From assembly GCA_965227535.1 (NCBI GenBank), contig OZ245761.1, positions 4,733,366 through 4,797,365 on the forward strand: 64,000 nucleotides of DNA, read 5' to 3'. The notes under the pieces are model-generated. The model worked only from the letters and a program-made list of their open reading frames with translations, did no database searches and was not told the origin of the DNA. The position numbers and the translations under genes are program-made. Origin of the DNA: Micropepsaceae bacterium (GTDB taxonomy: Bacteria; Pseudomonadota; Alphaproteobacteria; Micropepsales; Micropepsaceae). Below are positions 1 through 64,000 of this stretch, piece after piece (within the stretch, counting starts at the first letter, position 1; every line of letters starts with the position of its first letter).

Positions 1-186
1 GGCACCGCGCTCAGCGCCGGCAGCTACGTCGGCAGCGGCGTCTACCTCGGCTTCGTCCAAGGCACCGACACATCAGCGGGCCGCGCCACGGTCGACATCG
101 ACCTCACCGACGACATCAAACTCCGAGGCGAAGCCGGCCCCTCGGGCGACACCCGCCTCGGCGTCGTGGCGGAGTGGGAATACTAG
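1..186 (+). CDS. tamB: TamB (translocation and assembly module) C-terminal fragment; 5' end lies outside the window
   Basis: Frame +1 is open from the window edge to TAG at 184-186. The peptide ...GSYVGSGVYLGFVQGTDTSAGRATVDIDLTDDIKLRGEAGPSGDTRLGVVAEWEY resembles the beta-strand tail of the DUF490/TamB C-terminus. This is recognition from memory, not a search. Confidence 0.55.
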   Translation, partial: GTALSAGSYVGSGVYLGFVQGTDTSAGRATVDIDLTDDIKLRGEAGPSGDTRLGVVAEWEY

Positions 187-187
187 A

Positions 188-1804
188 TTACTTCGCCGCC
201 GGCAGTTTCAACGTCGCGCGCAGACCACCCTCCGCGCGATTGCTCAACACCAACTCGCCGCCGTGCCGTTCGACGATCGCGCGCGCGATGGTGAGGCCCA
301 GGCCGTGGCCGCCGGTTTCGACGCTGCGTGACTCCTCCAATCGCACGAACGGTTTCGTCACGTGGCTCAGCTTGTCGTCGGGAATCCCCGGCCCGTCGTC
401 GTCGACACTAATCTCGACAAACCCGCCGCCGACCGTCATCGACACCCGTGCGCGTTCCCCATAGCGCACGCCGTTCTCGATCAAATTGCGCAGCGCACGG
501 CGCAGCTCGCTCGCACGTCCCTCGACCCGCGCCGGCGGCAGAGTCGCAAACGTGACCGGACTTCCCGTATCCGCAAGATCATCGCACACCGCTTCGATCA
601 GCGAAGGCAGGTCGACCGGCCGCGTCGGCTCGCCGCTCTCGCCGCCGCGCGCGGCTGCAAGCGCCGCTTCCGTCAACCGCTCCATCTCGCTCAACGAGGA
701 CAGCATGCGTCCCTGCAGTTCAGGATCCTTGATCAACTCGGTGCGAATACGCAGCGACGCAATAGGCGTCCGCAAGTCGTGCCCGACCGCCGACAGCAGC
801 GCGCGCTGATCCTCGATCAATCGCCGCAACCGCGCCGCCATCGTATTGAACGCGCTTGCGGCGGCACGTACGTCCTGCGGCCCTTCTTCCGGTGCTAAGA
901 ACAACGCATCGCCGCGTCCCAACCGTTCGGCCGCAGCAGTCAAACCGGCGATCGGCCGCGCCACACGCCCGGCTGCCCACACGGCCGCGAACGCGACCAG
1001 CACGACCGCAAGCACGCCGGTCAAAATCATCGGCCACATCATCGACGGCACCGCCGGAGGCAATGCGGAAACGTTGAGCCACAGCGCCGGCCCCATCGCG
1101 ACGGAGATGTCGAGCCGGTCCGGCGCATTCTCGCGCGTGACGGCGGCGGCCGGCGGAGGCGTCGCGGTGAACACCCAATCCGGTCCGCCGGTGCCCGGGG
1201 CAACAGGCGCGACCGCGACCACAGGCGGAATGGGCGGCACAGGTGGTATCGCCTCCGGCGGTTCGGGCGGCTCTGGCGGTTCCTCCACGTCCGGCTCCGA
1301 CAGATGAGGGTGCTTCATCCTCTTCATGCGGCGGATGCGCTCGACCGCTTCGATCGGGACAACCGTCGGGCCGTTGCCGGTGATGATGATCGTGTGCCGC
1401 CCATCGACCTTCTCTTCGAACTGCTCGAAGCGGAAAGTCTGGAAAGCATCTTCCCATGCCACGCGCACGTCCTCGGGTTCCGTATCCGTGCCGCGCGCCA
1501 GAGCCCGGCTCAAGCGCGCGTTGCGTTGGCCCTCGGCGACCAGAGGCTCACTGCCGAAGCGCACCAGGAACGACGGTCCGCTTGCCGTGTCTTCGATCGT
1601 CTGACGCGTCTTCTCGTCCGCATCCTTGGCGAGGGTGACGATGCCGGCCGTGCGCCTGAACGCCTCCGCCTCGTGCAGCGCCGAACGCAAGAACGTCTGT
1701 TGGCTGGCAAGCAATGCGACCGACGCCAGCTGCGAAACGATCAGCGCGCCGAGCACGATCAGCACGAACCACCCGCGAACGGTGCGTGGCGAGAACCAAC
1801 TCAT
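188..1804 (-). CDS. Sensor histidine kinase (HAMP-HisKA-HATPase_c) with a proline-rich periplasmic loop
   Basis: H-box AVGHDLRTPIASL, N-box NLIENGVRYG, G1 DDDGPGIP, G2 GGHGLGLTIA. Two TM segments flank a periplasmic region containing EEPPEPPEPPEAIPPVPPIPP. Start reset to MSWFSP, where ATGA overlaps the stop of the upstream response regulator at 1801-1804. Confidence 0.9.
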   Translation of the reverse strand: MSWFSPRTVRGWFVLIVLGALIVSQLASVALLASQQTFLRSALHEAEAFRRTAGIVTLAKDADEKTRQTIEDTASGPSFLVRFGSEPLVAEGQRNARLSRALARGTDTEPEDVRVAWEDAFQTFRFEQFEEKVDGRHTIIITGNGPTVVPIEAVERIRRMKRMKHPHLSEPDVEEPPEPPEPPEAIPPVPPIPPVVAVAPVAPGTGGPDWVFTATPPPAAAVTRENAPDRLDISVAMGPALWLNVSALPPAVPSMMWPMILTGVLAVVLVAFAAVWAAGRVARPIAGLTAAAERLGRGDALFLAPEEGPQDVRAAASAFNTMAARLRRLIEDQRALLSAVGHDLRTPIASLRIRTELIKDPELQGRMLSSLSEMERLTEAALAAARGGESGEPTRPVDLPSLIEAVCDDLADTGSPVTFATLPPARVEGRASELRRALRNLIENGVRYGERARVSMTVGGGFVEISVDDDGPGIPDDKLSHVTKPFVRLEESRSVETGGHGLGLTIARAIVERHGGELVLSNRAEGGLRATLKLPAAK

Positions 1805-2526
1805 GCGTGCTCCACCAAACTCGCGAACAAATACCCGGCGCCCCACGCCGTCTTGATCAGCTTCGGATTGCGCGGATCGTCTTCCAGCTTGCGGCGCAAC
1901 CGGCTGATCTGCGTATCGACGCTGCGGTCGAACACCTCATCCGCGCCACGCCCTTTAATGCGGTCGAGCAACTGGTCGCGCGTCAGCACCACATTCGGAT
2001 GCTCCAGAAACGTGGCCAGCAACGCATACTCCGTCGAACTCAACGACACGACGACGCCGTCGCGCCCGACCACTTGCCGCTCGGGCCCGTGCAGCACCCA
2101 CGCGCCGAAGCGCACGCGGTTGCCCGTCTTCGGCCGCTGCCCCGGCGGCAACTCGTTCGTCCGCCGCAGCACCGCATGAATACGCGCCAGCAACTCGCGC
2201 GGACTGAACGGCTTCGTCACATAGTCATCCGCGCCAACCTCAAGCCCTACGATGCGGTCGAGCTCCTCCGTCCGTGCGCTGAGGAAAATCACCGGCGTCC
2301 CACGATGCTCGCGCACGCTGCGGCACAAACTCAAACCGTCTTCGCCCGGCATCATGATGTCGAGCACCACAAGATCGATCTCGCGCTGGCTCAGAACGCG
2401 CCGCGCCGACGCGGCCGACTCCGCCATCGTCACCTTCAACCCGTTGTCCTGCAGATAGCGCGACAGCGCGTCGCGAATATCGCGATGATCATCAACGATC
2501 AGAACGTGCGGCGACGCTTCAACCAT
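1801..2526 (-). CDS. OmpR-family response regulator (receiver plus winged-helix DNA-binding domain)
   Basis: The N-terminus HVLIVDDHRDIRDAL...LVVLDIMMPGEDG is a typical receiver domain. The C-terminus ...VFDRSVDTQISRLRRKLE...IKTAWGAGY is a Trans_reg_C-type domain. Translationally coupled to the kinase. Confidence 0.95.
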   Translation of the reverse strand: MVEASPHVLIVDDHRDIRDALSRYLQDNGLKVTMAESAASARRVLSQREIDLVVLDIMMPGEDGLSLCRSVREHRGTPVIFLSARTEELDRIVGLEVGADDYVTKPFSPRELLARIHAVLRRTNELPPGQRPKTGNRVRFGAWVLHGPERQVVGRDGVVVSLSSTEYALLATFLEHPNVVLTRDQLLDRIKGRGADEVFDRSVDTQISRLRRKLEDDPRNPKLIKTAWGAGYLFASLVEHA

Positions 2527-2717
2527 GAGCCCTCGACGCCGATATTAGATCCGTCGCGGGCAGGGCGAAGGTGAAGTGAATGTAATGTGTGCCAAAGTTT
2601 GTCGCTCCCCGGTGGTTGAAGCATTGCGCCACGATCGCTCCGCGTACAGACAAATCCGCGTGACACGCCGGACCGACTGTGCGGCCGCGATCAGAGAGAG
2701 ATCGAGGGAGCTAAGTC

Positions 2718-3218
2718 ATGAGTTTGCGAGTGGTGGCGCTGTTGACCGGCGCAGCGTTGGTGCTGGCCGGGCCGGCAACGGCGGGCGAGAAGCACAAACA
2801 TAAACACAAAGAGGTCGAGCGCACGTGCGTTTGCACCATGGGCCACGGTCCTGCCATGGCGCCGATGGCGCCCATGGCCGCGATCCCGGCAGTCCCGCCG
2901 GTTCCGCCCGTGCCGCACATGGCGTTTCAGATGCACAAGGGTCATCCCGGCGGCCCCAACGTCATGGTCTTCCGCGACGACGGCGATGAGCGCGTGGTGA
3001 TCGTGCGCAAGCACAAACGCTTCCGCGACAGCGCCGATGAGAACAACGACGGCCAAGTCTCGCGCCGCGAATTCATGCGCCGCGCCGAGGAGCACTTCAA
3101 AGAACGCGACCGCGACGGCGACGGCAAACTCGACCCCGACGAAGCGATGTCCTTTGAAATGCCCGAACCGCCCGAACCGCCCGAGGCCCCAGAACCGCCG
3201 GACCCCGAAGACGAGTAA
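2718..3218 (+). CDS. Secreted EF-hand calcium-binding protein with proline-rich segments
   Basis: Signal peptide MSLRVVALLTGAALVLAGPATAG. Two canonical 12-residue EF loops, DENNDGQVSRRE and DRDGDGKLDPDE. His/Lys-rich HKHKHKE stretch and C-terminal PEPPEPPEAPEPPDPEDE. Divergent from the two-component operon. Confidence 0.8.
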   Translation: MSLRVVALLTGAALVLAGPATAGEKHKHKHKEVERTCVCTMGHGPAMAPMAPMAAIPAVPPVPPVPHMAFQMHKGHPGGPNVMVFRDDGDERVVIVRKHKRFRDSADENNDGQVSRREFMRRAEEHFKERDRDGDGKLDPDEAMSFEMPEPPEPPEAPEPPDPEDE

Positions 3219-3226
3219 GACAAAAC

Positions 3227-3268
3227 CTGTCATCCCGGCCACGCCGGGATGACAGCTCAAGGTTTTTT
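3227..3268. terminator. Rho-independent terminator between convergent genes
   Basis: Perfect 12-bp stem ctgtcatcccgg (3227-3238) / ccgggatgacag (3244-3255) with loop ccacg, followed by ctcaaggTTTTTT. It sits between the stop at 3216-3218 (+) and the stop at 3269-3271 (-). Confidence 0.7.
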
Positions 3269-4972
3269 CTATTTCTTCGCGGCTGTCGGTGCGCCCGGCG
3301 CGATCACCGGCGGCGCAGGGGGGCGCGGCACGCCGCCCTGGCTGATCATCGTGACGAAGTAACCGCGCGCGTCGATATCGGGCGGCGCGTCGACACCGCG
3401 ACCCGGTCCCGGACCTTGCTTCAAGTCGGCAAGCGAGAAATCCATCCGCGCGTCATAGGTGCGATCGATCTGATTGCGCAGATACTGCTCGGCCTCGTAC
3501 CACTCGGTCTTCACCGCGTCGTCGGCGCAGGTCATCGCTTCCGCAGGCTGCGTCGCCCCCCAACGCCGCTCGATGCAGTGATAGGGATCGAACGACAACT
3601 GGAACATGCGCCGCCGCACTTCTTCATAGCTCAACTGCACCGGCGTCCCATTCGACCGCAGATACGTGATCACGCACGCATTGGCCTCTTGGTCGTAGGC
3701 CAACAGCAAATCGGTGAGCAAATTCGTGCCCTGGTAGTGCACGCGCTTGTCCCCTATCGCGTGCCACTCGACGAAGCGCTGCACCTGATCGCGCAATTCC
3801 TTGAACGATGCCTTCAACCGCGCATCGCGCGAGGGCGTCGAAAATTCCTCCCACTCGCCCTCGGTCCCATAGATATTCTGCGGCAACCGCGACGGCTGGG
3901 CCTTCATGTGAATGCGGTTCTGGATCGCAAGATCGACGGCCTCGGCGCGATAGCGAATGTCGTCGCAGTTCGCCCGGATCATATTGCGAACCTCGGCCAA
4001 CGGCTCAAAGGCCAACGATCCGCCGCCCATCATCGCGCGGACATAGTCGTAGTAATCGACGTTCTGTCCTTCGAGCACGAAGGGGCCGCTCGACCACTGC
4101 CTGTCCTCTTCGGTGCGCGCGACATTGCCGAAGAACTGCTCGACCGAATAATCGGGCAGGTCAGCGTTCTTCGCGAACGTCACGCGCCCACCGACCAGCA
4201 AACCATCCGGCGTCCGTACTGCGCCTTCAAGCTTCAACGGCCGCCAGTTCTTGAACCCCGCGCCCATGCCCGGCGATGAACGCACGAACTTGCGCCCATA
4301 CGTCCCACGCGTCAGCGAATTGTCCGGATGCGCGTCCATAAACAAGATGCGCCCGTCGCTCTCAACGTCATAGACAACAGCGACGTGCCCGTTCGGATCA
4401 TAGAGAACCGATCCCGGCTTGATCGACTTGCGGTCGATGCGCGTCGGATAGAGGTCGGTGCCTTCCATGTCCGGATGCAGCCGGTACATCGCCGACGAAA
4501 TCGTATCGCGCAAATCTCTCAGCAGGGCGGCGCCGCTTGTCGAACCCGTAAGAATATCGCGCCGGCTGGCGATATCGTTTCCGCGCGTCGTATAGCGGAT
4601 GTCGCGCGTGCTGCCCTTCGGGCTCACCGCGTTGATGTAGGAGAACGGCAAACCGCGCTTCCACGCGTAATAGCCGCGCAAGAAATAGGGCAGGTCGGCG
4701 CAATCCGCGCGCCAGAACGACCCCGGCGGATCGGACCGCCCGAACGGGTTCGCGGGATTCTTCAGACACTGATCGATCGTCCGGCAGTTGGCGCGGCCCA
4801 GCCCCTTGATGAATTCGGAATACCCGCGCTCGTCCGCGTCCGACCACGCCTCACGCAGCACACGAATGCTGCCCGTCGGCGCGCTGATATCCTGCGCCGC
4901 GGCTGCGCCGGTCAGCGCCAGCCCAAGCGCAATCCAGCAACCGGCCAGAAATCCCACCCCAAAGCGGCGCAA
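3269..4972 (-). CDS. Large secreted protein of unknown function, possibly with an NlpC/P60-like (papain-fold) N-terminal domain
   Basis: Long ORF with protein-like composition. I prefer the TTG start at 4972 (GGGGGA 8 nt upstream), which gives signal peptide M/LRRFGVGFLAGCWIALGLALTGAAAAQD; the track start is 5038. RADCADLPYFLRGYYAWKRGLPF and PGSVLYDPNGHVAVVYDV...ILFMDAHPD loosely resemble the Cys and His blocks of NlpC/P60. The function call is weak. Confidence 0.6.
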   Translation of the reverse strand: MRRFGVGFLAGCWIALGLALTGAAAAQDISAPTGSIRVLREAWSDADERGYSEFIKGLGRANCRTIDQCLKNPANPFGRSDPPGSFWRADCADLPYFLRGYYAWKRGLPFSYINAVSPKGSTRDIRYTTRGNDIASRRDILTGSTSGAALLRDLRDTISSAMYRLHPDMEGTDLYPTRIDRKSIKPGSVLYDPNGHVAVVYDVESDGRILFMDAHPDNSLTRGTYGRKFVRSSPGMGAGFKNWRPLKLEGAVRTPDGLLVGGRVTFAKNADLPDYSVEQFFGNVARTEEDRQWSSGPFVLEGQNVDYYDYVRAMMGGGSLAFEPLAEVRNMIRANCDDIRYRAEAVDLAIQNRIHMKAQPSRLPQNIYGTEGEWEEFSTPSRDARLKASFKELRDQVQRFVEWHAIGDKRVHYQGTNLLTDLLLAYDQEANACVITYLRSNGTPVQLSYEEVRRRMFQLSFDPYHCIERRWGATQPAEAMTCADDAVKTEWYEAEQYLRNQIDRTYDARMDFSLADLKQGPGPGRGVDAPPDIDARGYFVTMISQGGVPRPPAPPVIAPGAPTAAKK

Positions 4973-5141
4973 GCTAATAGTCCCCCGTTGCGCACCGTTT
5001 TTCTTTTCGACGCTGAGCGAGCGGGCAGGTCGCGTCAACCGCCGGGTGAATTCCCCAAGCCTGATCTCGGCTTAGGGTGGCCAACCGGCCACGTTTTCGT
5101 GACGTCAACGGTTTGCCCGTAGTATTAACCCTTTGCGGCGC

Positions 5142-5169
5142 TTGACTAGTATGAGCTTGTCACTATATG
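5142..5169 (+). promoter_or_regulatory. Candidate sigma70-type promoter for the padR-HAAS operon
   Basis: TTGACT (5142-5147), 16-nt spacer, TATATG (5164-5169), about 70 nt upstream of the GTG start at 5238. Pattern match only. Confidence 0.3.
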
Positions 5170-5237
5170 CCTCTCCATGATACCGCAACCAGTCAGTCTC
5201 CGAGTTTGTCGCGCTTGCGACTGACCGGGAGGGCGCA

Positions 5238-5609
5238 GTGACTTCCGCCGACACGCACCTAAAGAAGTTCCGCAAGGAGCTGCATAGCGGCATCGCCGCG
5301 ATGGTGCTGCTGGCACTCCTGGAGAGGACGGGGGGGGAAATGTACGGCTACCAGATCGCCAAAGAAATCGGCGCGAAAGCCGGCGGCGATTCCTTCTTGA
5401 AGCAAGGCGCGATCTATCCCGTTCTACGCTCGCTGCATGCGGCGGGCCTTCTCGAAAGCCGCGTTGAAGTTTCGATGTCGGGGCCGCCCCGGCGTTACTA
5501 CGCCATCTCGACCAGCGGCCGCGAGGCGCTGCAGGCGTGGCGCGGTGTGTGGGTCGACTTGCGTGAATTCGTCGATGCACTGATTGGCCCGGGAGGCGCG
5601 AATGGCTGA
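5238..5609 (+). CDS. PadR-family transcriptional regulator
   Basis: YGYQIAKEI...GAIYPVLRSLHAAGLLESR...PRRYYAISTSGREAL is the PadR winged-helix signature. GTG start is preceded by GGGAGGG. Confidence 0.9.
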   Translation: MTSADTHLKKFRKELHSGIAAMVLLALLERTGGEMYGYQIAKEIGAKAGGDSFLKQGAIYPVLRSLHAAGLLESRVEVSMSGPPRRYYAISTSGREALQAWRGVWVDLREFVDALIGPGGANG

Positions 5610-6519
5610 CGTCAACACGGCGGCTGCCCCCGCAAGCATCAAAGCATATCTCGACGCGCTGAAGTTGTGCCTGAAGGGCCAGCCACCCGCGCTGATCCAA
5701 GACGCGCTCGCGGACGCAGAGGAATACCTCCGCGCCGAGCACGCCCAGACCCCCGAAGAATCGGAAGCGCAAGTTCTTGCGCGCATCGTCGAAACCTACG
5801 GAACGCCACAGGAAGTGGCCGAGGAGTACATCGCCATGGATGACGCCATCAAAAGCCCATTCCCCGCCCGCGCGGACGAAGACGAAGCGGTCGACAAGGG
5901 TCCGGGTCTATTCGGCGTCCTTGTTGATCCGCGCGCTTACGGTGCGTTGATCTACATGCTGCTGTCGCTGGCGACCGGCATCTTCTACTTCACCTGGGCC
6001 GTGACGGGCGTGAGCCTGACGCTGGGCCTTGCGATCCTTATCATCGGCATTCCGTTCGCACTGCTCTTCATCGGCTCGATCCGCGTCATCAGCTGGGTCG
6101 AGGGCAGGGTGGTTGAAGCCTTGCTCGGCGTGCGCATGCCGCGACGCCTGCCGACTCAGGAAACCGGCGGCACGGTGTGGCAGCGCATTAAGCGTATGTT
6201 GGCGGACGGCCGCACGTGGAGCTCGTTGATCTATATGCTCCTGCAACTCCCGCTCGGCGTCACTTACTTCACCGTCGCCGTCGTGCTGGGTGTGACCTCA
6301 GGCTCGGTCATCGCGGGCGGCTTCTACGAACTCGCGACCGGCAAGAACGTCGTGCGCCTCGACAACTATCCCGAACTCGACGCGTTGCTGAACACACCGC
6401 ACGGCTTAGTTCTGGTGGTCATTGCCGGCCTCATCGGTATCCTGTTCACCCTGCACCTCGCCCGCGTGATCGGCTTCATCCACGGCAAGATCGCCGAAGC
6501 GCTCCTCGTGCGCGCCTAA
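5602..6519 (+). CDS. PadR-associated membrane protein: N-terminal HAAS/DUF1700-like helical domain plus a duplicated polytopic sensor-like membrane domain
   Basis: The ATG at 5602 overlaps the padR stop. The N-terminus IKAYLDALKLCLKGQPPALIQDALADAEEYLRAEH...YGTPQEVAEEY resembles DUF1700/HAAS. Two internal repeats: GALIYMLLSLATGIFYFTWAVTGVSL...VEGRVVEALLG and WSSLIYMLLQLPLGVTYFTVAVVLGV...IHGKIAEALLV. Confidence 0.8.
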   Translation: MADVNTAAAPASIKAYLDALKLCLKGQPPALIQDALADAEEYLRAEHAQTPEESEAQVLARIVETYGTPQEVAEEYIAMDDAIKSPFPARADEDEAVDKGPGLFGVLVDPRAYGALIYMLLSLATGIFYFTWAVTGVSLTLGLAILIIGIPFALLFIGSIRVISWVEGRVVEALLGVRMPRRLPTQETGGTVWQRIKRMLADGRTWSSLIYMLLQLPLGVTYFTVAVVLGVTSGSVIAGGFYELATGKNVVRLDNYPELDALLNTPHGLVLVVIAGLIGILFTLHLARVIGFIHGKIAEALLVRA

Positions 6520-6546
6520 ACCAAGGGAACAATTTCCCAAAGTTCC

Positions 6547-6578
6547 AAGGGGCCGCGTTTGCGGCCCCTTTTTCTTTG
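6547..6578 (+). terminator. Rho-independent terminator
   Basis: Stem aaggggccgc (6547-6556), loop gttt, stem gcggcccctt (6561-6570), running into a T-rich tail ttttctttg. Confidence 0.7.
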
Positions 6579-6625
6579 CCGCGAAATCCGCTCAAAGTCC
6601 CTCCCGATAACCCGAGTAGGACCAA

Positions 6626-7420
6626 ATGGCGAAGAACAAGGACAAGACGCAGAACGGCAAAATCTCCGACAAGGAATACGAGGCGCTGCTCTACGACCTT
6701 CAGGTCCAACTCGTGAAGTTCCAGCGCGACCTGATCGCCAACGGCCGCAAGGTTGCCGTGGTGGTCGAAGGCCGCGACGGCGCCGGCAAAGACGGCACGA
6801 TCAAGCGCATCATCGAACACATGAGCCCGCGCGAAACACGCGTCGTCGCATTGGGCAAGCCCAGCGACCGCGACCGCACGTCCTGGTACTTCCAGCGTTA
6901 CGCACCCTATCTGCCCGCGGGCGGCGAGTTCGTGCTCTTCAACCGCTCTTGGTACAACCGCGCCGGCGTCGAGCGCGTGATGGGATTCTGCGACGACACC
7001 GAATACAAAGCCTTCCTGCAGGAGGCTCCGCAATTCGAGTCGATGCTGGTGCGCTCCGACATAAAGCTCGTGAAATACTATCTCGACATCTCGAAAGCCG
7101 AGCAGAAGGAACGTCTCGCCGACCGCCGCGCCGATCCTTTGAAGCAGTGGAAGATCAGCCCCATCGACGCCGCCGCGATCAAGAAATGGGACGCCTATTC
7201 CGAAGCCCGCGACGCGATGCTGATGCACACGACCCACCACGACGCGCCCTGGCACATTGTGCACGCCGACGTGAAGAAGGTCGCCCGCCTCAACGTCATC
7301 CGCCACTTGTTGGGCAGCCTCGACTACAAAGGCAAGGACGAGAAGCTGCTGAAAGTCGATCCGGCGATCGTCTTTCCTTTCACCGAAAAGGCTCTCACCC
7401 AAGGCCTCCTCGCACACTGA
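6626..7420 (+). CDS. ppk2: Polyphosphate kinase 2 (PPK2 family)
   Basis: GRDGAGKDGTIKRIIEHMSPRETRVVALGKPSDRDRTSWYFQRYAPYLPAGGEFVLFNRSWYNRAGVERVMGF carries the PPK2 Walker A and lid motifs. Confidence 0.9.
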   Translation: MAKNKDKTQNGKISDKEYEALLYDLQVQLVKFQRDLIANGRKVAVVVEGRDGAGKDGTIKRIIEHMSPRETRVVALGKPSDRDRTSWYFQRYAPYLPAGGEFVLFNRSWYNRAGVERVMGFCDDTEYKAFLQEAPQFESMLVRSDIKLVKYYLDISKAEQKERLADRRADPLKQWKISPIDAAAIKKWDAYSEARDAMLMHTTHHDAPWHIVHADVKKVARLNVIRHLLGSLDYKGKDEKLLKVDPAIVFPFTEKALTQGLLAH

Positions 7421-7424
7421 AGCG

Positions 7425-8510
7425 TCAGGGGATTGGCTTCATCGTGTAGGACTCGCGCGCCGGCTTGGGCGCGTCGGCCGGCTTCGCGTCTTGCGCAGCC
7501 TTCGTTGGCTCGGCGGGCTTCTCCGGCGGCGGCGTAGCCGCTATGTCGGGCGCACCTTGAACGTCGGTGGTGGCCGGCGTCTGCCTCTGCGCGGCAGGCG
7601 GCGGTATCTGAGCGACAGGCGCCACAGGCGCGGGCGGCGCGATGGTGGGCGCCGTCTGCGGCGGCATCACGCGCGCTGGTTCGAACGCGCCCGCAGCGCG
7701 CATCTGCGGCGGTGGAATGCCCTGCGAGGTCATGCGCGCGGTGACGCCGGAATCGATCGTCATCGCCTGCGTCATGTCGGTCTGCCCGCTCAGCGTATCG
7801 CCGCTATAGACCTTGGCGACGCCGCGCCCATAGATCGCCTCGACGCTCGCCGTCGAAATCGAAATCGCGGCCGAATAGTCGGCGATCGCATTCGCCCACT
7901 GGTGCGCCCTCACATAGGCGTGCCCCCGCTGCGTCAGCGCCGTCACGTGATCGGGCTTGATCTCGATCGCGCGCGAAAGATCGCGAAGCGACTCCTCGTA
8001 TTTGCCGACCGAAGCCAGCGCGATCCCGCGCCCCGTAAGTGCATCCGCGTCGCCCGGCGTCAGCGCCAGCACGGCCGTGAAGTCGGTGATCGCCGACGGC
8101 GTGTTGCCGCTGATGCGATGCGCAACGGCGCGGTTGAACAACGCCGGCGCATAGTCCGGCCTCAACTTGAGAGCATCGCTGTAATCGCTGATCGCACGTC
8201 CGAAGTCGTTCTTGGCGATGAAAGCGTTGCCGCGATTGTAGAACGCCGTCGACTTGGCCTCTTTCGTCTGACGCTGCTTGAGCAGCGCGGTGCAGCCGCG
8301 GATCTGATCGTCGGCGGTGACCATCATCCCGCCGTTGCACAATGTGTTGCTGTCGCGCTTGTCGTTCGGCGTCGGGTCAGTCGACAAAGGCATTTCGGCG
8401 GAGGTCGCCGTGCTCTTCGCGCGATAGCGTTTGCGCTTGGCGGCGTCCGCATCGGCCGCCACAAAAGCAAAAAGGGCCGCAATTGCGACCAACACGAACA
8501 GGCGTTTCAT
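7425..8510 (-). CDS. Secreted tetratricopeptide-repeat protein with a proline-rich C-terminal tail
   Basis: Start reset to MKRLFVLVAIAALFAFVAADA (signal peptide; GGGGGA upstream). Repeated AxxxYxxAlxlxP TPR units (NRGNAFIAKNDFGRAISDYSDALKLRPDYA and others). Pro/Ala-rich tail. Confidence 0.8.
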   Translation of the reverse strand: MKRLFVLVAIAALFAFVAADADAAKRKRYRAKSTATSAEMPLSTDPTPNDKRDSNTLCNGGMMVTADDQIRGCTALLKQRQTKEAKSTAFYNRGNAFIAKNDFGRAISDYSDALKLRPDYAPALFNRAVAHRISGNTPSAITDFTAVLALTPGDADALTGRGIALASVGKYEESLRDLSRAIEIKPDHVTALTQRGHAYVRAHQWANAIADYSAAISISTASVEAIYGRGVAKVYSGDTLSGQTDMTQAMTIDSGVTARMTSQGIPPPQMRAAGAFEPARVMPPQTAPTIAPPAPVAPVAQIPPPAAQRQTPATTDVQGAPDIAATPPPEKPAEPTKAAQDAKPADAPKPARESYTMKPIP

Positions 8511-8738
8511 GGCGGTATCCCCCGAGACCCCCATTGCCGCAGGACGCGCGCGCAAAATCAAGGGGGCAGGGATCACAAAGAAGCCGCCGCAAGCGACGCC
8601 CAGGGGTCCAGTCCGGGCGCCGCTGCGGGGCTGGCCCTTGGCCACCGCACGCTTCTCGCGTGCGGCGCCGTTGGCAGCCTTCGTTCCGCCGATGAAACCT
8701 GGCGTCTGCGACGGCCGCCTTGATGTGGATCAACACGG

Positions 8739-9227
8739 TTAAGCGTGAGCGGGCTTTTCCCGCTGCCACACGTCGAGTACCGCCCGCGCGCCGTTGGTCT
8801 TCGGGTCCATCGCCGCCTCGTGATCCGGCCGCTTCGCCGTCAACTCGATCACGTACCCGTTCGGATCGCGGAAATAGATCGAGTCGACGAAGTGGTGATC
8901 CGAAACCCCGCGCACATCCATGCCGGCGGCTTTGCCCTTCTCGAACATGCGCTTCAGATCCGCGGGCGTCACTTCGAGCGCAATGTGCAAATCGAAATCC
9001 GCTTGCTTCTTGAACGCAAACGGTTCTTCCGGCGCTTCGAAGAACGCCAGGAACGAACCGTCATCCATGCGGAAGAAGGTGTGCAGCACATGCGCCTTTC
9101 GCCCCGTCTTCGTCTCGCCGATCGCAAGGCTGTGCGTCAGCGGCAGGCCGAGGAAATCCTCATAGAACCGCCGCGTCTCTTCCGAGTCGCGGCAGCGATA
9201 AGCGTTGTGGTGCAGCCCTTTGATCAT
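8739..9227 (-). CDS. VOC (glyoxalase/dioxygenase) family protein
   Basis: Start reset to MIKGLHHNAYRCRDSEETRRFYEDFLGL (AGGAGCC RBS). Paired beta-alpha-beta-beta-beta modules ending ...HFVDSIYFRDPNGYVIEL. Confidence 0.85.
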   Translation of the reverse strand: MIKGLHHNAYRCRDSEETRRFYEDFLGLPLTHSLAIGETKTGRKAHVLHTFFRMDDGSFLAFFEAPEEPFAFKKQADFDLHIALEVTPADLKRMFEKGKAAGMDVRGVSDHHFVDSIYFRDPNGYVIELTAKRPDHEAAMDPKTNGARAVLDVWQREKPAHA

Positions 9228-9237
9228 TCTAAGGCTC

Positions 9238-9906
9238 CTAAATGTGAACGTAAGACGGCCCCTTGATCGCGCCGGCCCATTGATAGACCGCGCCGTTCGT
9301 CGCCTGCCAATTCGGCCGCGACTGCATCCGGTCGTACCATTTGCGGATGTTGGGATAGGCCTCAAGCGTGCAACCGACGGTCTCGCCCAGCGAAATGATG
9401 CCCGACCCGAAATAGTCGGCCAGCGTAATCTCTTTCCCGCAAACATACGGCTTCGTCGCCAACCACCCGTCGAGCACTTTCAGAAACTGCTCGGAATGCG
9501 TCTTCGACGTCGCGACAACCGCCTTCTGCGCCGCTTCGTCGGCAAATTTCAAATGAGCGAGGATCTGCGGATAGCACATCCCGTACCCGAATGCGTGATA
9601 GAAGCCGGTATTGAACCAATCCATCATCTCGTTCACATGCGCACGCGCCTTCAGGTCCTTCGGATACGCCGGCGAGTTCACGCTATCGGCGAGATACTTC
9701 AAAATCGCCGAACTCTCCGTCAGCCGGAACGATCCGTCCTCAAGCACGGGCACATGGCAATTCGGATTGACCGCGGCGAAGTTCGGATCGAACTGCTTGC
9801 CCGACATCAAATCGATGACTTCGTATTCCAGCTTGATGCCGGCATCGGCGGCAAAGAACATCACGGGCCGGCACGTCGTGGACGCCGGAAACGTATAAAG
9901 CTTCAC
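9238..9906 (-). CDS. Glutathione S-transferase family protein
   Basis: GTG start with a GGGAGAG RBS gives VKLYTFPASTTCRPVMFF... N-terminal thioredoxin-like fold (VPVLEDGSFRLTESSAILKYL) and a helical C-domain. Lies 10 nt upstream of the VOC gene. Confidence 0.85.
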   Translation of the reverse strand: MKLYTFPASTTCRPVMFFAADAGIKLEYEVIDLMSGKQFDPNFAAVNPNCHVPVLEDGSFRLTESSAILKYLADSVNSPAYPKDLKARAHVNEMMDWFNTGFYHAFGYGMCYPQILAHLKFADEAAQKAVVATSKTHSEQFLKVLDGWLATKPYVCGKEITLADYFGSGIISLGETVGCTLEAYPNIRKWYDRMQSRPNWQATNGAVYQWAGAIKGPSYVHI

Positions 9907-10048
9907 GAATGTCTCTCCCAGAGTGGCGCGGCCGTGGCCCCGGCCGTCGTGGCGCTCATATAGACATCGCCGGATCGCCCCGCAAAGCACGCCCGCCGCG
10001 AAGTGATGACGGCTACAGCCAAAGCGCGAAACGTGTATCTTCCATCTC

Positions 10049-10735
10049 ATGTTCGAACATCTGTTTGACCGCAACGACGGCTTCGACACCTTCCGCCTGG
10101 CGATTGCCGGCACGTCGTTGGCCGTCTCGCTGATCTATTTCGCCTTCGCGGACAGCCCGTCGTCGCCGCTCAGAACGACACTGAAGACGCTGTCGATCGG
10201 CACGCTCGCGATCCTGCCGTGGACCTATCTCGGCACGACGGGCGCGAACCCGCTCTTCATCTTAAGCCTGGCCCTCGCGCTCTCCGCGCTCGGCGATCTC
10301 TTCCTCGCGTTGAAAGATCAGCAGCGCTTCTTCCTCTATGGCCTGGGCACGTTCCTCGCCGCGCACGTGGCCTACCTCGCCGCGTTCCTACCGCACGCGC
10401 AGGCGCCACACGGCAACGCCCTCATCGCCGTACTCGCGACACTCGCCGCCGCAAGCGCCTTCCTCGCCGTGCTGCTCCCGCGCCTCGGCAAACTGAAAGT
10501 GCCGGTCATCGCCTACTTCACCGTCATCATGGCGATGGCGGCCGCCGCGTGGTCGATCCCGAACGCCTCGTGGATGCTGGGCACCGGCGCCGTGATCTTC
10601 GCCCTCTCGGACTCGCTGATCGCCCAGCGCAAATTTCTGCAGCCGTTTCCCGGTCATCACGTCGCCGTCTGGATAACCTACGTCGCCGCACAGTTCATGA
10701 TGACCGCAGCCTTCCTCCACCTGATCGTCCCGTAA
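10049..10735 (+). CDS. YhhN-family lysoplasmalogenase-like membrane protein
   Basis: About 8 TM segments, with LSALGDLFLAL and FALSDSLIA motifs typical of the YhhN/TMEM86 family. Confidence 0.8.
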   Translation: MFEHLFDRNDGFDTFRLAIAGTSLAVSLIYFAFADSPSSPLRTTLKTLSIGTLAILPWTYLGTTGANPLFILSLALALSALGDLFLALKDQQRFFLYGLGTFLAAHVAYLAAFLPHAQAPHGNALIAVLATLAAASAFLAVLLPRLGKLKVPVIAYFTVIMAMAAAAWSIPNASWMLGTGAVIFALSDSLIAQRKFLQPFPGHHVAVWITYVAAQFMMTAAFLHLIVP

Positions 10736-10748
10736 GCAAAGAGCGCCC

Positions 10749-11486
10749 ATGCACGAACGGCAACTCGACATCGAAACCAAAGACGGCCGCATGACGACCT
10801 TCATCGTCCATCCGGACCGCGGCGGCCCGCACCCGATCATCCTCTTCTACATGGACGCCCCCGCCATTCGCGAAGAATTGCGCGACATGGCCCGCCGCCT
10901 CGCAACCTCCGGCTACTACGTGATGCTGCCCAACCTCTACTACCGCGAAGGCGTGATGGAGCTAGGCCCGCTGCCCGCCGATCCGCAAGCGCCCGAACGC
11001 AAACGCATGTTCGCCCTGATGGAATCTCTGACCATCGCCAAAATCATGGACGACACCGACGCGCTCTTAGCGTTCGCCGCCAAAGACCCAGCCGCAAGCA
11101 AAGGCAAGTTCGGCGCCGTCGGTTACTGCATGAGCGGCCAATTCGCCATCAACGCCGCAGCCCACATTCCCGACCGCGTCGCAGCCGCCGCGTCGATCTA
11201 CGGCGTCCGCCTCATCACCGATAAACCCGACAGCCCCCACACCGTCGCCCACAAAGCCAAAGCCGAACTCTACTTCGCCTGCGCCGAACGCGACCACTGG
11301 GTGCCCCTCGAGCAAATCGAACCGCTCAAGCAAGCCCTGAAACAAGCCGGCGCCAAAGCCGAAGTCGAAATCTACGAAGACACCGACCACGGCTTCGCCT
11401 TCCCCAGCCGCCCGATCTACAAAAAGCAAGCGGCCGAGAGACACTGGGAACGCCTGCTCGCACTTTTCAAGCGCACGCTTGGGTAA
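10749..11486 (+). CDS. Dienelactone hydrolase family protein
   Basis: HPIILFYMDAPAIREELRDMARRLATSGYYVMLPNLYYR, nucleophile elbow GYCMSG, C-terminal DHGF. Confidence 0.85.
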   Translation: MHERQLDIETKDGRMTTFIVHPDRGGPHPIILFYMDAPAIREELRDMARRLATSGYYVMLPNLYYREGVMELGPLPADPQAPERKRMFALMESLTIAKIMDDTDALLAFAAKDPAASKGKFGAVGYCMSGQFAINAAAHIPDRVAAAASIYGVRLITDKPDSPHTVAHKAKAELYFACAERDHWVPLEQIEPLKQALKQAGAKAEVEIYEDTDHGFAFPSRPIYKKQAAERHWERLLALFKRTLG

Positions 11487-11502
11487 TGATCACATACCTA
11501 TT

Positions 11503-11641
11503 CGTCATGGCCGGGCTTGACCCGGCCACCCAGTTGCCGCGCGTCCGCGCGGCCGTGAAATGCGTTAGGCGGGTGTTGGTGAGTCTTTAGCGCGCACAGA
11601 CGTGCGCGCACTGGGTGGCCGGGTCAAGCCCGGCCATGACG
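11503..11641. repeat. MITE/REP-like nested palindromic element, copy 1
   Basis: 31-nt terminal inverted repeats: cgtcatggccgggcttgacccggccacccag (11503-11533) and ctgggtggccgggtcaagcccggccatgacg (11611-11641). Internal hairpins ccgcgcgtccgcgcgg and gcgcgcacagacgtgcgcgc. A second copy lies at 45970-46114. Confidence 0.75.
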
Positions 11642-11654
11642 GATGTGCTAATCG

Positions 11655-13463
11655 CTAACCCTCGATCTCTTCGCGCAGCATCTCAAGCTCCAGCCACCGC
11701 TCTTCGCCTGCCGCCAACTCCGCTTCGGCCGCGCTGAGCTTCGCGGCCGTCGCCGCAAATCCCTTCGCGTCGCGTGCGTAGAATCCGTCTTCGGCCAGCT
11801 TCGCGCGCAAGGTGCGAATCTCGCCGTGCAGCGCGTCGATGCGCGCGGGCAGTGTTTCCAGCGCGTGCTTGTCCTTGAACGTCAGCTTGCGCCGTTCGGA
11901 AGACGGGGCTGGGCGCGCAGCCGCGGCCTTTGCGGGCTTCGCCACAACCGCCTCGCGCGCCTTCGCGCTGACGCCCGCGCCGCGTTGGGCGACCATGTCG
12001 GAATAGCCGCCCGCGTATTCGATAAACCGCCCGTCGCCTTCCGCCATCAGCACCGACGTCGCGACCCGGTCCAGGAAATCGCGGTCATGGCTGACGACGA
12101 TCACCGTCCCCGCATAATCGGCCAGCATCTCCTGCAACAGATCCAGCGTCTCAAGATCGAGATCGTTCGTCGGTTCGTCGAGCACAAGCAGGTTCGACGG
12201 CTGCGCCAACGCCTTCGCCAGCACCAACCGCCCGCGCTCGCCACCCGACAACACGCGCACCGGCGTTCGCGCCTGATCCGGCGTGAACAGAAAATCCTTC
12301 ATGTAGGACGCGTAGTGCCGCACCGTGCCGTTGACGCTGATCGTCTCGCTATGCCCACCGGTGAGAAAATCCTTCACACTCACCGTAGGCTCCAACGCGT
12401 CGCGCCGCTGATCGAGCATGTGCATCTGCAAATTCGCACCCAGCTTCACAGTCCCGGCATCCGGCGCCAGCCGTCCGGTCAGCAGATTGATCAACGTCGT
12501 CTTGCCCGCACCGTTCGGGCCCACAAGCCCGACGCGATCGCCGCGCATGATGCGCATCGACACATCCCGCACGACGGCAAGGTCGCCGAACGATTTCGAA
12601 ATCCCCTTGGCCTCGATCACCACCGCGCCGGACGTCTCGCCCTCACTCGCGGCAAGTTTCACCGAACCGGTCACGCGCCGCGCCTCGCGCCGTTGCGTGC
12701 GCAGATCGGAAAGCCGCGCCATGCGCCCGACATTGCGCTTGCGCCGCGCCGTCACGCCGTAACGCACCCAGTGCTCTTCCATCACGATGCGCCGGTCGAG
12801 CTTGTGCTGCTCCAACTCCTCCTGCTCAAGCACCGTGTCGCGCCAAGCCTCGAAGGCTGAGAACCCTTGCTCCAACCGCCGCGTCACGCCGCGATCCAGC
12901 CACACCGTCGCGCGCGATAGCCGCTCCAAAAACCGCCGGTCATGGCTGATCAAAACCATCGCCGACCGCAGCGAATTCAACTCGCTCTCCAGCCACTCGA
13001 TCGCCGGCAGGTCGAGATGGTTCGTCGGCTCATCGAGCAAAAGAATATCCGGCGAAGGCGCGAGTACCCGCGCCAAAGCCGCGCGCCGCGCCTCACCGCC
13101 CGACAAGCGGTCGGTGCCTTCCTCGCCGGTCAGCCCGAGACACGAGAGCAGATACTGCGCGCGATACGGATCATCCCCCGGCGCCAACCCGGCCTCGACA
13201 AACGCCAACGTCGTCGCAAACCCCGACAGGTCGGGCTCCTGCGGCAGATAACGCACGGTAGCCGAAGGCGCCGCCGACCGTGTTCCCCGATCCGACTCCA
13301 CCAACCCCGCCGCAATCTTGAGCAAGGTCGACTTCCCCGACCCGTTGCGCCCGACCAGGCACAACCTGTCACCCTCACCGACAACCAGCTCCGCCCCTTG
13401 CAGCAGCGGATGGCCGCCAAAGGTCAGATGAATGTCCTGCAGTTGAATCAGTGGTGCGCCCAT
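11655..13463 (-). CDS. ABC-F family ATPase (Uup-like, with a C-terminal coiled-coil)
   Basis: Start reset to MGAPLIQLQDIHLTFGG. Two ABC cassettes (GRNGSGKST...LSGGE...LLLDEPTNHLD and GPNGAGKTT...LSGGE...LVLDEPTNDLD), no TM domain, C-terminal coiled-coil. Confidence 0.9.
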   Translation of the reverse strand: MGAPLIQLQDIHLTFGGHPLLQGAELVVGEGDRLCLVGRNGSGKSTLLKIAAGLVESDRGTRSAAPSATVRYLPQEPDLSGFATTLAFVEAGLAPGDDPYRAQYLLSCLGLTGEEGTDRLSGGEARRAALARVLAPSPDILLLDEPTNHLDLPAIEWLESELNSLRSAMVLISHDRRFLERLSRATVWLDRGVTRRLEQGFSAFEAWRDTVLEQEELEQHKLDRRIVMEEHWVRYGVTARRKRNVGRMARLSDLRTQRREARRVTGSVKLAASEGETSGAVVIEAKGISKSFGDLAVVRDVSMRIMRGDRVGLVGPNGAGKTTLINLLTGRLAPDAGTVKLGANLQMHMLDQRRDALEPTVSVKDFLTGGHSETISVNGTVRHYASYMKDFLFTPDQARTPVRVLSGGERGRLVLAKALAQPSNLLVLDEPTNDLDLETLDLLQEMLADYAGTVIVVSHDRDFLDRVATSVLMAEGDGRFIEYAGGYSDMVAQRGAGVSAKAREAVVAKPAKAAAARPAPSSERRKLTFKDKHALETLPARIDALHGEIRTLRAKLAEDGFYARDAKGFAATAAKLSAAEAELAAGEERWLELEMLREEIEG

Positions 13464-13639
13464 GGGCCGCTTTCTCACATTGATGCGCCTGCGAAGGGAA
13501 GTGTCCGCAAGCGCGCGCCCGATTCTCCCAACGGTTGCACGCCATTTCTCGCGATTTGGTGACCTGCCGCGCGGATGGGCGGCGTTGAAATCGGAAACCG
13601 GGGACAGCACTCTGCGCCCACGCAAATGGGGAATCGCTC

Positions 13640-15727
13640 ATGCCAATCAATCTGAACCGCCGCGCGCTGCTGATCGGCGCGGGCGCCGTGGCGCTTGTCG
13701 CCTTCGCTGTGGCGCCGCAGCTGACGCAACACAACGCCACCGCCGCCGGTGCGAAGCCGTTGATCGGCACGTGGGGCGTCGACCTCGCCGCCATGGATAA
13801 GTCGATCAAGCCCGGTGACGACTTCTTCCGCTTCACCGGCGGTACCTGGATGAAGACCACGCAGATCCCGCCCGACCGTTCGCGCTGGGGTTCGTTCAAC
13901 ATGCTGGCCGCGAAGTCGGAAGAAGACGTCCGCGCCGCCGTCGAGGACGCCGCGAAGAAAAAACCACGCGCAGGCACCGTCGAACGCAAGGCCGTCGATT
14001 ATTACCAAAGCTACATCGACACCAAGGCGATCGAAGCCCGCGGCCTTGAGCCGGTGAAGGACGACCTCGCGCGCATCGCCGCCGCGACGACCCACGACGA
14101 CATCGTCTCGATCGTGGCCCGCCCCGACGTTCGTGCGAACCTGCCCGTCGGCATGGGCGTAACGCTCGATGCGAAACGCCCGAACGTCTACATCGTCTCC
14201 GTAGGCCAAGCGGGCCTCGGCATGCCCGACCGCGACTACTACCTGAAGCAAGACGCGAAGTTCGCCGACACGCGCGCGAAGTATCGCGTCTACGTCGAAA
14301 CGCTTCTCAAGCTCGCAGGCTACGCAGACCCTGCGAGGAACGCCGATGCCATCGTCGCCGTCGAACAAAAGGTCGCCGAACTCCACTGGCCGCGCGAGAA
14401 ATCGCGCAACCGCGACCTCACCTACAATCCAAAGTCGCGCGACGAACTAAAGGCGTTCGCGCCCGATTTCCCGTGGGACGCAGGCCTCACCGCCTACGGC
14501 ATCAAGAACCAGAACGAGTTCATCGTCGTTCAACTCGACGCCGTGCAGGGCCTGGCGAAACTCTTCCGCGAAACGCCGATCGAAACCTGGCGCGCGTACC
14601 TGACGTTCCACTACCTGAACGCCAACGCCGACATCCTGCCCAAGGCCTTCGACGATGCGTCGTTCGAGTTCAACGGCAAGGTCGTGACAGGTCAGCTCGA
14701 ACAGCGCGACCGTTGGAAGCGCGCCGTCAGCCAAATGAGCGGCACGCCCTTCAACGCCGCGATGGGCGAGGCCGTGGGTCAACTTTACGTCAAGCGCACG
14801 TTCTCGCCCGCCGCGAAGGCAGCGATGAGCGAACTCGTCGAAAACCTGCGCGCCGCCTACAAGGTGCGTATCGCCAAACTGCCGTGGATGTCGGACGAAA
14901 CGAAGAAGGCGGCGCTACGCAAACTGGAAACGATCAACGTCAAGATCGGCTATCCGGACAAGTGGCGCGATTATTCCTCGCTTGAGATCAAGGCCGACGA
15001 CGCGTTCGGCAACCGCAAGCGTGAGAACACTTTCCAGCGCGCGCGCGATCTCGTCCGGCTGGCTAAGGGGGCAGACCGCGCCGACTGGGGCATGGCGCCG
15101 CAAACGGTGAACGCCTACTACAGCTCGGTGTGGAATGAGATCGTCTTCCCCGCCGCGATCCTGCAGCCGCCGTTCTTCGACTTGAACGCCGAGCCGGCCG
15201 TGAACTACGGCGGCATCGGCGCCGTCATCGGCCACGAAATGGGCCACGGCTTCGACGACCAAGGCTCGAAGTCGGACGAGATGGGCGTCCTGCGCAAGTG
15301 GTGGAACGAAGAAGACGAACGCCGCTTCAAGGTGCTCGGCGACAACCTCGCCGATCAGTACTCGAAGTTCGAAGCGCTGCCCGGCCTCTTCGTCAACGGC
15401 CGCCTGACCTTGGGCGAAAACATCGGCGACCTGGGCGGTCTCAACGTGTCGCTGGAAGCCTACAAGATCTCGCTCAAGGGCAAGGACGCGCCGGTCATCG
15501 ACGGCTACACCGGCACCCAGCGCTTCTTCTTAGGCTTCGGTCAAATCTGGCGCCAGCTCATCCGCGAAGACGCGCTCAGGAACCAGGTCGTCTCCGACAG
15601 CCACTCGCCCGGCGAATTCCGCGCCAACGGCACGGTGCGCAACATGGACGAATGGTACGAAGCCTTCGACGTGAAGGAGAGCGACAAACTCTACCTCGCC
15701 CCGGACAAGCGCGTCCGCATCTGGTAA
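13640..15727 (+). CDS. M13-family zinc metallopeptidase (PepO/neprilysin-like)
   Basis: NAYY motif, HEMGHGFDDQG zinc motif, GENIGDLGG, C-terminus ...VRNMDEWYEAFDVKESDKLYLAPDKRVRIW. Signal/Tat-like N-terminus. Confidence 0.92.
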   Translation: MPINLNRRALLIGAGAVALVAFAVAPQLTQHNATAAGAKPLIGTWGVDLAAMDKSIKPGDDFFRFTGGTWMKTTQIPPDRSRWGSFNMLAAKSEEDVRAAVEDAAKKKPRAGTVERKAVDYYQSYIDTKAIEARGLEPVKDDLARIAAATTHDDIVSIVARPDVRANLPVGMGVTLDAKRPNVYIVSVGQAGLGMPDRDYYLKQDAKFADTRAKYRVYVETLLKLAGYADPARNADAIVAVEQKVAELHWPREKSRNRDLTYNPKSRDELKAFAPDFPWDAGLTAYGIKNQNEFIVVQLDAVQGLAKLFRETPIETWRAYLTFHYLNANADILPKAFDDASFEFNGKVVTGQLEQRDRWKRAVSQMSGTPFNAAMGEAVGQLYVKRTFSPAAKAAMSELVENLRAAYKVRIAKLPWMSDETKKAALRKLETINVKIGYPDKWRDYSSLEIKADDAFGNRKRENTFQRARDLVRLAKGADRADWGMAPQTVNAYYSSVWNEIVFPAAILQPPFFDLNAEPAVNYGGIGAVIGHEMGHGFDDQGSKSDEMGVLRKWWNEEDERRFKVLGDNLADQYSKFEALPGLFVNGRLTLGENIGDLGGLNVSLEAYKISLKGKDAPVIDGYTGTQRFFLGFGQIWRQLIREDALRNQVVSDSHSPGEFRANGTVRNMDEWYEAFDVKESDKLYLAPDKRVRIW

Positions 15728-15734
15728 CCGGGCA

Positions 15735-15758
15735 GGGGAGGGGCCCAAACCTCTCCCC
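15735..15758 (+). repeat. GGGGAGGGG/CCTCTCCCC hairpin (REP-like), related to the one at 16887
   Basis: 9-bp stem with one G-U pair (15735-15743 / 15750-15758) and loop cccaaa, just after the M13 stop. No T-run follows. Confidence 0.35.
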
Positions 15759-15866
15759 AACGCCACACCGCAACACCGTGTTTCGAGGGGATACCAGACC
15801 CTTCCGCTTTGCGCGGCGACGAATCACACTGCGACGGAGGGAACGCTGGAACATCGGTTCACGGAT

Positions 15867-16868
15867 ATGACGTACACGGCCCACCGCCTCGCCATCGCCG
15901 TGTCTCTGCTGGTTCTCGTGAGCCTGGCAAGTGCGTTGGCCCTCACAGCGATCGCCAGGGCAGAGCAGGAGCCTGACAAAGTCCGCACCGTCGGCGAATG
16001 GCAGCCGCCGTCGGGCCTGAAGCAGCGTCCCATCTGGCCAGGCGCCGCGCCGGACATGGAAGGCCTCGCGCAATCGCCGGAGAGCGTGCTGACCGTGCAA
16101 ACACCGGAAGCGCTTGAAGGAAACACCTCTCAAGCGGTCTTCGACGTAAGCGCGCCGACCATGACGGTCTTCCCGCCGAAGGGCGCCAACTCGCGCGCCG
16201 CCATCGTCGTGTTCCCTGGCGGCGGCTTTAAGATCCTAGCGATCACCCTGGAAGGAACGGAAATCTGCAACTGGATTGCCTCGAAGGGCATAACCTGCGT
16301 GCTGTCCAAGTACCGCGTTCCCAAGAGCAATCACCACTACGACGAGACATGCCATTGCGCCGTGACGCCGAAGATTCCGCGCGCGCTTCAGGACGCGCAA
16401 CGCACGATCAAACTCGTCCGCTCTAAGGCCAAGGAACTGAACCTCGATCCCAACAAGATCGGCGTGATGGGCTTTTCAGCAGGCGGCTATCTGGTCGTGC
16501 AGACCAGCAACATAGTCGAGCCCGCCTACAAACCCGTCGATACGATCGACAAGCTCAGCAGCCGCCCCGACTTCGCCATCGCGTTTTTTCCCGGCCACAT
16601 CTGCCGCGCCGGCTCGAAGCTCGATCCCGGCTTGCGCGTTACCAAGAAAACGCCGCCGACCTTCCTGCTGCAAGCGTGGGACGACAACGTCGACGACCGC
16701 TGCAACAGCACGCTCTACGCGCGCGAGCTTGATAAAGCGGGCGTCCCGGCTGAGGTCCATCTCTTCGCCAAGGGCGGCCACGCGTTCGGTCTCAGGCGCA
16801 AGCACTCGCCCGACACCGTCTGGCCATCACTCGTCGAGAACTGGCTCACCGACATCGGCGTGCGCTAA
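15867..16868 (+). CDS. Secreted alpha/beta hydrolase (esterase/lipase-like)
   Basis: Signal peptide, oxyanion VVFPGGGF, nucleophile elbow GFSAGG, C-terminal GGHAFG. Confidence 0.8.
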   Translation: MTYTAHRLAIAVSLLVLVSLASALALTAIARAEQEPDKVRTVGEWQPPSGLKQRPIWPGAAPDMEGLAQSPESVLTVQTPEALEGNTSQAVFDVSAPTMTVFPPKGANSRAAIVVFPGGGFKILAITLEGTEICNWIASKGITCVLSKYRVPKSNHHYDETCHCAVTPKIPRALQDAQRTIKLVRSKAKELNLDPNKIGVMGFSAGGYLVVQTSNIVEPAYKPVDTIDKLSSRPDFAIAFFPGHICRAGSKLDPGLRVTKKTPPTFLLQAWDDNVDDRCNSTLYARELDKAGVPAEVHLFAKGGHAFGLRRKHSPDTVWPSLVENWLTDIGVR

Positions 16869-16886
16869 GCGCATCCGCCCCGAGGG

Positions 16887-16914
16887 GGAGGGGGTCGTAT
16901 ACCCTCTCCGTTTT
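16887..16914 (+). terminator. Probable rho-independent terminator built from a GGAGGGGG/CCCTCTCC hairpin
   Basis: 8-bp stem (16887-16894 / 16902-16909, one G-U pair) with loop tcgtata, followed by gTTTT. Confidence 0.5.
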
Positions 16915-16970
16915 CAGTGCGTCACTGCGCCACCCAAGGGTGCTCGGCTCCGCGCCTTGCATGCGGGCCG

Positions 16971-18326
16971 CTAATGTCCGCGGATCTCATACGGCCGGTT
17001 CGCAGGCCCCCGCAGCTTGAACGCGGTGAGCCCGCCGAACACATGCCCGGCGACCGTCTGATACCGCGCCAGCGTCAGCATCCGCGAACGCTGGGCCTTG
17101 TATCCGCGCGCCTCGAAGGACGTTTGCAGGTCCGGCATGTGCAGCGCGCCCCACGGCACGACGAACACGTCGTACTTGTCGGCCAACGCATCGAACGTTG
17201 CCATCAGCTTCTTGTTGCGCGCGTAGAGAATCTCGTCCCAGAACACTTTTCGATCGGCCTCGGAGCATGTCGGCGTCGCCACGGTCGTCTTCGGATCGTC
17301 GTCCAACGCCGCGTTGCCCAAGGTCACGTCCTCACGCAGACAGCGTAGTGTCGTCTCCGATAGCTCGGATACGTCGATGTCGGCGCGCACTACATCCGGC
17401 CGGGTCTTCGGCAGCGCAGGCGTCGGCGCCGAGGGCTTGGCGGTCTTCGCCGCCGCGTTGGCGGCCTTCGTGGCGTCGTCGCTCGACAAGGCCGGCCCCA
17501 GAAGGTCTTCGAACACGTCCTGCGTATCGAGGCCCAACGACGTCGCCGCCTCGCCGCGTGAGGTGTCGCCGTTACCCATCAGACCCTTCTTGTCCGTGAC
17601 GCCTTCCGCCAGGATCACCGCGTGCGCCGGAATATCCTTGTAGACCGTCTTGTAGAACGACGCCTCGGCGATGTGCGCGGTCGCCACCAGGTGCACGGCC
17701 TTCGCGTCGTTGAACATCACCGTCTCGCGCGCCTGGATCTCGCTCCAGGTGAAGCGCAAATAGCCGCCCGTCTGCTGTTCCGCCGCGCTGGCCAGCGCCC
17801 ACGCACCAAGCGCGGCAAGCCCGACCGGAATCAACGCCACGACGATCAGCGACGCAAAGACGATGCGCAGGAACACATGATCCTTACGTGGCAACAGATG
17901 CGCCGCCAGGAACGCCTGACCGGCGCGCAACTGCACGACCAAGAACGCCGTTGTCGCAATGATCAATTGCACCAGCGCCAGGAACAACGACACCGACCGT
18001 TCGCCGGTCGCCGCCACGAATGGCGGCGCGCCCACCGCAAACCACAACGCCGCGACGATCAGCGGCACGAACACCCTCTTGGGCAATTGCGGCACGAACG
18101 CGACGACGAACACCATCATCAGCGAATACAAGAACACGAGAAGCGCCAGCCAATTGCGCACCTCGGTCAGCGGCGAGGCCCCCGTCGTAGCAAACCAAAT
18201 CTCGTCCACCAGCGACACGGCCCCATCCGCCGCAAACGCCAGCAGATAAGCGTTTGCCACGAACGTGAAGAACACGAGCACGGAACTGCGCCGCTCGTCC
18301 GCGGTACTGAAACTGCCCATCGCCAT
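16971..18326 (-). CDS. Polytopic membrane protein fused to a TraB/GumN-like domain
   Basis: About 6 N-terminal TM helices. Then VHLVATAHIAEASFYKTVYKDIPAHAVILAEGV and ARNKKLMATFDALADKYDVFVVPWGALHMPDLQTSFEARGYK, which resemble the two conserved blocks of TraB/GumN proteins. Confidence 0.6.
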   Translation of the reverse strand: MAMGSFSTADERRSSVLVFFTFVANAYLLAFAADGAVSLVDEIWFATTGASPLTEVRNWLALLVFLYSLMMVFVVAFVPQLPKRVFVPLIVAALWFAVGAPPFVAATGERSVSLFLALVQLIIATTAFLVVQLRAGQAFLAAHLLPRKDHVFLRIVFASLIVVALIPVGLAALGAWALASAAEQQTGGYLRFTWSEIQARETVMFNDAKAVHLVATAHIAEASFYKTVYKDIPAHAVILAEGVTDKKGLMGNGDTSRGEAATSLGLDTQDVFEDLLGPALSSDDATKAANAAAKTAKPSAPTPALPKTRPDVVRADIDVSELSETTLRCLREDVTLGNAALDDDPKTTVATPTCSEADRKVFWDEILYARNKKLMATFDALADKYDVFVVPWGALHMPDLQTSFEARGYKAQRSRMLTLARYQTVAGHVFGGLTAFKLRGPANRPYEIRGH

Positions 18327-18343
18327 CGCGAGCGTCTAACCCC

Positions 18344-18760
18344 TCAAAACGTCGCGCACACGGGCCGATCGACCCGAAGCACCGCTTCCTGCTCAAACTT
18401 CACTTTGTACGCATCGACGATCGCGCCGATCGCCTGATCAGCTTCCGCCGACGGCGCATGCAGCCGAACGACCACCTTGCTCTTCTCCGAGATCGTCTTC
18501 TGGCTCGCTCCGTCGCGCCAAAACCCCGCGCTGTCGATCACGCTAAAGCCCTCCGCAAAGCGCGGGCTGATCTCGCGCGCCACGAACGCATCCCAATCGC
18601 GCGTGCTCACCACGCCGCCTTTAGGCCGGCTCATGCCGAAGAATAGCTGCGTCTCGACCATGGCGTCGCCGCTCGCGCACGACGCCGCGGGCGCGCCGGC
18701 TTCCGGCGTGACGCAGCCTGCCAAACTCAAGACCAGAACCACAGCGAAAGTGCGCACCAT
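18344..18760 (-). CDS. DUF3574-like lipoprotein
   Basis: Start reset to MVRTFAVVLVLSLAGC (lipobox). This ATG overlaps the stop of the upstream amidohydrolase by 1 nt (TGATG). FFGMSRPKGGVVSTRDWDAFVAREISPRF resembles DUF3574. Confidence 0.65.
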   Translation of the reverse strand: MVRTFAVVLVLSLAGCVTPEAGAPAASCASGDAMVETQLFFGMSRPKGGVVSTRDWDAFVAREISPRFAEGFSVIDSAGFWRDGASQKTISEKSKVVVRLHAPSAEADQAIGAIVDAYKVKFEQEAVLRVDRPVCATF

Positions 18761-20001
18761 CAGTGCAGCTCGTTCTTGTGAAAAGCGCCCGCCTTCATGA
18801 TGGCGCGAAGATGCTTGCCCTGATCCTGAAACAGCCCGAGATCCTTCAGCGGATCGCCGTCGACGACGATGAGATCCGCATGCGCGCCAACTTCGACGAC
18901 GCCCAACTTCCCCGTCTGCCGCACGACATCGGCCCCGACCAGCGTCGCCTGACGAATAATCTCGATCGGCGACAAGACTTCGGAGCGGAACAAGAACTCG
19001 CGCGACTGATCGACCTGCAACTGCCCCAGCAAATCGCTGCCATAGGCGACAGGCACGCCCGCGCGCTTGCAAATCTCAAGCGACTTCAGGCCGCCGTCGA
19101 TGACGATCTCGTTCTTCGCCAACATGTCGGCCGACAGCCCAAGCTGCCGCCCACGCTCCTTCATCGCGTAGTACGCCACAAGGTTCGCCACCATCAGCGC
19201 CTTGCGCTCGGCCATCAGATTCGCCGACGCGACGTCGATCAGATTGCCGTGCTCGATCGTGCGTACGCCGTTCTTCACCGCGCGTGTGATCGCTTCCGGC
19301 GTATACGCATGCGCCAACACATAGCGTCCGAAATTATGCGCCTCCTCGACCGCGCCCGCGATCTCGGCTTCGGAATACTGCAAACTGTCGAGCGGATCCC
19401 ACGGCGAGGCGACGCCGCCCGACACGAAAATCTTGATCTGATCCGCACCCTGGCGCATCTGCTCGCGCACCGCCTTGCGCACGCCGTCGACGCCGTCGGC
19501 CGTCTCCAGCACGAACGACAGCGCGTTGCAGCACTTGCAAGGCCCATCACCCGCCGTCCGCCGCCGAGAGTCCCCATGCCCGCCGGTCATCGAAATCGGC
19601 CGCCCGGAAATGAACAACCGCGGCCCGGCCAGCACACCGGTCTTGACCGCTTCCTTGATTCCCCAATCCGCGCCGCCCGTATCGCGCACCGTCGTGAACC
19701 CGCGGTCCAGCATCTCGCGCATCAACTTCGACGCCTTCGCCGCCATCAACGTCAGCGGCATCGACTCCAGCCGGCCGAGCCCCAACTCCACGAGATAAAC
19801 GTGCACGTGACAGTCGATGAGCCCCGGCATCAACGTGCCGCCACCGCAATCGACAACGCGCGCGCCGGCGGCTTTCACGGGCTTATCCGAAACCTCCCGG
19901 ATCACCCCGCCCTCGACCAAAACCTCATACCCCCGCCGCGCTTCATCCCAGCGCGGGTCGAGCAAAGAGGCGTTGCGGAACAAGGTCGTCGCGTTAGTCA
20001 T
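18760..20001 (-). CDS. Amidohydrolase-family metal-dependent hydrolase
   Basis: GLIDCHVHV metal-binding HxH motif and a TIM-barrel-sized body, with HAY.../IEHG and ADLIVVDGDPL typical of the amidohydrolase_1 family. Confidence 0.85.
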   Translation of the reverse strand: MTNATTLFRNASLLDPRWDEARRGYEVLVEGGVIREVSDKPVKAAGARVVDCGGGTLMPGLIDCHVHVYLVELGLGRLESMPLTLMAAKASKLMREMLDRGFTTVRDTGGADWGIKEAVKTGVLAGPRLFISGRPISMTGGHGDSRRRTAGDGPCKCCNALSFVLETADGVDGVRKAVREQMRQGADQIKIFVSGGVASPWDPLDSLQYSEAEIAGAVEEAHNFGRYVLAHAYTPEAITRAVKNGVRTIEHGNLIDVASANLMAERKALMVANLVAYYAMKERGRQLGLSADMLAKNEIVIDGGLKSLEICKRAGVPVAYGSDLLGQLQVDQSREFLFRSEVLSPIEIIRQATLVGADVVRQTGKLGVVEVGAHADLIVVDGDPLKDLGLFQDQGKHLRAIMKAGAFHKNELH

Positions 20002-20118
20002 AGTGCATCCGAAAGAGTCTCCGGATCATCCGCGACCCGCCCCCGCGCGGCAAGGCGCAACCGGGCTTCACCCCGCGGAAATCGAGGCCAAGCCCGGTGG
20101 TTAAGCGGTATGCGTTGG

Positions 20119-20652
20119 CTAGAGGTCGAAGCGGATACCGACCGTCAAAGTGCTGTCGCTGATGCCCGAGTCGGTTAGCATTTCGACATACCGGTAGTTC
20201 GCCACAATCTCGGTGCTCTCCGACACCTCAAGGCTCAGACCCAGCTTAAGCTGCGATGCGAGCTCCACGTCGCTATCGCTAAAGCCCCAAGAGTACTCGA
20301 CGGCAACATTGTCGGCGCCGACGCCCAGGCCGATCGCCACAGACACGTCCTCGCTAATGGCAGCCTCGAAAACAGCATTCAGCATAAGGGTCGTTTGCTC
20401 GATGTCGACTTCCCCAAACCCGTAGTCGGTGGTCGACCGATAGCCAAGTTCGGCTTCGAAACTGACATTCGAAGAGACGCCGCGGCCGACTGTCAAAAGT
20501 CCAGCCCATCCAGAGTCGCCCGAACTCGCAACCCCGTCGAATTCGACGCCGCCCTCAAGCGCGAGATACCAAGGCCGCTCATCCGCACCGGCCGGCGCAG
20601 CGAAAGCCAGCGCGCTCACGACCGATCCCAACACCAACAAATGACGCATCAT
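20119..20652 (-). CDS. Small outer-membrane beta-barrel protein
   Basis: Signal peptide MMRHLLVLGSVVSALAFAAPAGA, alternating hydrophobic beta-strand pattern, C-terminus LTVGIRFDL. Confidence 0.75.
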   Translation of the reverse strand: MMRHLLVLGSVVSALAFAAPAGADERPWYLALEGGVEFDGVASSGDSGWAGLLTVGRGVSSNVSFEAELGYRSTTDYGFGEVDIEQTTLMLNAVFEAAISEDVSVAIGLGVGADNVAVEYSWGFSDSDVELASQLKLGLSLEVSESTEIVANYRYVEMLTDSGISDSTLTVGIRFDL

Positions 20653-20849
20653 ATCCCCCGCCAATCCGGCTCCACCCGGACGAAATCCAGAGCCAAAGCT
20701 AGCACAGTGAACCGACTAAGGAACCTCAGTTGCAGATCAAACAAAGATGACGTGATCGTTCGGGCACACTGTCGAGAAAGTGCCGTTTCACACCGTGGCC
20801 GTTTACGCTATTCACGTCAAAATCACCGACAGGTTGTTTATCGCGCGCC

Positions 20850-22145
20850 GTGATCAGATCACCCCATCTTCCGCCGCCCTATGACCGCTTGCCGGCGCTC
20901 ATCGCCCAGGGCGCGCCGCCCGACGCCGCGAACGTTTTGCGCGGCACGTTGTTCGCGAACATCCTGCGCTACGCCAAGGCGTCCTCGCCATTCTACGCCG
21001 AGCGCATTCCCGACACGCTGCTTCAGCCGACGGCGACGCAAGCGTTATGGCGAACCGTCCGCACACTGACGAAAGACGATCTCCGCGCGCATGACGGCCT
21101 GATCAAAATCGCCAAGCCCCCGCCGTTCGCCGGCGAGACGCGCTCGGCCTGGACGTCCGGCTCGACCGGTACGCCGTTCAACGGCGACATCAGCGCCATC
21201 GCCGACTACATGAACGCCCTGGTTCTGGAGCGGCTTTATGATTGGTGGAACATCGACGGTGCGAAGGACATCATGCACCTCGCCGTCGACCGCCAAGGCT
21301 ATCAGGTCAAGCCCGGCGTTGAAACGAAGCAAGGCTGGCGCCTCGGCGACCCGCGCGGCAAGTACCACCGCCTGACCGTCTCCACCGGTCTCGACGCGCA
21401 GCTCGATCACATGCGTGTGCTCAGGCCCGCGTATCTCAAGGTCGCCGCGGTCCACCTTGGAGCGCTGGCCCTGCGCGCGCGCGAACGCAACCTGGATATC
21501 GCCTTCGACGCCGTCTTCGCCGGCGCCGCGCCGCTCATGGCCGACGAGCGCCGCTTGGTCGAGCAGATCTTCGGCTGCCGGGTGATCGACATCTACGGCA
21601 CGGAGGAAATCGGCATCATCGCCGCCGACTGTCCCAGCTGCGGCGCCTACCACCCCGCCATCGACGTGATGCAGTTCGAAGTGCTGCGCAACGATGGCGC
21701 GCCGGCCCAAGCAGGCGAGACGGGCCGCGTGGTCGTGACGCCGTATCTGAACTTCGCGATGCCGTTGATCCGCTACGAGACGGGTGACGTCGTCGAAGTG
21801 GGCGAGGGGGACCATTGCCCAAACGGCGCGATCCGCCTCAGCCGCATCATCGGCCGTAGCAAGAACCTCTTCACGCAAAGCGACGGCCAGAAATTTCTGC
21901 CCTACGTCGCGCTCGGCGAGGTCGCAAGCCTCGGCCCCGTCGACCGCTTCCGTTTCGTGCAGACCAGCCTCACGACCATCGAGTTCCGCTACAAGCTCTC
22001 AGGCCCCGGCGCGATCGACCTCGATCGCCTTGCCAAGGTGTCCCGCAAATACCTAGGCCCCGCCTTCACGGTCACCGCCACGCCCATGCCGCCGTCCGAT
22101 GACGACGCCGGCCGCAAACACCTCGTCTTCGAGAGCTTGATCTAG
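20850..22145 (+). CDS. Adenylate-forming enzyme of the PaaK / coenzyme F390 synthetase-like family
   Basis: TSGSTGTPF P-loop-like AMP motif, YGTEE, YETGD. GTG start. Size (431 aa) fits the phenylacetate-CoA ligase-like family. Substrate unknown. Confidence 0.7.
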   Translation: MIRSPHLPPPYDRLPALIAQGAPPDAANVLRGTLFANILRYAKASSPFYAERIPDTLLQPTATQALWRTVRTLTKDDLRAHDGLIKIAKPPPFAGETRSAWTSGSTGTPFNGDISAIADYMNALVLERLYDWWNIDGAKDIMHLAVDRQGYQVKPGVETKQGWRLGDPRGKYHRLTVSTGLDAQLDHMRVLRPAYLKVAAVHLGALALRARERNLDIAFDAVFAGAAPLMADERRLVEQIFGCRVIDIYGTEEIGIIAADCPSCGAYHPAIDVMQFEVLRNDGAPAQAGETGRVVVTPYLNFAMPLIRYETGDVVEVGEGDHCPNGAIRLSRIIGRSKNLFTQSDGQKFLPYVALGEVASLGPVDRFRFVQTSLTTIEFRYKLSGPGAIDLDRLAKVSRKYLGPAFTVTATPMPPSDDDAGRKHLVFESLI

Positions 22146-22146
22146 C

Positions 22147-22181
22147 CAAAGAAAAAGGGCGGAGCCTTTCGGCACCGCCCT
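22147..22181 (-). terminator. Rho-independent terminator for the ompA-family gene
   Basis: On the minus strand: agggcgg-tgccgaaaggct-ccgccct followed by TTTTTCTTTGG. Located between the convergent stops at 22143-22145 and 22208-22210. Confidence 0.65.
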
Positions 22182-22207
22182 CAAACGCATTTCTTGCGAC
22201 GCGAGGA

Positions 22208-23260
22208 CTAATCGAGATCGATCGTCGCGCGGCGGTTCTGCGGCTCTTTCACGTTGTCGCCCGTCTTGACGAGCAACTCGCTCTCGCCACGGCCCGACGC
22301 AGTGATCGAACCGGCCGAGACGCCCTTCGACACCAGACCCGACTTCGCCGCATTCGCGCGGCAGCTCGACAGGCGGTTGTTGTAGGCGTCCGAACCAACC
22401 GTATCCGTGTGGCCCACGATCTGAACGCTGGCCGAACCGTCCGCCTTCGCGGCGTCGGCGGCTTCGCTCAGCACCTTGTCGGCTTCCGGCGTGATGTTGC
22501 ACTTGTTGAAGCCGAAATAGATGATGAACTGCTTCGGCTCGGCAGTGGGTTCCGGCGGAACGACCGGCGGCTGCGAGACGACCGGCGCTTCGTCCTCATA
22601 GAGGTCGTAACGCAGACCGACCGACACCGTATGATTTTCGATATCGTCGAACGCGAAGTTGTCCACGTGGCCGACATGAGGCACGCCAAACTCCGGCTCG
22701 TTCACGACCTGATAGCGATACGTGAGCGTAAGATCGAGGCGGTCGGTCACCTCGTATGACAGACCGGCGATGCCCTGATAGGCAAAATTCCAATCGTCGT
22801 CGTCCCCGGCGCCCGGGAACGGTGCGTCGAGTTCGGAGCGGCTGACGCCTGCGCCGACGCCGAAGGTCAGGTCAAGGCGCTCGGTCAGCGGAATGTCATA
22901 GAGGACATTCGCCACGATCGACAGCTGGTTCAGATCGCCGCCGGTGGCATTGAAGCCGCCCGACGTGACGAAGAGATCGATGTCATTCTTGCGATAGGCG
23001 CCTTCGAGTTCGACGCGCCAGTTGTTGTCGAACGCGTAACCGACCGTGGCCAGCACGGACCAGCCTGTGTCGAACTGAAACGTGTCCGTCGTGGTCGGTG
23101 CAGACGAACTGAAGCCGACGAGACCGTTGTTGTCGTCGACCCAGTTAGCGCCGCCTTCGAGACCGATGTACCAGCCGTTGTTGCGGGCTTCGGATTGCTG
23201 CGACATGGCGATGACGGAGACGGCCGCGACCGTTCCGAGCAGAAGTGCTTTCAGTTTCAT
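22208..23260 (-). CDS. OmpA-family outer-membrane protein (N-terminal beta-barrel plus C-terminal OmpA-like peptidoglycan-binding domain)
   Basis: Start reset to MKLKALLLGTVAAVSVIAMSQQSEA. Pro-rich hinge PPVVPPEP. The C-terminus IVGHTDTVGSDAYNNRLSSCRANA...NRRATIDLD is the OmpA_C signature. Confidence 0.9.
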   Translation of the reverse strand: MKLKALLLGTVAAVSVIAMSQQSEARNNGWYIGLEGGANWVDDNNGLVGFSSSAPTTTDTFQFDTGWSVLATVGYAFDNNWRVELEGAYRKNDIDLFVTSGGFNATGGDLNQLSIVANVLYDIPLTERLDLTFGVGAGVSRSELDAPFPGAGDDDDWNFAYQGIAGLSYEVTDRLDLTLTYRYQVVNEPEFGVPHVGHVDNFAFDDIENHTVSVGLRYDLYEDEAPVVSQPPVVPPEPTAEPKQFIIYFGFNKCNITPEADKVLSEAADAAKADGSASVQIVGHTDTVGSDAYNNRLSSCRANAAKSGLVSKGVSAGSITASGRGESELLVKTGDNVKEPQNRRATIDLD

Positions 23261-23616
23261 GAGAACCCCATTATTGAACCAGGACGCTGCGGAGGGGGCA
23301 GCGCCGCCCCAGTTGGCGCGTTTAGTTACCAGCGTGAACGCAGGGGTCAATGCGTAAAACGTAGATTCCGCCAAGTTATTTCGTCGCCTGACGCATGATG
23401 ACGCAGGAATATAGTCATCAGCGGCGGGATGCGCGCGTTGCGTGCAGGAATCGCCTCCTAGGGGGTACCCCATTAGGGATACGGAGAGGCCCAGCGACAC
23501 AACGACTCCGGGAAGTCGCACAAATACTCGCGAATCGCGACGATCGAGCAGCGGCCAAGCTTGCCGGTCTCAGGTCATGTGACCGGGGCGGGCCGACGAA
23601 CGCGGGGACACAGTGA

Positions 23617-24909
23617 TCATGCCGCTTCGCTGACCGTTTCTCTCGCGATGCGATCGGCCGATCCCGTGATCAGCCGCACGCCGCGCTGATACGTCAAATA
23701 CGACCACGCCCAACTGAGCGCGACGATGAAGCGATTGCGAAATCCGATCAGGAAATAGACGTGCACGAACGACCACAGCAGCCACGCGAACAAGCCCCTG
23801 AACCGCGCCCACCCGAAATCGACGACAGCCTTTGAGTGTCCGATCGTCGCGAGGTTGCCGTAGTCGGCATAGCGGAATGGAGGGGGCGGGGCGTTCCCGC
23901 GCACTTTAGCGTCGATCACGCTCGCAACGTAGGCGCCCGCCTGCTTCGCTGCCGGTGCTACACCCGGAAGCATCTCGCCTTTGGCGCTCTTGAACGCGGC
24001 GGTATCGCCGACGACGAAGATGTTCTCGTGTCCCGGCACCGAGAAGTCGTCGCTCACCATCACGCGGCCCGCGCGATCGCACGACGCCTTCAGCCATTCG
24101 CCGGCCGCCGACGCGCGCACGCCCGCCGCCCAAATCACGGTCTTCGACGGCAACGCGTGAGCGCCGACCATCACGTGATCGTCCGTAATATCGGTGACAG
24201 CTTGCCCGACGCGCACGTCGACGCCCATCTTCTCAAGCGAAGCCTTGGCCACCGCCGACAGGGATTCCGGAAAGCTGGGCAACAACCGGGGCCCCGCCTC
24301 GACCAGCACGATGCGCGAACTCTCCGGCATGATCGAACGGAAGTCCGCGACGATGGACCGCCGCGCCAACTCCGCAATCGCCCCCGCCATCTCGACGCCC
24401 GTCGGGCCGCCGCCGACGATGACGAAGGTCAGCAGCGCCTCGCGCTTCGCTGGATCGGCCTCGCCCTCGGCCCGCTCGAACGCCAACAGGATCTTCGCGC
24501 GCACGCGTGTCGCGTCGTCGATCGTCTTGATGCCGGGCGCCACAGCCTCCCAAGCGTCCTTGCCGAAGTAGCTATGCCGCGCGCCGGTCGCGATCAGCAG
24601 ATAATCGTAAGCCACCGGTTCTCCGCTCAAGAGGCGTACGGTCTTGCGCGCGCTGTCCACGCTCGTGACTTTGTCGAGAACCACCCGCGCATTGCGTTGC
24701 CCGCGCAAAATGTGCCGGATCGGCTGCGCGATCTCGCCCGGCGACAGCGACGCCGTCGCCACCTGATAGAGCAGCGGCTGAAACAGATGATAGTTGTAGC
24801 GGTCAACAACGGTCAGCTCGACCGGCGCTCGCTTCAAGGCCTTGGCCGCAGCAAGGCCCCCAAATCCCGCGCCGACAATAACGACGCGCGGCGTCTGGGA
24901 TTCGCTCAT
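23617..24909 (-). CDS. ndh: Type II NADH:quinone oxidoreductase (NDH-2)
   Basis: Start reset to MSESQTPRVVIVGAGFGGLAAAK (AGAGGTGG RBS). Second dinucleotide fold FVIVGGGPTGVEMAGA. C-terminal membrane-anchoring helices. Confidence 0.9.
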   Translation of the reverse strand: MSESQTPRVVIVGAGFGGLAAAKALKRAPVELTVVDRYNYHLFQPLLYQVATASLSPGEIAQPIRHILRGQRNARVVLDKVTSVDSARKTVRLLSGEPVAYDYLLIATGARHSYFGKDAWEAVAPGIKTIDDATRVRAKILLAFERAEGEADPAKREALLTFVIVGGGPTGVEMAGAIAELARRSIVADFRSIMPESSRIVLVEAGPRLLPSFPESLSAVAKASLEKMGVDVRVGQAVTDITDDHVMVGAHALPSKTVIWAAGVRASAAGEWLKASCDRAGRVMVSDDFSVPGHENIFVVGDTAAFKSAKGEMLPGVAPAAKQAGAYVASVIDAKVRGNAPPPPFRYADYGNLATIGHSKAVVDFGWARFRGLFAWLLWSFVHVYFLIGFRNRFIVALSWAWSYLTYQRGVRLITGSADRIARETVSEAA

Positions 24910-25113
24910 GGCCCACCTCTTTTTCGAGCGTGGATATAGGTGCAATCGGGGTTGTGGACCAAGCTCAATCTGTGGCTTTGAAGTCGCGGCGACCGCCGCG
25001 ATTTTTCCCCTAATTGCGCCAAACGTTAACAGCCGTCTCGTCCACCAAGATTGCGCCGAATCAGCCGTTCCCGCATCCTTTGTGAGTGATTCTCTCCAAG
25101 CCCAGGTGCGCAC

Positions 25114-25305
25114 ATGGCTAGCCCGACCGATTTTGCTCTGAAGCACGGCCTCGCGACGGCCGGCGCGATTCCTTCGACGATCGCCGCGAACTGGTATCTC
25201 GAAACGCTCAGCCCCGCGGGCATCGCGCTGATGTTCGTGCTGTTCCTGGCGATCTTCAACATGGCCGCGGCCTTCATCCCGACCGGCCGTAAGTCGACCG
25301 ACTAA
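25114..25305 (+). CDS. Small hypothetical membrane protein (63 aa)
   Basis: One clear TM segment (GIALMFVLFLAIFNMAAAFI) and AGGTG upstream of the ATG. No family recognised. Confidence 0.35.
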   Translation: MASPTDFALKHGLATAGAIPSTIAANWYLETLSPAGIALMFVLFLAIFNMAAAFIPTGRKSTD

Positions 25306-25332
25306 CGCGACAACAAAAAGAAGAGGATTTCG

Positions 25333-26394
25333 ATGCGCGGATTCAAACCGGGCCTGATGTTGCTCGTCGGCGGCATGGCGTTGCTCGTCGTAAGCTGCTC
25401 ACCCGCCCCCGAAAGCAGTTCGTCGGCGCCCGCGTCCGACACCGCCTCCGCACCCGAACCCACTGAAGTCGCCGAGGCGCCCGGTGCCGCGCCGCCACCA
25501 CCCGCCGCGGTCGAAGCACCTCCGCCCGCAATGTCCGCCGAGCCTCCGCCCGAACCGGAAGACTACGGCGACCTCTCGCCCGGCGCCGGTGCGCCGGATC
25601 CCGCAGGCGGCAGCGGCCCGCCGCCCGACATGTCCCACGGCAGCGGCGCACCCCCGCCGCACTACGGCCCGCCGATGCACGACCCGGCGCCGAGCGCGCC
25701 CAGCGCCATGCCGCCCGCCGCCGCCGGCGATCCGCCGCTCCGGGGACACAGTGGCGCGAAGGTGCTGAGCTATTACCAACAATCGCGCACGCAGATCGAC
25801 ACGCAGCGCGCCTTCGGCTTCGTCCTGATGCCCAAGGCCGCAGTGACCGCCGAAGACAAACGCACGCAGAAAGACTTCTGCACGACCGTCTTGGCGACGA
25901 TGGATTTCATGACGCCGGGCGCCGTCTCCGCTTCTGCACCACGCGACGTGCTCGCCACGTATTGGCCCGTCGTCGGCTCGCGCGAATCCTATGAGATCAA
26001 GCAAGCCTTCGCCGAACGCAACTGCGACGACCTTATTGCCTGGTACGATTACCGCCTCGCCCGCACGCTGGCCGCGAAAGCGGGCGTCGCCGAACTCACC
26101 GGCCCGCTTCTCATCACCTGGCCGTCATCCGGCGCCGAGGGCCAAGCCGCACGCGACCCATTGATCGTCGACTTCTCGAAGGCCGACCACGCCCGCGCCG
26201 CGAAGGCGCTGACCTACTGGTTCCGCCAAGTGAAGTCGCGCCCCGACCTGTGGACCAACCGCATTCGCGAAGGCACCATCCGCGCCGAACTTGCCGACGC
26301 CGTGAACGACACCGCCGGCGTCGTACTCGCCGTCATGGCCGGCAAATGGGACTCGCTCACCGTCGTAGCCTCAGCAAACGCAACGCCGCTTTAG
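25333..26394 (+). CDS. Proline-rich lipoprotein of unknown function
   Basis: AAGAGGA RBS and lipobox LLVVSC. About 110 aa of Pro/Ala-rich linker, then a globular C-terminal domain. Confidence 0.65.
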   Translation: MRGFKPGLMLLVGGMALLVVSCSPAPESSSSAPASDTASAPEPTEVAEAPGAAPPPPAAVEAPPPAMSAEPPPEPEDYGDLSPGAGAPDPAGGSGPPPDMSHGSGAPPPHYGPPMHDPAPSAPSAMPPAAAGDPPLRGHSGAKVLSYYQQSRTQIDTQRAFGFVLMPKAAVTAEDKRTQKDFCTTVLATMDFMTPGAVSASAPRDVLATYWPVVGSRESYEIKQAFAERNCDDLIAWYDYRLARTLAAKAGVAELTGPLLITWPSSGAEGQAARDPLIVDFSKADHARAAKALTYWFRQVKSRPDLWTNRIREGTIRAELADAVNDTAGVVLAVMAGKWDSLTVVASANATPL

Positions 26395-26423
26395 AACGGC
26401 GGCCATGCCGCCAGAAGAATATT

Positions 26424-26585
26424 GAAACACGAAGCGCACGAAGAACACCAAGACGCCGAGCCAGGAATGGATGCTCCTGGGCGTTTTGCGTTGTTTGGCG
26501 CGAAGCGCCATTTTGATCTGATCATTCGAAGGACGCGGCCGCCCTCATTCTTACTGCTTGGTGTTCTTCGTGGTCTTCGTGTTTC
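26424..26585. repeat. Long inverted repeat (29-nt arms, 104-nt spacer) downstream of the GxxExxY gene
   Basis: gaaacacgaagcgcacgaagaacaccaag (26424-26452) pairs with cttggtgttcttcgtggtcttcgtgtttc (26557-26585), 27/29 complementary. The spacer contains a ggcgcgaagcgcc hairpin. Confidence 0.6.
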
Positions 26586-26597
26586 AAATCCTAAGAC

Positions 26598-26999
26598 CTA
26601 AACAACCATCCGCCGGATGCCGGACCTGAACAGCCTGACGTTGAAGTTCACCAGAAACCCGACGCGATGCCCGGAGAGCCGCAGATAAGTCATCAGCTGC
26701 GCTTCATGTATGGGCAGGACAGTCTCTACCGCCTTGATCTCAACGATCACACACGACGCCACCAGTAGGTCCAACCGAAAACCCGCATCCAACCGTGTCC
26801 CCGCGTAGGTGATCGGGACCACGGCCTGACGCTCTACGCTCACGCCGCGCAACGATAGCTCGTGGGCAAGGCAGTGCTCATAGACTGACTCGAGCAATCC
26901 TGGACCAAGCGTTTGGTGCACGCGGAACGCAGCATCGACAACCTGCGCGGCGACCGCTTCGGTTTCGGGTGACATCGACAGGCCCTGCATGACGGTCAA
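26598..26999 (-). CDS. GxxExxY-family protein (PD-(D/E)XK-superfamily fold)
   Basis: LGPGLLESVYEHCLAHEL carries the GxxExxY motif. VIVEIKAV and HEAQLMTYLRLSG follow the family pattern. G+C looks lower than in neighbouring genes by eye. Confidence 0.8.
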   Translation of the reverse strand: MTVMQGLSMSPETEAVAAQVVDAAFRVHQTLGPGLLESVYEHCLAHELSLRGVSVERQAVVPITYAGTRLDAGFRLDLLVASCVIVEIKAVETVLPIHEAQLMTYLRLSGHRVGFLVNFNVRLFRSGIRRMVV

Positions 27000-27098
27000 A
27001 ATCTACTGCCTGCGCCTGCACCGATCCAGCCAAAACACCGTATAGCCGCGCCCTTAGGGTCGGCTATAGTCCGCGCGCTAAACGAACCCGAGAGTACA

Positions 27099-29495
27099 AT
27101 GCCGCGCGCCGAGTTGCTGAAGACGCTTGCCGAGCTGGAGCGCAAAATCCTGTGGCTCGCGAGTTGGACGATCCACAACGCCAATCACCTGCGCGACAAC
27201 GGCGACGGCTTGAAAGTCGGCGGCCACCAAGCGTCGTCCGCTTCGCTCGCGACGATCATGACGGCGCTCTATTTCGCGGTGCTGCGCCCGCAAGATCGCG
27301 TCGCGGTGAAACCGCACGCGAGCCCCAACTTCCACGCCATCCAGTACCTGCTGGGCCATCAGACGCTCGACAAGCTGCAGAACTTCCGCGGCTACAAAGG
27401 CGCACAGAGCTATCCGTCGCGCACCAAGGACGTCGACGACGTCGACTTCTCGACGGGCTCGGTGGGCCTCGGCGTCGCGCAAACGCTCTTCTCGTCGCTC
27501 GTGCAGGATTACGTCCACGCGCACGGCTGGGCGAAAGACAAGCCCGAAGGCCGCATGGTCGCCCTCATCGGCGACGCGGAGATGGACGAAGGCAACATCT
27601 TCGAGGCCCTGCTCGAAGGCTGGAAGCACGGCGTCCGCAACACCTGGTGGATCGTCGACTACAACCGCCAAAGCCTCGACGCCGTCATTCGCGAGGGCCT
27701 GTGGTCGCGCTTCGAAAGCATGTTCCGCAATTTCGGCTGGGACGTCGTGATCCTGAAATACGGCTCGCTCCTCGAAGCCGCGTTTAAAGAACCGGGCGGC
27801 GAGAAGCTTCGCGACTGGATCGACGCGACGCCGAACCAGCTCTATTCGGCGCTCACCTATCAAGGCGGATCCGCGTGGCGCAAGCGCCTGCTGGACGACA
27901 TCGGCGATCAAGGCCCGGTCACGAAGTTGATCGAGAAACGCACTGACGCCGAACTCGCGAAGCTGATGACGAACCTCGGCGGCCACGATCTCCCGCACCT
28001 CATCGAAGCCTTCGAACGCATCGATCACGACCGCCCGACCTGCTTCATCGCCTACACGATCAAAGGCTACGGCCTGCCGTTACAGGGACACAAAGACAAC
28101 CACGCCGGCCTGATGACGCCGACCCAGATGCAGGTCCTGCGCGACGAGATGGAGGTCCGCGAAGGACATGAGTGGGACAAGTTCGAAGGCCTCTCGCTCC
28201 CCGAAAAGAAACTGACCGACTTCCTAGCCCAAGTTCCGTTCGCGCGCGAAGGCCGCCGCCGCTTCACCGCCCCGCACATCGACGTGCCCGCCACGCTGAA
28301 GGTGCCGATCGCCGGCGAAACGTCGACGCAAGCTGGCTTCGGTAACCTGATGAACGAAATCGGCCGCGAGAAAACCGAACTCGCCGAACGCATCGTCACC
28401 TGCTCGCCCGACGTGACAGTGTCGACGAACCTGGGCGCCTGGGTCAACCGACGCGGTCTCTTCGCCCGCGAAACGCTGGCGGACACGTTCAAGAAAGAAC
28501 GCATCCCCTCAACCTTCAATTGGGAATTCGGTCCGAAGGGTCAGCACATCGAACTCGGCATCGCCGAGATGAATCTCTTCATCCTGCTCTCGGCCTTAGG
28601 CCTCTCGCACACCATCAACGGCGAGCGCCTGATCCCGGTGGGAACGCTCTACGACCCCTTCATCGCCCGCGGCCTCGATGCGCTGAACTACGCCTGCTAC
28701 CAGGACGCTCGCTTCATCGTCGTCGCGACACCGTCCGGCATCACGCTGGCAGGCGAGGGCGGCGCGCACCAATCCATCGCCCAGCCCTTGATCGGCATAT
28801 CGCAAGACGGCCTGTGCGCGTTTGAACCCGCTTATGTCGACGAACTCGCCATCATGCTGCGCTTCGCCATGGACTACATCCAGCGCAACGGCGACGGCGA
28901 CGCGGACGAACGCACCTGGCTGCGCGACCAAACCGGAGGCTCGGTCTATCTGCGCCTCTCGACCCGCCCCATCGAACAGCCCAAACGCGAGATGACCGGA
29001 GACACGGCTCAAGGCATCATCGACGGCGCCTACTGGCTGCGCAAACCCGGCGCCAACGCGCAAGTCGTCGTGGCGTACATGGGCGCCATCGCACCCGAAG
29101 CGATCGAAGCCGTCGGCCTCATGGCCGAAGACCGCCGCGACGTTGGCCTGCTCGCGGTCACATCGGCCGACCGCCTCAACGCAGGTTGGACCGCGGCCCA
29201 ACGCGCGCGCGAACGCGGCCTCATTGGCGCGCGCTCGCACATCGAACGCCTGCTCGGCGAAATCCCACCCGATTGTGCACTGGTCACAGTTCTCGACGGC
29301 CATCCGGCGGCGCTCTCGTGGCTGGGCTCCGTCCACGGCCATCGCGTCCGCGGCCTCGGCGTCGAACATTTCGGCCAAACGGGCTCGCTCGCGGAACTTT
29401 ACAAGCACTACGGCATTGACGCGAATGCGATCATCCGCGCCGCGCAAGCCATTGCGCCCGGCCGCCCGATCCGGCATCTGCGTGTAGCGAATTGA
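27099..29495 (+). CDS. AceE-like (homodimeric-type) thiamine-diphosphate-dependent 2-oxoacid dehydrogenase E1 / transketolase-superfamily protein
   Basis: N-terminus ...ILWLASWTIHNANH...GLKVGGHQASSAS, ThDP motif GDAEMDEGN, and pyrimidine-binding and C-terminal transketolase-like regions. 798 aa. Confidence 0.85.
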   Translation: MPRAELLKTLAELERKILWLASWTIHNANHLRDNGDGLKVGGHQASSASLATIMTALYFAVLRPQDRVAVKPHASPNFHAIQYLLGHQTLDKLQNFRGYKGAQSYPSRTKDVDDVDFSTGSVGLGVAQTLFSSLVQDYVHAHGWAKDKPEGRMVALIGDAEMDEGNIFEALLEGWKHGVRNTWWIVDYNRQSLDAVIREGLWSRFESMFRNFGWDVVILKYGSLLEAAFKEPGGEKLRDWIDATPNQLYSALTYQGGSAWRKRLLDDIGDQGPVTKLIEKRTDAELAKLMTNLGGHDLPHLIEAFERIDHDRPTCFIAYTIKGYGLPLQGHKDNHAGLMTPTQMQVLRDEMEVREGHEWDKFEGLSLPEKKLTDFLAQVPFAREGRRRFTAPHIDVPATLKVPIAGETSTQAGFGNLMNEIGREKTELAERIVTCSPDVTVSTNLGAWVNRRGLFARETLADTFKKERIPSTFNWEFGPKGQHIELGIAEMNLFILLSALGLSHTINGERLIPVGTLYDPFIARGLDALNYACYQDARFIVVATPSGITLAGEGGAHQSIAQPLIGISQDGLCAFEPAYVDELAIMLRFAMDYIQRNGDGDADERTWLRDQTGGSVYLRLSTRPIEQPKREMTGDTAQGIIDGAYWLRKPGANAQVVVAYMGAIAPEAIEAVGLMAEDRRDVGLLAVTSADRLNAGWTAAQRARERGLIGARSHIERLLGEIPPDCALVTVLDGHPAALSWLGSVHGHRVRGLGVEHFGQTGSLAELYKHYGIDANAIIRAAQAIAPGRPIRHLRVAN

Positions 29496-29517
29496 GTTGA
29501 GCCCCAGGAGACCCTTC

Positions 29518-30144
29518 ATGCGCAACATTCTCATGTCGTCGATCGCGGCGCTGCCGCTTCTGGCCTGTTGTTCCGGCATGTCCGTTGGCGTTGGAGTCGG
29601 CGGCGGTTCCGGCAATGTCGGCGTCGGCGCGTCGACCAGCGTCAATGTCGGAGGCGACAGCCAACGCACGACAGGCAATCAACTCGTCGTCACGATGTAC
29701 AAGGTCGATGCCAAGGGCATCGGCGCCGAGATTGGCACGCTGATGTTCGAGAACACCCGCAAGGGTCTGCGCATTGAACCGGCGCTCGGCGGTCTGCCGC
29801 CCGGCGACCACGGCTTCCACATCCACGAAAAGCCAGACTGCAGCCCCGGCGAAAAGGACGGCAAGAAAGAAGCCGCCCTCGCGGCCGGCAGCCACCACGA
29901 TCCGAAAGCCACCGGCAAGCACGCAGGCCCGGACGGCGACGGCCACCGCGGCGACCTTCCAGTTCTGAAGGTCGACAAGGAAGGCAACGCGACGGAAATG
30001 ATGTACGTCCTGCGCCTCGGCGTCGACGATCTGCGCGGCCACGCCCTCATGATCCACGAAGGCGGCGACAACTACGCAGACCAACCGAAGCCGCTCGGCG
30101 GCGGCGGCGCGCGCATCGCCTGCGGTGTCGTGGCGAGCCGGTAA
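29518..30144 (+). CDS. sodC: Periplasmic Cu/Zn superoxide dismutase (lipoprotein-type signal)
   Basis: AGGAGA RBS. Signal MRNILMSSIAALPLLACCSG. GFHIHEKPDC, HHDP, GDLP and GGGGARIACGV are classical SodC motifs. Confidence 0.92.
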   Translation: MRNILMSSIAALPLLACCSGMSVGVGVGGGSGNVGVGASTSVNVGGDSQRTTGNQLVVTMYKVDAKGIGAEIGTLMFENTRKGLRIEPALGGLPPGDHGFHIHEKPDCSPGEKDGKKEAALAAGSHHDPKATGKHAGPDGDGHRGDLPVLKVDKEGNATEMMYVLRLGVDDLRGHALMIHEGGDNYADQPKPLGGGGARIACGVVASR

Positions 30145-30149
30145 CCCAC

Positions 30150-30761
30150 ATGTCCAAACTCAGAGTCTACGGTTACGCCCGCTCGCGCACGCTGCGCACC
30201 CTATGGATGCTCGAAGAACTCGGCCTCCCTTATGATCACGTCGACCTGTCGTCCCAAGCCGGCGGCACGCGCACGCCCGACTTTCTTAAGATCAACCCCG
30301 CGGGCCACATCCCGGCCATCGACGACGACGGCTTCAAGATGTCGGAGTCGATGGCGATCAACCTCTATCTCGCCAAGAAGCACGGCAAGCTCCAACCCGC
30401 GACGCTGCAAAGCGAAGCGAAAGCGATCCAATGGAGCTTCTGGGCCGCGCACGAAGTCGATCGCCAAGTCGTGCAATGGGTCATCAACACAACAAGCCTG
30501 CCTGTCGAACAGCGCAACGTGCAGGCAGCCTTCGCCGCGCGCGAAGAACTCGAATGGCCGTTGCAAGTCCTCGACGGCGAACTCGGCAAACACCAATACC
30601 TCGCCGACCCCGACACGTTCACCGTCGCCGACCTCAACGTCGCCGCGGTCCTCTATCGCCTGCTCTTCGTCGACCTGACCGGCAAGCCCAACCTCGATGC
30701 GTGGCTCAAACGCTGCTGGGACCGCCCGGCCGCAAAGCGAGCACGGGCGATGCGCGAGTAA
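30150..30761 (+). CDS. Glutathione S-transferase
   Basis: RTLWMLEELGLPY...HIPAIDDDGFKMSESMAINLYL is a thioredoxin-like N-domain, followed by a helical C-domain. Confidence 0.9.
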   Translation: MSKLRVYGYARSRTLRTLWMLEELGLPYDHVDLSSQAGGTRTPDFLKINPAGHIPAIDDDGFKMSESMAINLYLAKKHGKLQPATLQSEAKAIQWSFWAAHEVDRQVVQWVINTTSLPVEQRNVQAAFAAREELEWPLQVLDGELGKHQYLADPDTFTVADLNVAAVLYRLLFVDLTGKPNLDAWLKRCWDRPAAKRARAMRE

Positions 30762-30855
30762 TTACCTCCAAGGTAATAGATCGGTCGACGCCCCGTCCCT
30801 AAGTGTCATGGTCCGCGAAGGCGGACCACCCACGACTTTGGATGCGACACACGCC

Positions 30856-31260
30856 ATGATCATCACCGCCGAACAAATGAACGACAACCCGCTGCCTTTT
30901 GCGAAACTGATGGGCGTGCGTTTCGTGTCCATCACGAAGGACGAGGTGGTCGTCGAACTCGAAGTCCGCCCCGACCTCTGCACGGCCCCAATGCCCACGC
31001 TGCACGGCGGCGCGGCGATGGCTTTGGCAGACACCGCAGGCGCCGTCGCCACGGTGATGAACTTGCCTGAAGGCGCGAAGGGCACAACCACGATCGAAAG
31101 CAAAACCAACTTTATCGGCGGCGCACCGTCCGGCACAACTGTGCGCGGCACGACGACACCGATCCACCGCGGCGGCAAAACCCAAGTCTGGCAAACGCGC
31201 ATCACCCGCCCCGACGGCAAACTTGTCGCCGTCGTCACGCAAACGCAGCTGGTGCTTTAG
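30856..31260 (+). CDS. PaaI-family hotdog-fold thioesterase
   Basis: FAKLMGVRFVSITKDEVVVELEVRPDLC...LHGGAAMALADTAG...TTPIHRGGKTQVW matches the PaaI/4HBT pattern. An alternative in-frame ATG at 30808 cannot be excluded. Confidence 0.8.
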   Translation: MIITAEQMNDNPLPFAKLMGVRFVSITKDEVVVELEVRPDLCTAPMPTLHGGAAMALADTAGAVATVMNLPEGAKGTTTIESKTNFIGGAPSGTTVRGTTTPIHRGGKTQVWQTRITRPDGKLVAVVTQTQLVL

Positions 31261-32090
31261 AATCGCGCGCCCGACTGGGCGTCGATGAAGTCTTCCGTAT
31301 CTTTGAGAACGCTCGCGCGCCAACGCCAGCCCCACAGATACGCCGCGAAGATCTCGAAGTGCCCGATGCCGGGATAAATCTTGGCTTCGGCCGTCGATCC
31401 GGCCGCGCTCAGCGCTTCAGCCAAATACGTACTCGCGTGCACGCCGACCACGCGATCGCGCGCGCCGTGGAGCAGCAGCATCGGCGGTGCGCCCGCGCGC
31501 ACCAGCTTGATCGGCCGCGCGCCGTTCGGCTCTACATGCGATGACGCGAAAATGTCCTTGAGCCCCGACCACTTTAGCGGATTGAGCGTGTAAGGCCCTG
31601 CAAGACCGACGACGCCCTTGATCGCCGACGTATCGAGCCCATGCACCCGTAACCACTTGGGATCAAGCGCCAGCAGCGTCGAGATATGCGCACCCGCCGA
31701 ATGCCCCATCACGAACAGCCGCGACGAACTTCCGCCCAGCTGTGCCGCGTGATCGTGCACCCACTTGAACGCCAGCGCCCCATCCTCGACGAAAGCCGGA
31801 AACGACGCATGCGGATAAAGATGATAGTCGGGCACGACGACCGCATACCCGCGCGAAGCCATCATCCGCCCGAACAGGCGATAGTACCACCGCGCACCCG
31901 ACACCCATCCGCCGCCGTAGAGATAGAGAATGGTCGCCTTCACCGCGCTGTCCTTCGGCGCATAGATGTCGAGCTTCTGCCGCGGCAACGGTCCGTATGG
32001 CACATGCCGCGTGCCGATGCCGGTACGCAGCGCGAGGCCCGAAGGACCGCGAGCGTCAACATCCGAACGAAAAGTACTTACCTGATCCAT
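31257..32090 (-). CDS. Alpha/beta hydrolase (esterase/lipase fold)
   Basis: LYLYGGGW oxyanion region, nucleophile elbow GHSAGAH, C-terminal HGARD...GHFE. Confidence 0.85.
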   Translation of the reverse strand: MDQVSTFRSDVDARGPSGLALRTGIGTRHVPYGPLPRQKLDIYAPKDSAVKATILYLYGGGWVSGARWYYRLFGRMMASRGYAVVVPDYHLYPHASFPAFVEDGALAFKWVHDHAAQLGGSSSRLFVMGHSAGAHISTLLALDPKWLRVHGLDTSAIKGVVGLAGPYTLNPLKWSGLKDIFASSHVEPNGARPIKLVRAGAPPMLLLHGARDRVVGVHASTYLAEALSAAGSTAEAKIYPGIGHFEIFAAYLWGWRWRASVLKDTEDFIDAQSGARF

Positions 32091-32186
32091 GGTCCATAGA
32101 GGGCTTCAAGCGGCTTCAGCCGTCAAGCCCTGGAGACATAGATCGACGGTTCCCGGCGTCAAGGGCCGGGAAACGCGCGCAGCAGA

Positions 32187-33809
32187 TCAGTTCAGCGGCG
32201 TCGAGAAAGTCAACAGCAGCGCGTGCCCGCCGCCTTTTTCGCGGCCCGCCGCATCGCGCTCGCTGCCGTTGAGATCGTAGCGATACTCGAGTTTCAGCTT
32301 CGCTTCGTCGCGGCTCAGTTCCTGTTGCGCGAAGGTCGACAGGTCGACGCTCAACTGCAGCTGACGCGTTTTCGAGCGCGCCGCCAGATTGTCGTCGATG
32401 ATTTGCGATTGCGCATCGGCTGCACCGAGCCGAAGCTCGACCGTCGGCCCGCCTTCCGGCGCGTAGGCGACCGAAACATGCGGCGCAATCTCGCTGTCGT
32501 TGTTGCGAATGCCCAGACTCGTATCGTCTGTCTCGATCATCGAGAGCCCGGCGCCGAACTTCCAGTTGCCGCGGCGGATCTTGTGAGAGATATCCACGAA
32601 CCGGTCACGCGACCGCGCCAGCGGAATGCTGTCCTCGCCGTCCGGCGTATAGATATCGGTTTTGATGCGGCGTTCCCAAACGCTGGCCGTCGTCTCGCCG
32701 AAATTCGTCTCCCACGTCAGCGCGATGTTGGCGGTGCTGACGCGATCGCGCGGTCCAGGCAAAAGCTCCGCGCGCACAATGTCGCCGCGCTCGAACGCCG
32801 CGAACACCGACGTCGGCAGGAACGGCCGGATCGGATCGATCGCATCGGCGACCGCCGGCGGAATGACGTCGGCGACCATGACGTCGGCGGTCACGCCGGC
32901 GTATTGGCTGCGCTTCAACCACTGACCGCCCTGGGTCAGATTGAACTCCATGCCTTCCTTGCGATAGACCGAAATCTCCGACTGCGCATAGCCGACCGTC
33001 ACGCCCTGCCGTTTCAAATTCTCGGCGCGCGTCACGAAATCCTGATAGTCGACCTTGACGCTCGCCTCGCCGAACTCAAGCGACGACGACATCGTCGACC
33101 ACGACCCCGGCAGGACCAAACGGCCGGTCGGCAATTCGCTGATCGCCGTCGCAAAACCTTCCGTCGTCTCGCCCATCTCGCCGTTGACGAGAAGGCGCAA
33201 ATTCTCGCTATCGATCACTTTCGCCGCAAAACGCGTGCGCCGCGACGTGTCGCTGAGGTGCATCGGCCTGTCGGCCTCACGCAGCTGCGGGTCACGGAAA
33301 TCGCGCGTGTCGGTTTCGTCGATCGTCTTGGCAAAGTCGGATGTGACGGCGACCCGGCCGTTGAACATCGTGGCGTCGACGCCGACGCTTTCTGTGGCGA
33401 CGCCGCCGTTCGAGAAGTTCGCGCCGTTCGCCAGCCGGTCGACCTTCACGCCGACCGCAGGCTCAAGATCATACGACCCGCTACGCAGCTTCAAAGTGAC
33501 GGGAGCGTCATACGGCGTGTTTTCCGCGAAGGGCAGGGGAACGTCCTCGGCCTTGTCCGTATCGTCGCTCGTATCCAGCGACAGCAGATTGACCGTCTGC
33601 TGCGTGAACACCCTCGCCCGCAGTTTGTTAACTTGCTCCGTGGCCGCCGTCTTCTCGATCCCTAAAGAGGTCGCGAGTGTCGTGGGCATCAGCCAGAAAG
33701 GTTGTATCGGTTCGGCACTCGCGACGTCCGCGCAGACGACCGCACTGCCGGCCAAAAGAAGGGTCCGCAAACCCCTCGGCGCAATCTTCGATTTCGAACG
33801 GTGTTCCAT
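32187..33809 (-). CDS. Secreted protein, probably an outer-membrane beta-barrel, of unknown function
   Basis: Signal peptide ...LLLAGSAVVCADVASAEP and 540 aa rich in alternating beta-strand-like segments. No family recognised. Confidence 0.6.
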   Translation of the reverse strand: MEHRSKSKIAPRGLRTLLLAGSAVVCADVASAEPIQPFWLMPTTLATSLGIEKTAATEQVNKLRARVFTQQTVNLLSLDTSDDTDKAEDVPLPFAENTPYDAPVTLKLRSGSYDLEPAVGVKVDRLANGANFSNGGVATESVGVDATMFNGRVAVTSDFAKTIDETDTRDFRDPQLREADRPMHLSDTSRRTRFAAKVIDSENLRLLVNGEMGETTEGFATAISELPTGRLVLPGSWSTMSSSLEFGEASVKVDYQDFVTRAENLKRQGVTVGYAQSEISVYRKEGMEFNLTQGGQWLKRSQYAGVTADVMVADVIPPAVADAIDPIRPFLPTSVFAAFERGDIVRAELLPGPRDRVSTANIALTWETNFGETTASVWERRIKTDIYTPDGEDSIPLARSRDRFVDISHKIRRGNWKFGAGLSMIETDDTSLGIRNNDSEIAPHVSVAYAPEGGPTVELRLGAADAQSQIIDDNLAARSKTRQLQLSVDLSTFAQQELSRDEAKLKLEYRYDLNGSERDAAGREKGGGHALLLTFSTPLN

Positions 33810-34588
33810 GGCGATCCTTGCTCCGCAAGTTCCGCGCCACAGCCGGTTAACCGTCTATCGGCGCGAGAAAGAAACCACGCCGCAGCTTTTGCCGCGTCGT
33901 TCAGGCCTTTCCGTCTTTGCAAACAGCAATGGATGTCGTGGGCCACCGCCCCCCGGCGTAACACTGACGCCAACGCCCCGTACGCATACTCGCCCTCCCT
34001 AGGCGACAGTCGCGACCGGTTCTGCACTTTCTACGTCAAGTGGAGAATCATGCGACTGTGATTCTGACACGAGCGTAATCTCACTTTCGAGTTAGTCCAT
34101 AGGGGTCACAAAATAATTCCGCATGCGGATCAATTTTCATCGCGATGCATGCAGCGACGCCATCGCGGCCTGTTACGAGATGTTTCAGCACGTGCGCTTG
34201 ATCCCAATGGTTACGCCCGCGATCGATCGCTCCTCACACGGACGATCGTCGCCGGACTCATCACGGCGCGAGTTAACGCTGAATACAAATTCCCAGGCGT
34301 ATGTTTTGATCGTGCAACGTGTTTTCGCAGCGCACCGCATGCGGCGCGCGCATGGTGATCCGAAAGATCCCGATACGCGTAGTCAAAAACAATCAGCCCG
34401 TCGGCAAAGCAAACTGCATCGCACGGGGTCGTCGTTAAGGAACCCGGCAGCCGTCCGCGTGTTGGCACTTGGGGGACGGCGTGGCGTGAGCCATACCCCT
34501 GCCGCCGGTGGCAGCTGCCTTTTGCGGCGCGATGGCCATATTGCGCCGCAACAGCCAGGGGAGGCAGCTCTCCTGAACAAAGAACCGA

Positions 34589-35308
34589 ATGGAAAAATAC
34601 GCACAGCTCGGCGAGACACTGGCCCGGATCACGGCAGCGTGGTCCCTGGCGTCGCTATGGGCGACCGTTAAGGACTACACCGGCCGGTTCGGCTACACAC
34701 ATATGGTCGTGGTGGACGCCGCCCGCATTGTCGCCGGTATCCGCGATGCGGTTCTCTACAGCGACGCGCCGCCCGACCTGCTTAGCGCAATCGACCGCGA
34801 ACTCGTTTACGAAGACCACCCTCTCGTCCGCCACGCGCTCAACTCGCAGTCGCCCTTTCTGATCTCCGATCTGACCAACAGCCCCATGCACCAGGGCGAG
34901 CGCTGGACGGAGTTGCTTGCCGACGTGGTCAAGAACGGTGAGGGTCTGGTCATTCCGGTCTGGCGCAATGATGAGCCGCTTGCGGGCTTCAACCTCGCCG
35001 GCGAAAAGCCCGACACCTCCGGCCTGACCCGCGCCCTACTTCAGGTGGTCGGCCACGCCGCCATCGAGCGCGCGCTGGAGCTGCGCCAAGGCAAGGGCAC
35101 CTCGGCCGGCCTGACCCTGACCGTGCGCGAGACCCAGTGCCTGCGCTACGTTGCCATCGGCCATTCCGACGTCGAGATCGGCAAAATGCTGGGCATCAGC
35201 CCCCGCACCGTCCGCTTCCACGTCGACAGCGCCAAGACCAAATTGGGCGTCTCGACCAGGGTTCAGGCGATCGCCAAGGCCTTGCGCGAGCGCATTATCG
35301 CCGTCTAG
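34589..35308 (+). CDS. LuxR-family regulator (autoinducer-binding-like N-domain plus GerE/LuxR HTH); a LuxR solo
   Basis: C-terminus LTVRETQCLRYVAIGHSDVEIGKMLGISPRTVRFHVDSAKTKLGVSTRVQAIAKAL. N-terminal ~170 aa with YEDHPLVRHALNSQSPFLI, resembling the Autoind_bind core. No luxI-type gene is present in the window. Confidence 0.85.
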   Translation: MEKYAQLGETLARITAAWSLASLWATVKDYTGRFGYTHMVVVDAARIVAGIRDAVLYSDAPPDLLSAIDRELVYEDHPLVRHALNSQSPFLISDLTNSPMHQGERWTELLADVVKNGEGLVIPVWRNDEPLAGFNLAGEKPDTSGLTRALLQVVGHAAIERALELRQGKGTSAGLTLTVRETQCLRYVAIGHSDVEIGKMLGISPRTVRFHVDSAKTKLGVSTRVQAIAKALRERIIAV

Positions 35309-35418
35309 GCCTGCCAACTGCGGCAGCACGGCACCAGCCAACGCCAACACGCCCATGCTAAACAGACCCATCCGCGCGGGTGGGGGGAACCGTCCGCGAC
35401 GGTCGGGGGTGGGGAAAC

Positions 35419-35748
35419 GTGCGCCGTTGGCTCTGGCCATACGCGATCTTGGCGGTCCTATTGTTGATGCTCGGGATGACCGCGCTGGGCACGATGTTGG
35501 CTGGCGACGGGGCCGATCGGGCAGCCTCGCAATTCGCGGTCGCTGACGCCGCCGTCATCGAGCCGATGAACCGCTTTCTGATCTCGATGCTGGAGATGAT
35601 CGCGCCATTCGAACTGCCGTCCTGGTTCAAGCAGATCTACGCCGTCCTCGTGATGATCGCGCTCGTCGGGATCACGCTTTCCCTTGGCGTGGGATTGCTC
35701 TTGCTGCCCGTTTTCTATGCGCTCTACCGCGGCAGAGATGCCGACTAG
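35419..35748 (+). CDS. Small hypothetical membrane protein (2-3 TM)
   Basis: I prefer the GTG at 35419 (GGGGTGGGGA upstream); the track start is 35380. TM segments WLWPYAILAVLLLMLGMTALGTML and IYAVLVMIALVGITLSLGVGLLLLPVFYAL. Its TAG stop overlaps the stop of the convergent repressor gene within CTAG. Confidence 0.45.
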   Translation: MRRWLWPYAILAVLLLMLGMTALGTMLAGDGADRAASQFAVADAAVIEPMNRFLISMLEMIAPFELPSWFKQIYAVLVMIALVGITLSLGVGLLLLPVFYALYRGRDAD

Positions 35749-36440
35749 CCGAGAGAGTGCCCGATCCAAATGATCCGCCCCAGCGCTTCCAACGCCGCCG
35801 GATCCAAATCCTCGTAAGGCTTATAGCGTGCGTTGTCCGAACTGATGGTCACCCGCCGTGTCGCCGGATGCATCGTCACCCGCCGCACCATCAGCGTATC
35901 GTCGAGCCGCAGCACATAGATCCCCTCGCGCCGCAGGTTCGCCTGCGCGGTGTCGACCAGCGCCTGATCGCCGTTCGACAACGTCGGCTCCATCGCATCG
36001 CCCGACATCTGGACGACGGCAAGCTGAGACACGGGCGTCGCCGTCAAAGCCTTGAGCCACAATCCGCGGAACATGGTGAAGCTCACCGCATTATCGATGT
36101 CGCCCAACGGATCGCGCCCCGCGCCCGCCTTCATGTCGAACACCGGGACGCGCTCATAGTTCGCGACCTCGATCCCGGCCTCCATCGCATCGGATCGCAC
36201 CTGCTTGCGCGCCCGTGCCGGCTCTCGCATGCGGCCCTCGCCGGTCTCAAGCCAGAGCGAGTCCTGTCCCAACGCCCGCGCGAACTTGGCGGAGTGCTTG
36301 GTCCCCTTGGCGCGCCCGGACTCGAGTTCCATGACCGCCTGCTGGCTGATGCCCACGGCCTTGGCGAGGGCAACTTGCGTGAGGCCCAGAACCTCGCGCG
36401 CCTTCTTGATCCGCGTGCCCACGCCAGACATCGAACGCAT
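35745..36440 (-). CDS. XRE-HTH / S24-peptidase-like (CI/LexA-type) repressor with substituted catalytic dyad positions
   Basis: N-terminus IKKAREVLGLTQVALAKAVGISQQAVMELESG (HTH_XRE). C-terminus VVQMSGDAMEPTLSNGDQALVD...YVLRLDDTLMVRRV follows the S24 pattern, but GDSM reads GDAM and the Lys position reads RR. Confidence 0.85.
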   Translation of the reverse strand: MRSMSGVGTRIKKAREVLGLTQVALAKAVGISQQAVMELESGRAKGTKHSAKFARALGQDSLWLETGEGRMREPARARKQVRSDAMEAGIEVANYERVPVFDMKAGAGRDPLGDIDNAVSFTMFRGLWLKALTATPVSQLAVVQMSGDAMEPTLSNGDQALVDTAQANLRREGIYVLRLDDTLMVRRVTMHPATRRVTISSDNARYKPYEDLDPAALEALGRIIWIGHSLG

Positions 36441-36595
36441 CCTCCCTCAGCCGAGGTCGCCTCGATTCCAAGTCTAACAGGGACCGGCGCTCGTTTTGAC
36501 GCCGCATTTCCGTCGATTTCCCGCCATCGAGCCCGGCGAACCTACGGCCGCCGACACGCATTGGTGACAAGGTCGCCCTTGCGCGAGGTGCCCGG

Positions 36596-37468
36596 TTGGG
36601 GCTTTTTGGCCGGACAGATGGGTGGGGCGTAAGTGCCGTGACGTGTGACTCCGGCAGTATTCTCGGCTGCACGATCGCAAGCTTCCCGTTGATCATCGGG
36701 GGATTGGCGGCGCTCGTGCTGCTGTTGCTCGGCATCCGCTTCGCGCTCAGCATGCGCGACAACTGGCGCCGCCCACCCGAAGCACGGCCCGAGCCAAAGC
36801 CCGCACGCCAAGTCACCCCCGGCAGTCCGCTACACCCGCCACCGGCAAACGCAACGCCGGAGAAGCCGAAGGCCCCAGCGCCGCGCCCACCGGCAAAACC
36901 GACGCCGCTGCAACTCAGCCTGTCTGATCCGCCCGATCTGTCGCTCGCCGACTTCCAGGGCGACAACAACGTCCAGGGCGACTTCGGCGAACTCATGACT
37001 GCCGTCGTCCTCGGTTCGCAAGGCTGGAAGCAACTGCCCTCGAAGCTCCAGGGCCGCCGCGGCATCGATGGATTGTTCGTGCGCGAAGTACGCGGTGGCG
37101 GCGGCTATGAATGCCTTGCGACGGAAACGAAGACGAACAGCGGCGGCTACGAACCGAAATCGATGGCGGACGAAAAACTCGCCGCCGACATCGCCGCGCT
37201 CTACGAAGTCGGCGCGCTAACCAAATCGAACGCCGACGAACTCCTGCGCGCGCTCGATCAAGGCGCCTCCTTCTTCCGCAAGGAACTCTGGCGTCACGAC
37301 CTGTCGAACGGCATGACGACGATCAACGAGCTCGGCCGCAAGGGCGAGAAGGGCCGCTCCGTCACGCGCTCCAACGCGCGCCTGATGGCAGCACTCCACA
37401 TGTCCCTGGAACGCTTCGACCGCCGCTCCGTCTACCTCGGCCGCCCACCCGTCGACGACGAAGCCTAG
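36596..37468 (+). CDS. Membrane-anchored protein with a proline-rich linker and a PD-(D/E)xK-like putative nuclease domain
   Basis: TM helix FPLIIGGLAALVLLLLGIRFAL and a ~60-aa Pro-rich linker. Then GDFGELMTAVVLGSQGW...GRRGIDGLFVRE...YECLATETKT, giving an E132...D158...E177-x-K179 arrangement. TTG start at 36596; an alternative GTG lies at 36638. Confidence 0.6.
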   Translation: MGLFGRTDGWGVSAVTCDSGSILGCTIASFPLIIGGLAALVLLLLGIRFALSMRDNWRRPPEARPEPKPARQVTPGSPLHPPPANATPEKPKAPAPRPPAKPTPLQLSLSDPPDLSLADFQGDNNVQGDFGELMTAVVLGSQGWKQLPSKLQGRRGIDGLFVREVRGGGGYECLATETKTNSGGYEPKSMADEKLAADIAALYEVGALTKSNADELLRALDQGASFFRKELWRHDLSNGMTTINELGRKGEKGRSVTRSNARLMAALHMSLERFDRRSVYLGRPPVDDEA

Positions 37469-40400
37469 CGCGCGGCGATAGAGCCGATGACGTCGAAGTC
37501 GCCGGCCATCACGGCGTCGAACTTTCCCGACCGCCACGCCTTCTTCCCGTCGCGCACCAGCGGCGAAGCGCCGCCGCGATACCGCCGCACGACCGTGTTC
37601 GAAGTCCCCGCGCGCTCAATCGTCGCGCGCAACGTCTTCGCCGCGCTCGACGCCGGTAGGTCGCCGAGCGGCGCGGCGGCCACGCGCACGCGCGCAATCA
37701 CCCGCGAACTCTCATCGTCGTCGTTGGCTTCGAGGACGTGCAGGCCAACCTCGTCGGTAAGCAGGCGAAACGCGCCGAATCCTGACACCGTCAGCACGAC
37801 GTCATTGCCCATCGCGTAGTCGTCGATCTGCATCCCGCGCTTGGCGGCCCACCCACGATACATCTTCAGAACCTGCGCACACCAAGCCCGCGCCGCGTGC
37901 GCATCGGCCGCCCCTTCAAGCGCAGGCTCGACGGAAAGCACTGCCTCGATCGGCGCATCGCTCAAAGCATCCTCGACGCCCATCTGGGTCACGAATATCT
38001 GCCGCGCCAACCGCCCCATGACTTCGCTCGAATGCCCGCGCGCATCGCGTGACTTGTCCAGCCTTTCGCGCAAAGACTCGACCGTCTGCATCGCGGCCTT
38101 CACGCGATCCATCAATGCATAGCGCGCCAGCACGCCATGCCGGTCGGCGCGCGACCAGAAAGCAGCGTCCGCCATTTGCCCACCGAGCTGCGCCGCCAAG
38201 CTCGTCCACGCTTCGCTATTGAGCCGCACTTTGAGCGCGCTGTACTCGCTCTCCAACACCGACCGTTCCGCAGCCGATCCCTGGCTGTTGTGCACGATCT
38301 CAGCCAGCGACACGCCGCCCGCAGGCACGACCGCCGCCGCGTCCGACGTCTCCGCATCCGGATCGACGAACTCGACCTGAATGGCCTTGCCATCGCTGCG
38401 CACGAACAGAAACTGATCGCCTTCCGGAAACCGGTGCTCGACAATCGTGGCGGCGAGTGGCGCCAACAAATACTGATCGATCGCACGCTTCAATGGCCGC
38501 GCACCCAATTCCGGTGAGAATCCGCGATCAAGCAAAAACTCCAGCGCCGAGTTCTCCCACTCGACCGCCCAGTCGCGATTGCGCAAGCCGCGCCGTTCCA
38601 GAACGTTGCGCAGTTCCTTTTGCAAGATCTGCCGCATCAAATCGCGTCGCAGCGGCTGGAACACGATCACCTTGTCCAGCCGGTTCACGAACTCCGGCCG
38701 GAACGCCTGACCGATCGCCTGCATGATCTGATCCGACGAGAACGCCGCCGCCTTCGCGCCGAAGCCAAGCGCCGGCGCCTGATGCGACGTGGCCCCCAAA
38801 TTCGACGTCAGAATGATGATGCAATGCCGGAAGTCGGCGACGTTCCCGCCGCCATCGCTCAGCCGCCCATCGTCGAACACCTGAAGGAACAAGTCCCACA
38901 CATTGCCGTGCGCCTTCTCGAACTCGTCCAGTAACACGACGGAGAACGGCTGCTTGCGCACGCGATTGATCAAAGACTCCGTCTGCCCGCCGCCCGGATC
39001 GCCGATAATCTTGTTCAACGACTCCGGTGTCTTGAACTCGCTCATATCGAGCCGGATCAACCGCTCATCCGACCCGAACAAAAACTCGGCTAGCGTCTTC
39101 GCAAGCTCCGTCTTGCCCGTGCCCGTCGGCCCAGCAAATAGGAACACACCGATCGGCTTCGTATGATCGGTTAGCCCGGCCTTCAGCATCGCAATCCGGT
39201 CAACGACCGATCCCACTGCTTCGGCCTGACCCATCACACGCGCGTCGAAGAACTGCCGCACCTCGTTAAGCTCGACCCGCTCGTTCCCGTCCAGAATCGC
39301 AACCGGCAACCCCGTCACCTGCGAGAGGGTCAGCAGAATATCGCCCGGCGCGATCGCCTTCGCGCCTTCACCGACGCAGCGGTTGAACGTCAGCTTGATG
39401 AGGTCGAGCACGCCACCCGGCAATTGCGATGTGCCCAAATACTGCCGTGCCAGCTGCATTGCTTGCGATCCCGTTTCGGGATCGAAGGTGACCTTCGACT
39501 CCTTCGTAAGCGCCTGCAGATAAATCTCGACGAACTTCGCCGCGCGCTCTTCCGGCATCGGCACAATTGGCGCGCCCTCGAACACGCCCTTCAGGTTCGG
39601 CCGCAACTGAAGAAGCTGCGTCAGCTTCGTCGGCGTCGCCTCACTGATGATGATCAGCCGCCCCGCCATGATCGCTGGTAACACCTGATCCAAAATACTC
39701 GCCGTCTGCCCGTGATGCGTCCCGCTCACCGCGATCTGCAGAATATCCGGCACGTACCAAATGGTGCGCTTATCGGCGGTCAGTTCGGCCACCATCCGAC
39801 GCACGCGTTCTTCAAGCTGCCCGATATAGGACTGCCCCGCCTGCACCTCAGGCCCGCCAGCCTCAAAGATCGTCCAGCCCTTCGCGATCAACCGGTCGCC
39901 GAGCAAACGCAAGAACGCGCTCTTGCCGACCTTCGCGTCGCCACGCACGATCAACGACCGCGCCGGAGAACGCACCAACGCGTTCTCCGCCGAACCGAGC
40001 AGATCCTTCCACTCCTCGGGCTCGATCAACAAATCATCCGACGTCGACCAAAACCGCCCGAACGCCTCCAGGAAAGCGCGATCAAGCTTCGCCGCGCGCG
40101 CGGTCTTCAAGTCCGCGATCAACGCCGTCGCAAACGGATGATCGAGGCTCTTTAAAAACCCTTCGATGTCCGCCGGATCGGACGCATAGGACGCCGTCGC
40201 CGCCGGTCCGAACTTCGGCTTGTCGCCCAACTTCTCGACGCGCGTGAAGTAAGCGCGGAAGAGGCCCGGAATAATCAGATTGTCCTGCCACCACGAATCC
40301 GCCGCCGCCGCCGGCCCGCCAGGCAACGGCCGCTGCTTCAGCGAACTTAGATACTCCAGCGCGTAATGCATCGCCCACGGCCGCAGTCGCCCGAAGAACG

Positions 40401-40806
40401 CGAGCACGTCTTTCGACGCCTGTTGTCCGTCCGCGCGCTCCGTCAGCGCAGCAAGCGCCGCGCACGACATCGTCCAGTTCGCACCCAGCGCATACTGGGT
40501 CACCGTCTCAAGCGGCACGTTCGTATCCGCAAGCAGCGCGACCGCTTCGACAAACTCGCTGCGATCGGAAAGCTCGCGCGGATGCGCCGTCGCGTCCCCG
40601 AAAGCCTCAAGCGGGACACTGAACCGATGCAGTTTCGCGCTCAGCGCCTCGGCGCCGGCAACCGGAGCTGTTGCTTCCAGGGCGTCAGGTGTGGGCGCGG
40701 GCGTCGGGTCCGGCGCGCCGCTCTTCGCACCCCGCGTCTCGAGGATTCCGTAACCAACGGCGAGACCCGCGGCAAACCCAACGAGCAGGAAGAGAAGAAT
40801 GGTCAT
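37465..40806 (-). CDS. Membrane-anchored Clp/Hsp100-type double AAA+ ATPase with a C-terminal class-I release-factor-like domain lacking GGQ
   Basis: 1113 aa in total.
- N-terminal TM: MTILLFLLVGFAAGLAVGYGIL.
- Helical region: aa ~50-270.
- D1: Walker A GDAKVGKS (aa 289-296), but the Walker B region reads IWYVPD.
- D2: canonical GPTGTGKT (aa 559-566), VVLLDEFEKAH, IIILTSN, FRPEFVNRLD, GARPLKR (ClpB_D2-small).
- aa ~850-1113: RF blocks FWSRADRH, AWCAQVLKMYRGWAAKRG, SGFGAFRLLTDEVGLHVL, VRRYRGG...AVMAGDFD. Confidence 0.9.
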   Translation of the reverse strand: MTILLFLLVGFAAGLAVGYGILETRGAKSGAPDPTPAPTPDALEATAPVAGAEALSAKLHRFSVPLEAFGDATAHPRELSDRSEFVEAVALLADTNVPLETVTQYALGANWTMSCAALAALTERADGQQASKDVLAFFGRLRPWAMHYALEYLSSLKQRPLPGGPAAAADSWWQDNLIIPGLFRAYFTRVEKLGDKPKFGPAATASYASDPADIEGFLKSLDHPFATALIADLKTARAAKLDRAFLEAFGRFWSTSDDLLIEPEEWKDLLGSAENALVRSPARSLIVRGDAKVGKSAFLRLLGDRLIAKGWTIFEAGGPEVQAGQSYIGQLEERVRRMVAELTADKRTIWYVPDILQIAVSGTHHGQTASILDQVLPAIMAGRLIIISEATPTKLTQLLQLRPNLKGVFEGAPIVPMPEERAAKFVEIYLQALTKESKVTFDPETGSQAMQLARQYLGTSQLPGGVLDLIKLTFNRCVGEGAKAIAPGDILLTLSQVTGLPVAILDGNERVELNEVRQFFDARVMGQAEAVGSVVDRIAMLKAGLTDHTKPIGVFLFAGPTGTGKTELAKTLAEFLFGSDERLIRLDMSEFKTPESLNKIIGDPGGGQTESLINRVRKQPFSVVLLDEFEKAHGNVWDLFLQVFDDGRLSDGGGNVADFRHCIIILTSNLGATSHQAPALGFGAKAAAFSSDQIMQAIGQAFRPEFVNRLDKVIVFQPLRRDLMRQILQKELRNVLERRGLRNRDWAVEWENSALEFLLDRGFSPELGARPLKRAIDQYLLAPLAATIVEHRFPEGDQFLFVRSDGKAIQVEFVDPDAETSDAAAVVPAGGVSLAEIVHNSQGSAAERSVLESEYSALKVRLNSEAWTSLAAQLGGQMADAAFWSRADRHGVLARYALMDRVKAAMQTVESLRERLDKSRDARGHSSEVMGRLARQIFVTQMGVEDALSDAPIEAVLSVEPALEGAADAHAARAWCAQVLKMYRGWAAKRGMQIDDYAMGNDVVLTVSGFGAFRLLTDEVGLHVLEANDDDESSRVIARVRVAAAPLGDLPASSAAKTLRATIERAGTSNTVVRRYRGGASPLVRDGKKAWRSGKFDAVMAGDFDVIGSIAAR

Positions 40807-40815
40807 GGGACAAGG

Positions 40816-41664
40816 TTATGCCGCTTGCGGCCGCCCGCCCGCAACGCTGGTGCGGAACATTTCGCGCCGCTGCCCGTGATAATCGTTGAGCGCGTTGTGC
40901 TGCGTCGCCCGGTTGTCCCAGATGGTTAGCGTACCTTTCGCCCACCGCACCCGGCAGGTGAAATTCTCGTTCGTCTGGTGGCGATAGATGTGCTGCAGCA
41001 ACGCCTGGCTCTCAGGCACGCTCCACCCCTCGAACCGCTTCGTGTAGACCGGATTGACGTAAAGCGCGGCCCGGCCGCTGTCCGGATGCCGGATCACAGC
41101 CGGATGCACGAACTCTTGAAACGCCTCGTCCGACGGCACGATCGCCGTCGACATCTTGTCCTTCACCCGGTCGAGATACCCGCCGGTGCCGTAAGCCGCG
41201 CCCGCCGAATGCACCGCGCGCAAATGCTTCAACGTCGCCTTCAGTCCCTCCGACAGCGTCTCATAGGCGAGATACTGGTTCTGAAACACCGTGTCCCCGC
41301 CATAGTCCGGCACGTCATGTGCGTAGAGACACGTAAAACTCGGCGGCGCCTCGAGATACGAAAGGTCCGAATGCCAAGCGTTGGCGAAGTTCAACTTGTC
41401 CTCGCGCTCCTTCAAAACGCGAATGACGTAGGGCCGGTCGGGCAGCGGCTTCACGAACGGCGTCACCGCGCGTCCGCCAAGCTCATCCGTCACCCGCTCC
41501 AGATCGTCGAGCGACATCGACTGATCCGGCACCGTCACGACCAGATGCTCCGTCAACGCCGCGCGCAACACCGCAACGTCGCTCGCGCCAAGCGGCCGCG
41601 ATAGATCAAGCCCACGCACCTCCGCGCCAAGCGCGCCTGCCAGCCGCGAAACCTTGACGGCCAT
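40816..41664 (-). CDS. TauD/TfdA-family Fe(II)/2-oxoglutarate-dependent dioxygenase
   Basis: Start reset to MAVKVSRLAGALGAEVRGLDLS; its ATG overlaps the upstream stop (TAATG). WHSDLSY (HxD motif), ...VHPAVIRHPDSGR..., WDNRATQH. Confidence 0.9.
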   Translation of the reverse strand: MAVKVSRLAGALGAEVRGLDLSRPLGASDVAVLRAALTEHLVVTVPDQSMSLDDLERVTDELGGRAVTPFVKPLPDRPYVIRVLKEREDKLNFANAWHSDLSYLEAPPSFTCLYAHDVPDYGGDTVFQNQYLAYETLSEGLKATLKHLRAVHSAGAAYGTGGYLDRVKDKMSTAIVPSDEAFQEFVHPAVIRHPDSGRAALYVNPVYTKRFEGWSVPESQALLQHIYRHQTNENFTCRVRWAKGTLTIWDNRATQHNALNDYHGQRREMFRTSVAGGRPQAA

Positions 41665-42833
41665 TACGGCGCCGGCTCCAGCTTCAGCACCCGCCCATCC
41701 GGATAATCCGTCGTCACATAGACATAGCCGTCCGGGCTGACTCGCACATCGCGAATGCGCTCGCCCAGCTTGGTCAGCAATTGCTCCTGACTGACGACGT
41801 GGCCGCGCTCGTCGAGATGCACGCGGCGCAAGTGCTTGAACGCCAGTGCACCGACCAGAAGGTCGCCGTTCCAAGCCGGAAACTTATCGCCGCGATAGAC
41901 GGCCAAACCCGACGGCGCAATCGATGGCGTCCAATAGACGACCGGCTGCTCCATCCCCGGCCGCTCCTTGAACGGCGAAACGAACGCACCCGTGTAATCG
42001 CGTCCATAGGTAATGACGGGCCAACCGTAGTTCTTGCCCGCTTCAATGATGTTCAACTCATCGCCGCCCTGAGGACCATGCTCCGTCTCAAACAGAATGC
42101 CGCGCTCACTGTCGAACACGAGACCCTGCTCATTGCGATGACCAAGCGAATAGATCTCCGGCCGCACGCCCTCGCGCCCGGTGAACGGGTTGTCTTGCGG
42201 AATCGTCCCATCGTCGTTCAAGCGAACGATCTTGCCGAGATGCGACCCAAGATTCTGCGCTTGCTCGCGATACTCAAACCCGTCGCCCACCAGAAGCGTG
42301 AACGTCCCATCCGGCAGAAACACCAGCCGGCCGCCATAGTGGTTGTTCGTATCCTTCGGCGGCTTCGCCTCGAAGATCACCTGCAGATCCTGCAGTGCGC
42401 CGCCGTCAAAACGAGCGCGCGCCACACGCGTCATGTTCGCAGTGTTCGTGCCATGCGCGTAGGTCAGATAGACAAGACTGTTCTCCGCAAACTTGGGATG
42501 CAGCACGATGTCGAAGAGCCCGGCCTGACTGCCCAGATGCACCGGCGGCACGCCCGTGATCGGCGCGGCGACCAACTGCCCGTCTTTGATCAACCGCAAT
42601 TGGCCCTTGCGCTCCGTGACCAGCATCGAGCCGTCTGGCAGGAACGCGATCGAATACGGATGATCGAGTCCCTTCGCGACTTCGGTCACCTTGTAGCCCG
42701 TCTCAACCACCTGCACCGGTCCCGGCGGCGGCGGAGGCGCGGGCGGCTCAGGCGGCGGCACATCGGCAAGCGCCATGCCGCCCGCCAGCGACGCGGCAAT
42801 CACGAACCCCGGAATCAACCGTGCGACAGTCAT
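41664..42833 (-). CDS. PQQ-dependent sugar (glucose/sorbosone) dehydrogenase, soluble beta-propeller type
   Basis: Start reset to MTVARLIPGFVIAASLAGGMALA (GAGGGGA RBS). LDHPYSIAFLPDGSMLVTERKGQLRLI, HYGGRLVFLPDG, GHRNEQGL, PSGLAVY. Confidence 0.9.
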   Translation of the reverse strand: MTVARLIPGFVIAASLAGGMALADVPPPEPPAPPPPPGPVQVVETGYKVTEVAKGLDHPYSIAFLPDGSMLVTERKGQLRLIKDGQLVAAPITGVPPVHLGSQAGLFDIVLHPKFAENSLVYLTYAHGTNTANMTRVARARFDGGALQDLQVIFEAKPPKDTNNHYGGRLVFLPDGTFTLLVGDGFEYREQAQNLGSHLGKIVRLNDDGTIPQDNPFTGREGVRPEIYSLGHRNEQGLVFDSERGILFETEHGPQGGDELNIIEAGKNYGWPVITYGRDYTGAFVSPFKERPGMEQPVVYWTPSIAPSGLAVYRGDKFPAWNGDLLVGALAFKHLRRVHLDERGHVVSQEQLLTKLGERIRDVRVSPDGYVYVTTDYPDGRVLKLEPAP

Positions 42834-42973
42834 GGAATGCGTCCCCTCACGTGTTGCGGCGCGCTGTATATTAAGGAGCGTCTGGCGCTGACAGCGGCAT
42901 TTCGATAGTGCAAGACACGGAACCCTATTTCGATGCATAAGAAAAGGGCAAGGGCAGAAGGGGAGGGCGCGCC

Positions 42974-43435
42974 ATGGTGCGCAGACTTGTCGGTTTTGTG
43001 ATCGCGGCGCTGGTGATGATCGTCCTCGGCTCGATCGCGCATTCGCTGATGGTGCAAAGCGCCTGGGCCGACGCGGTAGCCATGACCGAAGGCGCCCCCG
43101 GCGCGCTCACCATCGGCGACCGGGTCAACTGGATCGTGAGCGACATCGTAGGCATGGAAACGAATGTGCCGCCCTACGGTGCATTGACCACAATCGCGCT
43201 GTTGATTGCGTTCCTGGCCGCAGGGCTGCTGGCGCGCTTCACCGGTTTGCGCCCCATCGTCTTCGCGGTTGCCGGCGCGGTCGCGATCTTCGTTCTGTTC
43301 TTCCTACTGAAGTGGCAACTCGGCACCGTCGGCGTGTTCGGCGCACGCGGCGTGTTGGGCGTCAGCTTGCAGATGGCTGCGGGTTTGATCGCAGGCCTGG
43401 TCTTCGCCCAGTTGACGACGCCGCGCGATGCCTGA
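42974..43435 (+). CDS. Hypothetical 4-TM membrane protein
   Basis: GGGGAGGG RBS, four hydrophobic segments. No family recognised. Confidence 0.5.
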   Translation: MVRRLVGFVIAALVMIVLGSIAHSLMVQSAWADAVAMTEGAPGALTIGDRVNWIVSDIVGMETNVPPYGALTTIALLIAFLAAGLLARFTGLRPIVFAVAGAVAIFVLFFLLKWQLGTVGVFGARGVLGVSLQMAAGLIAGLVFAQLTTPRDA

Positions 43436-43441
43436 GATATC

Positions 43442-43672
43442 GTGCGCGCAATGACGACCCAGTCTCCCGACTCGCCGCAAGCCAAGTTCATCAGCACGCT
43501 GAAAATCGGCGTGGTCTTCGTGGTTGTTGCGCTTCTGGGCTTCGGCCTCGCGCGGTATCTCGAAGAGGGTAAGCGTTTCGACTTCGGTTCGTGGGTCATC
43601 ATCGCCGTACTCGCCGCCGCAGTCGTAGTTACGGCGGCAATCCGCGCCGCAATGGCCATGCGGAAAAAATAG
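43442..43672 (+). CDS. Small hypothetical 2-TM membrane protein
   Basis: Two TM segments (IGVVFVVVALLGFGLA and WVIIAVLAAAVVVTAAI). Its last codons (ATGGCCATGCGGAAAAAATAG) overlap what looks like the natural 5' end of the downstream MFS gene in another frame. Confidence 0.4.
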   Translation: MRAMTTQSPDSPQAKFISTLKIGVVFVVVALLGFGLARYLEEGKRFDFGSWVIIAVLAAAVVVTAAIRAAMAMRKK

Positions 43673-43742
43673 CGGTCGGACCACAATTTTCACACGCAAC
43701 CTCCTCCTGTTCCTCGGCTCGCGCTTCGCGGGCACGGTCGCG

Positions 43743-44897
43743 ATGCAGGTGCAGTCGGCAGCGGTCGCGTGGCACATCTATCAACTAACACGTGACCCGT
43801 TCGCGCTCGCGTTGGTCGGCCTCGCACAATTCGGCCCGATGTTCGCGCTCACGCTCTACGCCGGCGACGTGGCAGACCGCTTCGAACGCCGCCGCATCCT
43901 CGCCGCCAGCTACTTCGTCGAAGCCGCATGCTCGGGCCTTTTCCTGGGTCTCATCTTGGCAGGCGTCACCGAGACGTGGCCGTATTTCTCGACGCTTGTC
44001 CTCTTCGGCGCCGCGCGGGCCTTCTCCGCACCAGCCTCGCAATCCTTCTTGCCGCAAATCGTTTCGTCGGAAGATTTGCCCCGCGCGATCTCGGTGGCGT
44101 CCACCGTGTTTCAAGTCGCCGTCATCGCCGGCCCCGCGATCGGCGGCGCAGTCCTGCTGCTCGGCACCGATGCCGCCTATGCAATTTCGCTCGTTCTCTT
44201 CTTGGCGGGCGCGACGCTGATCTACGGCATTCGCATGACGCCGAAGCCGCGCTTGGAAGCGTTACCCAGTTCGCTGTTCGCCCGCGTTGCAGAAGGCATT
44301 TCCTACGTGCGTCGCCGCCAAGAGATTTTCGGCGCGATCTCGCTCGACCTCTTCGCGGTACTGCTTGGCGGCGCAACGGCGCTGCTTCCCATATTCGCCA
44401 ATGACATCTTGCATGTCGGACCACTGGGTTTCGGCATCTTGAAGGCAGCCCCCGCCGTCGGCGCGGCCGTAACCTCCATCGCGCTGACCGCGTGGCCCAT
44501 CGGCCGTTTCGCAGGTGCGAAGATGTTCGCCTGCGTTGCCATCTTCGGCGTTGCAACAATCATCTTCGGCCTGTCGGAGAATTTCTATCTCTCGCTTGCC
44601 GCGCTGATCGTGTTGGGAGCAACCGACATGGTGAGCGTGAACGTCCGCCATTCGTTGACGCAGCTTGCAACACCAGACCACATGCGCGGCCGTGTTAGTG
44701 CGGTGAACATGCTTTTCATCGGCGCGTCGAACGAATTGGGCGAATTCGAATCCGGAATCACAGCTGGTTGGTGGGGAACGGTACCCGCGGTTATTGTCGG
44801 TGGTCTGGGCACCCTCGCCGTCGTAGGTATATGGGCCTATCTATTTCCCGCTCTGCGCAACGTCGATCGCTTGAGCGACCTTAAACCTGACCAGTGA
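43743..44897 (+). CDS. MFS transporter; the N-terminus is probably incomplete as called
   Basis: 11-12 TM segments and MFS-like loops. The first canonical start is at 43743, but the frame is open from 43629. It encodes ...GRTTIFTRNLLLFLGSRFAGTVA upstream, which looks like the genuine start of TM1. Confidence 0.8.
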   Translation: MQVQSAAVAWHIYQLTRDPFALALVGLAQFGPMFALTLYAGDVADRFERRRILAASYFVEAACSGLFLGLILAGVTETWPYFSTLVLFGAARAFSAPASQSFLPQIVSSEDLPRAISVASTVFQVAVIAGPAIGGAVLLLGTDAAYAISLVLFLAGATLIYGIRMTPKPRLEALPSSLFARVAEGISYVRRRQEIFGAISLDLFAVLLGGATALLPIFANDILHVGPLGFGILKAAPAVGAAVTSIALTAWPIGRFAGAKMFACVAIFGVATIIFGLSENFYLSLAALIVLGATDMVSVNVRHSLTQLATPDHMRGRVSAVNMLFIGASNELGEFESGITAGWWGTVPAVIVGGLGTLAVVGIWAYLFPALRNVDRLSDLKPDQ

Positions 44898-44909
44898 AAG
44901 GCGGTCCCG

Positions 44910-45329
44910 ATGGAACGCACGGCCATGTGTTGCTGCGGCCAGCTTCGCGCAAAAATCAATGGCGAGCCGACACGCGTCGTCATCTGCCATTGCTTCCAAT
45001 GCCAACGCCGCTCCGGCAGCGTGTTCAGCGACAACGCCTATTTCCCTCGCGCCGCTCTCCTCGCGGTTGAAGGCGAAGCGCACGAATTCTCCCGCCCCAG
45101 CGAGCGCGGTGGCAAGGTGACATTCCACTTCTGTCCGAAATGTGGATCGTCCGTGTACTGGGATCTGTCACTGGAACCCGGAATCGTGGGCATTGCCGTG
45201 GGAACCATGGCCGATCCTGGTTTTACCAAACCGTCACGATCGGTCTTCGGTGTTGCCCGTCACCATTGGGTTCCCGAGGTCGAGGGAACCGAGGCATTCC
45301 TTGCCGATCACTGGGGACCACGCGAGTAA
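44910..45329 (+). CDS. GFA (glutathione-dependent formaldehyde-activating / CENP-V-like) family protein
   Basis: CCGQLRAKINGEPTRVVICHCFQCQRRSG and FCPKCGSSV zinc-binding Cys clusters. Confidence 0.85.
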   Translation: MERTAMCCCGQLRAKINGEPTRVVICHCFQCQRRSGSVFSDNAYFPRAALLAVEGEAHEFSRPSERGGKVTFHFCPKCGSSVYWDLSLEPGIVGIAVGTMADPGFTKPSRSVFGVARHHWVPEVEGTEAFLADHWGPRE

Positions 45330-45447
45330 CTGCACGCAAAGGTTTGACATGGCCCGCCACACGTAAGCACAGTTGTCCTGATGCGTGGAGCCGGAACGGC
45401 GCATCGTCGTTATGTCCGGCTTGGGTAGTGTTGTGGGGGTTGTCTCA

Positions 45448-45954
45448 ATGCGAAATTGGATTGCGGGCGCGCTTGTCGCTGCCGCCACGACTGCAAGCGC
45501 GGGCGCAACGGAAATTCGCTTGGGCGTTCTCGCGCACGATCCGCTGATCCAGAAGGAAGGCGGCGTCGATATCAACGCCGAACTCTTCTTCAACGGCTGG
45601 ACCGGCAACGAAGGCGAATGGCAACTCCGCCCGTCGATCGGTGTCACCGCCAACCTCGAAGGTGACACCAGCTTCGCCTACGTCGATCTCAATTACGGCG
45701 GTCCGATCTCGGACTCTTTGTTCTTGGAATTCGCCGTCGGCGGCGCCATCCACGACGGCGAACTCGAAACGGCCGACCCGGACCGCAAAGAACTCGGCGG
45801 CCGCGTCCTTATCCACGCCGCGATCTCGCTTGGCGTCATGCTGACCGACAACATGTCGCTCTCGATCTATGGCGACCACATGTCGAACGCCGGCGTCGAA
45901 GAACGCAACGAAGGCCTGGAGACCCTGGGTCTGCGCGTCGGCTTCAAACTCTAA
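45448..45954 (+). CDS. PagL-like acyloxyacyl hydrolase (lipid A 3-O-deacylase family) outer-membrane protein
   Basis: Start reset to MRNWIAGALVAAATTASAGA (signal peptide). Beta-barrel pattern, HMSNAG (HxSN catalytic block), C-terminus GLRVGFKL. Confidence 0.8.
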   Translation: MRNWIAGALVAAATTASAGATEIRLGVLAHDPLIQKEGGVDINAELFFNGWTGNEGEWQLRPSIGVTANLEGDTSFAYVDLNYGGPISDSLFLEFAVGGAIHDGELETADPDRKELGGRVLIHAAISLGVMLTDNMSLSIYGDHMSNAGVEERNEGLETLGLRVGFKL

Positions 45955-45969
45955 CGCCATCCTTTACGT

Positions 45970-46114
45970 CGTCATGGCCGGGCCTGACCCGGCCACCCAG
46001 TGGCCGCGCGTCTGCGCGGCCTTAAGACTTTGTGTGTTCATCGAAAGTTGAAAGCGTTTACGGCGCGCACAGACGTGCGGCCACTGGGTGGCCGGGTCAG
46101 GCCCGGCCATGACG
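45970..46114. repeat. MITE/REP-like nested palindromic element, copy 2
   Basis: TIRs cgtcatggccgggcctgacccggccacccag (45970-46000) and ctgggtggccgggtcaggcccggccatgacg (46084-46114). Shares the internal boxes gccgcgcgtcYgcgcggcc and gcgcgcacagacgtgcg with copy 1 (11503-11641). Confidence 0.75.
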
Positions 46115-46123
46115 GGTGTGAGC

Positions 46124-47236
46124 TTACTTGATCAAGATGGCCGCGATGCGCTCGTTCTGCATCTCGGTCGATCCGTCCGTGTAGCTCGCAACCCGCGCTG
46201 ACGCGAGGTGCCGCAGGAACGGATACTCTTCGCGCAACCCCGCAGCCCCCATCAGCTGACAAGCATCCGAAATCCGCCCGACCGCCATGCGCGTCGCAAA
46301 CTTCTTCGCATGCGCCGAAGCCAACGCGGCGTCCTCATTGCGCGCAATCAAATCGGCAGCCTTCGCGACCAACAACCGCCCAGCCTCGACATCCGTCGCA
46401 ATGTCGGCAGCCATCCACCGCCAACCTTGCTTTGCCGACAGCGCACTACCGAACGCCTGCCGCGCCTTCCCGTAAGAAATCGCCGTCTCCAAACAAGCAT
46501 CGACCATCGCACAGCACATCGCCGCGACATACGTCCGCGCTTGATTGACGCCCGACATTGCCTTCTTGAACGCAGGCCCCGGCAAGGACACGACCTCATC
46601 CGCCGCCACGCGATAATTCACAAGCTTGAACCCGCCGGCCCCAATCACGCCGCCGCCCGCCAGCCGCTCATACGGCGTCCGCTCAAACCCCTCACGCCGC
46701 CCATCGACCAAGAACGATCCGATCCCGCGCGCACCGGCGCCGGGATCCGTCTGCGCATAAGCGATGAACACGTCGCCGAACGCCGCGTTGGTGATCCATC
46801 CCTTCTCGCCGTTCAGCACCCAACTGTCGCCCTCTTTCACCGCACGCGTCTTGATCCCGCCAAAGTCGCTACCCGCGTTGGGCTCACTCAGCGCACTCCC
46901 GCCGAACCGCTCGCCCGCCAGCATCGCGGGGACATAACGCTCCGCCACCGCCCGCGGCATCTCAGAGGCAATCCGCGCGGCACACCCGGCCGTGTTGGTG
47001 AGGCTGAACGCAAAGTCATACGAATGCCGCGACAGCAATTCGAGCAACCGAAGCTTGTCGTGAAAACCAAGCGCGCTTCCGCCCCAATCCTTCGACGTCT
47101 GAAAGGAAAGCAATCCAACTTTAGCCGCCGCCTTCAAGGCATCGACGGCCATCACGCCATCGCGCGCCCACCGCGCCGCGTTAGGCGCGACATGCGCCGC
47201 CGAAAACGCATGCGCCTTCTCCAACAGCTCGCTCAA
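46124..47236 (-). CDS. Acyl-CoA dehydrogenase
   Basis: ACAD fold motifs (WGGSALG, GSDFGGIKTRA, WITNA, ...YTDGSTEMQ). No in-frame ATG precedes the conserved N-terminus. A TTG at 47236 overlaps the TGA of the upstream ligase gene (TTTGA), which suggests translational coupling. Confidence 0.85.
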   Translation of the reverse strand: MSELLEKAHAFSAAHVAPNAARWARDGVMAVDALKAAAKVGLLSFQTSKDWGGSALGFHDKLRLLELLSRHSYDFAFSLTNTAGCAARIASEMPRAVAERYVPAMLAGERFGGSALSEPNAGSDFGGIKTRAVKEGDSWVLNGEKGWITNAAFGDVFIAYAQTDPGAGARGIGSFLVDGRREGFERTPYERLAGGGVIGAGGFKLVNYRVAADEVVSLPGPAFKKAMSGVNQARTYVAAMCCAMVDACLETAISYGKARQAFGSALSAKQGWRWMAADIATDVEAGRLLVAKAADLIARNEDAALASAHAKKFATRMAVGRISDACQLMGAAGLREEYPFLRHLASARVASYTDGSTEMQNERIAAILIK

Positions 47237-48843
47237 AGGCCGAGCGCCTTTCGCGCAAACGCCGTCGTCGCCGCGTAATCCGCCTTGCCGTTCGGCGCGC
47301 GGAACAGCCGCTCGATCGCGACAATCCGCTTCGGTGTTTTGTATCCGGCGAGCGCGCCGCGCACATGCTTGCGCAGTTCTTCTTCGTCGAACCGCGCACC
47401 AGGCGACAGCTCGACGACACCTGTCACCGCATTGCCCCACTTATCGTCCGGCACACCAACGACCAGCGCATCCTCAACCGCCGCGTGCAGCTTCAAAATC
47501 TCTTCGACCTCTTCCGGATAGACCTTCTCGCCGGCCGTATTGATGCAAACGCTGCCGCGGCCCAGCAACGTGATCGACCCATCCTGATGCAGCTGGCAGT
47601 AATCGCCCGGGATCGACCACCGCCGCCCGCCGATCGTGGGAAACGTCTTCGCCGACTTCGCCGGATCCTTCCAATAGCCGACCGGAATATTCCCGCCGCG
47701 CGCAATGAACCCGGGCTCAGCCGCGCCGGGCGACAGCGGCTTGTGATCGACCGTGAACACCTGAACGTCGTTGCCGAGCGTGAACTTCGCCGTAGCGACC
47801 TCGCCGTCCTTCGTCGTAACCGCCATGCCAAACCCGACCGCCTCCGACGACCCAAATGAATCGATGAGCGTCACCTGCGGAATATGCTTGATGATCCCGT
47901 GCTTGACTTCCTGGCTCCACATCACGCCGGAGGAAATGATCATCACCAACGCCGACAAATCCCACCGCCCAGGATTCTCGTCCAACGCCCGCAGCATCGG
48001 CTTAGCGAACGCGTCACCCACAATCGCAATCTGCTGAGCCTTATGTTTCGCCGAAGCATCCCAAAGCTCCACCGCATCCAGACTTGGCGCTTCAAGCGTG
48101 ATCACGCACCCGCCCATGGCCAGAGCACCGAACGAGGTCAGCAATCCCGTCCCATGCATCTGCGGACAAGCCGGAATGAACCGGTTGCCCGGCCCTTGCT
48201 CGCGCACGATCTCCGCGTGCTCGGCATAGTTCGTCGGCACCTTCGCCATCAGCGCCGGGTTCAACTGCGTCTGCCGCAAGTCGTCATGCCGCCACATCAC
48301 GCCCTTTGGCATGCCGGTCGTGCCGCCGGTGTAGAGAAAGAACAAGTCGTCCGGCGACCGCGCGATGCCCAAATCGCCCGTCGCCTGCGCCGCGATGAAC
48401 CTCTCGTAGTCCTGCGCGAAGCCGGGCAGGGGCGTATCGTCGATCTTCACCTGCAGCCACGTCCTCACCCCCGGCAGCCGCCCGCGGACGTCGGCGATCA
48501 GCGGCGCAAACTCGCTGCCGTAAACGACGATGCGCGCATCCGAATTGTCGAAGATGTAGAAAAGCTCGTCCGCCTTATAGCGATAGTTCACGTTCACATG
48601 AACGAACCGCCCCTTAAACCCGGCGACGGTGGCCTCCATGTACTCCGGCCGGTTGCGGATCAAGATCGCAAGCTTATCGTCCGCCTGATGCCCGGCGGAA
48701 ATCAGCCCGCGCGCCAGCGCATTCGTCCGCGCATGAAAATCGCGCCACGTCGTAACCTTGTCGGCATGGATTAAAGCCGGCGCATCGCCCGGCACCACTT
48801 TCGCAACCGCATCAAAAATATCGCCGAAATTCCAGCCCGACAT
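47233..48843 (-). CDS. Acyl-CoA synthetase / AMP-dependent ligase
   Basis: Start reset to MSGWNFGDIF (GGAGGA RBS). YTGGTTGMPKGV AMP-binding motif, GDY...DGSITLLGR, C-terminus PNGKADY. Confidence 0.9.
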   Translation of the reverse strand: MSGWNFGDIFDAVAKVVPGDAPALIHADKVTTWRDFHARTNALARGLISAGHQADDKLAILIRNRPEYMEATVAGFKGRFVHVNVNYRYKADELFYIFDNSDARIVVYGSEFAPLIADVRGRLPGVRTWLQVKIDDTPLPGFAQDYERFIAAQATGDLGIARSPDDLFFLYTGGTTGMPKGVMWRHDDLRQTQLNPALMAKVPTNYAEHAEIVREQGPGNRFIPACPQMHGTGLLTSFGALAMGGCVITLEAPSLDAVELWDASAKHKAQQIAIVGDAFAKPMLRALDENPGRWDLSALVMIISSGVMWSQEVKHGIIKHIPQVTLIDSFGSSEAVGFGMAVTTKDGEVATAKFTLGNDVQVFTVDHKPLSPGAAEPGFIARGGNIPVGYWKDPAKSAKTFPTIGGRRWSIPGDYCQLHQDGSITLLGRGSVCINTAGEKVYPEEVEEILKLHAAVEDALVVGVPDDKWGNAVTGVVELSPGARFDEEELRKHVRGALAGYKTPKRIVAIERLFRAPNGKADYAATTAFARKALGL

Positions 48844-48982
48844 ACCCAATTCCTCCAATATCTTTTGCCGGAGCGTACCCCAATTCCGCTGCCCGGCAAG
48901 CATGCGCAGCGTGCGTTTGCCCGTTGCACGCCCGCGTCCACTCCGCAATCATCCGCCCAACGAAGATATGAGGAGGCCGCCG

Positions 48983-50173
48983 ATGCCCTATGTCGCCAAC
49001 CGTGTCATCCACGACGCCGACTCGCATCTGATGGAACTGGCTGATTGCCTCGATGGGTTCATGGATTCCGACACGCGCGCCCGCTACGACGCGCTGCCGA
49101 AAGTGAAGGCGTGGCCGCGCGACGGCAAATGGGTGACCGACGCACGCGCCAAACAAGCTGACCCCGCATTCCGCAAAGACGCCGCCGAAAACATTCTCCT
49201 GCGCAAGAACTACGAAGCCCTCGGCGCCTTCACGAAGGAAGACCGCCCGCGCGCACTCGACGAACTGGGTTTCGCGAGCCAACTCGTGTTCACCACTTGG
49301 TGCCTCGGTAACTTTGCGCTCGACCAGTCGAACGACATCGACCTCGCCTACAAGTCGGCAGAGGCCCACAACCGCATGATGGCCGCCTTCTGCGCCGTCG
49401 ATCGACGCTTCCTCGGCACGGCCTACGTCCCGCTCGCCGACTTCGACCGCGCCAAAGAAACCGCGCGCAACGCCATCGCCATGGGCCTCAAAGGCTTGAT
49501 GATCCCCTCGCGCTGCCCGAACGGCCATTCGCCAAGCCACATCGCCTTCGATCCAGTCTGGCGCATGGCGGAAGAAGCGCGCCTGCCCATCCTCTTCCAT
49601 GTCGGCGGCGAGGAGAAGATCAACCCCGACTACTTCAACAACGGCCTGCCAAAGGTGAAGGACTTCCACGGCGGCGAAGAAAATTTCACCTCCGTCAGCT
49701 TCATGATGATCCCGCACTCGGTGATGCTCACGCTCGCCGCACTGATCTTCGACGGCGTCCTCGACCGCCATCCGAACCTAAAGATCGGCGCGATCGAACT
49801 CGGCGCGTCGTGGCTACCCAGCTGGATGCGCTACCTCGACGCCGGCGCCGACGCCTTCCGCAAGGGCGAAGAGCGTCTGAAGAAACTGACGCTGAAACCC
49901 AGCGACTACGTCAAACGCCAAGTCCGGGTCACGCCATACCCGCACGAAGACGCCGGCTGGATCATCCAAAACAGCAGCGACGACATCTGCCTCTTCTCCT
50001 CCGACTACCCGCACGTCGAAGGCGGCCGCAACCCACTCAAACGCTTCGACGAAAGCCTCGCCGCCGTCTCGCCCCAGGCACGCGAAAACTTCTACGCTGA
50101 AAACTTCATCGACCTGATGGGCGAGGGCCTCCCCGCCGACCTCCGCCACCCGAAACAGCGGACCGCCGCATGA
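48983..50173 (+). CDS. Amidohydrolase_2 (ACMSD-like) family metal-dependent hydrolase
   Basis: Start reset to MPYVANRVIHDADSHL (GAGGAGG RBS). HxH-like DADSH, ...ILFHVGG..., FSSDYPHVEG. Confidence 0.85.
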   Translation: MPYVANRVIHDADSHLMELADCLDGFMDSDTRARYDALPKVKAWPRDGKWVTDARAKQADPAFRKDAAENILLRKNYEALGAFTKEDRPRALDELGFASQLVFTTWCLGNFALDQSNDIDLAYKSAEAHNRMMAAFCAVDRRFLGTAYVPLADFDRAKETARNAIAMGLKGLMIPSRCPNGHSPSHIAFDPVWRMAEEARLPILFHVGGEEKINPDYFNNGLPKVKDFHGGEENFTSVSFMMIPHSVMLTLAALIFDGVLDRHPNLKIGAIELGASWLPSWMRYLDAGADAFRKGEERLKKLTLKPSDYVKRQVRVTPYPHEDAGWIIQNSSDDICLFSSDYPHVEGGRNPLKRFDESLAAVSPQARENFYAENFIDLMGEGLPADLRHPKQRTAA

Positions 50174-50231
50174 AGATCGTCCGCCGCGCCACGATCCACG
50201 ACACGCAGCGCGAACCCTTCCGCGAGGTCAA

Positions 50232-50705
50232 ATGAGGATCCCCGCCATGCCGCCCTGGCGCCTGCCGAAATCGCTGGCCGGCCTCGCACCCATGGCAAAG
50301 CCCGTGGCGCTTTACGCCCTCGCCCTCGCCACGGGGGCGTTCGCGCTCGAATGGCTCGAGTACAAATACGTCACCCGCGCCTTCGCGACCGAGATCTACG
50401 TGGTCCTAATCGCGCTCGCATTCACGGGCCTCGGCATCTGGGCCGGCTACCGCCTCACCCCGAAGACCACCGCCCGCCCGTTCGAACGGAACGAGGCGGC
50501 CCGAAAAGCGCTGGGCTTGACCGACCGGGAATTCGAAGTGCTGGAACGCCTGGCCGCCGGCGACGCCAATAAGGAGATCGCGCGAGCGCTCGATATCTCC
50601 CCCAACACCATCAAGACCCACATCGCCAACCTCTTCCAAAAGCTGGAAGTTGAGCGTCGCACCCAGGCGATCCAAAAGGCGCGCGAGCTCCGCCTCATCC
50701 CCTAA
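50232..50705 (+). CDS. Membrane-anchored LuxR/GerE-type transcriptional regulator
   Basis: Two N-terminal TM helices, then LTDREFEVLERLAAGDANKEIARALDISPNTIKTHIANLFQKLEV. The start may instead be MAKPVAL at 50292. Confidence 0.75.
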   Translation: MRIPAMPPWRLPKSLAGLAPMAKPVALYALALATGAFALEWLEYKYVTRAFATEIYVVLIALAFTGLGIWAGYRLTPKTTARPFERNEAARKALGLTDREFEVLERLAAGDANKEIARALDISPNTIKTHIANLFQKLEVERRTQAIQKARELRLIP

Positions 50706-50820
50706 AAACTGTCGCCTCAATGGCGGATTTTCGCGAAATCACCCTTTGGGGCGATACCGAAACCGCCCATTCCCACGTATGCGATGAGGGGACGACAGCG
50801 GCACGAGGGGGGCATCAGCC

Positions 50821-51306
50821 ATGCACTCGCAAGACGTCACGCGCCGCGCGGCGCTGGCGCTGACAGCAGCCGCAGCGATGGCCGCCCAAGCGCAAGCGAT
50901 GGGTCTGACACCAAAGGGAGAGATACAGATGGAACGCATAACTGGAATCGGCGGCTTCTTCTTCCGCTCGAAGGACCCCAAGGGGCTCGCCGCCTGGTAC
51001 CAGAAGAACTTCGGCATCACGACGGTGCCTGAGGACTACGACGGGCAGCCCTGGCGTCAGGAGGCGGGCACGACGGTCTTCGCGCCCTTCAAGCAAGACA
51101 CCAGCTACTTCGGCGATATGCGCCTGCAGTGGATGATCAATTTCCGCGTCCGTGATCTGGACAAGATGGTGGCGCAACTGCGCGCGAACGGCTCGACGGT
51201 CGAGGTCAATCCCGAAACCTACCCCAACGGGCGCTTCGCCAAACTGAACGACCCGGAAGGAAACCCGATCGAGCTTTGGGAACCCGGCGGCGTCGACAAA
51301 AGCTAA
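50821..51306 (+). CDS. VOC-family protein with a Tat-type signal peptide
   Basis: TRRAALALTAAAAMAAQAQA twin-arginine leader. Glyoxalase-like GIGGFFFRSKDPKGLAAWY...FAKLNDPEGNPIELWEP. Confidence 0.75.
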   Translation: MHSQDVTRRAALALTAAAAMAAQAQAMGLTPKGEIQMERITGIGGFFFRSKDPKGLAAWYQKNFGITTVPEDYDGQPWRQEAGTTVFAPFKQDTSYFGDMRLQWMINFRVRDLDKMVAQLRANGSTVEVNPETYPNGRFAKLNDPEGNPIELWEPGGVDKS

Positions 51307-51353
51307 CCGCCGACCGGACAGCCTCGCTCAACAACCCGCAAAGGGCACAGCCC

Positions 51354-51893
51354 ATGACCAACTACATCTTCCTCTTCGGCACCTTCGCCGGCCTGATCAT
51401 CATCGGCGCGATGATCGCTCTCATGGTGGCCGGGGCCGACAGCCCGGACTCCTGGTGGGCGCACTCGATGTATCTCGGCTACCTCATCATGTTCGTCGCG
51501 CTGTCGATGATCTTTTTCGCCGTGAAACGCTATCGCGATCAGGACCTGGGCGGCGTTATCAAGTTCATGCCCGCCTTCCTGATGGGCGTCGGAGTCGCGA
51601 TGGTCGCCGGGATCATCTACGTCCTCGTCTGGGAGGTCTATCTGGCGGCGACGAACTACACTTTCATGGACGCCTACGTGGCCGGGATGCTCGAGTCCGA
51701 GCGCGCCAAAGGCATGTCCGCCGAGGCGCTCAATGCCATGGCCAAGGAACTTGAAACGTTCAAGGTTCAGTACAAGGACCCGCTCTTCCGCCTCCCCATG
51801 ACGTTCCTCGAAATCTTCCCGGTCGGCCTCATCGTGGCCCTGATCTCGGCCGCCATCCTGCGCAACCCGCGCGCGCTGCCCGCGCAAGCTTAA
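51354..51893 (+). CDS. DUF4199-like membrane protein
   Basis: Start reset to MTNYIFLFGTFAGLIIIGAMI. Four TM segments, with the central helical insert typical of DUF4199. Confidence 0.7.
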   Translation: MTNYIFLFGTFAGLIIIGAMIALMVAGADSPDSWWAHSMYLGYLIMFVALSMIFFAVKRYRDQDLGGVIKFMPAFLMGVGVAMVAGIIYVLVWEVYLAATNYTFMDAYVAGMLESERAKGMSAEALNAMAKELETFKVQYKDPLFRLPMTFLEIFPVGLIVALISAAILRNPRALPAQA

Positions 51894-51898
51894 GCGAG

Positions 51899-51939
51899 GC
51901 GAGAAGGCGGGCGAGGGCAACCAATGCCCGCCTCCTCGC
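51899..51939 (+). terminator. Strong hairpin downstream of the DUF4199 gene (possible terminator)
   Basis: gcgagaaggcgggc (51899-51912) pairs with gcccgcctcctcgc (51926-51939), 13/14. No T-run follows, so confidence is low. Confidence 0.35.
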
Positions 51940-52068
51940 GAATCTGCTCAATCCCGAAACACGCACCACGCGAATACGAGCGCGTCCAGACGAAACCCTT
52001 TGGTGCGCCGCCATACCTATGCCTTGATCGGCCCGAACTATCGCGTCCGGGTATGAGGGCAAGTACGC

Positions 52069-52971
52069 ATGTCGGGACTAGAGTTGCTGTTGACGCCCGA
52101 AAACGTGGCGACATTTCTGACGCTGACGTTCCTCGAAATCGTACTGGCCGGCGACAACCTCGTCCTTATCGCGATCCTCGCCAGCAAATTGCCGGAGCAT
52201 CAACGCCCGCTCGCCCGCCGTCTCGGCCTCCTGGCCGCCGTCGTCACGCGAATCCTGCTGCTCTTGTCGCTCTTCTGGCTCTCTCATCTTGAGGCGCCGA
52301 TCAAGCTCTCCGACACGCTCTCGATCACGCCGCGCGAAATCGTCTTTACCGTCGGCGGCATCTTCCTGCTCTGGAAGTCGATCACGGAATTGTTCGCGGT
52401 CCTGTTCGGCATCGAACCTGGACCGAACGTCAAGACAGTGCATCAGGCGTTCATGTGGGTGATCCTGCAGATCGCCTTCTTCGACATCATCTTCTCCCTC
52501 GACAGCGTCATAGCCGCCATCGGCATCGCCGAGCACGTGGAGATTATGGTCGCCGCCATTCTGGTCGCGACCGCCGTGATGTTCTTCCTGGTAAACCCCA
52601 TCTCGACCTTCATCGAAAGCCACCGCATCGTGAAGGTGGCGGCGCTCGACCTCTTGGTCCTGATCGGCGCGTTCTTGATCGCCGAGGCCTTCCATTTCGA
52701 ACTGCCCAAGATCGAGCTCTACGCCGCTCTCGTCGTGGTGCTGATCTTCCAGGCGCTGCTGCTATGGCTTCGCGGCCTCCCGCGCAACGTGCGCTATGGG
52801 CTCATCATCCTGGGAACGGTCGGCCTCGCGGCCTTCGCCATCCTCCTCGTGAGGGATCCGGCATTGGCCGATGATCTGCGCGCCCGCACGCTGGACGCCT
52901 GGCACACGGTAACCAAGGCGATGAACGACACGGCCGAGTCCGTCAAACGAATGCTGCCCGCGAAGAAATAG
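52069..52971 (+). CDS. TerC-family integral membrane protein
   Basis: LTFLEIVLAGDNLVLIAILA and FSLDSVIAAIGIA are the paired TerC motifs. About 7-9 TM segments. Confidence 0.9.
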   Translation: MSGLELLLTPENVATFLTLTFLEIVLAGDNLVLIAILASKLPEHQRPLARRLGLLAAVVTRILLLLSLFWLSHLEAPIKLSDTLSITPREIVFTVGGIFLLWKSITELFAVLFGIEPGPNVKTVHQAFMWVILQIAFFDIIFSLDSVIAAIGIAEHVEIMVAAILVATAVMFFLVNPISTFIESHRIVKVAALDLLVLIGAFLIAEAFHFELPKIELYAALVVVLIFQALLLWLRGLPRNVRYGLIILGTVGLAAFAILLVRDPALADDLRARTLDAWHTVTKAMNDTAESVKRMLPAKK

Positions 52972-53013
52972 GGCGCTTGCGGAAAGCCCCGTTCCGCCCG
53001 TAAACAGCGCCGC

Positions 53014-54642
53014 ATGCTGCGCCTGACCGAACTCAAACTGCCGCTGGAACACACGGACGCAGACCTGCGCGCCGCACTGATCAAGCGTCTGAACATCGCC
53101 ACGGGCGATCTCATCGAGTTCACCGTCTTCCGCCGCGGCGTCGACGCGCGAAAGCCCAAGGCGATCGTCCTCATTTACACCCTCGACGTCGCGCTGAAGA
53201 ACGAAGCGGCAATCGCGAAGCGCCTGGCGCGCGACCGCAACGTCACCCCCGCGCCCGACATGGACTACCGCTTCGTCACACACGCCGAGAAATCGCCCGC
53301 AAAACGTCCCGTGGTGATCGGCGCCGGCCCCTGCGGTTTGTTCGCAGCGCTCATCCTTGCGCAGATGGGCATGAACCCCATCGTACTCGAACGCGGCAAA
53401 GTCGTCCGTGAACGGACAAAAGACACCTTCGGCTTCTGGCGCAAACGCATCCTGAACCCGGAATCCAACGCGCAGTTCGGCGAGGGCGGGGCAGGGACCT
53501 TCTCAGACGGCAAGCTCTACAGCCAGGTGAAAGACCCGCGCTATCTTGGCCGCAAAGTCCTCACCGAATTCGTGAAGGCCGGCGCCCCGCCCGAAATCCT
53601 CTACGTGTCGAAGCCGCACATCGGCACGTTCCGCCTGGTCACGATGGTCGAACACATGCGCGCGACGATCGAAGCCTTAGGCGGCGAATTCCGCTTCCAA
53701 ACCCGTGTCGAACGCATCGTCATCGACAAAACGAAAACAGGCGAACGCCGCGTCGAAGGCCTGATCCTGTCGGACGGCACAACGCTCGAAGCCGACCACG
53801 TGGTCCTCGCCGTAGGCCACAGCGCCCGCGACACATTCCAAATGCTGTACGACGAAGGTGTCTACATCGAACCGAAGCCGTTCTCGATCGGCTTCCGCAT
53901 CGAACACCCGCAATCCCTGATCGATCGCGCACGCCTAGGCCCGAACGCAGGCAACAAACTGCTGGGCGCCGCTGACTACAAGATTGTCCACCACGCCTCG
54001 AACGGCCGTTCCGTCTACAGTTTCTGCATGTGCCCGGGAGGCACAGTCGTCGCGACAGCGTCAGAACCCGGCCGCGTGGTGACGAACGGCATGAGCCAAT
54101 ACTCACGCAACGAACGCAACGCCAACGCCGGCATCGTCGTCGGCATCACGCCGGCGGATTATCCGGGCCACGCACTCGCCGGCATAGAATTCCAACGCCA
54201 CTGGGAAGCTGAAGCCTACAAAGCCGGCGGCGAAACCTATTCAGCCCCCGGTCAACGCGTCGAGGACTTCATCGCCGCCCGCCCTTCAACCGAGCTCGGC
54301 ACGGTCACGCCGTCTTACAAACCATCAGTAACGCCGACCGATCTCTCAACCTGCCTTCCCGACTACGCGATAGCCGCAATACGCGAAGCCTTGCCCGCCT
54401 TCGACCGCCAAATCAAAAACTTCGCACTTCCCGACGCCGTGCTAACGGGCGTCGAAACCCGCACGTCTTCCCCCATCTCTATCCGCCGAGACGAAACGTT
54501 CCAAAGCCTCAACACCAAAGGTCTCTACCCGGCAGGCGAAGGCGCAGGCTACGCGGGCGGCATCCTCTCCGCCGCCATCGACGGCATCAAAGTCGCCGAA
54601 GCCGTGGCGCAAAATAGCGTCGATACGCTCACTGCGGCGTGA
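53014..54642 (+). CDS. FAD-dependent oxidoreductase (COG2509-like uncharacterised dehydrogenase)
   Basis: VVIGAGPCGLFAALILAQMG dinucleotide fold, GAGTFSDGKL, CPGG, GEGAGYAGGI. Confidence 0.85.
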   Translation: MLRLTELKLPLEHTDADLRAALIKRLNIATGDLIEFTVFRRGVDARKPKAIVLIYTLDVALKNEAAIAKRLARDRNVTPAPDMDYRFVTHAEKSPAKRPVVIGAGPCGLFAALILAQMGMNPIVLERGKVVRERTKDTFGFWRKRILNPESNAQFGEGGAGTFSDGKLYSQVKDPRYLGRKVLTEFVKAGAPPEILYVSKPHIGTFRLVTMVEHMRATIEALGGEFRFQTRVERIVIDKTKTGERRVEGLILSDGTTLEADHVVLAVGHSARDTFQMLYDEGVYIEPKPFSIGFRIEHPQSLIDRARLGPNAGNKLLGAADYKIVHHASNGRSVYSFCMCPGGTVVATASEPGRVVTNGMSQYSRNERNANAGIVVGITPADYPGHALAGIEFQRHWEAEAYKAGGETYSAPGQRVEDFIAARPSTELGTVTPSYKPSVTPTDLSTCLPDYAIAAIREALPAFDRQIKNFALPDAVLTGVETRTSSPISIRRDETFQSLNTKGLYPAGEGAGYAGGILSAAIDGIKVAEAVAQNSVDTLTAA

Positions 54643-54739
54643 AACGTCCCATCACGGGATTCCATCCGTCGCCATGTCGGCAACCTTAGAGCGTCCTGAG
54701 CCGTTCTCACTCTTGTGAGCCCCGAAGGACCGTCGCGCC

Positions 54740-55327
54740 GTGAACACGAAGACCGCCGCAAAAGACTTCCCCGTCGTCTGCGTGGGCGGTTCGGCGGGTG
54801 GGCTTGACGCCTACATCAGGCTTCTAAAGCATTTACCCGCAGACATGGGCGTCGCGATCGTTATCGTGAATCACTTGCGCCAAGTCGCGACGCGCCTCCA
54901 CGAAATTCTGCCAAACTACACCAAGATGCCGGTCGAGCTGATCACCGACCGATTGCTGATCGAGCCGAACCACGTTTACATCATCCCCGCGCAGCGCGAC
55001 CTGCACGTCTATGACGGCGAGTTTCGGCTCAAGCCGATATCGAAGCCGCGCGGCTGGCCCGATGTCATCACCGTCTTCTTGCAGTCGCTCACCCGCAATT
55101 GGGACGGCAAGCTGATCGCCGTCATCGTCTCCGGCTACGACGGAGACGGCGCCGACGCGATGTGCGGCATCAGGGACGTCGGCGGCATCACCATCGCTCA
55201 AAAGCTCGACACCGCCCAACAGCCGGACATGCCCAAGAGCGCCATCGCGACCGGCTGCATCGACTACATCCTCTCGCCTGAAGATATCGCCGACAGAATC
55301 GCGTGGATCGCATCGCACGGCCGATAG
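54740..55327 (+). CDS. Stand-alone CheB-type methylesterase domain protein
   Basis: VVCVGGSAGGLDAY (Ser), VIVNHL (His), VSGYDGDGA (Asp), IAQ...MPKSAI follow the CheB_methylest pattern. No receiver, CheR or kinase domain is attached. GTG start. Confidence 0.8.
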   Translation: MNTKTAAKDFPVVCVGGSAGGLDAYIRLLKHLPADMGVAIVIVNHLRQVATRLHEILPNYTKMPVELITDRLLIEPNHVYIIPAQRDLHVYDGEFRLKPISKPRGWPDVITVFLQSLTRNWDGKLIAVIVSGYDGDGADAMCGIRDVGGITIAQKLDTAQQPDMPKSAIATGCIDYILSPEDIADRIAWIASHGR

Positions 55328-55341
55328 GGTTGTGCGCGGCG

Positions 55342-56145
55342 TCAAACCGTCGGGACCGTCCCGCCGTCGATCACATACTCGCTGCCGTTGATCGACGCGG
55401 CGCGATCCGACGCCAGGAACGCAACGAGTTCCGCCACCTCCTCCGGTCGCCCCGGTCGCCCGATCGGAATGCCGCCGAGCGACTGCATCAACGTGTTCCG
55501 TGCCGCTTGCTCGTCGACGCCGTCCGCCTCCGCCAATCGCACGATCAAGCGATGCGCAGCCGATGTCTCGATGAACCCCGGCGCCACGGTGTTCACGCGC
55601 ACGCCCTTCGGCCCCACCTCCTTCGACAGCCCTTTGCTGTAGGTCGTGAGCGCCGCCTTCGCCGCCGCATACGCCAGCGTGGACTCGAAGAGTGGCAACC
55701 GCCGCTGAATCGAGGAAATGTGTATGATCACGCCCGCACGACGCTGCAACATGCCCGGCAAGACCGCGCGATCGAGACGCACGGCGGCGAAAAGGTTCGT
55801 ATTGATCTCACTCTGCCAGTCGTCGTCCGACAGCGCGAGCGCGCCGCCCCCCGGCGCCGACGATCCGCCGACGCCGTTGATGAGAATGTCGACGCCGTCG
55901 AACGCGGACATCACGGCCGCGGCGACTTTGTCCGCGCCCTCGCGCGTCGAAACATCGGCCTGAACGAACAGATCCACAGTCTGACCGGCCGGCAAGGGCG
56001 AGCGCGCGGCTGTCGCCACCCTGGCGCCGCCGGCCCTAAGTCGGCGGACAATGGCTTCGCCCATACCTTGCGTGCCGCCGGTCACGAGTACGCGCTTACC
56101 AGCGAACTCGCTCGCATCAAGCGCAAAAGGTCGCGGCCCGCTCAC
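55342..56145 (-). CDS. SDR-family oxidoreductase
   Basis: [14 protein letters not shown] (TGxxxGxG), [12 protein letters not shown] (YxxxK). The GTG start overlaps the stop of the upstream SnoaL gene (GTGA). Confidence 0.9.
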
Positions 56146-56471
56146 GTGACGATCTCAAGGCGCGAGATCTTGCCGCCGCTGAGCGTGAACGCGTACTGCA
56201 ACTCGACCGGACTACCGGGGAAGTTACCGGACACGCGGCCTGTCACGATCGTTCGGCCGTTTGCTTGCGCCGCACCAAGCACCTCGACGATCGGGTGATA
56301 CTTTTCGACCGACTCGGCCTTCCAGGCGCGAATGGCGGCAAGACCACGATGATCGCGCCCTTCGTCGCGAACGACGGCGTCGTCGGCAAAGGGCTGGGCG
56401 GCATCGCTCGCGTCATGCGCGTTCGATCCAGCTATGTAATCGCCGATCGGCTTGGGAAGGGTGCTGGACAT
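56142..56471 (-). CDS. SnoaL/NTF2-like fold protein
   Basis: Start reset to [15 protein letters not shown] (GGAG RBS). About 109 aa, with the ...[10 protein letters not shown]...G..AI..W... pattern of SnoaL-like proteins. Confidence 0.7.
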
Positions 56472-56622
56472 TTTGGGTCTCCGTTGGAGGCGGGAAACGC
56501 GCGAAACGGGGCCGCGCGTTGTGTCCTTTAAAGGATGGGAATAGTCTTCCCGCGTGACAAGAACGCACGAGAAAGTGGGCAACGCACCGGAAGGTAAGCG
56601 TGAGCGCCCGGACTACACGCCG

Positions 56623-56934
56623 ATGTCCGCCGCGCGCGGCGTCGAAGAAATTCTCGCCATGTTGAACGGCCGCTGGAAGCTGGTGATTTTGTTTCACCTG
56701 TTCGGCGGCAAGGTCATGCGCTTCTCGGAACTCGAACGCGCGATCCCCGACGTTTCGCAAAAGATGCTGGCGCAACAACTGCGCCAACTCGAAGACGACG
56801 GCATCGTCAAGCGCACCGTCTATCCGGAAGTGCCGCCGAAAGTCGAATACGCGATGACTGAGTGGGGACAGTCGCTCTGCCCCGCACTCGACGAGTTATT
56901 GAGATGGAACGAGAGAAGCGAACAGCCCGGCTGA
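56623..56934 (+). CDS. HxlR-family winged-helix transcriptional regulator
   Basis: LNGRWKLVILFHLFGGKVMRFSELERAIPDVSQKMLAQQLRQLEDDGIVKRTVYPEVPPKVEYAMTEWG. An alternative GTG start lies at 56554. Divergent from the SnoaL-SDR operon. Confidence 0.85.
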   Translation: MSAARGVEEILAMLNGRWKLVILFHLFGGKVMRFSELERAIPDVSQKMLAQQLRQLEDDGIVKRTVYPEVPPKVEYAMTEWGQSLCPALDELLRWNERSEQPG

Positions 56935-56944
56935 ACGGCGAAAC

Positions 56945-57178
56945 CTATTGCACGTCCGTCTCGGGCGGCTTGCCGTCGGAATGCTCGGTCTTCCAGCGAC
57001 CCTTCTCATCCTCGAACTGAATATCGCGCGGCGCCGTCGCCACGCGCTGCTCGCCCGCGGCGCGCTTCGCGGCGGCTTCCGCTTCGGCGCGCGTGCGAAA
57101 GGTCTCGGCGAACACGTCGCCCACTTTGTAGGTCCAACCGCCGTCATGCTCGACGACCTTGTAGTGTACGTGGGTCAT
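56945..57178 (-). CDS. DUF2188-like small protein
   Basis: HYKVVEHDGGWTYKVGDVFAETFRTRAEAEAAAKRAA matches the DUF2188 pattern. Confidence 0.65.
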   Translation of the reverse strand: MTHVHYKVVEHDGGWTYKVGDVFAETFRTRAEAEAAAKRAAGEQRVATAPRDIQFEDEKGRWKTEHSDGKPPETDVQ

Positions 57179-57338
57179 AAGGTGCTCCTGCGGACTGCCG
57201 CTACGGCTGACATAGGCCGACGTCTCGCCAAAGGAAAGCTGGACTTAGGTGTTACCGCCGCTCGACAGCCCCGCCGCGATCCACTTACCATACCACCCGC
57301 GAAACGCGGACCCGATCCGCGACACCTGGGAGAGCCAC

Positions 57339-57743
57339 ATGAAACTCGAAGGCGGATGCTACTGCAAAGCGCTGCGCTACGTCGCCGAAGGCGAACCGAT
57401 GATGAAAGCGCAGTGCCACTGCCGCGAATGCCAATACCTGACCGGCGGCGGCGCCAACTACTTCATCGCGATGCCGATCTCAGGCTTCAAATACACGAAG
57501 GGCGAACCGAAAAAGTTCAGCCGCAAAGATCTCGAACGCCCCGTCACCCGCGATTTCTGCGCCGAATGCGGCACCCAAATCGTCACCCGCCCGCCAGGCT
57601 TCCCCGCCGTGATCGTGAAAGTCGGCACCCTCGACGACCCAAAACAATTCGAAGGCCCGAACCTCGCGATCTACACGATCGACAAACAACCCTTCCACGA
57701 CATCCGCCCCGGCCTGCCGACGTTCGAGCGATTGCCGGGATAA
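57339..57743 (+). CDS. GFA-family protein (second paralogue in the window)
   Basis: Start reset to MKLEGGCYCKALRY. CHCRECQYLTGG and FCAECGTQI Cys clusters. Confidence 0.85.
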   Translation: MKLEGGCYCKALRYVAEGEPMMKAQCHCRECQYLTGGGANYFIAMPISGFKYTKGEPKKFSRKDLERPVTRDFCAECGTQIVTRPPGFPAVIVKVGTLDDPKQFEGPNLAIYTIDKQPFHDIRPGLPTFERLPG

Positions 57744-57821
57744 AAGTTCGCCGACAGCATTCGGAGTGCGCGCCCGGCCTAAGCGAGGCGATGGTCCACC
57801 CGTCTCAACGGGGTGGCGCGC

Positions 57822-58538
57822 ATGTCTCACTTTCTCTTTCTGCATGGCAGTTGGCACGGCGCCTGGTGCTGGCACAAGATCCTGCCGCGGATGGCAGCCG
57901 CCGGGCACCAAGCGGTTGCCATCGATTTGCCCGGCCGCGGCCGCACGCCGGCAACGCCCGCTCTCGTCGGCCTCAAGCATATGGTCGACGCCGCCGAGGC
58001 GGCGCTGGCGCGCCAAGACAAGACCATCGTCGTGGTTCACAGCCGCAACGGCATCGTCGCCTCTAGCCTCGCCGAACGATTGCCCAACCGGGTCGCGCAA
58101 ACGATCTACCTCGCCTCGTTCATGCTCCCGTCCGGTCGGCGCGTGCTCGACTACGTCCCCGACAAGCAATCGCTGATGCCCGGCAACGTCACGGTCAATC
58201 GACTGGCGCTGTGGGGTTGGCTGAAGCCGCAGGCCTATCGCGAGGCGCTCTATGCCGACTGCAGCGAAGGCGACATCGCGCTCGCCAATGCGCTTCTCGT
58301 GCGCGAACCGGTTCGTCCGGCCCTGACGCGCCTGAGCCTCTCGCAAGACCGCTACGGCCGCGTTCCGCGCGCCTACATCCGCTTGACCCAAGACAACGCT
58401 GTGTCCCTCGCGTTGCAGGACCGCCTACTGGGCGAAACAAGTGTAGACCGCGTTGAGAGCATCGACGCCAGCCATTCGGCCTACTTCTCTCAACCGGATA
58501 AGCTCACACAAATTATCCTCAAGCTAGCGGGGTCTTGA
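57822..58538 (+). CDS. Alpha/beta hydrolase (methylesterase-like)
   Basis: HFLFLHGSWHGAWCWHKI..., VVVHSRNG elbow region, C-terminal SHSAYFSQP. Confidence 0.8.
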   Translation: MSHFLFLHGSWHGAWCWHKILPRMAAAGHQAVAIDLPGRGRTPATPALVGLKHMVDAAEAALARQDKTIVVVHSRNGIVASSLAERLPNRVAQTIYLASFMLPSGRRVLDYVPDKQSLMPGNVTVNRLALWGWLKPQAYREALYADCSEGDIALANALLVREPVRPALTRLSLSQDRYGRVPRAYIRLTQDNAVSLALQDRLLGETSVDRVESIDASHSAYFSQPDKLTQIILKLAGS

Positions 58539-58597
58539 TTTGTCGCACGAGCACATAACGACGCCGAAGGGACTTCCAGCGTCGCGAATTAGCGAGC

Positions 58598-58999
58598 TTA
58601 ATCCTGGCCCGCCGCGCGGCTGATGCGGAACACGTGGCCGTCGGGGTGGCGCACGTGCATCTCGCGCACGCCCCACGGCTCGTCCCGCGGCGGCATAGTG
58701 ACGTCCAGCCCCTGCGCCACGCAGGTGGCGTGGATCGCATCGACGTCGTCGACCCAGATCGACATCCAAACACCTTTCTCGGCGCTGTCGTCCTCGGAGG
58801 TCGACGACAGATGGCTCTTGCCGCGCCCGCCCTGCGCGTTCTGGCAAAGGAAAATCTCGCAATGCCCGGAGCATACGCCGCCGAATGTCGGCGGCGTCCC
58901 CCAATCCCAGCCCTTCTTCCAGCCCAGCTTCTCGAACCAGGCAAAACTCTCGACGATGTTCGAAACGTTCAAAATCGGCGTCAGCCTGTGCGCCAGCAT
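58598..58999 (-). CDS. VOC-family (glyoxalase/bleomycin-resistance-like) protein
   Basis: Start reset to MLAHRLTPILNVSNIVESFAWFEKLGW (GGAGG RBS). C-terminus PWGVREMHVRHPDGHVFRI. Confidence 0.8.
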   Translation of the reverse strand: MLAHRLTPILNVSNIVESFAWFEKLGWKKGWDWGTPPTFGGVCSGHCEIFLCQNAQGGRGKSHLSSTSEDDSAEKGVWMSIWVDDVDAIHATCVAQGLDVTMPPRDEPWGVREMHVRHPDGHVFRISRAAGQD

Positions 59000-59120
59000 G
59001 CATGCGCCTCCACAAAAGCGAGGCGCCGACCATAGGCAAGCCGCGCACCGCCGCCAACGCCGATTGCATCGACCGCGCCGGCCCGCCCATACTGCCGCCA
59101 TCGCGTCATTGAGGCACACA

Positions 59121-60362
59121 ATGAAATTCGGCGTCTTCTACGAAATGCAGTTGCCCAAGCCCTGGGCGCCCGGCGACGAACGACGCCTCTTCCACGAGGC
59201 GCTGGCCCAAGTCGAACTCGCTGATCGCCTTGGCTACGATCATGCGTGGGAGGTCGAGCATCACTTCCTCGACGAATACTCGCATTCCTCGGCGCCGGAA
59301 GTGTTCCTCGCCGCCGCAGCCGCACGCACGAAGCGCATTCGCTTAGGCCACGGCATCCGCCAGGTGATCCCGAACTACAATCACCCCGCGCGCACGGCCG
59401 AGGCGCTGGCCACGCTCGACATCATGTCGGACGGCCGCGTCGACTTCGGCATCGGCGAAGGCGCGACGCGCCTCGAACTGGGCGGCTTCTTCATTCCGGC
59501 GAAAGAAAAGCGCGCCATGGCGATCGAGGCCGGTGAGCAGATCGCCAACATGATGGTGATGGATCCGTATCCGGGCTTCGAGGGCAAATACTTCAAAATG
59601 CCCTGCCGCAACGTGCTGCCGAAGCCGGTGCAAACCCCGCACCCGCCGATGTGGATGGCCTGCACGAACAGGGACACGATACGCGTCGCCGCATCGCTGG
59701 GCGTCGGCGCGCTCGCCTTCGCCTTCGTCAATCCGGAGGAAGCCCGCGCCTGGAGCGAGATCTACTACGGCATCATCGCCTCCGATAAGTGCGTACCGCT
59801 CGGCCATTCGGTGAACGCCAACATCGCGATGGTCTCATCCTTCTCGATCCACCACGACCGCGCGGAGGCGATAAGGCGCGGCCACGAAGGCTTCGAATTC
59901 TTCGGCTACGCCCTCAACGCCCTCGTCGCGCGCGACACGACCCCAGGCCGCACGAACTTGTGGGGCGAATATCTGGCCCTACGCGGCAACCGCACCGAAG
60001 AACTTGCAGCCGCCGCCAACAACGCGCCCAGCGGCTCTGGAATCGGCACGCCCGACGACATGCGCCTGCACCTGCGCGCGTTCCAAGACTCCGGTGTCGA
60101 CCAAGTCATCTTCATGCAGCAAGCCGGCCGCAACAAACACGACCACATCTGCGCCTCGCTCGATCTCTTCGCCGCCGAAGTGATGCCCGAGTTCAAATCG
60201 CAAGTGGAACAACGCGAACACGCGAAGGCGAAGCGCCTCGCGCCGTTCATCGAAGCCGCTCTCGCCCGCAAGCCAAAAATGAAACCACTGGCCGACCACG
60301 AAATCCCGGTCGTCCGCGCCTCGGTCGCGCAAGCCCAGGTCAATCAAACAGCCAAGGCATAA
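59121..60362 (+). CDS. LLM-class (luciferase-like) flavin-dependent oxidoreductase
   Basis: MKFGVFYEMQLPKPW...LGYDHAWEVEHHF...SSAPEVFLAAAAARTKRIRLGHGI is a classical luciferase-like monooxygenase N-terminus. Confidence 0.9.
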   Translation: MKFGVFYEMQLPKPWAPGDERRLFHEALAQVELADRLGYDHAWEVEHHFLDEYSHSSAPEVFLAAAAARTKRIRLGHGIRQVIPNYNHPARTAEALATLDIMSDGRVDFGIGEGATRLELGGFFIPAKEKRAMAIEAGEQIANMMVMDPYPGFEGKYFKMPCRNVLPKPVQTPHPPMWMACTNRDTIRVAASLGVGALAFAFVNPEEARAWSEIYYGIIASDKCVPLGHSVNANIAMVSSFSIHHDRAEAIRRGHEGFEFFGYALNALVARDTTPGRTNLWGEYLALRGNRTEELAAAANNAPSGSGIGTPDDMRLHLRAFQDSGVDQVIFMQQAGRNKHDHICASLDLFAAEVMPEFKSQVEQREHAKAKRLAPFIEAALARKPKMKPLADHEIPVVRASVAQAQVNQTAKA

Positions 60363-60364
60363 GT

Positions 60365-60544
60365 ATGGATCGAGATCCGAGGAAGTGGCGGCGGCTCTAC
60401 GTCATCCAGGGATCGGGCGCACTTTGTTTCATCGCAGGTATGACGGCGTTCTTTAGTACGCGTGACGAGTTGTTCGTCGCGGCGGGCATCATGGCCTTCG
60501 TCATCGCGGGACTCGTCAGCTGGACTACCTTTTGGCCGAAGTAG
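60365..60544 (+). CDS. Small hypothetical 2-TM protein (59 aa)
   Basis: ATG lies 3 nt after the LLM stop. Two hydrophobic segments. No other support. Confidence 0.3.
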   Translation: MDRDPRKWRRLYVIQGSGALCFIAGMTAFFSTRDELFVAAGIMAFVIAGLVSWTTFWPK

Positions 60545-60564
60545 TGGCCACCGTTCGCAAGTAG

Positions 60565-61191
60565 CTACACCGCCGTCAAATACCCCATCACCATCCGCGT
60601 CAGTTCGTCCTCGAACTCGCGCGAGCCGATGAACTTCGCGTCCTCATAGGTCGCCGCGCGCACCACGCCGTCGACCGCGCGCGTAAGAACGAAAAGCGTG
60701 ATAGGCGAGGGCGCCCGCGCATTCGCCGGCAGCAGACTGCCGAGCCGCGCCGCGATCAGCGTAGCGATCGCCTGCACCGGCTGCGCGATCTCATCGCTGC
60801 CGCCGCTTGCGATTAAGGTCTCCATCAAAATCCGCCGCGCCTTGTTACGCCGGCCGTACCCCTTGATCAGTGCCCGTACCGCGAGACGAACGGGCAACTC
60901 GTTGGACGTCTCCAACTCCTCCGTCAAAGCCTTGGCGACCGCATCGCCCACCGCCTGGTTCTCGCGCCGCGCCATCGCGAGCAGGATCGCCTGCTTGTCC
61001 GGAAAATACGAATAGAGCGTACCGATGCTGATCCCGGCCAATTCCGCCACGCGGTTGGTGTTGAACCCGGCGCGCCCCTCGCTCTGCAGAATCCGAGCCG
61101 CCGCCTCGAAGATCGTCTCGACCGTATCCAGCGCACGCGCCTGCCGCGGCTTTCGCCGTGCCAAATCAACCACTTGCCGTGCCTTGGCCAT
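60565..61191 (-). CDS. TetR-family transcriptional regulator
   Basis: Start reset to MAKARQVV... FNTNRVAELAGISIGTLYSYFPDKQAIL is the TetR_N HTH. Confidence 0.9.
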   Translation of the reverse strand: MAKARQVVDLARRKPRQARALDTVETIFEAAARILQSEGRAGFNTNRVAELAGISIGTLYSYFPDKQAILLAMARRENQAVGDAVAKALTEELETSNELPVRLAVRALIKGYGRRNKARRILMETLIASGGSDEIAQPVQAIATLIAARLGSLLPANARAPSPITLFVLTRAVDGVVRAATYEDAKFIGSREFEDELTRMVMGYLTAV

Positions 61192-61292
61192 AAGATCGTC
61201 GCTTCCCAAAACCCGAGTACAGAAATACGAGCAATCCTCATATAACAGCCGGGTGCTCGAATCCAGCACCGCCCGCGCGAAAGGTTGCCGTC

Positions 61293-62669
61293 ATGATAAA
61301 CCGTGTACTGAGGATCGCCGCCCTCGTCGCCGTCGCGCTGGCCATCACCGCCGCCATTGTCACGCGCCCCGACATCCTGATCCAAACCGCATCCGGCTCG
61401 ACCAGCCACATAGTTTGCTCGAAGGCGTTCATCACCGGCCTCGCGCCAGAAGAAGCCTACGCACAAAACATGCGAACCGAACCGGGCATGGGCCTGATCG
61501 CTTGGGCGCTGCACAACGACGTCGACCGCACTGCCAAACGCGTCACGACGACCGTGTTCGGCGCCTTCAAAAGCAGCGCCAAATTCCACGACGGCTACGG
61601 CTGCCGGCTGGAGTTCGCAGGCGACGTCCCGCTCGACACCCCGCCGCAGCCCGCAAACGACGTGCCCGCGTCGCTGCCCGAAATCGCCGGTCCCGACATC
61701 GTCACCCCAGCCGATCCCGCGCTCACCCGCGCGCTAGACAAAGCCTTCGCGCCGCGGCCCAACGGCCCGCCGCGTTGGCCGCACGCCATTGTCGTGGTGC
61801 ACGGCGGCCAAGTAATCGCCGAACGTTACGCCCCCGGCATCGGCGTCGATACACCGCTGCTCAGCCACTCGATGGCGAAATCCGTGATCAACGCGCTCGT
61901 CGGCATCTTGGCCGGCCAGCAAAAGCTCAAGGTGGAAGACGCCGTCCCCGCACCCGGCTGGCAGGGCAACGTCACCGTCGATCAGCTGCTGCGCATGGAC
62001 TCAGGCTTGCCGCTCGACGAAGGCATGGGCCCCGGCCTCGCGCAGCGCATGTGGTTCACCGCCCAGGACAACGCCGCCTTCGCCGAACACACGCCGCTCG
62101 CCACGCCGCCGGGGACACAGTGGGCCTACGGCAACCTTGGCTACGCAGTGCTGTCGCGCATCGTCCGCGACGCTGCCGGCGGTTCGCCCGTAAAGGTCGC
62201 CAAATTCGCCGACCGCGAACTCTTCGCGCCCCTCGGCATCCGCACCGCGACGCTCGAGTTCGACGGCGCGGGCTCCCCCATGGGCGGCAATTCCTTCTTC
62301 GCCAGCGCACGCGACTGGGCCCGCTTCGGCCTGCTCTATCTAAACGACGGTATGGCCGGCGAGCGCCGCATCCTGCCGGAAGGGTGGGTGGCGTACTCCA
62401 GACGCCAAACCTTGGACGCCGGCTACGGCGCAGGTTTCTGGCTCAACACGGTCGACACCGTGTTCCAACCGTGGGGCAACCACTGGGGCATGAAGGGCGT
62501 TCCGAAGGATGCCTTCTTCGCCCGCGGCTATCTTGGCCAATTCGTCGTCGTCATACCCTCCGAAAACCTTGTCGTGGTGCGCATGGGCGTCGACACCAGG
62601 CCCGGCGGCGGCATCGAAGACATGGCCGAACTGATCCACGAGGTGGTCGCGGCGCTCCGCGACAATTGA
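61293..62669 (+). CDS. Serine hydrolase of the beta-lactamase / penicillin-binding fold
   Basis: SHSMAKS (SxxK), YGNLGY (YxN-like), signal/anchor N-terminus. Divergent from the TetR gene. Confidence 0.85.
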   Translation: MINRVLRIAALVAVALAITAAIVTRPDILIQTASGSTSHIVCSKAFITGLAPEEAYAQNMRTEPGMGLIAWALHNDVDRTAKRVTTTVFGAFKSSAKFHDGYGCRLEFAGDVPLDTPPQPANDVPASLPEIAGPDIVTPADPALTRALDKAFAPRPNGPPRWPHAIVVVHGGQVIAERYAPGIGVDTPLLSHSMAKSVINALVGILAGQQKLKVEDAVPAPGWQGNVTVDQLLRMDSGLPLDEGMGPGLAQRMWFTAQDNAAFAEHTPLATPPGTQWAYGNLGYAVLSRIVRDAAGGSPVKVAKFADRELFAPLGIRTATLEFDGAGSPMGGNSFFASARDWARFGLLYLNDGMAGERRILPEGWVAYSRRQTLDAGYGAGFWLNTVDTVFQPWGNHWGMKGVPKDAFFARGYLGQFVVVIPSENLVVVRMGVDTRPGGGIEDMAELIHEVVAALRDN

Positions 62670-62751
62670 CGCGACCGCGCCGCGAACCTAAACCGGTCGG
62701 AGCGGCGGAGAGCCGACCGATGACGTCTTCGCCCAGTAACCGCAGGTGCGA

Positions 62752-63888
62752 ATGCCCGACACACGCAAAGCCGACGTCATCGTCATAGGGGCCGGAATCG
62801 CCGGCGCGTCCGTCGCCTACGAACTCAGCACCACGCACCGCGTATTTCTGCTGGAGCGCGAACCGCAACCCGGCCTGCACTCGACCGGCCGCTCCGCCGC
62901 CATCTTCTCGGAAATCTACGGCAACGCTACCATCCGGGGCCTCAGCCGCGCCTCACGCGATTTCATCTTCAGCCCGCCCAAGGGCTTTGCGGATGCGCCG
63001 CTCGTCAATGCGCGCGCCACGTTGTTCCTCGCGCCGCCCGATCAAGTCGAAGCGCTGCACGCCATGCGCAACGATGTCGACGTCGCCGCCGGCACCGAGC
63101 CGATGAGCGTCGACGAAGCCATACGCCGCGTCCCCATCCTGCGCCGCGACCGCATCGCCGAAGCGCTCTTCGAGCCCGGCGCCAGCGACATCGACGTCAA
63201 CGGTCTGCACCAAGGCTTCCTGCGCGGGTTAAAGGCGCGCGGCGGCGAGTTGATCTGCAACGTCCAAATCGTAAGCTTGGAGAAGAAGAGCGACACCTGG
63301 CGCGCTGTGGCAGGCAATACCATCTACGAAGCACCGGTGATCGTGAACGCAGCAGGCGCCTGGGCCGACACCGTCGGCGAACTCGCAGGCGTGAAGCCGC
63401 TCGGCATCGAACCGCGTCGCCGCACGGTCGTGTTGCTAGACCCACCCGCCGGTGTAGACATCCGCGATTGGCCGCTGACGATCGATGCCGTTGAGACCTT
63501 CTACTTCAAACCTGACGCCGGCCGCATTCTCCTGACCCCGGCCGACGAAACACCGACCCCGCCGTGCGACGCACAACCCGAAGAAATGGACATCGCCGTC
63601 GCCATTGACCGCTTCGAGAACATGACGACGATGAGCGTGCGCCGCGTCGTGCACAAATGGGCAGGCCTCAGAAGCTTCGCCCCGGATCGCTCACCTGTCG
63701 TCGGCTTCGACCCAGGCGCGTCCGGTTTCTTCTGGCTGGCGGGGCAGGGCGGTTACGGCATGCAAACGTCGTCGGCAATGGCGCGTTCGGCCGCTGCACT
63801 GGTGAAAGGCGAAGACCTACCTGCCGACATCAAGGCCCAAAACGTAAGCGCAGCCGCGTTGTCGCCAACGCGGCTGCGCAAAAGCTAA
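62752..63888 (+). CDS. FAD-dependent oxidoreductase (DAO family)
   Basis: DVIVIGAGIAGASVAYEL dinucleotide fold. C-terminus GFFWLAGQGGYGMQTS. Confidence 0.85.
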   Translation: MPDTRKADVIVIGAGIAGASVAYELSTTHRVFLLEREPQPGLHSTGRSAAIFSEIYGNATIRGLSRASRDFIFSPPKGFADAPLVNARATLFLAPPDQVEALHAMRNDVDVAAGTEPMSVDEAIRRVPILRRDRIAEALFEPGASDIDVNGLHQGFLRGLKARGGELICNVQIVSLEKKSDTWRAVAGNTIYEAPVIVNAAGAWADTVGELAGVKPLGIEPRRRTVVLLDPPAGVDIRDWPLTIDAVETFYFKPDAGRILLTPADETPTPPCDAQPEEMDIAVAIDRFENMTTMSVRRVVHKWAGLRSFAPDRSPVVGFDPGASGFFWLAGQGGYGMQTSSAMARSAAALVKGEDLPADIKAQNVSAAALSPTRLRKS

Positions 63889-63898
63889 CTCAGGCGCG

Positions 63899-64000
63899 TT
63901 ACCAGATGTGAACGCGATCTTCCGGCTTCAGATACAGCTTGTCGCCCGGCTTCACGCCGAACGCGTCGTACCAGGGATCGACGTTCCGCACGATGCCGTT
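63899..64000 (-). CDS. M13-family metallopeptidase, C-terminal fragment (the rest lies outside the window)
   Basis: Minus-strand translation ...NGIVRNVDPWYDAFGVKPGDKLYLKPEDRVHIW then TAA (63899-63901). This closely parallels the C-terminus of the M13 peptidase at 13640-15727. Confidence 0.7.
   Translation of the reverse strand, partial: NGIVRNVDPWYDAFGVKPGDKLYLKPEDRVHIW

Follow-up and report, generated by a model that had tools for sequence, protein, structure and literature searches.

The window analysed here is a 64,000-nucleotide stretch of contig OZ245761.1 from a Micropepsaceae bacterium, in which a minus-strand gene encodes a protein of 1113 amino acids that joins a Clp-type AAA+ ATPase to a C-terminal release-factor-like module (the Clp-RF protein). 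The features of the locus, numbered along the window, are as follows.

37465–40806, minus strand: whole gene of the Clp-RF fusion, 1113 aa (ORF list and translation)
40741–40803, minus strand: predicted N-terminal transmembrane anchor, aa 2–22, TILLFLLVGFAAGLAVGYGIL, followed by basic residues (Kyte–Doolittle)
39952–40641, minus strand: all-alpha, HEAT/ARM-like solenoid N-domain, aa 56–285 (profile search, AlphaFold2 model)
39352–39951, minus strand: D1 AAA+ module, aa 286–485 (alignment to ClpB/ClpA D1; column counts over 55 members)
38671–39159, minus strand: D2 AAA+ module, Pfam AAA_2, aa 550–712 (E=1.1e-43)
38974–39009, minus strand: D2 pore-loop remnant, aa 600–611, IIGDPGGGQTES (ClpB alignment, column counts)
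38761–38769, minus strand: LGF tripeptide, aa 680–682, at the position of the ClpA IGL ClpP-docking loop (alignment to 5ofo_C)
38413–38652, minus strand: ClpB_D2-small domain with the sensor-2 motif GARPLKR, aa 719–798 (Pfam E=4.4e-16)
37957–38307, minus strand: RF2-like domain 1, a helical bundle, aa ~834–950 (profile alignment to RF2 residues 7 to ~110)
37468–37956, minus strand: RF2-like domain 2/4 beta-sheet superdomain, aa 951–1113 (alignments, model, conservation)
37705–37728, minus strand: acidic variable loop ANDDDESS, taking the place of the SPF tripeptide anticodon, aa 1027–1034 (HMM alignment to RF2)
37609–37653, minus strand: short helix in place of the whole RF domain 3 with its GGQ and switch loops, aa 1052–1066 (alignment, model)
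37465–37467, minus strand: stop codon of the fusion gene

The reading frame is unbroken in the ORF list and translation, as an earlier note on this DNA had stated; aa 850–1113 correspond to positions 37468–38259, and the GC3 of 0.79 is usual for coding sequence here. An exact look-up of the 1113-aa protein in the contig collection gave no record. The search for other Clp-RF fusions proposed in the note yielded 54 full-length homologues, each in a single frame (1022–1239 aa), and relatives in 214 GTDB species. The family occurs in about 200 alphaproteobacterial species, spans several alphaproteobacterial orders and includes cultured Labrys strains, where RefSeq labels the protein just 'AAA family ATPase'. 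In every full-length protein among the best 150 of 1085 matches, the RF-like module lies at the extreme C-terminus, and such proteins measure ~1050–1230 aa where full-length. The literature searched contains no account of this architecture, in agreement with the note, which knew of no characterised protein of the kind.

The note had named an assembly or frameshift artefact joining two genes as the alternative; the genes merged by such a chimera or frameshift would be a clp gene and a degraded prfB. Some database homologues do appear as two gene calls of about 500–750 aa and about 400–515 aa; however, the split points differ among homologues and the splits are confined to long-read MAG assemblies, whereas a single uninterrupted frame is seen at 54 other loci, some of them in short-read assemblies and some represented by RefSeq proteins from Labrys isolates, and the RF-like module is strongly conserved. 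Since these independent single-frame homologues and isolate proteins exclude it, the artefact reading is refuted by the homologue data and retains next to no probability. An architecture of ~500 aa, or a conserved frameshift, was an idea that arose from a homologue search giving only fragments of at most 526 aa. A programmed frameshift or two-gene form was rejected as well, the homologues concerned (L001–L004) being frameshifted at differing positions in long-read assemblies.

The homology of the C-terminal module (aa ~834–1113) to the class-I release factor RF2 is confirmed by several approaches. The Pfam PCRF model matches aa 874–1025 at 22.8 bits (E=8.9e-5) when the whole protein is scanned and at 26.7 bits (E=5.6e-6) when the C-terminus is scanned alone, against a gathering cut-off of 24 bits, and 20 of 33 family members match PCRF individually. 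The NCBIfam prfB model also matches (E=1.4e-6), and a single-sequence phmmer search of the PDB retrieves Bacillus subtilis RF2 (9fy1_8 and 6szs_z, E=3e-5). A profile of the 55-member family finds RF2 in the PDB at E=1.3e-12, aligning to RF2 residues 7–224 and 319–356 and so covering domains 1, 2 and 4. The AlphaFold2 model of the module (mean pLDDT 92.5, pTM 0.87) gave 49 Foldseek matches in the PDB at E≤1e-3, the best at E=1.1e-10, all of them class-I release factors (RF1, RF2 and mtRF1). The resemblance is far beyond chance and therefore reflects true homology. It bears out what the earlier note had read by eye, that aa ~850–1113 resemble class-I release factors and keep the decoding-superdomain scaffold: all four blocks that it had aligned fall within the regions matched to RF2, domain 1 is present in addition to the 2/4 superdomain, and the structural comparison that it had suggested returned class-I release factors only.

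The module shares with RF2 (PrfB; Pfam PCRF and RF-1) the fold of domain 1 and of the 2/4 superdomain, as well as the motifs FW, W..MY..W, G.H, R.Y and G.[LF]D. Domain 1 is preceded by a poorly conserved linker of about 20 residues (aa ~813–833), is formed by helices H22–136 of the AlphaFold2 model and contains an RF2-type FW motif (AAFWSRADR). In the superdomain, the motifs W..MY..WA..R, SGFGA, E.GLH, VRRYR, PLVRD, WR.G and G.FD are conserved. As judged from the 58 of 259 positions that are at least 95 % conserved, the module is under strong purifying selection, and arginine accounts for 14 of these 58 positions (24 %) as against 10 % of the sequence, an enrichment that would fit an RNA-binding surface. 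In the model, domain 1 is oriented to the superdomain slightly more as in free RF2 (1gqe, TM 0.49) than as in ribosome-bound release factors (TM 0.37–0.42). The module most likely originated as a prfB duplicate that lost domain 3 secondarily, since it resembles RF2 (E=1e-12) more closely than RF1 (E=7e-4), the FW motif is of the RF2 type and the phyletic range is narrow.

The elements required for termination are gone. RF2 possesses domain 3 with its GGQ and switch loop, whereas the module lacks all of domain 3, as the note had recognised for the GGQ domain. No Pfam match to the RF-1/GGQ domain was found in the protein even at E≤1, none of the 33 family members matches RF-1, and RF2 residues 225–318 have no counterpart in the family profile alignment. 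About 95 residues of domain 3 are replaced by 23 family positions, and in the model a helix (H240–254) sits here between strands E223–232 and E260–265. The SPF/PxT tripeptide, which the note had also reported as not conserved, is replaced by a gap and acidic residues in the HMM alignment (RF2 'rispfdssgrRht' versus family 'eaee..edsasRvt'), in columns that are not conserved across the family. Likewise, the helix-5 tip (GxxE; GGTE in RF2) consists of variable residues, and the decoding histidine of RF2 corresponds to a variable hydrophobic residue. GGQ tripeptides occur in the protein at aa 606, in the D2 loop, and at aa 875 only, and are found in 5/55 and 2/55 members, respectively; because it is present in just 5 members, the D2-loop GGQ was rejected as a relocated catalytic motif. 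The C-terminal module is thus an RF2 paralogue that has lost the functions of termination, and the Clp-RF protein cannot be a peptide release factor. Other partial class-I release factor derivatives used outside normal termination, ArfB/ICT1 and PrfH, retain the GGQ domain and are missing, in part or entirely, the portion that the Clp-RF module keeps. Furthermore, RF2 is free-standing, whereas the module is fused behind an AAA+ protein of ~810 aa.

The earlier note had described this AAA+ protein as an unfoldase-type motor of the Clp type, covalently joined to the RF-like domain through its C-terminus. The join and the Clp-type assignment hold, with AAA_2 and ClpB_D2-small present in the same frame as the module; the motor description proved too simple, as D1 lacks the Walker-B glutamate and the active D2 lacks the aromatic loop. 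D1 retains a Walker A motif (G[ED]xxVGK[TS], aa 289–296) and a pore loop (AGQx[YW][IF]GQL, aa 323–331) with invariant [YW][IF]G, of the canonical aromatic-hydrophobic-Gly type (KYRG in Clp/Hsp100 proteins), while its Walker-B-like segment (WY[IV]PD-I, aa 350–355) carries isoleucine at the glutamate position in 50/55 members and the arginine pair of ClpB is reduced to [RK]-[GSN]. By its motifs, D1 binds nucleotide but probably does not hydrolyse it. D2, which matches ClpB D2 at 7e-77 and has 159 of 302 positions at least 95 % conserved, shows Walker A (GPTGTGKT), Walker B (LLDEFEKAH), arginine-finger (FRPEFVNRLD) and sensor-2 motifs that are invariant in the family. The GYVGYEEGG motif of ClpB is deleted from it, and the remaining segment varies in sequence and length within the family. 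Judged by its motifs, D2 is therefore an intact ATPase whose aromatic pore loop is missing.

The LGF tripeptide stands in exact column register with the ClpA IGL of the ClpB–ClpA chimera 5ofo_C, fits the pattern of a [LIV]-G-[FL] loop that follows sensor 1 in the final AAA module, and is almost unchanged among members (L in 52/55, G in 55/55, F in 55/55); this positional alignment makes it a candidate ClpP-docking loop. ClpA aligns contiguously over aa 277–799 (NCBIfam ClpA model: aa 289–789), whereas the NCBIfam ClpB match is confined to aa 487–808. In contrast to ClpB/Hsp104, in which a coiled-coil M-domain is inserted in D1, the Clp-RF protein has none: ClpB residues 396–531 are unmatched, and 14 residues separate the alignment of D1 from that of D2. 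The absent M-domain and the conserved LGF loop make the protein look, at the level of its sequence, like a ClpP partner of the ClpA/ClpC type, with which it shares two AAA+ modules, D2-small and the IGL-type loop. It differs from ClpA/ClpC in lacking the D1 Walker-B glutamate and the D2 GYVG, in its additional 280-aa C-terminal RF-like extension, and in carrying a membrane anchor and a novel alpha-solenoid instead of the Clp_N domain.

The N-terminal anchor reaches a Kyte–Doolittle maximum of 2.34 over 19 residues, and about 50 of the 54 homologues have a similar hydrophobic helix followed by R/K; the topology is predicted to be N-out/C-in. Neither this anchor nor the likeness to ClpP partners had been noticed in the note. 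No Clp_N or other Pfam domain was found in aa 1–277 at E≤1. The alpha-solenoid that stands where Clp_N would be is family-specific: the matches of an N-domain profile search were confined to the Clp-RF family, with AAA always next. The AlphaFold2 model of this domain, built from database fragments of homologues, is all helical (pLDDT 85.8), and Foldseek against the PDB gave nothing significant (best E=0.2), the top matches being alpha-repeat proteins. The proposed arrangement of the Clp-RF protein, an AAA+ ring anchored N-terminally at the cytoplasmic membrane face and coupled to proteolysis, would recall FtsH, which differs in having a single AAA module, a fused metalloprotease and no RF-like part.

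The genomic context is uninformative with respect to partners. De novo clustering of neighbouring ORFs at about 85 loci revealed no conserved partner gene, the commonest cluster being an aldehyde dehydrogenase (22 loci), and no conserved neighbour tied to translation or ClpP was found in the locus comparison. The neighbours in the window (TauD, a 290-aa ORF, an S24 repressor and a 540-aa ORF) are syntenic solely within its clade. A TIR_2 protein adjoins homologue L001, and the S24/HTH repressor lies near the fusion gene in the window. A crude upstream scan for sigma-32, sigma-70, LexA, CtrA and EcfG-type motifs was negative at all 55 loci, a promoter and terminator scan of the window gave nothing above shuffled expectation, and no tRNA or Rfam elements were found in the window. 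In PADLOC, the AAA part matches DolB and PDC-M37B. These matches, together with the TIR_2 protein and the repressor, would agree with a role in conflict or anti-phage defence, in which the RF-like module would lure or sense phage factors directed at termination and would trigger an AAA+ effector. However, the PADLOC matches are limited to the generic AAA_2 core (aa 511–676), with no system-specific match including partner genes, no conserved partner gene accompanies the family, and the neighbours are metabolic or housekeeping genes that track clade synteny rather than defence islands. We consider a defence function very unlikely.

The reading that we favour, although we hold it with less than even confidence, is that the Clp-RF protein is a membrane-tethered, ClpP-docking AAA+ machine whose dead RF2 module is a ribosome-targeting domain. 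Ribosome-directed roles had been put forward in the note as speculation. The hexamer would be held at the inner membrane, on its cytoplasmic side, with ClpP docked via the LGF loops, and its six flexibly linked RF2-derived modules would act as targeting domains on the ribosome. Their binding sites would be those of RF2, the factor-binding site and the 30S A site; binding would need no stop codon and would release no peptide. The motor and its peptidase would thereby be delivered to certain ribosomes, such as ones that have stalled or lie idle at the membrane, and a protein or nascent chain bound to the ribosome would then be extracted, degraded or remodelled, with D2 hydrolysis driving movement and the D1 pore loops giving grip. 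In structures of ribosome-bound release factors, the N-terminal end of domain 1 points out of the ribosome. As the AAA+ body joins the module at this very end, via the linker at aa ~813–833, A-site entry is sterically conceivable, and the fusion point could fit ribosome binding. On the other hand, contact with the decoding centre cannot be assumed because the codon-reading residues of RF2 are gone, processive threading into ClpP is uncertain because hydrolysis and a canonical pore loop do not occur together in either ring, and the six C-terminal modules of 280 residues each might get in the way of ClpP docking at the D2 face. The modelled orientation of domain 1, slightly nearer to that in free RF2, and the lack of a conserved neighbour tied to translation or ClpP likewise speak against this reading.

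Precedents for A-site binding by release-factor folds without GGQ may be seen, by analogy, in Balon, a GGQ-less release-factor homologue that binds the A site independently of mRNA as a hibernation factor (PMC10901736), and in Dom34/Pelota, in which a catalytically inactive release-factor fold has been repurposed as an A-site binder (PMC6514570). The likeness of Pelota–ABCE1 and Balon to the Clp-RF protein would lie in the logic of their function: a release-factor fold devoid of the catalytic glutamine, stop-codon-independent A-site occupancy and an NTPase partner (PMC6514570; PMC10901736). Pelota and Balon, which belong to the archaeo-eukaryotic RF superfamily, have the unrelated aeRF1 fold, keep the middle domain and work as polypeptides separate from their GTPase or ABC ATPase partners, whereas in the Clp-RF protein the fold is that of bacterial release factors, the catalytic domain is excised and the Clp hexamer is covalently attached. 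Physical coupling of an RF-like protein to a double-ring AAA+ unfoldase is known from Vms1/ANKZF1–Cdc48/p97 in eukaryotic ribosome quality control (PMC6514570); unlike the Clp-RF protein, Vms1 acts catalytically on peptidyl-tRNA, its fold is that of aeRF1, and its VIM motif mediates a non-covalent interaction with Cdc48.

The module may instead have been exapted off the ribosome, the RF2 fold now being a scaffold that binds substrate, adaptor or RNA, or that autoregulates the AAA+ ring, for example by gating ClpP docking, with no A-site contact. This is a real possibility that falls short of being probable. Every stop-codon-reading element has been lost together with domain 3, the gene context shows no link to translation, and domain 1 is unusually conserved (18 positions at least 95 % conserved from aa 855 to 950), which suggests a new interface. 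However, exaptation leaves unexplained why domain 1, the full 2/4 superdomain, the RF core motifs and the invariant arginines were retained, and the known GGQ-less release-factor relatives, Pelota and Balon, are still A-site binders.

The dead RF2 module could also plug the A site of idle ribosomes in the manner of Balon and so park them at the membrane, with the AAA+ rings serving oligomerisation and ATP-dependent release, not proteolysis. The Balon precedent (PMC10901736), the conserved membrane anchor and the missing D2 pore loop, which suits a non-threading motor, speak for such tethering or hibernation; on the other hand, the invariant LGF and D1 pore loops are not easily accounted for unless the protein handles substrates and works with ClpP, and stress-promoter motifs were absent upstream in the crude scan. 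We regard this role as improbable. The ribosome-targeting reading in its most specific form, an unrecognised ribosome-directed AAA+ protease in which an anchored, ClpP-docking hexamer senses the A site or factor-binding site of stalled or idle ribosomes through six dead RF2 modules, is advanced tentatively and is on the whole rather doubtful.

The current view attributes ribosome rescue and quality control in bacteria to tmRNA, ArfA/ArfB/ArfT, RqcH and soluble proteases, and we know of no bacterial AAA+ machine for which a release-factor-like domain provides direct targeting to the ribosome. The Clp-RF family challenges the usual picture of the Clp motor, since its gripping ring probably does not hydrolyse ATP, its hydrolysing ring lacks grip and the putative ClpP-docking loop is still there. 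The hydrolase domain of release factors has been described by Burroughs and Aravind as an insertion into the codon-recognition domain (PMC6514570), and the family shows that selection can maintain a bacterial RF decoding scaffold without it. Because the carriers include cultured Labrys strains, the ribosome hypothesis is directly testable. If true, the link to the ribosome would add a new branch of co-translational quality control at the bacterial membrane, would provide a covalent, bacterial-fold counterpart of Pelota–ABCE1 or Vms1–Cdc48, and would be the first case known in which the decoding scaffold of bacterial release factors is used without the hydrolase domain.

The Clp-RF gene is an unbroken reading frame at 37465-40806 (-), whose translation yields a protein of 1113 aa and whose GC3 of 0.79 is usual for coding sequence in a window of 63 % GC. 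The segment at 37468-38259, in which the earlier note had recognised a domain resembling class-I release factors (RFs) with their GGQ domain missing, encodes aa 850-1113. The profile searches and the structure comparison that the note had proposed have since been run, and both support its reading of this C-terminus.

Pfam matches of the Clp-RF protein (PCRF cut-off, 24 bits)
aa 278-349: P-loop, weak match
aa 550-712: AAA_2, E=1e-43
aa 719-798: ClpB_D2-small
aa 874-1025: PCRF, 22.8 bits with the whole protein and 26.7 bits with the C-terminus alone

The Pfam RF-1 model (GGQ) did not match the window protein even at E<=1, and NCBIfam returned partial ClpB, ClpA and ClpG matches together with prfB at E=1.4e-6. 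When family members were searched individually, PCRF was matched by 20 of 33 and RF-1 by none of the 33. In the PDB, B. subtilis RF2 was matched at E=3e-5 by the single sequence and at E=1.3e-12 by a profile of 55 family members; the profile alignment spans RF2 residues 7-224 and 319-356, with domain 3 (~95 residues in RF2) replaced by 23 family positions. An AlphaFold2 model of aa 813-1113 (pLDDT 92.5, pTM 0.87) consists of a helical bundle and, after it, a beta-sheet domain that includes the long helix 5, one short helix (aa 1052-1066) standing at the place of domain 3. Foldseek comparison of this model with the PDB gave 49 matches at E<=1e-3 (best E=1.1e-10), all of them class-I factors (RF1, RF2 or mtRF1/mtRF1a). 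Since the Pfam and NCBIfam, profile and AlphaFold2/Foldseek matches agree, the similarity of the module to release factors is due to homology and not to chance. The module resembles RF2 (E=1e-12) more closely than RF1 (E=7e-4), and it bears the RF2-type FW motif.

Opposite the SPF tripeptide of RF2, the profile alignment shows a gap and acidic residues, which in the window read ANDDDESS; variable residues face the GGTE tip of helix 5, and the histidine of RRHTSF is matched by a hydrophobic residue that also varies. The family conserves none of these columns; for the window protein, the lack of conservation at the SPF/PxT position had been noticed earlier. Because these elements and domain 3 are lost, the module can neither read stop codons in the manner of an RF nor hydrolyse peptidyl-tRNA, the latter inability having been stated in the earlier note. 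As two features that define release factors are missing, the protein does not count as one. The RF core motifs W..MY..WA..R, SGFGA, E.GLH, VRRYR, PLVRD, WR.G and G.FD are kept, and domain 1 is under unusual constraint. Across the module, 58 of 259 positions are at least 95 % conserved, and arginine accounts for 14 of these 58 (24 %), compared with 10 % arginine in the sequence.

With the C-terminal profile, 214 loci encoding a relative were identified in 185,579 species genomes, nearly all labelled Alphaproteobacteria (Micropepsaceae, Rhodomicrobium, Hyphomicrobium/Hyphomicrobiaceae, Xanthobacteraceae, Rhizomicrobium, Rhodoplanes, Hyphomonadaceae and Rhodobiaceae). Among the best 80 loci and four earlier ones, 54 contain a single uninterrupted frame of 1022-1239 aa, and the alignments of these full-length homologues start at about aa 5-55 and end at about aa 1107-1113 of the window protein. 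The first protein search was dominated by split gene calls originating from long-read metagenome assemblies, a pattern that could suggest a fusion created by artefact. In the MFD / ERZ250394xx long-read assemblies, frameshifts inside the gene fall at positions that vary from locus to locus; they are therefore sequencing errors, which account for the split 'ClpC' gene calls and have hidden the full-length architecture in protein databases. Given the 54 single-frame homologues, the continuity of the frame claimed earlier holds, and an artefact has a negligible probability.

Homologous loci with an interrupted gene
Frameshifted: L001-L004, L019, L021, L033-L035, L038, L047, L052, L058, L061, L064, L067, L076, L082
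Two same-frame segments with a gap: L066

The nearest relative, from an unclassified alphaproteobacterial MAG, is 95 % identical over the full length (tblastn), and cultured carriers include Labrys okinawensis (WP_181161149.1, PRH87502.1) and Labrys sp. LIt4 (WP_209431813.1). A few loci with a GC content of 63-64 % are labelled Flavobacteriaceae or Bacteroidota MAGs (L012, L013, L017 and the homologous protein P0246), the result either of mis-binning or of a horizontal transfer beyond Alphaproteobacteria. P0246 has the identical architecture with a still more degenerate D1 (GSGRT, Walker-B Asp absent). An exhaustive HMMER search covering 1.84 billion representative proteins returned 1085 matches at E<=1e-3, of which 363 reached E<=1e-30. 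The best 150 of the 1085 share one architecture, in which the module forms the very C-terminus of a protein of ~1050-1230 aa or of a fragment. The homologues are named in databases only as 'AAA family ATPase' or 'ClpC' (JGI).

Judged by its sequence, the protein belongs, as an atypical member, to the ClpA/ClpC branch of Clp/Hsp100. D1 aligns with the D1 of ClpA and ClpB, and its Walker A (G[ED]xxVGK[TS]) and its pore loop (AGQx[YW][IF]GQL, the textbook form) are invariant in the family. The Walker-B glutamate is replaced by isoleucine in 50 of 55 members (WY[IV]PD-I), and the RR pair of ClpB is cut down to [RK]-[GSN]. The M-domain is absent, ClpB residues 396-531 having no counterpart in the window protein; ClpA, unlike ClpB, aligns contiguously. 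In D2, the catalytic motifs are complete and 159 of 302 positions are at least 95 % conserved, and the GYVGYEEGG pore loop has become a short acidic/small-residue loop, variable in sequence and length. Within this remnant (IIGDPGGGQTES) lies a GGQ tripeptide (aa 606-608, window 38983-38991 (-)). It was considered as a relocated catalytic motif and rejected; as it is present in only 5 of 55 members, all close relatives, it most likely arose by chance. Eleven residues past the sensor-1 Asn lies an LGF tripeptide (G and F in all 55 members, L in 52), which is aligned residue by residue with the IGL loop that the ClpB-ClpA chimera 5ofo_C has from ClpA. The corresponding tripeptide of ClpA, ClpC and ClpX docks the unfoldase onto ClpP. 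The protein thus resembles ClpA/ClpC in its D2 module, D2-small and ClpP loop, but differs from them in that Clp_N, catalysis in D1 and the pore loop of D2 are missing.

A hydrophobic helix (aa 2-22) followed by basic residues recurs in about 50 of 54 homologues; the protein is therefore probably anchored in the membrane N-terminally, with a cytoplasmic body. The N-domain (aa 56-285) has no Pfam match, and profile searches found its sequence confined to the Clp-RF family. It is predicted to fold as an all-alpha solenoid (pLDDT 85.8), for which Foldseek found nothing significant in the PDB (best E=0.2, among HEAT/ARM-like repeats).

Genes around the Clp-RF gene
32187-33809 (-): 540-aa ORF, uncharacterised conserved protein, GC3 0.80
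34589-35308 (+): LuxR-type regulator with autoinducer-binding domain, downstream
35745-36440 (-): LexA/CI-like HTH and S24 peptidase repressor, downstream
36596-37468 (+): 290-aa membrane ORF, convergent, 4-nt overlap with the Clp-RF stop codon, GC3 0.79
40807-41874 (-): TauD-family dioxygenase, same strand, ending 9 nt upstream of the Clp-RF ATG
Preceding the TauD gene: GSDH-type dehydrogenase

These neighbours recur only within the window's own clade. Co-transcription with the TauD gene is possible in the window genome, given the 9-nt distance and shared strand; the arrangement is confined to that clade, where eight, but not all, of the loci between L005 and L023 have it. In the 290-aa ORF, which has no Pfam match, a Pro-rich linker lies between the N-terminal hydrophobic segment and a conserved C-terminal part of ~170 aa. 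This ORF adjoins the Clp-RF gene only in the same clade (L005, L006, L011-L014), in which the S24 repressor gene is also syntenic. The 540-aa ORF, likewise lacking a Pfam match, is 50-96 % identical in ten related loci (L005, L006, L011-L017, L040). At L001 alone, a convergent gene for a TIR_2-domain membrane protein (9525-10637 (-)) lies directly downstream of the homologue.

Clustering of neighbouring ORFs from about 85 loci revealed no conserved partner gene, the best cluster being an aldehyde dehydrogenase (22 loci). PADLOC matches of the protein itself were to the generic AAA core only, the upstream regions of the homologues share no known promoter motif, and the window holds no RNA genes. 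The Clp-RF gene accordingly behaves as a stand-alone chromosomal gene, belonging neither to an operon nor to a defence island, and a role in a conflict system is very improbable.

A poorly conserved linker joins the AAA+ body to the N-terminus of RF domain 1, which points outward from the ribosome in RF-ribosome structures; the modules could therefore be ribosome-targeting domains. From the observed architecture and motif states we infer a hexamer that would be tethered at the inner membrane and docked onto ClpP by LGF. Its dead RF2 modules would direct it to the ribosomal factor-binding site and A site independently of stop codons and without peptide release, and hydrolysis in D2 would move the D1-borne pore loops gripping a ribosome-associated polypeptide. 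Such a membrane-tethered, ClpP-docking, ribosome-targeted machine is put forward tentatively, as a reading that falls short of probable. Against it stand the loss of the decoding contacts, a gene context with no link to translation, the fact that neither ring combines hydrolysis with a canonical pore loop, and the possibility that the C-terminal modules and ClpP would compete for space. The main rival, in which exaptation has given the RF fold a partner other than the ribosome or a part in autoregulation, is a serious if doubtful possibility. Precedents for the ribosome-targeted reading exist, as Pelota/Dom34 (PMC6514570) and Balon (PMC10901736) are GGQ-less release-factor folds that act as mRNA-independent A-site ligands, and Vms1-Cdc48 couples an RF-like protein to a double-ring AAA+ (PMC6514570). 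A tethering or hibernation role like that of Balon is unlikely for the Clp-RF protein, which may at most work like a bacterial counterpart of Pelota-ABCE1 or Vms1-Cdc48 with the two parts joined covalently.

A full-text literature search turned up neither a Clp-PCRF fusion nor a bacterial RF lacking domain 3, consistent with the earlier statement that no characterised protein of this architecture was known to its author, and a survey of RF evolution mentions neither (PMC6514570). The Clp-RF family joins parts of two well-known families in a conserved domain architecture that is new, would surprise specialists in translation or AAA+ proteases and is experimentally accessible, and the function that we infer for it is testable.
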